This document shows, piece by piece, positions 1-32,253 of a DNA stretch of 32,253 nt. A model generated the notes under the pieces. It was not told where the DNA came from and searched no databases. It was given only the letters and a program-made list of their open reading frames with translations. Both the position numbers and the translations under genes were made by a program. The DNA is from a bacterium (GTDB lineage Bacteria; Verrucomicrobiota; Kiritimatiellia; RFP12; CAIWXQ01). Location: NCBI GenBank assembly GCA_037129105.1, contig JBAXVM010000003.1, positions 1 through 32,253 of the forward strand, read 5' to 3'. Positions within the stretch are counted from its first letter, which is position 1. Each line of letters opens with the position of its first letter.

Positions 1-128
1 TTCGTTCGTGGCGTGAAGATAACCACCGCATGTTTCAGGTTTGTTAGCGAACAACGAGTTCTTCGTTTCAATTCACCACTGAGAAAACAGAGCAAGTCAG
101 CCCTCCGTTCTCTCTGTTGCCTCCTGTT

Positions 129-298
129 GAAGCCCGATTTGGTTGCGGGCCAGCAGCAGTGCCCGATGCCGTATATGCGCATGCCCGTCCGCGGAGCCCT
201 TCGGCCACGAGCTTAGGGCCGAGTGGCGGCCGGGCCACCTTGCGGGTGGTTTCTGGGATGGTCGGCATCGCCTGGGCCGGCGGCAAACCGTTACCTTC
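129..298. ncRNA. Candidate structured RNA (6S-like rod with central bubble, or cis-regulatory leader)
   Basis: Nested pairings read by eye: cgatgccg(164-171)/cggcatcg(263-270); gcccgtccgc(183-192)/gcggccgggc(226-235); tcggcc(201-206)/ggccga(217-222); side hairpin ccacc(235-239)/ggtgg(245-249); weaker outer pairing. No credible CDS here. Strand unresolved. Confidence 0.35.
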
Positions 299-413
299 CG
301 CCCTTATGTGGAGGGTGTCGTGCGTTTTCAACCAGGACAATCAGGGAATCCGGGCGGGCGGCGGAAGGGGAGCGGTTTTCGTGAGCACGCCCACGGGTTC
401 CAATCTTCCACCC

Positions 414-442
414 TTCCCACCTGCCACTTTTCCCGTTATGAT
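414..442 (+). promoter_or_regulatory. Putative sigma70 promoter of the protease gene (TTCCCA-17-TATGAT), probably leaderless
   Basis: ttccca 414-419, 17-nt spacer, tatgat 437-442; GTG start follows after 6 nt; no SD. Confidence 0.4.
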
Positions 443-448
443 ATTTAC

Positions 449-1693
449 GTGCGTTTTCACTCGCTATTACGCGCTACGTCTCTCATCGGCACCGCACTGG
501 CCGGCCTGCTGGCGCAGCCGTGGCAGGTGTCGGCTGTGATCTTTGATGCCACCGACGACGCGGCCTACCACACCAATGCTCCAACCGGCGCGCTGACCAA
601 CAGCGGCTGGCAGTTCGAGGGGCAGTTCGGCGCCTATCTCGGAACCGCCATTGCCCCGCACTATTTCCTGACCGCCCGGCACATCGGCGGCGACACCAAC
701 ACGCTCTTCAATCTCGACGGCACCAACTACCATCCCATGGCCTGGTTCAACGATCCCTCACCCGGATCCGACCTGCGCCTGTGGCAGGTGGCAGAGCGCC
801 TGCCCCGCTACGCACCGATCTACACCGGCACCAACGAAGTCGGCGCTACCCTCGCTGTCTTTGGCCGCGGCACGCAGCGTGGGAACGCCATCGTCACGGA
901 CGGACTCACCAACGGCTGGCACTTGGGTACAGCCGACAGCGTCCTGCGCTGGGGATCGAATTGCGTATCGAGCATCGAAACAAACCCGGTCGGCACGCCC
1001 TATCTCTATGCCACGTTCGACCACCACGCCGGCCCGGACGAGTGCCATCTCTCGGTCGGCGACTCTGGCGGCGCCGCCTTTGTCCTGGCTGATGGCGGAT
1101 GGCAGCTGGCCGGCATTCACTATGCCGTGGACGGCTATTTCAACACCACCAATACCGGCGCCGGTTTTGATGCCGCCATCTATGACTGCTACGGCCTTTA
1201 CATCGGAACCAACAATAACTGGACCCTGATCACCAACCACATGGCCAGCGGGTTCTATTCCTCGCGCGTTTCCGCCCACTACGCCTGGCTCACGAACACC
1301 ATCGCGGATTTCGACAGCAACGCCAATGGCCTGCCGGATTGGTGGGAGTTGCAATACTCCGGCACGATTCACGGCCTCGCGCCCACCAACGACCCGGACG
1401 CCGACGGGCAGAACAACCTGGCCGAGTGGATCGCGCGCACCGACCCCACCAACCCCGCCTCCTTCTTCCGCATCGCCGCATTCGTCTGCACCAACCAGAC
1501 GCCGGCCATGACCTTCACCGGCTGGGCCGACCGCCATTACTCCGTCTATCGCCAAGACGCTCCGCTGACCAATATCAACTGGTCTCTGGTCACCAATGCC
1601 CTGGCCGGGGCCGACGGCCCCACGACATGGTCCGACACCACGCCAGCGGCCACGTCGCGATTTTACCGCCTAGAAGTCGCGCTCCCGCCCTAG
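449..1693 (+). CDS. Secreted trypsin-like (S1) serine protease with C-terminal TSP3-like Asp-rich Ca-binding motifs and a ...FYRL terminal domain
   Basis: GTG449 start gives a signal peptide (MRFHSLLRATSLIGTALAGLLAQPWQVSA); catalytic motifs LTARH, SDL, GDSGG; DSNANGLPDWWE and DPDADGQNNLAEW motifs; ends RFYRLEV. The first 102 codons of the 143..1693 ORF are treated as spurious. Confidence 0.8.
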   Translation: MRFHSLLRATSLIGTALAGLLAQPWQVSAVIFDATDDAAYHTNAPTGALTNSGWQFEGQFGAYLGTAIAPHYFLTARHIGGDTNTLFNLDGTNYHPMAWFNDPSPGSDLRLWQVAERLPRYAPIYTGTNEVGATLAVFGRGTQRGNAIVTDGLTNGWHLGTADSVLRWGSNCVSSIETNPVGTPYLYATFDHHAGPDECHLSVGDSGGAAFVLADGGWQLAGIHYAVDGYFNTTNTGAGFDAAIYDCYGLYIGTNNNWTLITNHMASGFYSSRVSAHYAWLTNTIADFDSNANGLPDWWELQYSGTIHGLAPTNDPDADGQNNLAEWIARTDPTNPASFFRIAAFVCTNQTPAMTFTGWADRHYSVYRQDAPLTNINWSLVTNALAGADGPTTWSDTTPAATSRFYRLEVALPP

Positions 1694-1857
1694 TAGCCTG
1701 TCGGACTTAGAACCGATCCGAAAACCTCTTCTGACGCTGGCGGCTCGCGCGGACGCTCGCCCTCCCTGGAAGAATACAGACCTTTTGACACAGTATGGGA
1801 GGGCGAGCGTCCTCGCGAGCCAGTTTTCGGATAGATTCTAATTCCGACGGTCTCTTA
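1691..1857. mobile_element. Nested palindromic (MITE-like/REPIN) structure
   Basis: Outer imperfect IR tagtagcctgtcggactt(1691-1708)/aattccgacggtctctta(1840-1857); middle IR tagaaccgatccgaaaac(1708-1725)/gttttcggatagattcta(1823-1840), 16/18; inner REP-like IR 1742-1766/1797-1821, 24/25. Confidence 0.65.
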
Positions 1858-1900
1858 GTACAGCGGGGGCTGCGCACCCGCTGAGGGATTGGCTGTCCCA

Positions 1901-1967
1901 GTAGTGACGGCTTTACGCCGGCTACTCGCAACTGACCTGAAAATGGACGGCGTAAAGCCGTCCCTAC
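1901..1967. repeat. GTAG-type REP doublet (REPIN-like)
   Basis: gtagtgacggctttacgccg(1901-1920) and inverted ggacggcgtaaagccgtccctac(1945-1967); each unit is an internal palindrome with a GTAG foot; the right foot overlaps the TAG stop of the radical SAM gene. Confidence 0.7.
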
Positions 1968-4561
1968 CGTGAAGCCCCGAAATCAACACTCGTGCACACC
2001 ACGCTGGCCGATGCGTCTGCGGGGAGCTTGCGCAGCAGCGCGAACAAATCCACCTTGGGCGTAATCGTCAGCTCCGCCAGGCTCCCTGCGCCATCGACCC
2101 GGCAGCCTGCGGCCAGTACGAACCCCTTGCGCAGCGCAGCAGGCGCAAGCTCAAGCGCCACACCTGCCCCCACCCGCCGCAGCGTAAAGGGCAAATGCAC
2201 GTCCTTCAGCCACGCCACCACCACCGCCTCCAGAACCGCCGGCTTTGCCCCGCACGACACCTGCCACGTGGCAGACGTAAACCGGCCGGGTGTGTAGGAG
2301 GACAGCACTTCCCGCATCTCGAGCTGCGGGTCCATCGCGCACGTCTGCAGCTTCGCCGCCAGCCGCGGCGCATCCCACGCCTTCAGCGCCACCACAGTCT
2401 CGCCCGCCGGAATCGGAAAGCGATCGCGCGTGTCCGGGCTGGCAAACAGCGCCTCATCCACCGCGAGCAGATTGTCCACCTCCTCGGGCAGCCGCGCCAG
2501 CAGAAGCTGCAGCAGAAGCGCGGAAGTATACTCGGACGAAGCCTGTGCAAACGCGGCGCCCAACCGCACACGACAATAGAGCAGCGGCAGTCGCTGTTTG
2601 TCACGCACCAGCATGTCCACGCCAGCGGCGGCACCAAGCGGAATTTCCGGACTGCGCGCCCGGCTGGTCAGCACGCGGCGTTCCGCCTTGTCCCGGCAGG
2701 CACCACACACGCGGCAGGTGTCGCCCAGGCAGTAGCCGGCATCGCGACAGGCACGCGCCTTTTCGTACCGCTTCCACAGAAACTTGGGCGAAACCGCCGT
2801 GGCGACAAACGCAAAAGGAAAACGATGCGCCGCCGGTTTCTCGGCAAGCCAGGCCTCGTCCCAAAGGCCTGCCGCGAGCATACCCTCCTGCAGACGCTGC
2901 GCGTACTCCGCTGTCGTTTCGCCGTCGTAATACCGCCCCTCGCGCGCCAGTTCCACGATCAGCGGTGCCAGCCGATAGTCGCCGGCCGCCAGCACCTGAG
3001 CCAGGAAGTATTCACTCCATGAGGCGGCCAGCCGAAACTCAAACTGCGACCGCGTGCACATGCGCTCGAGCTCCCGCGCCTTACGCTCCAGCGGTTCCCG
3101 CTCCAGAAACAAGCGGTCGTACCGCAGCGGCGTGTTGGGCATGCGCACGAGAAAGCCAAAGCTGAACACCACGCGCGTCGGGAGACGAGCTCCGAGGATG
3201 CGTTGGCCAAGCTGCCGCGTGAAGGCGCCAAACTCAACAATATCCTCGGCGACCTCGTGGCCCGTGATCAGATAGAAAAGCTTGATCTCGCGAACGCCAC
3301 GCGCCAGCAGATTCTGCAGCGTGCGCTCGATCTCGTCGTCCGTCACGGTCTTGTTCAGAAACGCCCGCATGCGGGCCGAAATGCCCTCGATCCCCAGCGT
3401 GAACGAGCGCTTGCCGGCCGCCAGTTCAACGGCTGCCAGCGCCGGCTGCGCGGCCAGAATATCCACGCGCTGGCTCTTGAGGCTGACGCGCTCAAACAGA
3501 CGCGACAGCCCGGCGATCAGGCCCGCAGCTTCCGCATGGCTGTTGAGCGTATAGGCATCCAGCTCCACGCAGCGCGCACCACTGGCCGCCTTGAGCTGAC
3601 GTGCCTGCGCCAGCAGCAACTCCGCCGGAATCTCCCGATACGGCTTGCGCTCGAACCCCTCGAAGCAGAACGTGCAGAAAGCGGGACAGCCGTAAGCTGC
3701 CGGCAGCCGCGCCGTGTCCGCGGCATCGCTATCGAGCAGCGGATAACAGAGGCTTCCCGCTCGTTCGATGCCAGGCTCGGGGCGAGCGATTCGCCGCGGC
3801 TCGCAGCCTTCTGCCCGCGCGACAGCAGTAGCCCCGGCCCGCCCCGGGCCGCGGGCAGCCGGTGCACAAACCTCCCGCGCCACCGCCTGCCGCACCGGCG
3901 CCTTCGCATCCGGCCAGGCGCCTGTGACCCAGAAGCCGTCGCTCGCCGCAGCAGCCTGCACAAGACGTGCGCGCTTGTCCAGCGCCGCCGCGCCCATCCA
4001 TGCCTGCAGGAACGGCACGAGGCACTCCTCCGCCTCGCCAAAGAAAATCGCATCCGGCACGCCCACGCCATCCGGACGCACCAGACCATGCGAAGCAAAA
4101 GCATTCGATCCGCCGAGGATCACCGGCGGCGCCGAAGACGACCGCTCGTCGGCCCACGGCGAAAGCCCGGCGTCCAGCAGGAGTGCGGGCAGGTTGACGG
4201 CTTCCAGCGTGAAGGAGTTGGAAACCAGCACCAGGTCGAAAGCCGCAAGTCCGCGACGGCTTTGCACGCCCACAGCCAGCGGCCGTTTGGCGGCCCGGAG
4301 CATCCGGGCATCTTCCGGCTGCGGCAGAAAGGCAAAGTCAAGGAAGGCATCGGGCAGTCCGCGACGAGCCTGCTGGGCAAGAAACAGATGCGGCGACGAG
4401 CTGGCCACATCGCGCCACGGCGACAGACGCAGGATCAGCACGCGCAGGCTGGCGGCGTCAAAAGCCGGATTGCCAAACGCGGCATGCAGACCGGAATGGA
4501 ACAACGCACGGTCACGCAACCGCGGCGGCAGAACAATCGGCTGGATAGTCAAGGGGGACAT
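1964..4561 (-). CDS. Radical SAM protein (TIGR03960/YgiQ-like B12-binding radical SAM architecture) with Cys-rich linker and C-terminal extension
   Basis: CxxxCxxC motif GCPAFCTFC; FFGEAEE, SFTLGIEG, IKLFYLITG and PNTP motifs; CxxxxxCxxxxCxxCxxC cluster (CRDAGYCLGDTCRVCGAC); 865 aa. Confidence 0.8.
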   Translation of the reverse strand: MSPLTIQPIVLPPRLRDRALFHSGLHAAFGNPAFDAASLRVLILRLSPWRDVASSSPHLFLAQQARRGLPDAFLDFAFLPQPEDARMLRAAKRPLAVGVQSRRGLAAFDLVLVSNSFTLEAVNLPALLLDAGLSPWADERSSSAPPVILGGSNAFASHGLVRPDGVGVPDAIFFGEAEECLVPFLQAWMGAAALDKRARLVQAAAASDGFWVTGAWPDAKAPVRQAVAREVCAPAARGPGRAGATAVARAEGCEPRRIARPEPGIERAGSLCYPLLDSDAADTARLPAAYGCPAFCTFCFEGFERKPYREIPAELLLAQARQLKAASGARCVELDAYTLNSHAEAAGLIAGLSRLFERVSLKSQRVDILAAQPALAAVELAAGKRSFTLGIEGISARMRAFLNKTVTDDEIERTLQNLLARGVREIKLFYLITGHEVAEDIVEFGAFTRQLGQRILGARLPTRVVFSFGFLVRMPNTPLRYDRLFLEREPLERKARELERMCTRSQFEFRLAASWSEYFLAQVLAAGDYRLAPLIVELAREGRYYDGETTAEYAQRLQEGMLAAGLWDEAWLAEKPAAHRFPFAFVATAVSPKFLWKRYEKARACRDAGYCLGDTCRVCGACRDKAERRVLTSRARSPEIPLGAAAGVDMLVRDKQRLPLLYCRVRLGAAFAQASSEYTSALLLQLLLARLPEEVDNLLAVDEALFASPDTRDRFPIPAGETVVALKAWDAPRLAAKLQTCAMDPQLEMREVLSSYTPGRFTSATWQVSCGAKPAVLEAVVVAWLKDVHLPFTLRRVGAGVALELAPAALRKGFVLAAGCRVDGAGSLAELTITPKVDLFALLRKLPADASASVVCTSVDFGASR
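3743..3851. repeat. REP-like palindromic sequences embedded in frame in the radical SAM CDS
   Basis: gtagccccggcccgccccgggccg(3828-3851) matches intergenic 7818-7841 at 23/24; the segment translates to a low-complexity loop (AARGPGRAGATAV...ERAGSLCY). Confidence 0.55.
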
Positions 4562-4568
4562 GCGCGCC

Positions 4569-4598
4569 AGTGTCAGGTGAAGACGGGTCGGCTGTCAA
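4569..4598 (-). promoter_or_regulatory. Putative sigma70 promoter for the radical SAM gene (TTGACA-18-GACACT), probably leaderless
   Basis: Perfect TTGACA (4598-4593); weak -10 ends 7 nt before ATG4561; no SD. Confidence 0.35.
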
Positions 4599-4699
4599 GC
4601 CATAGGCTGACGAGAATGCCCGTACAGAACCGGAACGTTGAACAGTCGGACTGGTCAAGCGATAGCTCATCTGACACATTCGCCGTGGTCATCTCTTCA

Positions 4700-4999
4700 T
4701 CAAGCAACTGCAAGCACATGGACTTCGCGATCGAGTCGGCTTCCGATCTTGTCTTGCTGGACTTCAAGGTCGAAATGGGTCTGCAGGTTAAGCCAAAACT
4801 GAGCGGAAGTCCCAAAGTACCGTCCGAGGCGGAGCGCCGTGTCGACCGTGATGGAGCGTGTGCCGTGCACGATCTCGTTGATACGACGTGCCGGAACACT
4901 GATGTCCTTGGCCAGGCGATACTGAGAGATCTCCATGGGCGCAAGAAACTCTTCGTTCAGCACCTCTCCGGGGTGTACGGGTGTCATCTTTTTTTTCAT
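4700..4999 (-). CDS. higA: HigA-family antitoxin (XRE HTH)
   Basis: MKKKMTPVHPGEVLNEEFL...SQYRLAKDISVPARRINEIVHG.RSITVDTALRLGRYFGTSAQFWLNLQ; GGAG SD upstream of ATG4999; 99 aa. Confidence 0.92.
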   Translation of the reverse strand: MKKKMTPVHPGEVLNEEFLAPMEISQYRLAKDISVPARRINEIVHGTRSITVDTALRLGRYFGTSAQFWLNLQTHFDLEVQQDKIGSRLDREVHVLAVA

Positions 5000-5009
5000 G
5001 TTCGTTCTC

Positions 5010-5150
5010 CTAGTGATAATCCACGACGGCATCCAGCACCCACAACTTACGAATAGCGGCCCGCTGGATGTCTTGTGGTAATTTGCGGGAATGCTCTCGC
5101 CTGTAGATCTTCTCGGTCTCTGCACACCTGAATGACCTAGTCCATTCCAA
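5010..5150 (-). pseudogene. higB: HigB (RelE/ParE-family) toxin remnant with internal in-frame deletion
   Basis: Manual translation: (LEW)TRSFRCAETEKIYRREHSRKLPQDIQRAAIRKLWVLDA-VVDYH*. HigB-like N-terminus fused directly to the VDYH C-terminus; nearest ATG (5145) is out of frame by one base. Confidence 0.8.
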
Positions 5151-5152
5151 TT

Positions 5153-5265
5153 ATGGCGCCCCCCTGCCGCCTCGTGCGGCAGGGGGCGGAGATTGGGGCG
5201 GTAAGACGCGCCTTTCCGACCCAATCTCCCGTCCCCGCGACCCAAGGTCGCGGGGACGGCGCCAT
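5153..5265. repeat. Near-perfect four-way-junction (cloverleaf) palindromic element
   Basis: Closing stem atggcgc(5153-5159)/gcgccat(5259-5265); hairpins 5160-5186 (11 bp perfect), 5188-5229 (10 bp perfect plus imperfect extension), 5230-5258 (13 bp perfect). Confidence 0.7.
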
Positions 5266-5299
5266 CATGAGAATTGCCCGCGCGGAACCAAATCGTCAT

Positions 5300-5327
5300 T
5301 TGACCCGCCGATCGAATGCGTTACACT
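5300..5327 (+). promoter_or_regulatory. Putative sigma70 promoter (TTGACC-16-TACACT)
   Basis: Near-consensus hexamers upstream of an AAGGAG SD and ATG5389. Confidence 0.5.
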
Positions 5328-5388
5328 GTCTCTCGTCGGCGTAAGGCAAACGCCATTGTCCAAAAAACATCGTAGAAGGAGCCGGGCC

Positions 5389-5937
5389 ATGACAAAGAAT
5401 CTCATCGTGTGTCTCTTTTTTGCAATCGGGATGTCTGCTGGCGTACAGGCGGCGGACGCATCATTCCAGCTCAGCCTGTTGCCGGACGTTGCGATCCACA
5501 GTTCGAGCACGACCATCTCCGGCTTCTCGTTGAACATCTGGGGGATGAACCCGCAGGAACGTTCGCTTGCCATCGGCTTTGTCAACGGCAGCTACGGCGA
5601 TAGCAGCGGCGTGAGCCTCGGCGGCATCAACTACAGCGAGAACTACACGGGCACACAACTGGGCCTGCTCAACATCGCCACCACGGACTTCTTCGGCTGG
5701 CAGGCCGGCATTCTCAATGTCACGTCGGACACGTGCAGCGGATTCCAGCTCGGTCTGCTGAACTACGCCGGGCGGCTCACCGGCCTGCAGCTCGGTCTTT
5801 TCAACATGGCGGCACAGGCGCAAAGCGGCATGCAGATCGGCGTGATCAACCTGCTCCCCGAGAACCGATACTGGTTCTCCGCCGGCCTGGCCAATGAAGT
5901 CGCGCCGGTCATGGTGCTGATCAACTGGCGTCGCTAG
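5389..5937 (+). CDS. Exported Gly/Asn-repeat protein (LA_2272-like surface repeat family)
   Basis: Signal peptide (..AGVQA); repeated GxQxGxxN units (GTQLGLLN, GWQAGILN, GFQLGLLN, GLQLGLFN, GMQIGVIN); ends LINWRR; AAGGAG SD. Confidence 0.75.
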   Translation: MTKNLIVCLFFAIGMSAGVQAADASFQLSLLPDVAIHSSSTTISGFSLNIWGMNPQERSLAIGFVNGSYGDSSGVSLGGINYSENYTGTQLGLLNIATTDFFGWQAGILNVTSDTCSGFQLGLLNYAGRLTGLQLGLFNMAAQAQSGMQIGVINLLPENRYWFSAGLANEVAPVMVLINWRR

Positions 5938-5956
5938 GAACCTGTCGGACTTAGGC
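5934..5956. repeat. CTAG-ended repeat ctaggaacctgtcggacttaggc spanning both stop codons of a convergent gene pair
   Basis: 22/23 identical to 8424-8446; its 20-nt core is 18/20 identical to 1691-1710. Confidence 0.75.
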
Positions 5957-7591
5957 CGCCGGATAGACCGTGCGGAAGACATCCGTGCCGCCGGAAAGGG
6001 TCCGAACCTTGAATCCGAGCTGCTTGAGGATGCGATAGGCGAGATAGCTGCGCAGGCCGACCTTGCAGTAGACAAAGTATGGGCGCGCCTTGTCGAGCGT
6101 GTCCTGCTGGGCGCGCAACTTTCCGACCGGCAGGTTGGTGGCATCGGGAAGGTGCCACGCAGCAAACTCAGCCGGGCCGCGGACATCCAGCAGCACCGCA
6201 TCCAGCGGCAGGCTGTCCAACTCCTCCGCATACCAGAAATCAACATCTCCCCGCAGCAAGTTACAGGCGACAAAGCCCAGCATATTGACCGCATCCTTGG
6301 CTGAACCGTACGGCGGCGCATAGGCCAGTTCCAGGTGCTCCAGATCCCACACGCCCAGGTTGCCGCGCATGGCCGTGGCCAGCACGTCGATCCGTTTATC
6401 CACGCCATCATGCCCCACGATCTGTGCCCCCAGGATGCGGTTGCCATCCGGCGAGAAGAGCAGTTTGCAGCGCATGGGCGCCGAACCCGGATAATACCCG
6501 GCATGGCCCATCGGCGAGAGATAGACCTTGCGATACGGCAACCCCGCCTTGCGCAACGCCTTCTCGTTCAAGCCGGTCAGGGCCACGGTCAGGTCAAACA
6601 CCTGCAACACGGATGTCCCCTGCGTGCCGCGATAGCGGCTCTCCCGTCCGCACAGGTTGTCCGCAATCATGCGCCCCTGCCGGTTGGCAGGACCGGCCAG
6701 CGGAAGATACGTGCTCTTTCCTGCTACGAACTCCCTGCATTCCACTGCATCGCCGCCGGCGTAGATATCCGGGTCCGAGGTTTGCATCTGATCGTTGACC
6801 GCAATACCGCCCAGCGTTCCAAGGGTCAACCCGGCGGCCTGGGCCTGGGCCGCCTGCGGCAACGAACCGAGCGCAAAGACCACGAGGTCAGCCTCGAATG
6901 TTGCGCCGCCTTCGGCCTGCACCACCACGACGCCCTGGCGGTCCGTAAACCCGGTGACGCCGCACCCGGTGTGGACATGCACGCCGTGGCGCACCAGCTC
7001 TTCCTGCAGCAGTTGCGCCATCTCCGGGTCGAGCGGCCCCATGAGCTGGGGCATCTTTTCGAGCACCGTCACCTCCAGGCCGCGCCGGCGCAGATTTTCC
7101 GCCGCCTCGATGCCGATGTAGCCACCCATGACCACGGCGCGCGCGGCCCCTGCCTGAACGCGTGCCAGGATACGATCCATGTCCTCCAGGGTACGCAGCT
7201 CGAAGATGGCGGGGTGATCCAGCCCGGGGAGCGGCGGTCGGATCGAACGCGCCCCCGGTGCCAGCACGAGTTTGTCATAGGCTTCCGTATACGTGCGCCC
7301 GGTGCGAACTTCGCGCACCAGGACCAGATGCGCGGCGCGATCGATCGCCGTGACTTCTGTCAGCACCCGCACGTCCAGATTCAGCGAGGCCCGCAACGAC
7401 TCGGGCGTCTGCACCAGCAGGTCATCCCGCTCGACGATCACGCCGCCAATATGATACGGCAGGCCGCAATTGGCGAACGAAACATGCGCCCCCTTCTCGA
7501 ACACCACGATCTGCGCCTGCTCATTCAGGCGTCGCAACCGTGCCGCACACGACATGCCCGCCGCCACGCCCCCGACGATGACTACTTTCAT
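5951..7591 (-). CDS. CoA-disulfide reductase-like FAD/NAD(P)H oxidoreductase with C-terminal rhodanese domain
   Basis: GGVAAG FAD motif, SFANC redox Cys, TSDPDIYAGGD, YAPPYG, rhodanese LLDVR...YCKVGLRS; AGGAG SD. Confidence 0.9.
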   Translation of the reverse strand: MKVVIVGGVAAGMSCAARLRRLNEQAQIVVFEKGAHVSFANCGLPYHIGGVIVERDDLLVQTPESLRASLNLDVRVLTEVTAIDRAAHLVLVREVRTGRTYTEAYDKLVLAPGARSIRPPLPGLDHPAIFELRTLEDMDRILARVQAGAARAVVMGGYIGIEAAENLRRRGLEVTVLEKMPQLMGPLDPEMAQLLQEELVRHGVHVHTGCGVTGFTDRQGVVVVQAEGGATFEADLVVFALGSLPQAAQAQAAGLTLGTLGGIAVNDQMQTSDPDIYAGGDAVECREFVAGKSTYLPLAGPANRQGRMIADNLCGRESRYRGTQGTSVLQVFDLTVALTGLNEKALRKAGLPYRKVYLSPMGHAGYYPGSAPMRCKLLFSPDGNRILGAQIVGHDGVDKRIDVLATAMRGNLGVWDLEHLELAYAPPYGSAKDAVNMLGFVACNLLRGDVDFWYAEELDSLPLDAVLLDVRGPAEFAAWHLPDATNLPVGKLRAQQDTLDKARPYFVYCKVGLRSYLAYRILKQLGFKVRTLSGGTDVFRTVYPAA

Positions 7592-7683
7592 AGGCCGCTC
7601 CTATCGATGGATAAACACAGCCAATGCGCGACACAGAGGGCCCCGCGCGGGCGCGAGCCCGCCTCCTTGACTGGTTGCGATTC

Positions 7684-7712
7684 AGTGTAGTCCTTGCGGC
7701 TCGCCGCTGCAA
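7684..7712 (-). promoter_or_regulatory. Putative sigma70 promoter for the reductase gene (TTGCAG-17-TACACT)
   Basis: Hexamers at 7712-7707 and 7689-7684 on the minus strand with a 17-nt spacer. Confidence 0.4.
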
Positions 7713-7817
7713 CGCTCCTTCGTCGTTCCTTTTTCCGTATGCGGTCCTGGGGCGGTCATGGGATGGCTGCGGAAAATCGCATGGCGCTGGTATGGCTCGC
7801 GGCGGGGCCGGCGGCAA

Positions 7818-7910
7818 GTAGCCCCGGGCCGCCCCGGGCCGAGGGCGGAGTGTGGCGTTGGGCTTGTATGCGCCTTGCGTGCGCTGGGCTCGAGGGCGAG
7901 CCCGCGCTAC
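7818..7910. repeat. GTAG-type REP doublet
   Basis: gtagccccgggccgccccgggccg(7818-7841) and inverted gggctcgagggcgagcccgcgctac(7886-7910). Confidence 0.55.
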
Positions 7911-8067
7911 TGGCCGCAACCGTCTGTCACCAGCACATAACCGACCCATTACCGTCTTCGAGAACTACCGCTTGCGCCCCTCCTCGCGCGCTGATACCCT
8001 CGACGCAACGAACGATGGACGATGCGACGCATGCGAAAGCGCAAACGTTGCAACCGAAAGCAAAACA

Positions 8068-8427
8068 ATGAGAAAGTTCCTGCTGGTGGTGTTGGTGGGC
8101 GTGGCGGGCGTGGCCTTGTGCCTGTGGCACGTGAGACATTTCAAGGCGCAGCCGGCGAACCAAGGGTTCGAAGTTGCCATGGTGACCATGTCCGGGTCAG
8201 CCTGGATCGGGATCAAATACCACACGGAAACGGGCGAGGCCTGGAGTTCCTGGAACGGCAAATGGGTCAAGATCGAGGACCCGACCAAGCTACCCCTAGG
8301 GCGTTACGTCATCCGGATGACGCCCCTGGTCAACGACTGGGCCGCTGTCCGGCTGGAGGTGCTGAGCGGGAAAGCCTGGCAGTGCCAGCAAGGCAAGTGG
8401 ATTGAGCTGACACCTGCCGCACCCTAG
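8068..8427 (+). CDS. Hypothetical membrane-anchored/exported protein with two Trp-rich internal repeats
   Basis: Hydrophobic N-terminus MRKFLLVVLVGVAGVALCLW; repeats W.GIKYHTETGEAW...GKW and W.AVRLEVLSGKAW...GKW; 119 aa. Confidence 0.7.
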   Translation: MRKFLLVVLVGVAGVALCLWHVRHFKAQPANQGFEVAMVTMSGSAWIGIKYHTETGEAWSSWNGKWVKIEDPTKLPLGRYVIRMTPLVNDWAAVRLEVLSGKAWQCQQGKWIELTPAAP

Positions 8428-8485
8428 GAACCTGTCTGACTTAGGCTCTGGATCGTTCCAGTGCCTTCTGCCGACAGGTTCCTAG
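8424..8485. mobile_element. 62-bp MITE-like hairpin with CTAG ends, possibly acting as a bidirectional terminator
   Basis: Perfect 13-bp IR ctaggaacctgtc(8424-8436)/gacaggttcctag(8473-8485); inner aggc-t-ctgga/tccag-t-gcct pairing; both flanking TAG stops lie within the CTAG ends. Confidence 0.7.
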
Positions 8486-10413
8486 AGCTCCACCTGCACA
8501 CCGAGCTCCACGACGCGGTTGGGGGGCAGACCGAAGAACGCTGCCGCGCTCTGGGCATTGCGGGCCAGCAGCGTGAAGAGACGGCGGCGCCAGTAGACGC
8601 GCGGGCTGCGGCGGGAGAGCACAAGCGACTCCTTGCCGAGGAAGTAGCTGGCGCGGGACGGGTCGAAGGGGCCATCCGGCAGATCAATGCGCGCCAGCGT
8701 TTCGGGGACGGCTGGCGTTTCCATGAAGCCGTACCGCAGGATGACGCGGGTAATGCCATGCCCAAGGAGCTCAACTTCGTCGCGCTCTTTTTCCAGAACC
8801 GTGGGGGTCTCTTCCATGAGTACTGCCACGATTAAGGTGCGGGCGTGAAGAACCTTGTTATGCCGGTAGTTGTGGAGTAGCGCGCGCGGGACCGCCAGGC
8901 TACTGCTGGTCAGAAACACAGCCGTGCCCGGCACGCGCACCGGCTGCACCTGCGCCACGTCCTGCACAAAGTCCTCAAGCGGGAACGACTGCGACTCGAC
9001 CGTCTTGCGCAGGAAGGCGCGCCCGCTCACCCAGGTGCTCATCAGCAGCACAATCACGGCGGCCAGAATCACCACGATCCAGCCGCCGGACATCAGCTTG
9101 GCCAGGTTGGCGGAGAAAAGCGACAGGTCGAGGAGCAGGAAGCACGCACCAAAAAAGTAGAGCACCGGTCGTGGAATCGCCGGCCAAAAAGCCGGCGCGA
9201 TCAGCAGCATGAGGCAGGAAGTAATCAGCATGTCGGCAGAAACCGTAATGCCGTAGGCGGCCGCCATGTGGGTGGAATCCTTGAACACAAGGATCGCGCC
9301 TACCGTGAACACATACAGCGCAAAACTGATAAACGGCACATACACCTGCCCGATCGTGCTGGCCGAGGTATGGACAATGCGCAGCCGCGGCCAGAATCCG
9401 AGCTGCACCGCCTGGCGGGCCAGCGAGAACGTGCCGGAGATGACCGCCTGCGAAGCAATCACGGTGGCGGCCGTGGCGAGTGCCACGAGAAACGGCACAA
9501 ACCACGCCGGCGCCAGTAGATAGTAAAGATTCGCAGGGGCGGCGGCCGCGCGCCCTGACGCGATGTGCTGCAGCAGATAGGCCCCCTGCCCCATGTAGTT
9601 CAAAAAAAGCGCCGGAAAAACGAGTGCAAACCAGGTGTGCCGGATAGGCTGTTTGCCAAAGTGCCCGATATCCGCATAGAGTACTTCCGCGCCGGTCAGC
9701 GCCAGAAAGACGGTGCCCATGAGCGCAAACCCGGACCAGCCATTAATGGTCATCAGGTGAACAGCATGGATCGGATTGAGCGCCGCGAGGATGGCGGGGT
9801 ATTGGATGATTGCGCGCACACCGAGCACGGCGCACACCGTGAACCAGACCAGCATGACCGGACCGAAGAGGAGTCCGAGGCGCGTGGAACCTTTCGATTG
9901 CAACAGGAAGAGCGCCGTCAACGTGAGCAGCGTCAGCGGAATGATCAGCCATTCCAGCATGGGCGCAGTAACCATCACGCCTTCCACGGCGCTCAACACG
10001 GAGATGGCTGGCGTAATCACACCATCGCTGAACAGCAGCGCGGCGCCAACCGCACCAACCGTGGCCAGGAGCACGCCGTTGCGCAGTCGCTGCGGACCCA
10101 GGCGCACGACCAGCGCCTGGAGCGCGATAATCCCGCCCTCGCCGCGGTTATCCGCGCGCAAAACCAGCAGGATGTACTTCACGCAAACAACGAGCACCAG
10201 CAGCCAGAACAGCAGCGAAACCGTTCCCAGAACATTTGCGGACGTGAGGTCGAGTTTGTGCGATCCAACAAAGCACTCGCGCAGGGCATACAGCGGGCTT
10301 GTGCCGATATCGCCGAACACCACGCCCAGCGCCGCCACCATCAGGGCCAGCGTCCTGGCGCGGCTGCCGGTCGCCGCCGGTCCGTCAGCCACCACTGGAG
10401 TGTCGTTGCTCAT
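8482..10413 (-). CDS. kup: KUP/HAK/KT potassium uptake transporter
   Basis: GVVFGDIGTSPLYA, RADNRGEGG, TGAEVLYADIGHFG, AAAYG, C-terminal VVELGVQVEL. Confidence 0.95.
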   Translation of the reverse strand: MSNDTPVVADGPAATGSRARTLALMVAALGVVFGDIGTSPLYALRECFVGSHKLDLTSANVLGTVSLLFWLLVLVVCVKYILLVLRADNRGEGGIIALQALVVRLGPQRLRNGVLLATVGAVGAALLFSDGVITPAISVLSAVEGVMVTAPMLEWLIIPLTLLTLTALFLLQSKGSTRLGLLFGPVMLVWFTVCAVLGVRAIIQYPAILAALNPIHAVHLMTINGWSGFALMGTVFLALTGAEVLYADIGHFGKQPIRHTWFALVFPALFLNYMGQGAYLLQHIASGRAAAAPANLYYLLAPAWFVPFLVALATAATVIASQAVISGTFSLARQAVQLGFWPRLRIVHTSASTIGQVYVPFISFALYVFTVGAILVFKDSTHMAAAYGITVSADMLITSCLMLLIAPAFWPAIPRPVLYFFGACFLLLDLSLFSANLAKLMSGGWIVVILAAVIVLLMSTWVSGRAFLRKTVESQSFPLEDFVQDVAQVQPVRVPGTAVFLTSSSLAVPRALLHNYRHNKVLHARTLIVAVLMEETPTVLEKERDEVELLGHGITRVILRYGFMETPAVPETLARIDLPDGPFDPSRASYFLGKESLVLSRRSPRVYWRRRLFTLLARNAQSAAAFFGLPPNRVVELGVQVEL

Positions 10414-10442
10414 CGGTTGCGTGAGACAGACGCCGGAACGTC

Positions 10443-10487
10443 AATAAACGAAACGGCGGCCACGTCCGTCAGGACGCCGCCGCCGTT
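10443..10487 (-). terminator. Intrinsic terminator of the ribosomal operon after rplQ
   Basis: Hairpin aacggcggc..cgtcc-loop-ggacg..gccgccgtt followed on the minus strand by T-rich tcgtttatt. Confidence 0.6.
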
Positions 10488-10518
10488 GATAAAAACCGCC
10501 GTGTTCACAGGCTCCCTG

Positions 10519-10947
10519 CTATGCCGGCTGCCCGGCTGTCTGTTCCTTGACAGCGGTCTTGGCCTTGGTCGTCTGCAACGTGGCAGGCGTAACTACAGTC
10601 ACCCATTCAAGGATCGCCATGGTCGAGCCATCGCTGCGGCGCTGGCCGAGCTTGGAAATGCGGGTATACCCGCCTGGCCGCCCGGTGAGCGCGGGAACGA
10701 CCGTTTCAAACAGACGCGCCACAGCCGCAGGGCTGCGCAGGCGGGCGGCCGTCAAACGACGCGCAGCCAGCGTGCCCTTGCGGGCCAGCGTGACGATCTT
10801 TTCCGCGTCCTGCCTGGCCACTTTGGCCTTGGACAGCGTGGTCTGGATGCGATCCCGCAGGATCAGGTTGGCTACCAGCGAACCCAGCATCTGTTCGCGA
10901 TGGGCCGTGGACCGACCGAATTTCTTAGCAACTCTTCTGTGACGCAT
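10519..10947 (-). CDS. rplQ: 50S ribosomal protein L17
   Basis: MRHR...GRSTAHR, I.TT..KAK, GGYTRI.K...R.SDG. Confidence 0.97.
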   Translation of the reverse strand: MRHRRVAKKFGRSTAHREQMLGSLVANLILRDRIQTTLSKAKVARQDAEKIVTLARKGTLAARRLTAARLRSPAAVARLFETVVPALTGRPGGYTRISKLGQRRSDGSTMAILEWVTVVTPATLQTTKAKTAVKEQTAGQPA

Positions 10948-11023
10948 GACTCTCGCGCTCCATGTGGGCTGCGCCGCAACAAGCGGCGATCCAGATTCAA
11001 TCCGCGCCGGGAACCGCGGAAAA

Positions 11024-12049
11024 CTATTCCTCGGACGGACTCTTCTTCTTCGCCGCCGCCATGACTTCCAGCATCTCGGCGTCGAACTTGTACCCCAGGG
11101 ATAGGCCGAGTTCCAACAGCTTGTCCTTGATCTCGTTCAGCGACTTCTTCCCAAAGTTACGATACTTGAGCATATCGGCCTCGGTCTTCAACGCCAGCTC
11201 GCCGACACTGGTGATATTGGCGTTGTTGAGGCAGTTGGCGGCGCGAACGCTGAGCTCAATCTCGTTGACACTCATGTTGAGCACCTTGCGGATGCGGTCG
11301 CGCTCCTCGTCAACCTTGCGCTCGGCTTCCTCAAACTCCACCACTTCCTCGCTGTAATCCACGAAAACATCGAGGTGATGACGCAGCACGGCGGCAGCAG
11401 TTTTCAGCGCGTCATCCGGGGTCACGCGGCCGTCGGTCCACACATCGAGAATCAGCTTCTCGTAATCGGTGCGCTGGCCAACGCGGGTGTTCTCCACGGC
11501 GAAGTTGACACGCGCGACAGGAGAGAAGCTGCTGTCGACCGGAATTCGGCCGATTTCCTGCTCTGCAGTCTTATTCCATTCGGCCGGGAAAAATCCGCGC
11601 CCCGTACGAATCTCGACCTCCATGTCGAGTTCGCCATCCACATCCAGCGTCGCGATATGCTGCGTCGGGTTCAGCACCTCGACGCTGTTGTCGAGCTGAA
11701 AGTCTCCGGCCGTAATCGTGCAGGGGCCCTTGCGCTTGAGCGAAATCCATCGCGGCGAGCGGTTGTAGCTGCGAAGCAGGACGCGCTTGAGGTTCAGGAT
11801 GATATCCGTGACATCTTCGCTGACACCCGTCAGGGCGCAAAACTCATGATTTGCCCCCTTGATGCGCACAGAAGTGATGGCCACACCCTCGATCGAGGAA
11901 AGCAGCACCCGGCGCAAGGAGTTGCCCACGGTGCGCGCATAACCAACCTCAAAGGGTTCGGCCACAAAACGCGAGTACGTGGGGGTGGCGGTAGTCTCAT
12001 CCTTGACCACGCGCTTGGGCATCTCAAATCGGCTGAGTCGAATCGGCAT
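11024..12049 (-). CDS. rpoA: RNA polymerase alpha subunit
   Basis: GNSLRRVLLSS, TRVGQRTDY, ELSVRAANCL, RNFGKKSL. Confidence 0.98.
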   Translation of the reverse strand: MPIRLSRFEMPKRVVKDETTATPTYSRFVAEPFEVGYARTVGNSLRRVLLSSIEGVAITSVRIKGANHEFCALTGVSEDVTDIILNLKRVLLRSYNRSPRWISLKRKGPCTITAGDFQLDNSVEVLNPTQHIATLDVDGELDMEVEIRTGRGFFPAEWNKTAEQEIGRIPVDSSFSPVARVNFAVENTRVGQRTDYEKLILDVWTDGRVTPDDALKTAAAVLRHHLDVFVDYSEEVVEFEEAERKVDEERDRIRKVLNMSVNEIELSVRAANCLNNANITSVGELALKTEADMLKYRNFGKKSLNEIKDKLLELGLSLGYKFDAEMLEVMAAAKKKSPSEE

Positions 12050-12109
12050 GTCTCATCCTTTCAGGCGTTCTGCCGCGTTGCCGCGACACGCCCACCATCA
12101 CGCATTGAC

Positions 12110-12739
12110 CTAGCGCGAGTAAAGTTCCACAACGGCCTGTTCATTCACGATCGGAGCAATCTGCTCGCGCGTCGGAACGGCCATCACCTCGCCACGAAAA
12201 TCCTTCTTGTCCAGCGCCAGCCACCCCGGCGTCTGCTGTGTCGTAGCGGCTTCGAGCGCACGCGTGGCCAGATCACGGCTGCGGGCCTGATTGCGCACTT
12301 CCACCACATCGCCGGCCTTGAGGATGATGGACGGCACGTTGGCCAGCTTGCCGTTGACCAGCATGTGTCGGTGCAGCACGAACTGCCGCGCCGCACGACG
12401 CGACGCCGCAAATCCAAGCCGGTACACGAGATTATCGAGCCGCAGTTCCAGCATCTGCAGCAACAGCTCACCGGTGACGCCCTGGCGGCGCAACGCTTCG
12501 CGGAAGAAACGCTTGAACTGCACTTCCTGCATGCCGAACTGGCGGCGCAGGCGCTGCTTTTCACGCAACTGCGCGCCGTACTCCGACATCTTGCGGGCGC
12601 GGCGGGCCACATGCATGCCTGGGGCGCCATGCCCCTGGTCGATGGCGCACTTTGCCATATAGCAACGCGCACCCTTCAAGAACAACTTCATCCCCTCGCG
12701 GCGGCACAGCCGGCAGGCGGGTCCTGTGTACCTACCCAT
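12110..12739 (-). CDS. rpsD: 30S ribosomal protein S4 (Zn-binding type)
   Basis: MGRYTGPACRLCRREG, QLREKQ, LELRLDNLVYRLG, VELYSR. Confidence 0.97.
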   Translation of the reverse strand: MGRYTGPACRLCRREGMKLFLKGARCYMAKCAIDQGHGAPGMHVARRARKMSEYGAQLREKQRLRRQFGMQEVQFKRFFREALRRQGVTGELLLQMLELRLDNLVYRLGFAASRRAARQFVLHRHMLVNGKLANVPSIILKAGDVVEVRNQARSRDLATRALEAATTQQTPGWLALDKKDFRGEVMAVPTREQIAPIVNEQAVVELYSR

Positions 12740-13239
12740 TAGACTCTCCTTCTCTTACGCGCACGGCAACCATTGTGCGCAATCGGCGTGCAATCGCGAA
12801 CCACACTGATATGGATCCCGGCAGACTGAATCGCGCGTACGGCGGACTCACGTCCTGCGCCAGCGCCCTGCACGCGAACCTCCACCTCATGCATGCCCTT
12901 GGCCACGGCCTGTCGGGCAGCGTCCTGAGCAACCATGGTGGCCGCAAAGGCCGTGCACTTGCGCGAGCCGCGGAACCCGGCCTTACCGGCCGAACTCCAC
13001 GCAATCACACCACCGCGCGCATCGGTGATGGAAACAATGGTGTTGTTAAAAGACGAACGCACAAAGGCAATACCGGATGGAATCGACCGTACTTTCGCCT
13101 TGCGGATCTTCGCGTCAGCCGCAGCCTTGGCCTTCGCATCATCGCCTTCGCCCAGAATTGCAGCCGCCTCGCTATTGACGGGGGCGGCCGTGGCCGGAGC
13201 CGCGGCGGGCTTTTCCTGAATGGTTACTTCTTCGCTCAT
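12739..13239 (-). CDS. rpsK: 30S ribosomal protein S11 with Ala-rich N-terminal extension
   Basis: SFNNTIVSITD, GFRGSRK, G.GRESA, PIAHNGCR.RKRRRV. Confidence 0.95.
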   Translation of the reverse strand: MSEEVTIQEKPAAAPATAAPVNSEAAAILGEGDDAKAKAAADAKIRKAKVRSIPSGIAFVRSSFNNTIVSITDARGGVIAWSSAGKAGFRGSRKCTAFAATMVAQDAARQAVAKGMHEVEVRVQGAGAGRESAVRAIQSAGIHISVVRDCTPIAHNGCRARKRRRV

Positions 13240-13313
13240 GCGTCAGCCTCGGGGGTATCTTCGGTGCGGCTGCACCGCCGTCCGACGGCATACGTGCCGA
13301 CGGAACGCGCGGA

Positions 13314-13724
13314 TTAAGCCTTCTTATCGTCGCTCTTGATTGCCTGGCGAACGGCCTTGTCGCGGACGGCGCCAACGGTTTTCTTCGCGCCCTTGCGGGT
13401 GCGAGCATTCGTGCGTGTACGCTGCCCGCGCACCGGCAGCCCGCGCTTGTGCCGCATGCCGCGGTACGAGCCGATGCTGATCAGGCGGCGGATGTTCTGC
13501 GACACTTCACGTCGCAAATCACCTTCCACGCGATAGTGCTCTTGGATAAAAGCAGTAATATGACGGATCTCGTCCGGTGTCAGGTCGCCCGCCTTCTTGG
13601 CCGGATCAATCTTGCACTGCGCCACGACTACGTGAGCACGTGTGATCCCGACGCCGAAAAGGTATGCTAGCGCGTAAGCCACGCGCTTCCTGTCCGGAAT
13701 ATCCACACCCAACAATCTTGGCAT
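13314..13724 (-). CDS. rpsM: 30S ribosomal protein S13
   Basis: MPRLLGVDIP, GLPVRGQRTRTNARTRKG; start set to ATG13724 after a GGAG SD. Confidence 0.97.
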   Translation of the reverse strand: MPRLLGVDIPDRKRVAYALAYLFGVGITRAHVVVAQCKIDPAKKAGDLTPDEIRHITAFIQEHYRVEGDLRREVSQNIRRLISIGSYRGMRHKRGLPVRGQRTRTNARTRKGAKKTVGAVRDKAVRQAIKSDDKKA

Positions 13725-13737
13725 GGCAACTCTCCAA

Positions 13738-13851
13738 CTATCCTTGGCGCTGTTTATGGCGCGGATTGGTGCAAATGATGCGCACAACGCCACGCCGCCG
13801 TACCACACGGCAGCGCTCGCATATTCGCCTGACGGAACTGCGAACTTTCAT
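13738..13851 (-). CDS. rpmJ: 50S ribosomal protein L36 (not in the ORF track)
   Basis: Manual translation [37 protein letters not shown]. Confidence 0.97.
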
Positions 13852-13927
13852 GACTTCGTTTCCCCGTTCAAAAAGAGATTTAAGATACCCAATTCCCACC
13901 CCCAAAGTCCATCACAAAAAAAATAAA

Positions 13928-14692
13928 TTATACAAGCGTCATAATCTCCGCGCCATCCGCACACACGCACACCGTGTGTTCGAAGTGCGCCGACAGCCTT
14001 CGGTCACGCGTCACCACGGTCCACTTGTCGGCCAGTATCTCCACCTCGGCGCCACCGAGGTTGACCATCGGCTCAATGCAAAACGTCATGCCAGGCTTCA
14101 GTAACGGGCCATGCCCAGGCTTGCCATAGTTTGGCACCTGCGGCTCCTCGTGCAGTTCACGTCCGACACCGTGGCCGACAAACTCACGCACCACACGGCA
14201 CCCGCCTGCGCGCACTGTCTGCTCCACGGCGGACGACACATCGGACAGATGCGCGCCCGCACGCACGGCCGCAATCCCTGCCTCCAGCGCGCGTCGCGTC
14301 GTGGCCGTCAGGCGCTCACCATCCGGCGACGCCGCACCGACGATCACTGTAGTCGCGGTGTCGCCAATGAAGCCTTCGTGCTTCACGCCCACATCAATCG
14401 ACACCAGGTCTCCGGACTCGATCCGCCGCGGGCCGGGGATACCGTGGATAACCTCCTCGTTCACCGAGACACAAATCGCACCGGGAAACAACACGGCTCC
14501 GCCGGCGCCGCGATACCCGAGAAAGGCACTGGTAGCGCCGCGTGCCAGAATCAACTCCCGCGCGAGCTCATCCAGTTCACGCGTGGTCATTCCGGGCACG
14601 ACCGCCGCGGCGAGCCGCTGCAGGATCCCGGCGGCTATCCTTCCGCTCACGCGCATCGCCGCGAGTTCGCTCTCGGTCTTGCAAACAATCAT
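13928..14692 (-). CDS. map: Methionine aminopeptidase type I
   Basis: CVSVNEEVIHGIP, GHGVG..LHEEPQV, IEPM, SAHFEHT; ATGA overlap with the adk stop. Confidence 0.96.
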   Translation of the reverse strand: MIVCKTESELAAMRVSGRIAAGILQRLAAAVVPGMTTRELDELARELILARGATSAFLGYRGAGGAVLFPGAICVSVNEEVIHGIPGPRRIESGDLVSIDVGVKHEGFIGDTATTVIVGAASPDGERLTATTRRALEAGIAAVRAGAHLSDVSSAVEQTVRAGGCRVVREFVGHGVGRELHEEPQVPNYGKPGHGPLLKPGMTFCIEPMVNLGGAEVEILADKWTVVTRDRRLSAHFEHTVCVCADGAEIMTLV

Positions 14693-15333
14693 TGCAATGC
14701 CTGAACAATCCGCCCGGCGACTTCGTCCGCGGCACCCACCCCATCCACCCGCACCAGCAATCCGCGGGCACCGTACCACTCGATCAGCGGCGCGGTATCC
14801 TTGCGAAACACGCCAAGCCGTTGGCGTACGGTTTCGCTGTTGTCGTCCTTGCGCTGCACCAGGTCAACCTGACAGGCGTCACACTTGCCCGCCACGCGAG
14901 GCGGCAGCGTACGCACATGGTAGCCCTTGGAGCAGGCAGGACACATCAGACGTCCAGCCAACCGCTCAATCAAAATTTCCTCGGCCACGTCCAGCAGCAC
15001 CGTGCCGCGAATGCGCCCGCCTTGCGCCGCAACCACCGTCTCCAGCATCTCGGCCTGCGCTACCGTGCGCGGAAAGCCGTCCAGCAGGACCTGCAGATCA
15101 GCGCCCCCCGCAACCAGCAGATCGGTAATAATCCGTCCGATCAACTCGTCGGGCACAAGCTTTCCCTGCTTCATGTACCCATCCGCCTCGCGGCCGGCCG
15201 GGGTGCCCTGCTTAACGGCACTGCGCAGCAGATCCCCACTCGAGACGTGGCGTACGCCCAAACAGCCGACGAGCCGTTCGGCGGCCGTTCCTTTGCCAGA
15301 GCCCGGGGCGCCAAGAAGGATGATTGCTTCCAT
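14689..15333 (-). CDS. adk: Adenylate kinase with Zn-lid
   Basis: GAPGSGKGT, SGDLLR, LDGFPRT, CPAC...CDAC lid, QRKDD. Confidence 0.96.
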   Translation of the reverse strand: MEAIILLGAPGSGKGTAAERLVGCLGVRHVSSGDLLRSAVKQGTPAGREADGYMKQGKLVPDELIGRIITDLLVAGGADLQVLLDGFPRTVAQAEMLETVVAAQGGRIRGTVLLDVAEEILIERLAGRLMCPACSKGYHVRTLPPRVAGKCDACQVDLVQRKDDNSETVRQRLGVFRKDTAPLIEWYGARGLLVRVDGVGAADEVAGRIVQALQ

Positions 15334-15367
15334 GTGATTGTGAACAGACGGGTTACGGACAGACTGA

Positions 15368-16756
15368 CTACTTCCGCCCCTGCAAACGGCCGTGCTTGAG
15401 AAAGCCGTCATAGTTGCGCATGAGCAGGTGGGACTCCATCTGCCGCAGGGTGTCGAGCGCCACGCCCACAACAATCAGCAGGCTTGAGCCACCGAAGAAC
15501 GAGGACATCTCCCACGGAATTTTCAGGTAGGCGCGCAGGGCCTGCGGCACAATGGCCACCGTCACCAGCCCGAGTGCGCCAAAGAAGGTCACGCGCGTCA
15601 TCACCATATCCAGGTGCTCCGCCGTGGCCATACCGGGGCGGATGCCGGGCACATACGAGCCATTGCGCTTGAGGTCGTCCGAGATGCGCACAGCGTTAAA
15701 CTGCGTAGCCACCCAGAAGTACGAAAAGAAAAAGATGAGCACGGCATAGCATAAAATATGCACCGGGCTAGCCATGTCGTTGAGGCTGCTGCCAAAGGTC
15801 TGCAGCCCCACCAGGATCGAATGCAGGAAGGGTGTGGCAAACGCATCCGGCGAGATGCGGCTCATAGCGGCGCCGGAAAACTGGATCAGCGGCTGGGCAA
15901 AGATGATGGGCATCACGCCGGAGTAATTTACGCGCAGCGGCATATAGGTGTTCTGGCCGCCGTACTGTTTGGTGCCCACCACGCGCTTGGTGGAATGGAT
16001 CGGGATCTTGCGGAGCCCCTGCGTCAGCATGACGGTTCCCATGACGACCAGAAAACCGAGCACCAGCAGCAGCAGCAATTCAAAAATGCTGGCGCCGCCG
16101 ACGGTGAAGTACCGCTGCCAAGCCTCGAAAATGGCGGCCGGCAGGCGGCTGCAGATGTTCACCATAATCACAACCGAACTGCCGTTGCCAATACCGCGCA
16201 GCGTAATCTGGTCACCCAGCCACACGATAAACATCGTGGACGTGGTCATGGTGAGAACGGTCAGCAGGCGAAACGGAAGGCCGCAGAATGAGGGGTCGAC
16301 CAGATTGAGCTCCCCCATGCCGAGCGCACCCGGCTTTTCAAGCACCGCCGCCAGCGCGTACGACTGGCAAATCACCAGCACCAGCGTGAGATAACGTGCG
16401 TACTGGTTGATTTTGGCGCGCCCGGCGTCGCCCTCACGCGAGAGCCGCTCCAGCGCGGGGATGACTGCCGTCAACAGCTGAACCACAATCGTTGCGCTGA
16501 TGTACGGCCAGATGCTGAAAAACCCGACCGAGCACTGGCTCATCGCGCCGCCGCTAAAGACATCAAACCAACCCATCAGCCCGCCACCGCCGGTTTGCTC
16601 ACGAATGCGGTTGAGTGCCTCCTCGAGCGCATGCCAGTCCACACCCGGGGTCGGCACCATGGAAACCAGGCGACAGATAAACACCAGGCCGACCGTAAAC
16701 AAGATGCGCTTGCGCAATTCCGGGATGCGAAACGTATTGGCAAAGGCGGCAAGCAT
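15368..16756 (-). CDS. secY: Preprotein translocase SecY
   Basis: PYISATIVVQLL, GIGNG, GVMPIIFA, PGIRPG, GGSSLLIVVGV. Confidence 0.97.
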   Translation of the reverse strand: MLAAFANTFRIPELRKRILFTVGLVFICRLVSMVPTPGVDWHALEEALNRIREQTGGGGLMGWFDVFSGGAMSQCSVGFFSIWPYISATIVVQLLTAVIPALERLSREGDAGRAKINQYARYLTLVLVICQSYALAAVLEKPGALGMGELNLVDPSFCGLPFRLLTVLTMTTSTMFIVWLGDQITLRGIGNGSSVVIMVNICSRLPAAIFEAWQRYFTVGGASIFELLLLLVLGFLVVMGTVMLTQGLRKIPIHSTKRVVGTKQYGGQNTYMPLRVNYSGVMPIIFAQPLIQFSGAAMSRISPDAFATPFLHSILVGLQTFGSSLNDMASPVHILCYAVLIFFFSYFWVATQFNAVRISDDLKRNGSYVPGIRPGMATAEHLDMVMTRVTFFGALGLVTVAIVPQALRAYLKIPWEMSSFFGGSSLLIVVGVALDTLRQMESHLLMRNYDGFLKHGRLQGRK

Positions 16757-16914
16757 GGCATGTCCTCGGGGGCAGGAGTACGGGGTCAAGAATCAGGATG
16801 CCGAAGGGGGTACGCAAGCCAGTACCATCATGAAGCCACCCGCCGTCTCAACCTGACACGTGAACGCCGACGTCTCCCTTGTAGATGCTGAATTCCGACT
16901 CCTGAATACAACTA

Positions 16915-17355
16915 TCAAATTACGACGCACGATCCGCCCGCCGCCTCGATCTTCATGCGCGCGGCCGCGCTGAAAGCATGTGCCTTGATCGTAAGTTTCT
17001 TCGCGCATTCGCCGTCCGCCAAAATCTTGATGCGGTCGGGATGACGCGGCGCCAGACCGGTGCTGCGCAGCAGCTCGGGTGTAACTTCGACGCCTTCCGC
17101 GAAAACAGCCAGCGCCTCCAGGTTCACGCTACAGCAGAGCACGCGCGTAGAATTCTTAAACCCGCGCTTGGGAAGGCGGCGCAACAGAGGCATCTGGCCG
17201 CCCTCAAAGGCAACCTTGTGCTTGTGCCCCTTGCGGGCATTCTGTCCCTTATGGCCTTTGCCGCACTGGCGGCCATGCCCCGAAGCCGTGCCGCGCCCCA
17301 CACGCTTGCGAGGGCGCCGGCTACCAGGGGTATTCGTCAAAGTGGAGAGATCCAT
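16915..17355 (-). CDS. rplO: 50S ribosomal protein L15
   Basis: RVGRG, FEGGQMPL.RRLPKRGF, KIEAAGG. Confidence 0.96.
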   Translation of the reverse strand: MDLSTLTNTPGSRRPRKRVGRGTASGHGRQCGKGHKGQNARKGHKHKVAFEGGQMPLLRRLPKRGFKNSTRVLCCSVNLEALAVFAEGVEVTPELLRSTGLAPRHPDRIKILADGECAKKLTIKAHAFSAAARMKIEAAGGSCVVI

Positions 17356-17377
17356 GTATGCGTACTCCGGATGATGT

Positions 17378-17872
17378 TCAAGCCCGCGCGGCAGCAATGC
17401 TCTCGGCCGAACGGAGTTTTTGCAGGGATGCGATCGTGGCCTTGACCACATTCAGTCTGTTCTTGCTGCCCAGCGACTTACCGATCACGTCGCGCACACC
17501 GGCAGCCTCAAGCACCGGACGCATGCCTCCGCCCGCGATGACGCCCGAGCCGTCCGGGGCTGGCTTCAGCAGCACACGGCCGCCGTCGCACGCACCCAGA
17601 ACCTCATGCGGAATCGTCTTGCCATGCATGGTGATCTTGATCATGCGCTTGCGCGCCGTCTCGCCGCCCTTACGGATGGCATCGCTGACCTCGTTGGCCT
17701 TGCCAAAGCCGAAGCCAACGCGCCCCGCGCGATCACCGACCACGACCACAGCGCTGAAACTGAAGCGGCGCCCGCCCTTGACGACCTTGGCGCAGCGGTT
17801 GACAAACACCACCCGCTCATCCATGCCGTCGCCCTGGGACTGGCCTTGGGAATTTCGATCCATCGCGCTCAC
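17378..17872 (-). CDS. rpsE: 30S ribosomal protein S5
   Basis: [25 protein letters not shown]; start GTG17872 or ATG17863. Confidence 0.96.
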
Positions 17873-18249
17873 TTCGTCACCTCCGTCGCACCAGTCGCGT
17901 CATTCGTAATCTTCAGGCCGCCGGCCACTGCGGCCTCGACCAGTTGCTTGACGCGGCCATGAAACCGGAATCCGCCGCGGTCGACGACCACCTGCCGCAA
18001 ACCCTTGGCTAGCGCAGCTTCCGCTGCCAGCGCGCCCACCTGCTTGGCGGAGCTGAGATTACATCCCGCCACCGCCTTGCCGGAAGAAGTATGCGCCAGC
18101 GTGCATCCAGCCGCATCGTCGATGAACTGCACATACAACTGGCGGTTCGAAACGAAGATTGCCATGCGCGGGCGCACAGCCGTGCCATGCACGCGCTGCC
18201 GCAGACGCCGGTGCCGAATGATTCTCTGATCCTTGCGATTGAAGCTCAT
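17869..18249 (-). CDS. rplR: 50S ribosomal protein L18
   Basis: GT..RPR, Q.IDD, DRGGF.FHGRVK. Confidence 0.95.
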
Positions 18250-18273
18250 GTCTCGCTCCGCTTGCCCCGCACC

Positions 18274-18810
18274 TTATGCGACGGTCTTGCCTTGCTTGCG
18301 GCGGATTTGCTCGCCGACGTACTTGATGCCCTTGCCCTTGTAGGGTTCGGCCGGGTAGAATCCACGAATGCGGGCGGTGGTGTCTCCCACCATCTCCTTG
18401 TCGATCCCGTCGATCGTAAGCTGAACGCCCTGCTTCTCCGTCACCTTGATCCCCGCGGGAATCGCGAAATCCTTTGGCGCGGCAAAGCCCAGCCAGAGTT
18501 GCAGCCTGGCGCCCTGCACCGCAGCCTTGAAGCCGGTGCCTTCAATGATCAGTTCTTTGCGGTACCCCTTGGTGACGCCCTGAATCATGTTGACGACCAG
18601 GGTGCGGCTCAAGCCGTGACGGCTCTTCTGGCCACGGGAATCATCCGTACGCGTCACCAGCACCTTGCCGGTCTCGACGCCTGCAGAGATACCCGATGGC
18701 AGCTCGCGCTCGAGCTGGCCCAGCGGCCCCTTGACCGTCACATGTCCGCCGCTGGCGGTTACCGTGACGCCGGTCGGTATGACGACCGGCTGTTTGCCGA
18801 TTCTCGACAT
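18274..18810 (-). CDS. rplF: 50S ribosomal protein L6
   Basis: MSRIGKQP, VKGP.G, EPYKGKGIKY. Confidence 0.97.
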   Translation of the reverse strand: MSRIGKQPVVIPTGVTVTASGGHVTVKGPLGQLERELPSGISAGVETGKVLVTRTDDSRGQKSRHGLSRTLVVNMIQGVTKGYRKELIIEGTGFKAAVQGARLQLWLGFAAPKDFAIPAGIKVTEKQGVQLTIDGIDKEMVGDTTARIRGFYPAEPYKGKGIKYVGEQIRRKQGKTVA

Positions 18811-18820
18811 CGCACACCCC

Positions 18821-19216
18821 TTACCAGATTGTACAGATCAACTCTCCGCCAAGCTTTCGCTGGCGGGCGTCCTTGCCGCTCATGACGCCATCCGAAGTGC
18901 TCAGCACCGCGGTGCCCATGCCGCCGAGAACGCGCGGAATATCCATGTAGCCGCAAAAACGGCGCAGACCAGGCTTGCTCTCGCGGCGTATACCGCGAAT
19001 CGCCGGCTCGGCCAGCTCGCTGTATTTCAGCTCAATGTGCAACACGCGCCGACCATCACCCGCAAGGGTATAGCTAGCGATGTAGCCTTCCGCCTGCATC
19101 ACACGCGCCACCTCGCCTTTGAGGCGAGAGCCAGGCATGTCCAATGAAGGCATGCCAGCTTTTTGCGCGTTGCGTATGCGCGTCAACATATCCGAAATCG
19201 GATCCGACCAACTCAT
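18821..19216 (-). CDS. rpsH: 30S ribosomal protein S8
   Basis: [28 protein letters not shown]. Confidence 0.97.
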
Positions 19217-19226
19217 CGTCCTGCCC

Positions 19227-19412
19227 TCACCAGCTTGCCTTGGTCACGCCGGGGATCTGTCCGGACACAGCCAGCTCGCGAAAACACAAACGGCAGAGCT
19301 GGAACTTACGCATGAAAGCGCGTGCACGACCGCAGCGAGTGCAGCGATAGTACTTGCGCACCGAAAACCTGGGCGTGCGTTTCGCCTTTTCCATCAAGCA
19401 TGTCTTGGCCAC
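19227..19412 (-). CDS. rpsN: 30S ribosomal protein S14, Zn-binding (type Z)
   Basis: GTG start, MAK...RCTRCGR...LCRLCFRE...GVTKASW; 61 aa. Confidence 0.95.
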
Positions 19413-19425
19413 AGCGGATTCCCTT

Positions 19426-19965
19426 CTAGCGGCCCGCGAAAGGCATTCCCAGCTGGGAAAGCAGTTCGCGCGCCTCCTTATCATTGCGGGCCGTCGTCAC
19501 AAAAGTGATATCCATGCCCTTCTCCGTACCGCCGCCAGACCCTCCAGCGAGCTCCGGAAAAATCGTCTGTTCCTTCAGGCCGAGCGTGTAATTCCCGCGC
19601 CCGTCGAAACCGCGATTGGCAACCCCACGAAAGTCACGAATACGCGGCAGCGCGGCGTTAATCAGGCGGTCCACAAACTCGTACATCCGATCGCCGCGCA
19701 TGGTCACCTTGGCACCGATGACCATGCCCTCGCGCAACTTGAAGTTCGAGATGCTTTTCCTGGCTTTGCACAGCATCGGCTGCTGGCCGGTGAGCGCGCC
19801 CAGGTCGTGCAACAGCGACTTCTGCGCATCTTTCTCTACGATGCCGAAGCCCATGTTGACCACTACCTTGGTGAGACGCGGCACGAGCATGGGGTTCTTA
19901 AACCCCAGCGCAGCACTTAGCGCCGGCACCAATTCCTTGCGATATTTATCCTTCAGTCTGGCCAT
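19426..19965 (-). CDS. rplE: 50S ribosomal protein L5
   Basis: [26 protein letters not shown]. Confidence 0.97.
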
Positions 19966-19976
19966 TTTCGCCGCTC

Positions 19977-20300
19977 CTACTGCAGCAACTTTCCGGATCG
20001 TTTGGACCGGCGCACGAGCTGGTCGCCCTGCCGTTCGCGCGTAATGCGCGTGCCCTTCTTCTTGTCCGGATCGTAGGGCATGAGATTTGAGAGATCAATC
20101 GGAGCTTCCCGCTTGATGAAACCGTCCTTGGACTGGGTCGTCGCCTGAGACCGTCGCACCGACTTCTTAACGACGTTGATCCCCTCCACGAACGCCTTCC
20201 CCTTACCAGGCACTACACGCAGCACCTTGGCCGTCTGACCGGCAAAGATACCCGTGATGACGATTACCATGTCATCCTTCTTGACGCGTGCCACACTCAT
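19977..20300 (-). CDS. rplX: 50S ribosomal protein L24
   Basis: KKDD.V.VI.G, VEGIN, EAPI..SN; position between rplN and rplE. Confidence 0.93.
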
Positions 20301-20666
20301 TCAAACCACCTCCGGCGCCAGCGAGATCACCTTCATGTAGTTCCGGTCACGCAATTCCCGCGCAACCGGGCCAAAAATGCGCGTCCCCATCGGGTTCAGC
20401 TTCGCGTCGACAATCACGCATGCGTTCTGGTCAAACCGTACGCTGGAGCCATCCGCGCGCCGGATAGGATGCCCCGTGCGAACCACCACGGCCAGGCAAA
20501 CCTGACCCTTTTTGATCGCGCCGGTGGGCATCGCTTCCTTGATCGCTACCTTGATCACATCACCAATGTGGGCAAACGTTTTGCGCTGCCCGATGATACG
20601 AAAGCACATGGCAAGCTTGGCGCCCGTATTATCAGCGACCACCAGTTCGGTTGCTTCCTGAATCAT
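20301..20666 (-). CDS. rplN: 50S ribosomal protein L14
   Basis: MIQ...[27 protein letters not shown]. Confidence 0.97.
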
Positions 20667-20971
20667 GCCTTCTGCGCTCCTTTGGCAACCTGCGTCACCG
20701 CCACCAGCCGCCAGTGCTTCAGCCGGCTGATGGGACGACACTCCGCAATTTCAACCTGGTCGCCCACCTGCGCCTCATTGCGCTCGTCATGGGCGTGGTA
20801 CGCCTTGAACTGACGGACAACCTTCCCGTACTTGGGATGTGCCCGGCGACGCTCCGTGCGCACCACGATGCTCTTGTTGCCGCTCTTGCTGGTCACCACG
20901 CCCTTGCGGTGCTTGCGACTGTTGCGCTCAACCGTCTCGGGTGTCACTACTTCTGTTGTCGTCTCAGCCAT
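20663..20971 (-). CDS. rpsQ: 30S ribosomal protein S17
   Basis: HPKYGK, AHDE, ECRPISR.K.W. Confidence 0.95.
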
Positions 20972-21168
20972 CACTTGCCTGCCTTCTGCGCGTGCGCAAT
21001 GGTCTGCATGCGCGCCACATCCCGGCGCAGCGTGCGTATGCGAACCGGCTTGTCGGCGCCTTCCCCCGTGCGGTGCTTCAGCTGCAGATCACGCAATTCC
21101 TGTGTGACCTCGCGAATGCGACCGGCGAGCTCCTCCGCCTTCAACTCTCTCAATTCCCTCGTCTTCAT
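20971..21168 (-). CDS. rpmC: 50S ribosomal protein L29
   Basis: MK..ELR, IR.LRRDVAR..T; position after rplP. Confidence 0.93.
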   Translation of the reverse strand: MKTRELRELKAEELAGRIREVTQELRDLQLKHRTGEGADKPVRIRTLRRDVARMQTIAHAQKAGK

Positions 21169-21187
21169 CGCTGACCGTCTCCTGCCG

Positions 21188-21598
21188 CTACCTGCGGCTG
21201 ATCAACTGCGTGCGGAGTCCCAACTTCGTGGATGCCAGCCGCAAACACTCGCGCGATACGGCCTCCGGCACACCACCGACCTCGAAAATAACCTTGCCTG
21301 GCAGCACGACGGCCACCCAGAACTCGGGATTGCCCTTGCCTTTACCCATGCGCACTTCAATCGGCTTGCGGGTCACCGGCTTGTCTGGAAACACGCGGAT
21401 CCAGAGCTTGCCCTTACGCTTCATGAACCGGTTGATGGCGACACGGCAGGCTTCAATCTGGGTGTTCTTGAGCCACCCGCGATCGAGCGATTTCAGGCCG
21501 AATTCGCCGTATGCCAGCTCCGTTCCGGAAGTGGCGTACCCGCTGCGGTTCCCTTTAGATTGTTTGCGGTGCTTAACCCGCTTAGGCATGAGTGGCAT
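21188..21598 (-). CDS. rplP: 50S ribosomal protein L16
   Basis: [31 protein letters not shown]. Confidence 0.97.
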
Positions 21599-22256
21599 TG
21601 GTGCGTCTCCTGGTATTCGTACGCGCCGGCTGGAAATCGTCCTTCTTGCAGATCCACACCTTGACGCCGATCAGTCCAGCCGTCGTGTGCGCCTCAGCAA
21701 ACCCGTAGTCAATATTGGCGCGGAGCGTGTGCAACGGCACTTTGCCCTGCTTGCTCCACTCGACACGCGATATCTCCGCGTTGTTGATGCGACCGCAGCA
21801 GCGAATCTTGATGCCATCCACGCCCATGTCCATGGCGACCTTCTCGGCACGCTTGATGGCGCGCTTGATGGCCACGCGGCGTTCAACCTGCTGCGCAATG
21901 CTCTCCGCCACCAACTGCGCATTGGCATCCGGATCTCGCACCTCGTGGATCTCGATGTAGATCTCCTTGCCTGTCCTCTTGGCGAGGTCAGCGCGAACCT
22001 TGTCGATATCCTGGCCTTTGCGTCCGATCACGATGCCCGGACGAGCGGTATGAATATTCACCCGCACGCGATTGGCATAGCGCTCGATGATGATCTTGGC
22101 GACGGCCGCATTTTCGAGGCTCTTGCGAACCTCCTCGCGGATCATCATGTCCTCTGCCAGCAGTTCGCCAAAATGCTTCTTGCCGCTGAACCAGCGTGAA
22201 CGCCACTGTTTGTCCAGGGCGATCCGGAAGCCTATCGGATTGACTTTCTGTCCCAA
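21582..22256 (-). CDS. rpsC: 30S ribosomal protein S3
   Basis: TTG start after an AAGGAG SD; [36 protein letters not shown]. Confidence 0.96.
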
Positions 22257-22288
22257 CGTACCGCTCCTTCCCGCAAACCAAACAACAT

Positions 22289-22642
22289 CTACTCGGCCGG
22301 ACTGTCCGGCTGTCCGTCTGTCAACACCACTTTCACGTGGCATAACCGCCGCGCAATGGGACTGGCGCTACCTCGCGCCCGTGCCCAGTGCCGCCGCATC
22401 CGCGTACCTTCGTCGAACACTGCCAGCTTAACGCGCAGATGTTCAACATCGAGATTGGCATTGGTCCGCGCGTTAGCGAGAGCTGACTTGAGCGTCTTGC
22501 CCAGCGTCAGCGCCGCTTTCAGCGGACTAAAATCCGTAATCTGCATCGCCTGTGCGATGGGTAGCCCCTGCACCTTGCGTGCCAGAGGACGACCCTTCAA
22601 CGCCGAAAGTCGCACATTACGCGTTATGGCTGTCACTTCCAT
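22289..22642 (-). CDS. rplV: 50S ribosomal protein L22
   Basis: R.S..K.R, K.LKSA.ANA, RARG. Confidence 0.93.
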
Positions 22643-22651
22643 GCTGCTCTC

Positions 22652-22933
22652 CTACCGCGCCACAACCTTGTCGGTGTGGGTGCCATGCGCCCGGAAGGTG
22701 CGCGTGGCTGCAAACTCGCCGAGTCGGTGCCCCACCATGTTCTCGGTAATAAAAATCGGGATGTGCTGCTTTCCGTTATGAATCGCAAACGTGTGCCCGA
22801 TAAAATCCGGCATAATCATTGAGCGCCTCGACCAGGTCTTGATCGGAGCCTTGCGGCCGGACTTGTTCATCAGCTCGACCTTGCGGAGGAGCTTGGGTTC
22901 CACATAGGGACCTTTTTTTACGGACCGCGACAT
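22652..22933 (-). CDS. rpsS: 30S ribosomal protein S19
   Basis: [26 protein letters not shown]. Confidence 0.97.
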
Positions 22934-22936
22934 GGT

Positions 22937-23761
22937 TTACTTTCTCCGCTTTACAATAAACTTGCTGGACGGGTTGCGGCGCTGGCGCGTCTTGCCACCC
23001 TTGGCCAGCTGACCCCACGGAGACCGCGGGTGCCCGCCACCAGAGGTGCGTCCTTCGCCACCGCCCATCGGATGATCAACCGGGTTCATGGCCACACCGC
23101 GCACCGTCGGACGGATACCCATCCAGCGTTTACGCCCGGCCTTGCCAAACTTCACGCTGCTCCACTCCGCGTTGCCAACCAAGCCGATGGTCGCCATGCA
23201 GCGGCTATTCACGCGCCGCACCTCCCCGGAAGGAAGCCGCAGCGTGACAAAGCCACCTTCGCGGGACATCACCTGGCAACTGTTGCCAGCCGAGCGCGCC
23301 AGCACGCCGCCGCGGCCGGGCACAAGCTCGATGTTATGCACAAAAATTCCCAGCGGCACCTTCTCCAGCGGCACCGCATTGCCAACCCCGGGCTCTGCGT
23401 CCGGACCCGCCAGCACCAGCGCGCCCACCAGCAAACCATCCGGAGCCAGAATGTAGCGCTTCTCGCCGTCGACATAATGCAGCAGCGCCAGATTTGCAGA
23501 GCGGTTCGGATCATACGCGATCGCTGCCACACGCGCGGGAATGCCGATCTTGTCGCGCCGGAAATCCACAATGCGATAGCGCGTCTTGGTCCCGCCGCCG
23601 CGATGCCGCGTCGTGATCCGGCCCACGTTGTTCCGGCCCGATCCGCGCTTCTGCGCCTCGGTCAGACCCCGTTCCGGCTTCTGCTTCGTGATCTCATCAA
23701 ACGTCTGGGCTACGTGGTGACGCTGCCCATCGGATGTCGGTTTAAAATTCTTGAGCCCCAT
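22937..23761 (-). CDS. rplB: 50S ribosomal protein L2
   Basis: [25 protein letters not shown]. Confidence 0.98.
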
Positions 23762-23782
23762 GTCTCGTTCCCTCCGGCGGCG

Positions 23783-24061
23783 TTACACAGCCTCGATGCG
23801 TTCGCCCGCCTTCAATGTCACGATCGCCCGCTTCCAGGCCGACGTACGGACCGTGCGGCGATTGCGCAGCACGCGCGATTCGCCCTTGTAATTCTGCGTA
23901 TTGACAGACAGCACATGCACGCCAAACTGCTTTTCAACGGCCTGGCGGATCTCTGGCTTGCGGGCCTTGCTCGCCACTTCGAGCTGAAACTGGTTCATCC
24001 CGCCAAGAATGGTACCCTTCTCGGTCACCTGAATCTTCCGAATAATGCCGGCGTGCTTCAT
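23783..24061 (-). CDS. rplW: 50S ribosomal protein L23
   Basis: TEK, K.EI..AVE..F.V.V..VNT, WKRAIVTL. Confidence 0.93.
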   Translation of the reverse strand: MKHAGIIRKIQVTEKGTILGGMNQFQLEVASKARKPEIRQAVEKQFGVHVLSVNTQNYKGESRVLRNRRTVRTSAWKRAIVTLKAGERIEAV

Positions 24062-24702
24062 GCTGCAACCTCCGCCTTCTTCACCAAACGCGCCGTCAAA
24101 ACTGCAAGTCCCGCACGCGTCGTCAGGACCGTCCGATGGCGAACCAGATCATATACACCAACATCGGCCGCTCTGACAACAGCAACCTTTGGAATATTAT
24201 GCGTAGCCCGCACCAGTTTTACATCGGGTTGGTCAACGACGATCAGGCATCCACGTGTGATTCCGAGCTTCAGCAGCAGCGCTGCGAGCACCCGGGTCTT
24301 GGCTTCGGCGAGGTCAAAGCTCTCAATTGCGATGAGGCCGCCATCATGAATCCGCTCGCTGAGCGCGTGCCGGTAGGCGAGCTGGCCAACCTTGCGGTTG
24401 ATCTTGGTTTCAAAACTGCGGGGTCGAGGACCGAATGCTACGGCGCCGCCGCGCCAAACGGGCGACTGCCGCAGACCGGCGCGTGCACGGCCGGTGCCCT
24501 TCTGCTTCCAGGGCTTCTTGTTGCTGCCGGCCACTTCGCCCTTGGAGAGCGTCGAGGCTGTGCCGGCACGGCGTGCGTTCTGGGTCGCCACGACGACATC
24601 CTTAACGGCTTGTCCGCCACGGTCGAGCACCAGCATCGCATCGTCAACCGCCACATGGCCGCCAGCTTCGCCGGTCGTCTTGTACAGTTTGATCGAACTC
24701 AT
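24058..24702 (-). CDS. rplD: 50S ribosomal protein L4
   Basis: KPWKQKGTGRARAG, WRGG..FGPRPR. Confidence 0.96.
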   Translation of the reverse strand: MSSIKLYKTTGEAGGHVAVDDAMLVLDRGGQAVKDVVVATQNARRAGTASTLSKGEVAGSNKKPWKQKGTGRARAGLRQSPVWRGGAVAFGPRPRSFETKINRKVGQLAYRHALSERIHDGGLIAIESFDLAEAKTRVLAALLLKLGITRGCLIVVDQPDVKLVRATHNIPKVAVVRAADVGVYDLVRHRTVLTTRAGLAVLTARLVKKAEVAA

Positions 24703-24709
24703 CGGATCC

Positions 24710-25339
24710 CTACCCCTTCTTCAGGGACTTTTTGATCACCACTACGCCGCCCACCGGACCAGGAATTGCGCCCCGAACCAGCAGCAAATTATCGTCCTTG
24801 CGAACCTGAACCACCGCAAGATTGCGCGCCTTGCGCGTCACTGCGCCCATGTGCCCCGGCATACGCTTACCCTTGTGCACCCATCCTGGCAAATCGCGGG
24901 CACCAATACCGCCAACACGTCGCTTGGAGTGGCCGCCATGCGTCATCGGGCCACCGGCCATGCGGTACCGTCGCACCACACCCGCAAAACCGCGTCCCTT
25001 GGTGGTCGCCGAAACGTCCACCTGCGCAATCCCATCAAAAATTCCAACCGTGATCAAGTCGCCGGCCTTGACCGATTCGCCTTCGTCAAGCTGAAACTCC
25101 CGCAGCTCGCGGCAGGGTGTGACCCCGGCCTTCTCATAACGCACGGCCAGCGCCTTGGTCAGCCGCCCGGCTTTTTGGTCGCCGTAACCGAGCTGCACGG
25201 CTGAGTAGCCGTCCTTGTCCGGTGCCTTTACCTGGACGACCGGACATGGCCCAGCCTCAATGACCGTCACGGCAACGCGCCGTCCCTGGGCGTCCCAGAC
25301 CTGCGTCATGCCAATCTTCTTACCTATCAAGCCTTGCAT
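24710..25339 (-). CDS. rplC: 50S ribosomal protein L3
   Basis: G.IGKKIGMTQ, DGY.AVQ, KGRGFAG, KGKRMPG.MG. Confidence 0.97.
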   Translation of the reverse strand: MQGLIGKKIGMTQVWDAQGRRVAVTVIEAGPCPVVQVKAPDKDGYSAVQLGYGDQKAGRLTKALAVRYEKAGVTPCRELREFQLDEGESVKAGDLITVGIFDGIAQVDVSATTKGRGFAGVVRRYRMAGGPMTHGGHSKRRVGGIGARDLPGWVHKGKRMPGHMGAVTRKARNLAVVQVRKDDNLLLVRGAIPGPVGGVVVIKKSLKKG

Positions 25340-25355
25340 GGTTGCTCCATCCCGC

Positions 25356-25664
25356 CTAGACGCGAATTGAAATATCCACACCCGCGGGCAGGTTCAGCTT
25401 CTTCAGCTCATCCACCGTCTTAGCCGTTGGGCTCACGATGTCAAGCAATCGCTTATGCGTTCGCATTTCAAACTGGTCCATGGACTTCTTGTCCACGTGC
25501 GGGCTCCGGTTCACGGTGAAACGCTCAATCCGCGTAGGGAGCGGAATAGGTCCCACCACCTGAGCCCCGGTGCTGCGGGCCGTGTCGATAATATCCGTCA
25601 CGGCCTGATCCAGCACCCGGTGGTCGTATCCCTGCAATCGAATGCGTATGCGCTGACTTTGCAT
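25356..25664 (-). CDS. rpsJ: 30S ribosomal protein S10
   Basis: [26 protein letters not shown]. Confidence 0.98.
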
Positions 25665-25671
25665 TCTCGCG

Positions 25672-27804
25672 TCACCTGTTCAGTAGTTGTTCTCGCACAG
25701 TCTTCGGCACCACAGCGAACTCGTCGGGCTCCATCGTGTAGCTGGCGCGTCCGCGCGTGAGCGATCGGATCGCCCCCGCGTATCCGAACAGCTCCGCCAG
25801 CGGCACGTGCGCGCGGATGAGCTGCGTGTCGCCACGCATCGTCATGTCCCGCACCTGTCCCCGCCGGCCGTTCACGTCCCCGATCACCTCGCCGACGTGT
25901 TCCGGCGGCGTGACAATGTCCAGGCACATGATCGGTTCCAGCAGCTCGGGGTGCGCCGCCTGCGCCGCCTCCCGGAACGCCATGACCGCCGCCGTCCGAA
26001 AGGCCACATCCGTGGCCATTTCCTCGTCCGCGATCGCGACTTCCTTCACCCGCGCCAGCACGTCCGTCATCGGGTACCGCGCCAGCACACCAGTCAGAAT
26101 CCCATCCGTCAGCCCCTGCTCCAGACACGCGCGCAACGCTTCGCTGTTGTCCAGCGCGCGGAGGGCGCCCGCCGCGACTTCCGTCGCATGGCCGCTTCCG
26201 CGTTCGCGCGGCGTCACCTCCACCGTGATCCGGGCCCAGTGGCGCTTGCCACCGAGCTCGCGATCAAACAGATGCGTGGCGCAGGCTGAGGCCGTCACCG
26301 TCTCGTAGTACGAGACCATCGGCTTTCCGGTATTGGCTTCCACCGAAAACTCGCGGCGCAGGCGGTCCACCAGGATCTCCAGGTGCAACTCGCCCATGCC
26401 GCTCAAAATCGTCTGCCCGCTCTCCGGGTCCAACCGCACAATGCAGGTCGGGTCCTCGGAGGACAGGGCCTTCAGCGCCCCCTCGAGCTTCTCGCGGTCG
26501 GCCCGCGACTTCGGCTCGATGGCCATGAACATCACCGGCTCCGGCGCCTGGATCCGCTCCAGCGCCACAGGCTGGTTCTCGGCGCACAGCGTGTCGCCGG
26601 TGGTCGCATCCTTCAGGCCCACGCTCGCCCCGATGTCGCCGGCATACAGCGACTCGCACTCGGTCTGGGCATCCGCGAACAGCCGCACCAGCTTCAGGAC
26701 CCGCTCGCGCTTCTTCGTGCGCGGGTTGAACACGTTCTGTCCCTTGCGCAGCCGCCCCGAGTACACGCGCAGGAAAAAGAGCCGCCCGACATAGGGGTCC
26801 GTGGCGATTTTGAACACCAGCGCGCTCAGCGGTTCCGCGTCATTTGCCTCCCGCACGATGCGGTTGCCGCTTTTCACCTCCGTGGCCTCAACGGCCGGCC
26901 GGTCGGCGGGCGACGGCAGAAACGCGACCACGGCATCCAGCAGCGGCTGCACGCCCTTGTTGCGCAGCGCCGAGCCGCAGAGAACCGGTACGAGCCTGCC
27001 CGCAAGGGTGGCCCGCCGGATCGCCGGCCGCAGCACCTCTGCCGGCAAGTCCGGCGATTCCAGATAACGGGGCAGCAGCTCCTCGTCCACCTCGGCCACC
27101 TGCTCAATCAGATAGCTGCGGGCCGCCTCCACAGTGGCTCGCAGCTCTTCCGGAACCGGCTGCCGCAGAATCTCGCGGCCATGGCTGGGCTCGTCGAACA
27201 CCAGGGCCTGCCGCTCCAGCAGGTCAATCACTCCCTGAAATCCGGCCTCGCGGCCCCACGGGAGGAAGAGCGGAACGGGATTGGCTCCCAGCTTGCGGCG
27301 AATCTCGGACACGACGGCGCCAAAGTCGGCGCCCATGCGGTCCATCTTGTTGATGAAGGCCAGCCGGGGCACCTGATACTTGTCGGCCTGGCGCCAGACC
27401 GTCTCCGACTGCGGCTGCACGCCGCCGACTGCACAGAACACGCCGACGGCACCATCGAGAACGCGCAGCGAGCGCTCCACCTCGATGGTGAAATCCACGT
27501 GACCGGGCGTGTCAATGATGTTGATCTGCGTATCATGCCACGCACAGGTGATGGCGGCGCTGGTAATGGTAATGCCGCGTTCCCGCTCCTGGATCATCCA
27601 GTCGGTGACGGTGTTGCCGTCGTCGACGTTGCCCAGCTTGTGCGTGCGTCCGGCATAGAAAAGAATGCGCTCGGTGGTCGTGGTTTTGCCCGCATCAATG
27701 TGGGCCACGATCCCGATGTTGCGGACCTGCGCGAGGGGTACCTCACGCCCGTCCGGCGAAGGGCCGGACTTGCCCGCTTTGCACTCTTTGACCTTGCCGT
27801 CCAA
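25672..27804 (-). CDS. fusA: Elongation factor G (divergent domain IV)
   Basis: [41 protein letters not shown]; start placed at TTG27804 after a GGAG SD (uncertain). Confidence 0.93.
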
Positions 27805-27863
27805 GACGCCTGCTCCACGCGAATTTTCAAAGAACAAGTTGGCGGCTCGCAGCCGCCGCGCGC

Positions 27864-28334
27864 CTACCAAGCATAATGCGCAAAGGCCTTGTTGGCCTGT
27901 GCCATCTTATGCGTGTCGTCGCGCTTCTTGATCACATTGCCCTGGCCGTTGTAGGCCTCCAATAATTCCAAAGCGATCGCCTTCGGCATGGGCGTGCCGC
28001 GCCGGGTGGCGGCAAACTGCGCCATCCAACGCAACGCGAGCGCGAGCTGACGGGCAGGCCGGATCTCGACCGGGACCTGATACGTCGTGCCGCCGACGCG
28101 CCGCGACTTCACCTCAACCTTGGGCTTCATGTTTCCAATGGCCTGGTCAAGAACTTCCAGCGGATCTTTGCCGGTCTTGGCCGCCATTTCGTCAAGGGCG
28201 CCATAGACGATATGCTCAGCCGTGGTCTTTTTACCGCGCTTCATCATGCTGCTGACAACACGCGCCACGAGTTCGCTGTTGAACTTCGGGTCGGCCGTCA
28301 ACCGCCGCTTGCTTGCTCTACGTCTTCTCGACAT
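27864..28334 (-). CDS. rpsG: 30S ribosomal protein S7
   Basis: [28 protein letters not shown]. Confidence 0.98.
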
Positions 28335-28354
28335 AACTTAGCCCGCCTGAAAAA

Positions 28355-28741
28355 TTACTTCTTCTCTTCCGTCTTCGCAACCTTGACGCCGTACTTCGAA
28401 CGGCTGCGGTTCCGGCCTGCGACACCCAGGCTGTCCAGGCAACCCCGCACAATGTGGTACCGCACGCCGGGAAGATCCTTGACGCGGCCGCCACGCACCA
28501 GCACAACGCTGTGCTCCTGCAAATTGTGCCCCTCGCCCGGAATGTATGCCGTCACCTCGTAACCCGTGGTCAGACGCACACGCGCCACCTTGCGCAATGC
28601 GGAGTTCGGCTTCTTGGGCGTCTGGGTCTTCACAACCAGACAGACGCCACGGCGCTGCGGGCACGACTTGAGCGCCGGCGACTTGCTCTTCTTGCGCAGC
28701 GGCGTGCGTCCCTTGCGAACGAGTTGATTAATGGTCGGCAT
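28355..28741 (-). CDS. rpsL: 30S ribosomal protein S12
   Basis: [32 protein letters not shown]; GAAGGA SD. Confidence 0.98.
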
Positions 28742-28777
28742 GCGGTGCAATCCTTCTGTGGAACACGAAAGGCAATG

Positions 28778-28826
28778 AATATAGCAGTACGTCGCTCAGC
28801 ACGCAAGCCCACTTTTGTTTTTTTTT
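28778..28826 (-). promoter_or_regulatory. sigma70 promoter of the str/S10 cluster with extended -10 and UP-like A-tract
   Basis: Minus strand: A-tract (28826-28813), TTGCGT (28806-28801), 17-nt spacer ending TGC, TATATT (28783-28778). Confidence 0.65.
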
Positions 28827-28865
28827 AACGCCGCCTGCCTGACGCCCTCCGGCGGAGGTGTTGCG

Positions 28866-28905
28866 CTGTTTTGTCCATTGACAAAACAGTTCATTGTTCT
28901 ATGCT
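28866..28905 (+). promoter_or_regulatory. sigma70 promoter of the ABC operon (TTGACA-16-TATGCT) overlapped by a perfect palindrome
   Basis: TTGACA 28878-28883, TATGCT 28900-28905, ATG28913 after 7 nt; CTGTTTTGTC-catt-GACAAAACAG at 28866-28889. Confidence 0.6.
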
Positions 28906-28912
28906 GTTTTTC

Positions 28913-29668
28913 ATGGAAGAATCGGCGCTTTTGTTCAACAATCTGGGTGTTCGGTTCGGGTCGCGCCGAAGCGAAGTTGTCGCGCTGGACAACCTCAGTC
29001 TCTCCGTGCCCGCCGGAACGATCTTTGGCTTTCTCGGGCCTAACGGTGCGGGTAAGACCACGGCCATCCATGTTCTCCTCGGGTTTCAACAAGCCACCTC
29101 GGGTAGCGCGGCCGTCTTTGGCTGCGATGTGCGTCAGGCGATCGCACGGCAGCGGATCGGCTATCTGCCGGAACATCCGGATGCCTATCGCTTTTTGTCT
29201 GGCCGCGAAATGCTGCTGTTTGCTGGAAAACTGTGCGGTCTGTCCGGAGCCGCCCTGGAACAGCGCACGCAAGCCGTGCTACAGGAAGTCGATCTGGCGG
29301 ACGTCGCGAACCGGCAGATCGCCACCTACTCACGCGGCATGCGCCAGCGCATCTGCCTCGCGCAGGCGCTGCTGCACGATCCTGACCTGCTGATTTTGGA
29401 CGAGCCGACGGGCGGACTTGACCCGCTGGGACGCCTGCTGATCCGCCGAATTATCAGCGACTGGCGCGCCCGCGGCAAAACGGTCTTCTTCTCCTCACAT
29501 GAACTTTCCGAGGTCGAGCTGGTCTGCGATCACGTCTGCATCCTGGCGCGCGGACGTGTGGTCGCACAGGGCGTGCCGCATGAGCTGGCAGCGCCTGGCG
29601 AACGGCTAGAACAATTTTTCATGCGGGCGGTGGCGGACGATGCCGCGCATACAAATGGAGGCCGATAA
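28913..29668 (+). CDS. ABC transporter ATP-binding protein (ABC-2 type)
   Basis: Walker [10 protein letters not shown], signature YSRGMRQR, Walker B LILDEP, H-loop FSSH. Confidence 0.93.
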
Positions 29669-30459
29669 TGCACAACGTGCTGGCCGTGGCGGGTGTGGTC
29701 CTGCGCTGCTGGGCGCGGCGCAAGGAGGGGTATATCCTGGTCCTGATCCTAGCTGGCGTGCAATATGCCGTCGCCTCCATGGATGTCCTGTCGACGGGGG
29801 CCTCGTCGCTCTATCTCTATGATATCGGGCTACTCCTGACGTGGTTCCTGGGGTGGCTCATTGCCATCCATGTCGGCGCGAGCGAACTCCCTGGCGAGGA
29901 ATCACGCGGCACGGTCTTCCTGTTGCTGGCCAAGCCCCTGCACCGCGCGGAGCTGATCGCGGGCAAATGGCTGGGAGCCTGGCTCACGGTCATTGTTTGT
30001 ACACTGGCCTTCCATCTGGTCGTGCTTCTCTCGGCGCTGGCCGCCGGCGTGCACCCTCCCTGGCCCGCACTGGCGGAAATGTGCCTGATGCATCTGGTTT
30101 CGCTGGCCGTGCTGACAGCCATGGCCATCGCGATCTCAACGCGCCTCAACCGCGACGCCGCCGTGTCCCTGGCCGTAACGGCCGCGCTGGCCATCTTCCT
30201 GATCGTTCCCAAGATCCCCAAACTCGCCCCTTACGCCACAGGTTGGCGCACCGGCATGTTCGATCTGCTCTACTACATGCTGCCGCATCTGGAGCTGTTC
30301 GACCTGCGCCGTCGCGTGCTGCATGGCTATGGCCCCATCCCCGGAAGCACGCTGGCGCTGCTCGCTGCATACGGTGCTGCCTGGACCGGCATCCTTCTTT
30401 TGCTCGCCTGGCTGGCTTACCGAAACCGGAGATTCCAGCGCGACCGGATGCTCGAGTAA
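29668..30459 (+). CDS. ABC-2 type transporter permease
   Basis: About 6 hydrophobic segments; E..RGT..LLLAKPL.R.E...GKWLG motif; TAATG coupling to the ATPase gene. Confidence 0.88.
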   Translation: MHNVLAVAGVVLRCWARRKEGYILVLILAGVQYAVASMDVLSTGASSLYLYDIGLLLTWFLGWLIAIHVGASELPGEESRGTVFLLLAKPLHRAELIAGKWLGAWLTVIVCTLAFHLVVLLSALAAGVHPPWPALAEMCLMHLVSLAVLTAMAIAISTRLNRDAAVSLAVTAALAIFLIVPKIPKLAPYATGWRTGMFDLLYYMLPHLELFDLRRRVLHGYGPIPGSTLALLAAYGAAWTGILLLLAWLAYRNRRFQRDRMLE

Positions 30460-30482
30460 GCCGGCGCTGTCGCGCAGACTTA

Positions 30483-30517
30483 CAGGGTTCAGGGTTCAAG
30501 GGTCAGGGGTCAGATAT
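30483..30517 (+). repeat. Degenerate 7-bp tandem repeat, ~5 units
   Basis: cagggtt cagggtt caagggt caggggt cagatat directly before ATG30519. Confidence 0.7.
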
Positions 30518-30518
30518 C

Positions 30519-31367
30519 ATGCGCAATCGCCTTATACCAGGGTTGCTCCTGATGCTGCTGGTAACGGCGGCGTTTGTGCTGGCATGCCGGCTGACCGCCA
30601 CCGGCATCGCCGGCACCACGGACCGCAGTGAGGATGCACTGGAGAGCCTGCTGGGCGGCAGCCGCATCTTTCTCGGTGGCCTGGCCATGAACCGCGCCGA
30701 CCTGTATCTCCACCGCGGCCTGGTCGGCAACGAGGCCGCAGCCTTTTCCAATCGCTGGTTTCAACGCATGAATGCACTCATCTCACCCAACGTCCTCGAA
30801 CACCGCGAGGGCGCCGAAGGGATGAAAGATGTGCTCCCGTGGGTTACACTGGCGGCTCGGGCCGCGCCCACCAACACCGATTATGTGCTGACGCAGACCT
30901 TCCTGTTCCGGGTAACCGGCAACCCTCAGCGTGCGCTTCTGGAAGTCCGCCGGGTGCGCGCGCATCAACCACAAAACCCCGAGCTGTGGCTGGAGGAATC
31001 CCGCATTCGCCTCGCCCTGAACCAATGGGACCGCGCCACGGCCGGACTGGACAGTTGCGCCAGACTGATCGGGACACAGCCGTCACCGGAACAAAGCCCG
31101 TTGCTCGCGGAAACCTGCATGTGGCGCGGACTGCTTTACGAACGCACCGGCGACAGCAATTCCGCCGCAACCTTACTGATGCAAGCCATCCGGCTGGAAC
31201 CACAAATGTACGGGGCGCTCTCCAACCGCGTGGCCGCACTGCAGGCCGGCCTGCCCCCGCCAGTACCCGTAACCGAAGTGCTCGCGAAGTACCGCCGTAT
31301 GGCCGCCAACCCGCTCTGCACACACGACCACGAACAGGGACATGCGCACGACGAGGATGACGAGTGA
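30519..31367 (+). CDS. Membrane-anchored/exported TPR-like helical protein with His/acid-rich tail
   Basis: Hydrophobic N-terminus; ADLYLHRG motif; TPR-like helices (WRGLLYERTGDSNSAATLLMQAIRLEP); C-terminal CTHDHEQGHAHDEDDE. Confidence 0.75.
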   Translation: MRNRLIPGLLLMLLVTAAFVLACRLTATGIAGTTDRSEDALESLLGGSRIFLGGLAMNRADLYLHRGLVGNEAAAFSNRWFQRMNALISPNVLEHREGAEGMKDVLPWVTLAARAAPTNTDYVLTQTFLFRVTGNPQRALLEVRRVRAHQPQNPELWLEESRIRLALNQWDRATAGLDSCARLIGTQPSPEQSPLLAETCMWRGLLYERTGDSNSAATLLMQAIRLEPQMYGALSNRVAALQAGLPPPVPVTEVLAKYRRMAANPLCTHDHEQGHAHDEDDE

Positions 31368-31372
31368 GTGGG

Positions 31373-31402
31373 AGGGACGGAGGAAGGGACCGGAGGGACG
31401 GA
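31373..31402 (+). repeat. 9-bp repeat array AGGGACNNN, 3 units
   Basis: agggacgga-gga-agggaccgg-agggacgga, located between the two convergent stops. Confidence 0.7.
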
Positions 31403-31410
31403 AACGGCTA

Positions 31411-32163
31411 CTATGCCGTCTCTGCTCGCCCTTCCTTCATGTCCCTTGGGTCCCTGCCGTCCCTCACGTCCCTGCCGTCCCTCACGTCCCTTCCGTCCCT
31501 CACGTCCCTTCCGTCCCTTCCGTCCCTCACGTCCCTTCCGTCCCTTTCCCCGCCCGGCAGTCTCATCAGCGTTGTCCGGCGCGCTACCCGCTGCTTCTCG
31601 ATGCTCTCGGTCCTGTGTCGGAACTCGAGGCGGGCACGGGTCATACGTTCACGCAAACCGCCTTCGGCAATAAAGTCGCGCTCCAAGCGGTCGAGTTGGC
31701 CATTGAGTAGTCGCATGGTCACGCGTGTCAGCCCGGCCAGCACATTGGCACAGATAGTGGGGTCGGCGTGCTCGATGCCCTTCTGAAAGGTTGCGTAATC
31801 AGCCCCGGGTTTACGGCAAAGTTGCGAAAGGTGGCGAGCCAGGGGATGGGCAGGAGGCCACTCTGACAAATCGCGAACGTATAGAAAGTCACGATAATCC
31901 TCCAGCAATTCGCCCAGACTGGCCAACGCCACACCGGTAAGTTTAATTTCGGTCTCCTTGGAGACAGCCGCCGCGAGACTCCCCTCGACAATGTTCTGCT
32001 TGCCGGATCGGGCGGCCTGTTCCATCTGGTCGGTCGTGCGCGAAATACGCGGCACCCAGTGCTTGATAAAGAATACTGTGCCTTTATAGACCACCCGCGC
32101 CTTCTGGTAAGTAAGCAGTTGCTTGTAACCGCCGAACTTCGGGATAAAGCCTGGAGCGTTCAT
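31411..32163 (-). CDS. Four-helix-bundle protein (23S-IVS/Avd-like, TIGR02436) with four-helix-bundle suffix domain (TIGR04258-like) and repeat-encoded (RDx)12 tail
   Basis: GGYKQLLTYQKA, RTTDQMEQAARSGKQNIVEGS, EIKLTGVA.ASL.ELLEDY.DFL, suffix LERDFIAEGGLRERMTRAR. Confidence 0.9.
   Translation of the reverse strand: MNAPGFIPKFGGYKQLLTYQKARVVYKGTVFFIKHWVPRISRTTDQMEQAARSGKQNIVEGSLAAAVSKETEIKLTGVALASLGELLEDYRDFLYVRDLSEWPPAHPLARHLSQLCRKPGADYATFQKGIEHADPTICANVLAGLTRVTMRLLNGQLDRLERDFIAEGGLRERMTRARLEFRHRTESIEKQRVARRTTLMRLPGGERDGRDVRDGRDGRDVRDGRDVRDGRDVRDGRDPRDMKEGRAETA
31441..31548 (-). repeat. 12 x 9-bp tandem repeat (GTCCCTNNN on +), translated as RDG/RDV
   Basis: Units gtcccttgg, gtccctgcc, gtccctcac, gtcccttcc and variants, contiguous from 31441 to 31548. 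Confidence 0.95.
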
Positions 32164-32180
32164 GTGCGATGCCTTTGGTT

Positions 32181-32253
32181 AGGGACCGAAGGGACGGGAG
32201 GGACCGAAGGGACGGGAGGGACCGAAGGGACGGGAGGGACCGAAGGGACGGGA
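32181..32253 (+). repeat. At least 8 x 9-bp tandem repeat (4 perfect 18-mers AGGGACCGA-AGGGACGGG), truncated by the window end
   Basis: Read directly; begins 17 nt upstream of the four-helix-bundle ATG and is inverted relative to 31441-31548. Confidence 0.95.

Follow-up and report, generated by a model that had tools for sequence, protein, structure and literature searches.

A four-helix-bundle protein gene between inverted nonamer arrays in a Kiritimatiellia genome, compared with ORF-bearing rRNA intervening sequences

ORF-bearing intervening sequences (IVSs) of rRNA genes occur sporadically and have spread horizontally, and we know of no mobility gene for them. The cyanobacterial STRRs are short tandem heptamers located between genes. 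In REP/REPIN-RAYT systems, a single gene has inverted repeat copies on its two sides, and the repeat also occurs elsewhere in the genome as hairpin-forming doublets; a genome can have several such families, each with its own gene. The Avd protein of diversity-generating retroelements (DGRs) belongs to the same Pfam family as the four-helix-bundle proteins.

According to the available part of PMC4990558, the IVS of Coxiella has a terminal inverted-repeat stem that is cut by RNase III in vitro and carries tandem heptamers before its ORF; the 23S rRNA IVSs of Leptospira, cited in the same part, carry ORFs. The conserved motif of the family is quoted as G..R...S...N..E in the accessible excerpt of PMC3936711, and the listing for PMC10053308 mentions PF05635. 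Intergenic heptanucleotide elements are described in Geobacter metallireducens (excerpt of PMC2700814) and TAACTGA intergenic repeats in Beggiatoaceae (excerpt of PMC4679880). Neither of these last two papers, as searched, uses "S23", "four-helix" or "four helix" in its text. A paper stating a general link between gene and arrays was not found in the literature search; the genes adjacent to the Geobacter heptamer elements are listed in Table S4 and Figures S2-S5 of that paper and could bear on this point.

The locus considered here lies at the end of the window, i.e. the whole stretch of 32,253 nt that was analysed, which is also the whole of contig C223 of the host genome (G000). It comprises the following features.

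32181-32253: upstream array, AGGGACNNN x8 on the plus strand, reading NNNGTCCCT on the sense strand of the gene
31411-32163, minus strand: ORF of 250 aa, stop codon included (ORF call and TIGR04258 match)
31597-32163, minus strand: conserved protein core, aa 1-189 (alignment, AlphaFold model, Foldseek)
31441-31546: 3' array, GTCCCTNNN x11.8 on the plus strand, reading AGGGACNNN on the sense strand
31403-31440: loop of the downstream hairpin, 38 nt, holding the stop codon of the ORF and a small stem ACGGC...GCCGT
31373-31402: short distal array, three AGGGAC cores on the plus strand, GTCCC on the sense strand

The original prediction described a gene enclosed by inverted arrays, with at least 8 units upstream and 12 reverse-complement units at its 3' end, and direct reading, TRF, a spacing scan and a pattern search all agree with this description. 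The upstream array contains 8 GGGAC cores at 32182-32249 (spacing scan and pattern search), which TRF renders as an 18-nt super-unit x4.1 with 100% match, CGA and GGG spacers alternating. Its near end lies 17 nt from the ATG of the ORF and its other end is cut by the end of the contig, hence the value of at least 8 units. The 3' array contains 12 GTCCC cores with an exact 9-nt spacing at 31441-31544 (TRF: period 9, x11.8). It does lie at the 3' end of the gene, but within the ORF, where it encodes an RDG/RDV repeat tail; the array of L241, a cassette 88% identical to this one, is read through in the same frame. The invariance attributed to the core is also found: the core and one flanking base (GTCCCT / AGGGAC) are constant in both main arrays, and only the 3-nt spacers vary. 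The pattern GGGAC-N4-GGGAC-N4-GGGAC has 16 matches in the window, all of them in the two main arrays, while shuffles (n=100) lead to an expectation of 0.00. As for the third array announced past the stop, its three GGGAC cores are present at 31374, 31386 and 31395, but spaced by 12 and 9 nt (TRF: period 13, x1.9), which makes this array weaker than had been stated. It sits between the convergent stops of the neighbouring ORF (31367) and of the cassette ORF (31411).

Judging from L241, the contig probably stops short of a loop and a GGGAC-type partner array. All array lengths given here come from short-read MAG assemblies, in which repeats may be collapsed. The host genome contains 23 GGGAC/GTCCC 9-mer arrays distributed over 15 contigs, several of them forming close inverted pairs, and arrays of other unit families are dispersed in it as well. 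The neighbours of the window cassette are protein-coding ORFs; the Rfam scan of the window revealed no family at gathering score, and the cassette lies outside any rRNA gene. A MIR2118 match on the downstream hairpin (22 bits, below the Rfam gathering score) was rejected as a weak, hairpin-shaped chance match.

The encoded protein matches the suffix domain TIGR04258 with 55.8 bits for a cut-off of 40 (residues 135-182, profile positions 1-48 of 49). The scores of TIGR02436 (22.3 bits) and PF05635 (21.5 bits) are below their cut-offs (24 and 33.8, respectively), and only about the first 70 positions of these two profiles align to the protein, because, according to the structural model, helices 3 and 4 are separated by an insertion (aa 97-134) that breaks the match. 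The AlphaFold model (pLDDT 88, pTM 0.82) includes helices 17-36, 42-64, 69-96, 135-166 and 170-188, with two short helices (107-130) in the insertion; in this model, helix 135-166, which corresponds to the "suffix", is helix 4 of the bundle. A Foldseek search against the PDB ranks the chains of Xcc0516 (2gsc) at the top, with a probability of 1.00, a TM of 0.73-0.76 on target and an E of 0.044, above the 0.001 line of the tool, and 2rld at rank 8. The predicted fold is a four-helix bundle like those of Xcc0516 and BT_0352. Searching the PDB by sequence only gave low-complexity matches to the RDG tail, which were discarded. Both 2gsc and 2rld were deposited with 5 chains each.

Alignment of 24 sequences from many phyla gives a mean column identity of 60% and reveals the invariant motif RT.DQM.QAARSGKQNI.EG in the protein core, the homology of the relatives stopping near aa 182-188. 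The conserved motif of the family is recognized there, since R52, S53, N57 and E60 are invariant in the 24 sequences (QAARSGKQNIxEG), the Ser register being off the quoted consensus. The pI of the window protein is 9.8, the subfamily medians being 8.2 and 9.0.

Arrays were expected to be enriched near four-helix-bundle genes, and this enrichment extends far beyond the window. All the TIGR02436/TIGR04258 genes of the host genome (10/10) have arrays on both sides, with one unit family per gene and units that are all different. At the level of the order, 24 genomes provided 105 family matches, from which 19 shorter than 95 aa and 7 located at contig edges were removed. Among the 79 remaining genes, 43 have strict inverted arrays, 5 direct arrays, 18 one-sided arrays, 4 unmatched arrays and 9 none. 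The flank inverted-repeat score exceeds the 99th percentile of the controls for 65 of these 79 genes. The same design is found in plasmids of Nostoc punctiforme, Leptolyngbya and Pseudanabaena, and spans more than a dozen phylum-level labels. The parallel that had been drawn with 23S rRNA IVSs turns out to be literal: in Azospirillum lipoferum AZO_p2, an ORF of the family lies inside the LSU rRNA, between GAGGACG x3.9 and GTCTTCT x4.1 arrays, so that this 23S rRNA IVS is the same gene between inverted heptamer arrays. Considering that the host genome is rich in microsatellites (about 1 array per 4 kb), genes and arrays might be adjacent by chance. This is hardly credible, since matched flanking arrays, inverted or direct, were found in none of the 300 random control windows (0/100 from the host genome and 0/200 from its relatives, vs 43/79 genes for the strict inverted class) and since the design recurs in cyanobacteria, in the rRNA of Azospirillum and across so many phylum-level labels.

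Comparison with related genomes indicates how these cassettes come and go. The C113 cassette (458 bp) is missing from the congeners G003 and G001, where its flanks are 15 and 12 bp apart. In the same way, the C436 cassette (about 550 bp) is missing from G003, G001 and G002, which have gaps of 38, 53 and 64 bp. Empty sites between conserved neighbours, one of the expectations of the original prediction, were found for both sister cassettes examined (2/2), occupied and empty sites being only about 70-80% identical. The other outcome envisaged, an array-less gene at the same place in relatives, was not encountered: downstream of the orthologous neighbour, G003 and G004 have neither such a gene nor an array. 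For this window copy, the upstream array ends with the contig, so the comparison covers one flank only. Its close homologues sit in unrelated contexts; for example, L241-L244 (85-88% identical) are homologous to the window only over 31510-32215, sharing array, gene and array but not flanks. More generally, homology between cassettes of different genomes ends at the arrays in 5 of the 6 pairs compared. The array-gene-array segment is a discrete insertion/deletion unit, and the arrays are part of the cassette, not merely its insertion site. These data support the interpretation of the locus as a repeat-bounded cassette.

It could be argued that the arrays are pre-existing intergenic hairpin or microsatellite sites, in which four-helix-bundle genes insert by preference. 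The host genome indeed harbours 781 arrays of short period, as well as 74 inverted pairs that enclose no gene and have loops below 250 bp. They draw on the same units as the cassettes: among the top 25 units, 5 exactly match cassette units of other genomes (0.46 expected). Furthermore, G002 retains a solo AACGYYC array where the host genome has the C436 cassette, and the rRNA IVSs are located at helix tips (available part of PMC4990558). Such preferential insertion is nevertheless improbable, because arrays are completely lacking at 4 of the 5 empty sites, the homology between unrelated loci takes in the arrays, period and core go with the protein subfamily in different phyla (see below), and the genes are array-flanked even in genomes almost free of arrays. 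The array-poor genome G007 has 24 family genes for 1.5 strong arrays per 100 kb and 0 inverted pairs in the 200 kb sampled.

The scattered hairpins without a gene represent a bloom in the host genome, which has 3.2 inverted pairs per 100 kb vs 0-2 in the eight others sampled. They were considered as deletion derivatives of cassettes, a possibility that was rejected: 33 of 41 loops (45-700 bp) have no gene remnant, and the 8 similar ones are the own loops of known cassettes. Because of these 33 loops, it is the shared units only that link gene-less hairpins to cassettes. No simple relation was found between array density and family gene count across 9 genomes. Other gene-sized inverted pairs (C102, C240, C334, C381, C410, C430, C89) were also discarded, as they contain ordinary genes between adjacent intergenic hairpins of one unit.

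At the RNA level, the arrays had been proposed to form a long bulged stem with the ORF in its loop. In the MFE fold (-408.9 kcal/mol, z = -7.35), the upstream and 3' arrays do pair with each other and leave the ORF between them, so that this predicted structure encloses the ORF, as IVSs do, in a stem made of terminal inverted repeats. This predicted stem consists of 6-bp GGGAC(U)/(A)GUCCC helices split by 3x3 internal loops; it is interrupted every 6 bp because the two arrays have 3-nt spacers that do not complement each other. In the same fold, the last GGGAC units pair with the short GUCCC array around a 38-nt loop, which corresponds to the alternative pairing that had been suggested for the 3' array. 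A single long stem is probably not the whole picture, since the usual layout of the suffix subfamily is hairpin-ORF-hairpin (L241, L254, L258): there is probably a local hairpin on each side of the ORF, the two being also able to pair with each other.

Over the cassettes, a median of 28.5 nt separates the array from the start codon, no sigma-70-like site was found in 30400-32253, and the ORF is co-oriented with its neighbours in all 22 cassettes located between co-directional genes (22/22). The cassettes have no room for a promoter of their own. A gene for RNase III (rnc) is present in the host genome (G000:C389). In the metatranscriptome run X1, 7% of the sampled words are present; its contigs, which derive from an assembled RNA library and inform on neither transcription nor ends, include one of 246 nt on 31847-32092 with 2 differences and two of 48 nt on the upstream array. 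When arm-to-arm duplex energies were compared between strands for 25 cassettes, the sense strand had the lower value in 11 and the antisense strand in 12, with no positive sign of RNA-level selection.

These folds raise the question of whether the arrays are purely structural (stem, terminator or RNA-stabilising hairpin) and not recognised by the protein, their units being co-inherited and their arms slow to co-change. The arms are highly complementary, with arm-to-arm duplex energies of -36 to -115 kcal/mol, and this complementarity is kept while units differ by lineage. Moreover, the downstream hairpin sits between convergent stops, where G003 has a plain GC-rich hairpin, and IVS stems are RNase III substrates (available part of PMC4990558). 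However, for a stem alone, a fixed period and an invariant core would be superfluous, GGGAC is constant here though the spacers are non-complementary, and most cassettes have tandem repeats instead of simple inverted ones.

Unit sequence and period co-vary with protein lineage. The cassette pairs with an identical unit (13/13) have a protein identity of at least 61% (median 91%), against a median of 24% over the full set of 2775 pairs; in the permutation test of the unit-protein association, the outcome was 0/2000. Identical units persist at a dS of 0.9-1.2 or saturated, with a dN/dS of 0.03-0.09, and the protein is under strong purifying selection. The best arrays of short-type genes have a period of 7 in 52 of 76 cases, while those of suffix-type genes have a period of 9-10 in 44 of 56 arrays within the order and of 9 in 50 of 61 across many phyla. 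Heptamer arrays have a length mode of 31 nt, in short-read assemblies that may collapse repeats. As regards the core, xxGGGACxx 9-mers are found in 4 of the 5 nearest relatives of the order sample (L217, L218, L224 and L213, 45-53% identity), no array being detected for the nearest one, L216 (61% identity). Across phyla, a GGAC-type core persists at about 45-60% protein identity, AT-rich genomes included. This persistence of the core and the dependence of the period on the protein subfamily (7 vs 9-10 nt) make a purely structural role rather unlikely. The co-variation of unit and protein could also reflect mere co-inheritance of the cassette.

A broader reading, which we put forward only tentatively, is that each lineage of the TIGR02436 family binds its own repeat in a manner specific for both sequence and period, gene and arrays together forming a self-recognising selfish module that spreads arrays. 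One protomer would be bound per 7-nt unit in the short form or per 9-10-nt unit in the suffix form. Such a module would parallel RAYT/REPIN; heptamer and nonamer arrays would be seeded, maintained or spread by it, including those of cyanobacteria (STRR), Geobacter, Beggiatoaceae and PVC bacteria and those of rRNA intervening sequences.

The original prediction saw no reverse transcriptase (RT) in the window, and the RVT_1 profile has indeed no match on contig C223. In the whole genome, this profile matches only C124 and C227, neither of them beside a family gene and one being of the group II intron maturase type, and no transposase or RT travelling with the cassette was found. It is therefore highly improbable that the protein is an Avd-like RT accessory and that reverse transcription produces or copies the arrays, an idea to which the membership of Avd in the same Pfam family, the two RT genes of the genome and the strong polarity of the arrays (G-rich array first in 36/44) would lend themselves. 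This polarity is mostly the reverse of that of telomerase-like 3' addition, a mechanism rejected on this ground, and pairs of template and variable repeats were not seen.

The 5' leader and the 3' end of the ORF are where the arrays are located, and in Coxiella the copy number of the IVS heptamer before the ORF differs among strains (available part of PMC4990558). Both observations are compatible with contingency tracts whose copy number would switch or tune the four-helix-bundle gene by phase variation. This seems very unlikely, since it explains neither the obligatory inverted partner nor the insertion/deletion of the entire cassette, and since a 9-nt period keeps the ORF in frame whatever the number of units.

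Taken together, the window copy is likely an IVS-type selfish cassette, whose arrays would act both as an RNase III-type stem and as putative binding sites for its own protein. Read-through from the upstream host gene would transcribe the cassette. In the RNA, (GUCCC)n and (GGGAC)n could pair in any register, giving a long bulged stem or two local hairpins. Such a stem might be an RNase III-type processing site, as in rRNA IVSs, rendering the cassette harmless inside operons or rRNA, while the multimeric basic protein would recognise the periodic core of its own arrays, GGGAC every 9 nt.

As for practical consequences, arrays of this kind mark the borders of cassettes and account for many contig breaks in metagenome assemblies, a rule useful for annotation. 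Furthermore, the co-variation of the arrays with the protein makes the pairing of a protein with its own array directly and cheaply testable.

Among known systems, the REPIN-RAYT systems resemble these cassettes in that the inverted repeat flanking the gene is also dispersed in the host genome. Unlike RAYTs, the product is a four-helix bundle without HUH/Y1 nuclease motif, matched only by four-helix-bundle families; unlike REPINs, the repeats are tandem arrays, whose gene-less copies are nearly absent in some genomes. The element also differs from MITEs, which are non-coding and have terminal inverted repeats and a target-site duplication, since it has a conserved ORF under purifying selection. 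Avd shares with the window protein the fold family and the small basic helical bundle, a pentamer in solved relatives (2gsc, 2rld). Unlike the Avd of DGRs, the gene has neither adjacent RT nor template/variable repeats and is flanked by tandem arrays instead.

The repeats of cyanobacteria (STRR), Geobacter and Beggiatoaceae are similarly intergenic, with few 7-mer copies in tandem but many dispersed occurrences, often located before start codons or arranged as palindromic pairs. In the available text of the Geobacter and Beggiatoaceae accounts (PMC2700814, PMC4679880), they are not connected to a gene family, whereas the arrays described here enclose genes of one specific family, with which they co-vary.

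The closest likeness is with the 23S rRNA IVSs of Leptospira, Coxiella and Azospirillum, in which an S23p/TIGR02436 ORF lies inside terminal inverted repeats forming a long stem. The window copy differs from them by its location beside protein-coding genes, its long suffix subfamily and its 9-nt units. The family is packaged between inverted tandem arrays alike in rRNA, operons, cas loci and plasmids. The origin and function of rRNA IVSs, the function of the "four helix bundle protein" and the intergenic heptamer arrays have been open questions for about three decades; this locus and its relatives link all three.

At the right end of the window, which is an entire contig (32,253 bp) of a fragmented bin (genome G000; 3.10 Mb, 62% GC, 440 contigs, 77% complete), a four-helix-bundle gene and its tandem arrays are arranged as follows, the array lengths being those of short-read bins and the upstream array being truncated by the contig end:

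31411 to 32163, minus strand: cassette ORF of 250 aa, at the right end of the window
32181 to 32253: upstream array, AGGGACNNN x8 (given on the plus strand), reaching the contig end
31441 to 31546: 3' array, GTCCCTNNN x12 (given on the plus strand), within the 3' end of the ORF
31373 to 31402: distal array of three AGGGAC cores, between the stop of the cassette ORF and the stop of the convergent neighbour

The original prediction had described an array upstream of the gene, its reverse complement at the 3' end and a short AGGGAC array past the stop, and all three are present. The three-core pattern has 16 matches in the window, every one of them in the two main arrays, for 0.00 expected. From the positions and strands of the arrays and the ORF, the order on the sense strand is thus (GTCCC)n, 17 nt up to the ATG, the ORF running into (GGGAC)12, a 38-nt loop and (GTCCC)3. 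The full layout of such a cassette is visible in L241, a close homologue, which displays a G-first hairpin made of (GGGAC-type)6, a loop and (GTCCC)4, then 17 nt, the ORF running into (AGGGAC)6, a loop and (GTCCC)9. By analogy, the sequence missing past the end of the window contig is probably the other arm of the upstream hairpin. Elsewhere in the window, a solo heptamer array (CAGGGTT/CAGGGGT x4.4, 30483-30513) occupies most of the 59-bp gap between the stop of a permease-like ORF (30459) and the next ATG (30519), stopping 5 nt short of the latter; its unit family, AACCCTG, is the commonest in G000, with 25 arrays.

The window protein scores above the cut-off of the TIGR04258 "four helix bundle suffix" model (55.8 vs 40 bits), falls narrowly below the TIGR02436 cut-off (22.3 vs 24 bits) and lies below that of PF05635 (21.5 vs 33.8 bits). 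In an alignment with 23 relatives, whose labels cover many phylum-level groups, columns average 60% identity and the block RT.DQM.QAARSGKQNI.EG is invariant across the 24 sequences. In its predicted structure (pLDDT 88), three long helices are followed by an insertion containing two short ones, then by a fourth long helix corresponding to the "suffix" and by a C-terminal helix. The best PDB fold match of this model is the pentameric Xcc0516 (2gsc; probability 1.00, TM 0.76 on target, but with E 0.044), BT_0352 (2rld) being also among the best, and a short-type relative (TIGR02436 without suffix) matches both at the sequence level. Taken together, these data make the suffix form a four-helix bundle with an insertion, which explains its truncated HMM match. 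The protein is basic (pI 9.8), and similarity to its relatives stops near residue 185; its C-terminal tail is the array translated in frame, the 3' array giving an RDG/RDV repeat, as is also the case in L241 (88% identical).

Other suffix-type ORFs display additional features. Two of them in G000 (C234:928-1839 and C112:6630-7454) end with a Cys4 zinc ribbon. The protein modules of C234 and C9 (1350-2117) have in-frame 9-mer arrays between them, as if these modules were exchangeable. Three relatives of the window protein (L247, L257 and L265) contain in-frame stops, and L243 lacks the ORF 3' end and the downstream hairpin, both kept in its syntenic twin L241, which shows cassette decay.

The association between these genes and inverted arrays extends to the whole order, where the family is present in 28 of 31 genomes. 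A pool of 105 matches was built from the loci of two order surveys, 40 more full-length matches picked from the list of the first survey and 10 of G000; after removal of 19 under 95 aa in length and 7 located at contig edges, 79 were kept, as a sample that is not exhaustive and comes from related, non-independent genomes. The survey for flanking inverted arrays, proposed with the original prediction, gave a positive answer: inverted arrays matched within one mismatch enclose 43 of the 79 genes, and none of 300 random control windows of 320 bp (200 from eight relatives, 100 from G000) has matched arrays. The remaining genes have direct (5), one-sided (18), unmatched (4) or no arrays (9), and in 65 of the 79 the best flank-to-flank inverted repeat scores above the 99th percentile of the controls. 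Array flanking persists in otherwise array-poor genomes, such as G007 (24 genes, 1.5 strong arrays per 100 kb). The 5' array is G-rich and the 3' array C-rich in 36 of 44 inverted-array cassettes (p about 2.5e-5), this G-first polarity being identical whichever strand is read; it is weak in the gene-less hairpins of G000 (41 vs 33 copies; 23 vs 10 unit families).

Within G000, TRF detects 781 arrays (period 5-12, at least 3 copies; 28.4 kb in total), some of them forming 100 inverted pairs with a common unit, of which 74 have a loop below 250 bp. All 10 TIGR02436 matches, 4 of them with the suffix, have arrays of a single unit family on both sides, and this family differs for each gene, for example GAGTGTGG/CCCCCACA, AGGGGTC/CCTGACC, CTTTAGC/AAAGGCT, AATCATG/CATGATT or AACGTCC/TTGGACG; the units of the four suffix genes are 9- or 10-mers. 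The remaining gene-sized inverted pairs were rejected as cassettes, being ordinary genes enclosed by neighbouring intergenic hairpins. Gene-less hairpins and cassettes have a common unit vocabulary, and no gene remnants were found in the loops of the dispersed gene-less hairpins. Some families of these hairpins have conserved loops and outer flanks (e.g., C105:1357-1444, C389:9199-9292, C24:9379-9491, C323:7325-7437) and are therefore dispersed MITE-like copies. Eight copies of the ACGAGG family share an identical 23-nt loop, and the AACGTCC/AACGCCC family has an additional inverted repeat on the outside, about 30 nt long.

The arrays are under constraint and vary with the protein. Of the 2775 pairs formed by 75 cassettes, 13 have identical units, and in each of these protein identity is 61% or more (median 91%, for an overall median of 24%); the relation between unit and protein identity was never reached by permutation (0/2000). 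Units are identical in 9 of 15 pairs at 80% protein identity or more, 3 of 13 at 70-80% and 1 of 24 at 60-70%, but in none of the 2723 pairs with lower identity. Where computable, dN/dS is 0.03-0.09 at dS 0.27-1.2, and array units are still identical in cassette pairs with saturated dS. Between lineages, both array arms change together, so that they stay complementary. The array period also follows the subfamily: the 76 best arrays of short genes have units of 7 nt (52), 8 nt (14), 6 nt (7) or at least 9 nt (2), and the 56 arrays of suffix genes in the order, found at 23 of 28 loci, have units of 9 nt (31), 10 nt (13), 8 nt (9) or at most 7 nt (3). Suffix loci across many phyla (labelled Kiritimatiellia, Lentisphaerales, Verrucomicrobia, Chlorobiaceae, Syntrophobacteraceae, Hydrogenedentota, Zetaproteobacteria, Nitrospirales, Parachlamydiales, Muribaculaceae and candidate-phyla bacteria, among others) carry arrays in 32 of 43 cases, with period 9 in 50 of 61 arrays and GGGAC, AGGAC, GGTC or GTCAGAC cores, also in DNA of 33-44% GC. 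In the order sample, xxGGGACxx units occur at four of the five nearest relatives of the window protein (45-53% identity); no array was detected at the nearest one, L216 (61%).

The cassette is a discrete insertion/deletion unit. Empty sites between orthologous neighbours, which had been suggested as a check, were found in congeners for both sister cassettes tested: the flanks of the C113 cassette are 458 bp apart in G000 vs 15 bp in G003 and 12 bp in G001, and the C436 cassette takes about 550 bp in G000 vs gaps of 38 (G003), 53 (G001) and 64 bp (G002). Both lie in a short intergenic spacer between two genes of the same direction. At the exact position of the C436 cassette, G002 has a solo AACGYYC array without gene (C7:1965-2028), which may be what remained after a loss, or else a seed for insertion; the site is empty in G001 and G003. 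Six pairs of related cassettes located at different places were compared; in five, the similar region consists of array, gene and array and goes no further, and the sixth pair is syntenic. In the same way, four MAG loci with 85-88% protein identity to the window copy have only window 31510-32215 in common with it, their flanks being unrelated. Synteny of the gene without arrays in relatives would have spoken against a cassette; in G003 and the related genome G004, the genes that follow the orthologue of the window's neighbouring gene are different ones, and a cassette is absent. As initially noticed, no transposase or reverse transcriptase accompanies the cassette, and recombination through the arrays themselves is a possible route of movement. 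Another contig of G000 (C227:63-1859; 3.3 kb) carries a 599-aa reverse transcriptase ORF with an RVT_1 domain only and no maturase domain.

The upstream array ends at a median of 28.5 nt from the start codon (17 nt in the window copy), leaving no room for a promoter in between, and no sigma-70-like site was found in 30400-32253. Among 33 cassettes scored, with neighbours called by an ORF/GC3 heuristic, all 22 lying between co-directional genes share their orientation. In the minimum free energy fold (z = -7.35), the upstream array pairs with the 3' array around the ORF, and a local hairpin is formed with the distal array. Most likely, the cassette would be transcribed by read-through from a host gene, its arrays would pair in the RNA, the stem would be processed as in intervening sequences (IVSs) of 23S rRNA, and the basic, multimeric protein would bind the periodic core of the arrays. 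The RNA data consist of assembled contigs only. Arm pairing has no sense/antisense asymmetry (11 vs 12 of 25) and thus gives no evidence of selection acting on the RNA. G000 encodes RNase III, by a single gene (C389:8403-9059). An inverted heptamer-array hairpin (8236-8352) lies about 50 nt upstream of this gene and a CTCGTC/CGAGGA hairpin (9199-9292) downstream.

Similar arrangements exist on plasmids and in rRNA. With a short-type protein as query, tblastn against plasmids gave 33 records, nearly all cyanobacterial, six of which were inspected. The family gene is surrounded by AGCAGGGG x6 and CCCCCTGC x8.5 in Nostoc punctiforme pNPUN02, by purine/pyrimidine arrays in Leptolyngbya and by unmatched arrays in PCC 7120; that of Nostoc commune has no flanking arrays. 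No statement of a general link between the family and inverted tandem arrays was found in the literature searched, and the available text of the reports on dispersed heptamer arrays in Geobacter (PMC2700814) and Beggiatoaceae (PMC4679880) makes no mention of the family. On Pseudanabaena galeata pPg_01 (45592-47303), the gene is flanked by AAAAGCT x15.6 and AAAAGCC x14 and lies between cas6 and cas4, in agreement with the 18 family genes within cas loci reported in PMC3936711. For the Coxiella IVS, PMC4990558 reports a 28-bp terminal inverted-repeat stem that RNase III cleaves in vitro, a set of three tandem heptamers ahead of the ORF, whose copy number varies between strains, and an origin described as unknown. 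The Azospirillum lipoferum match is an unannotated ORF within LSU rRNA (Rfam 1099 bits), enclosed by GAGGACG x3.9 and GTCTTCT x4.1; this element is thus a true IVS, with two inverted heptamer arrays forming its stem.
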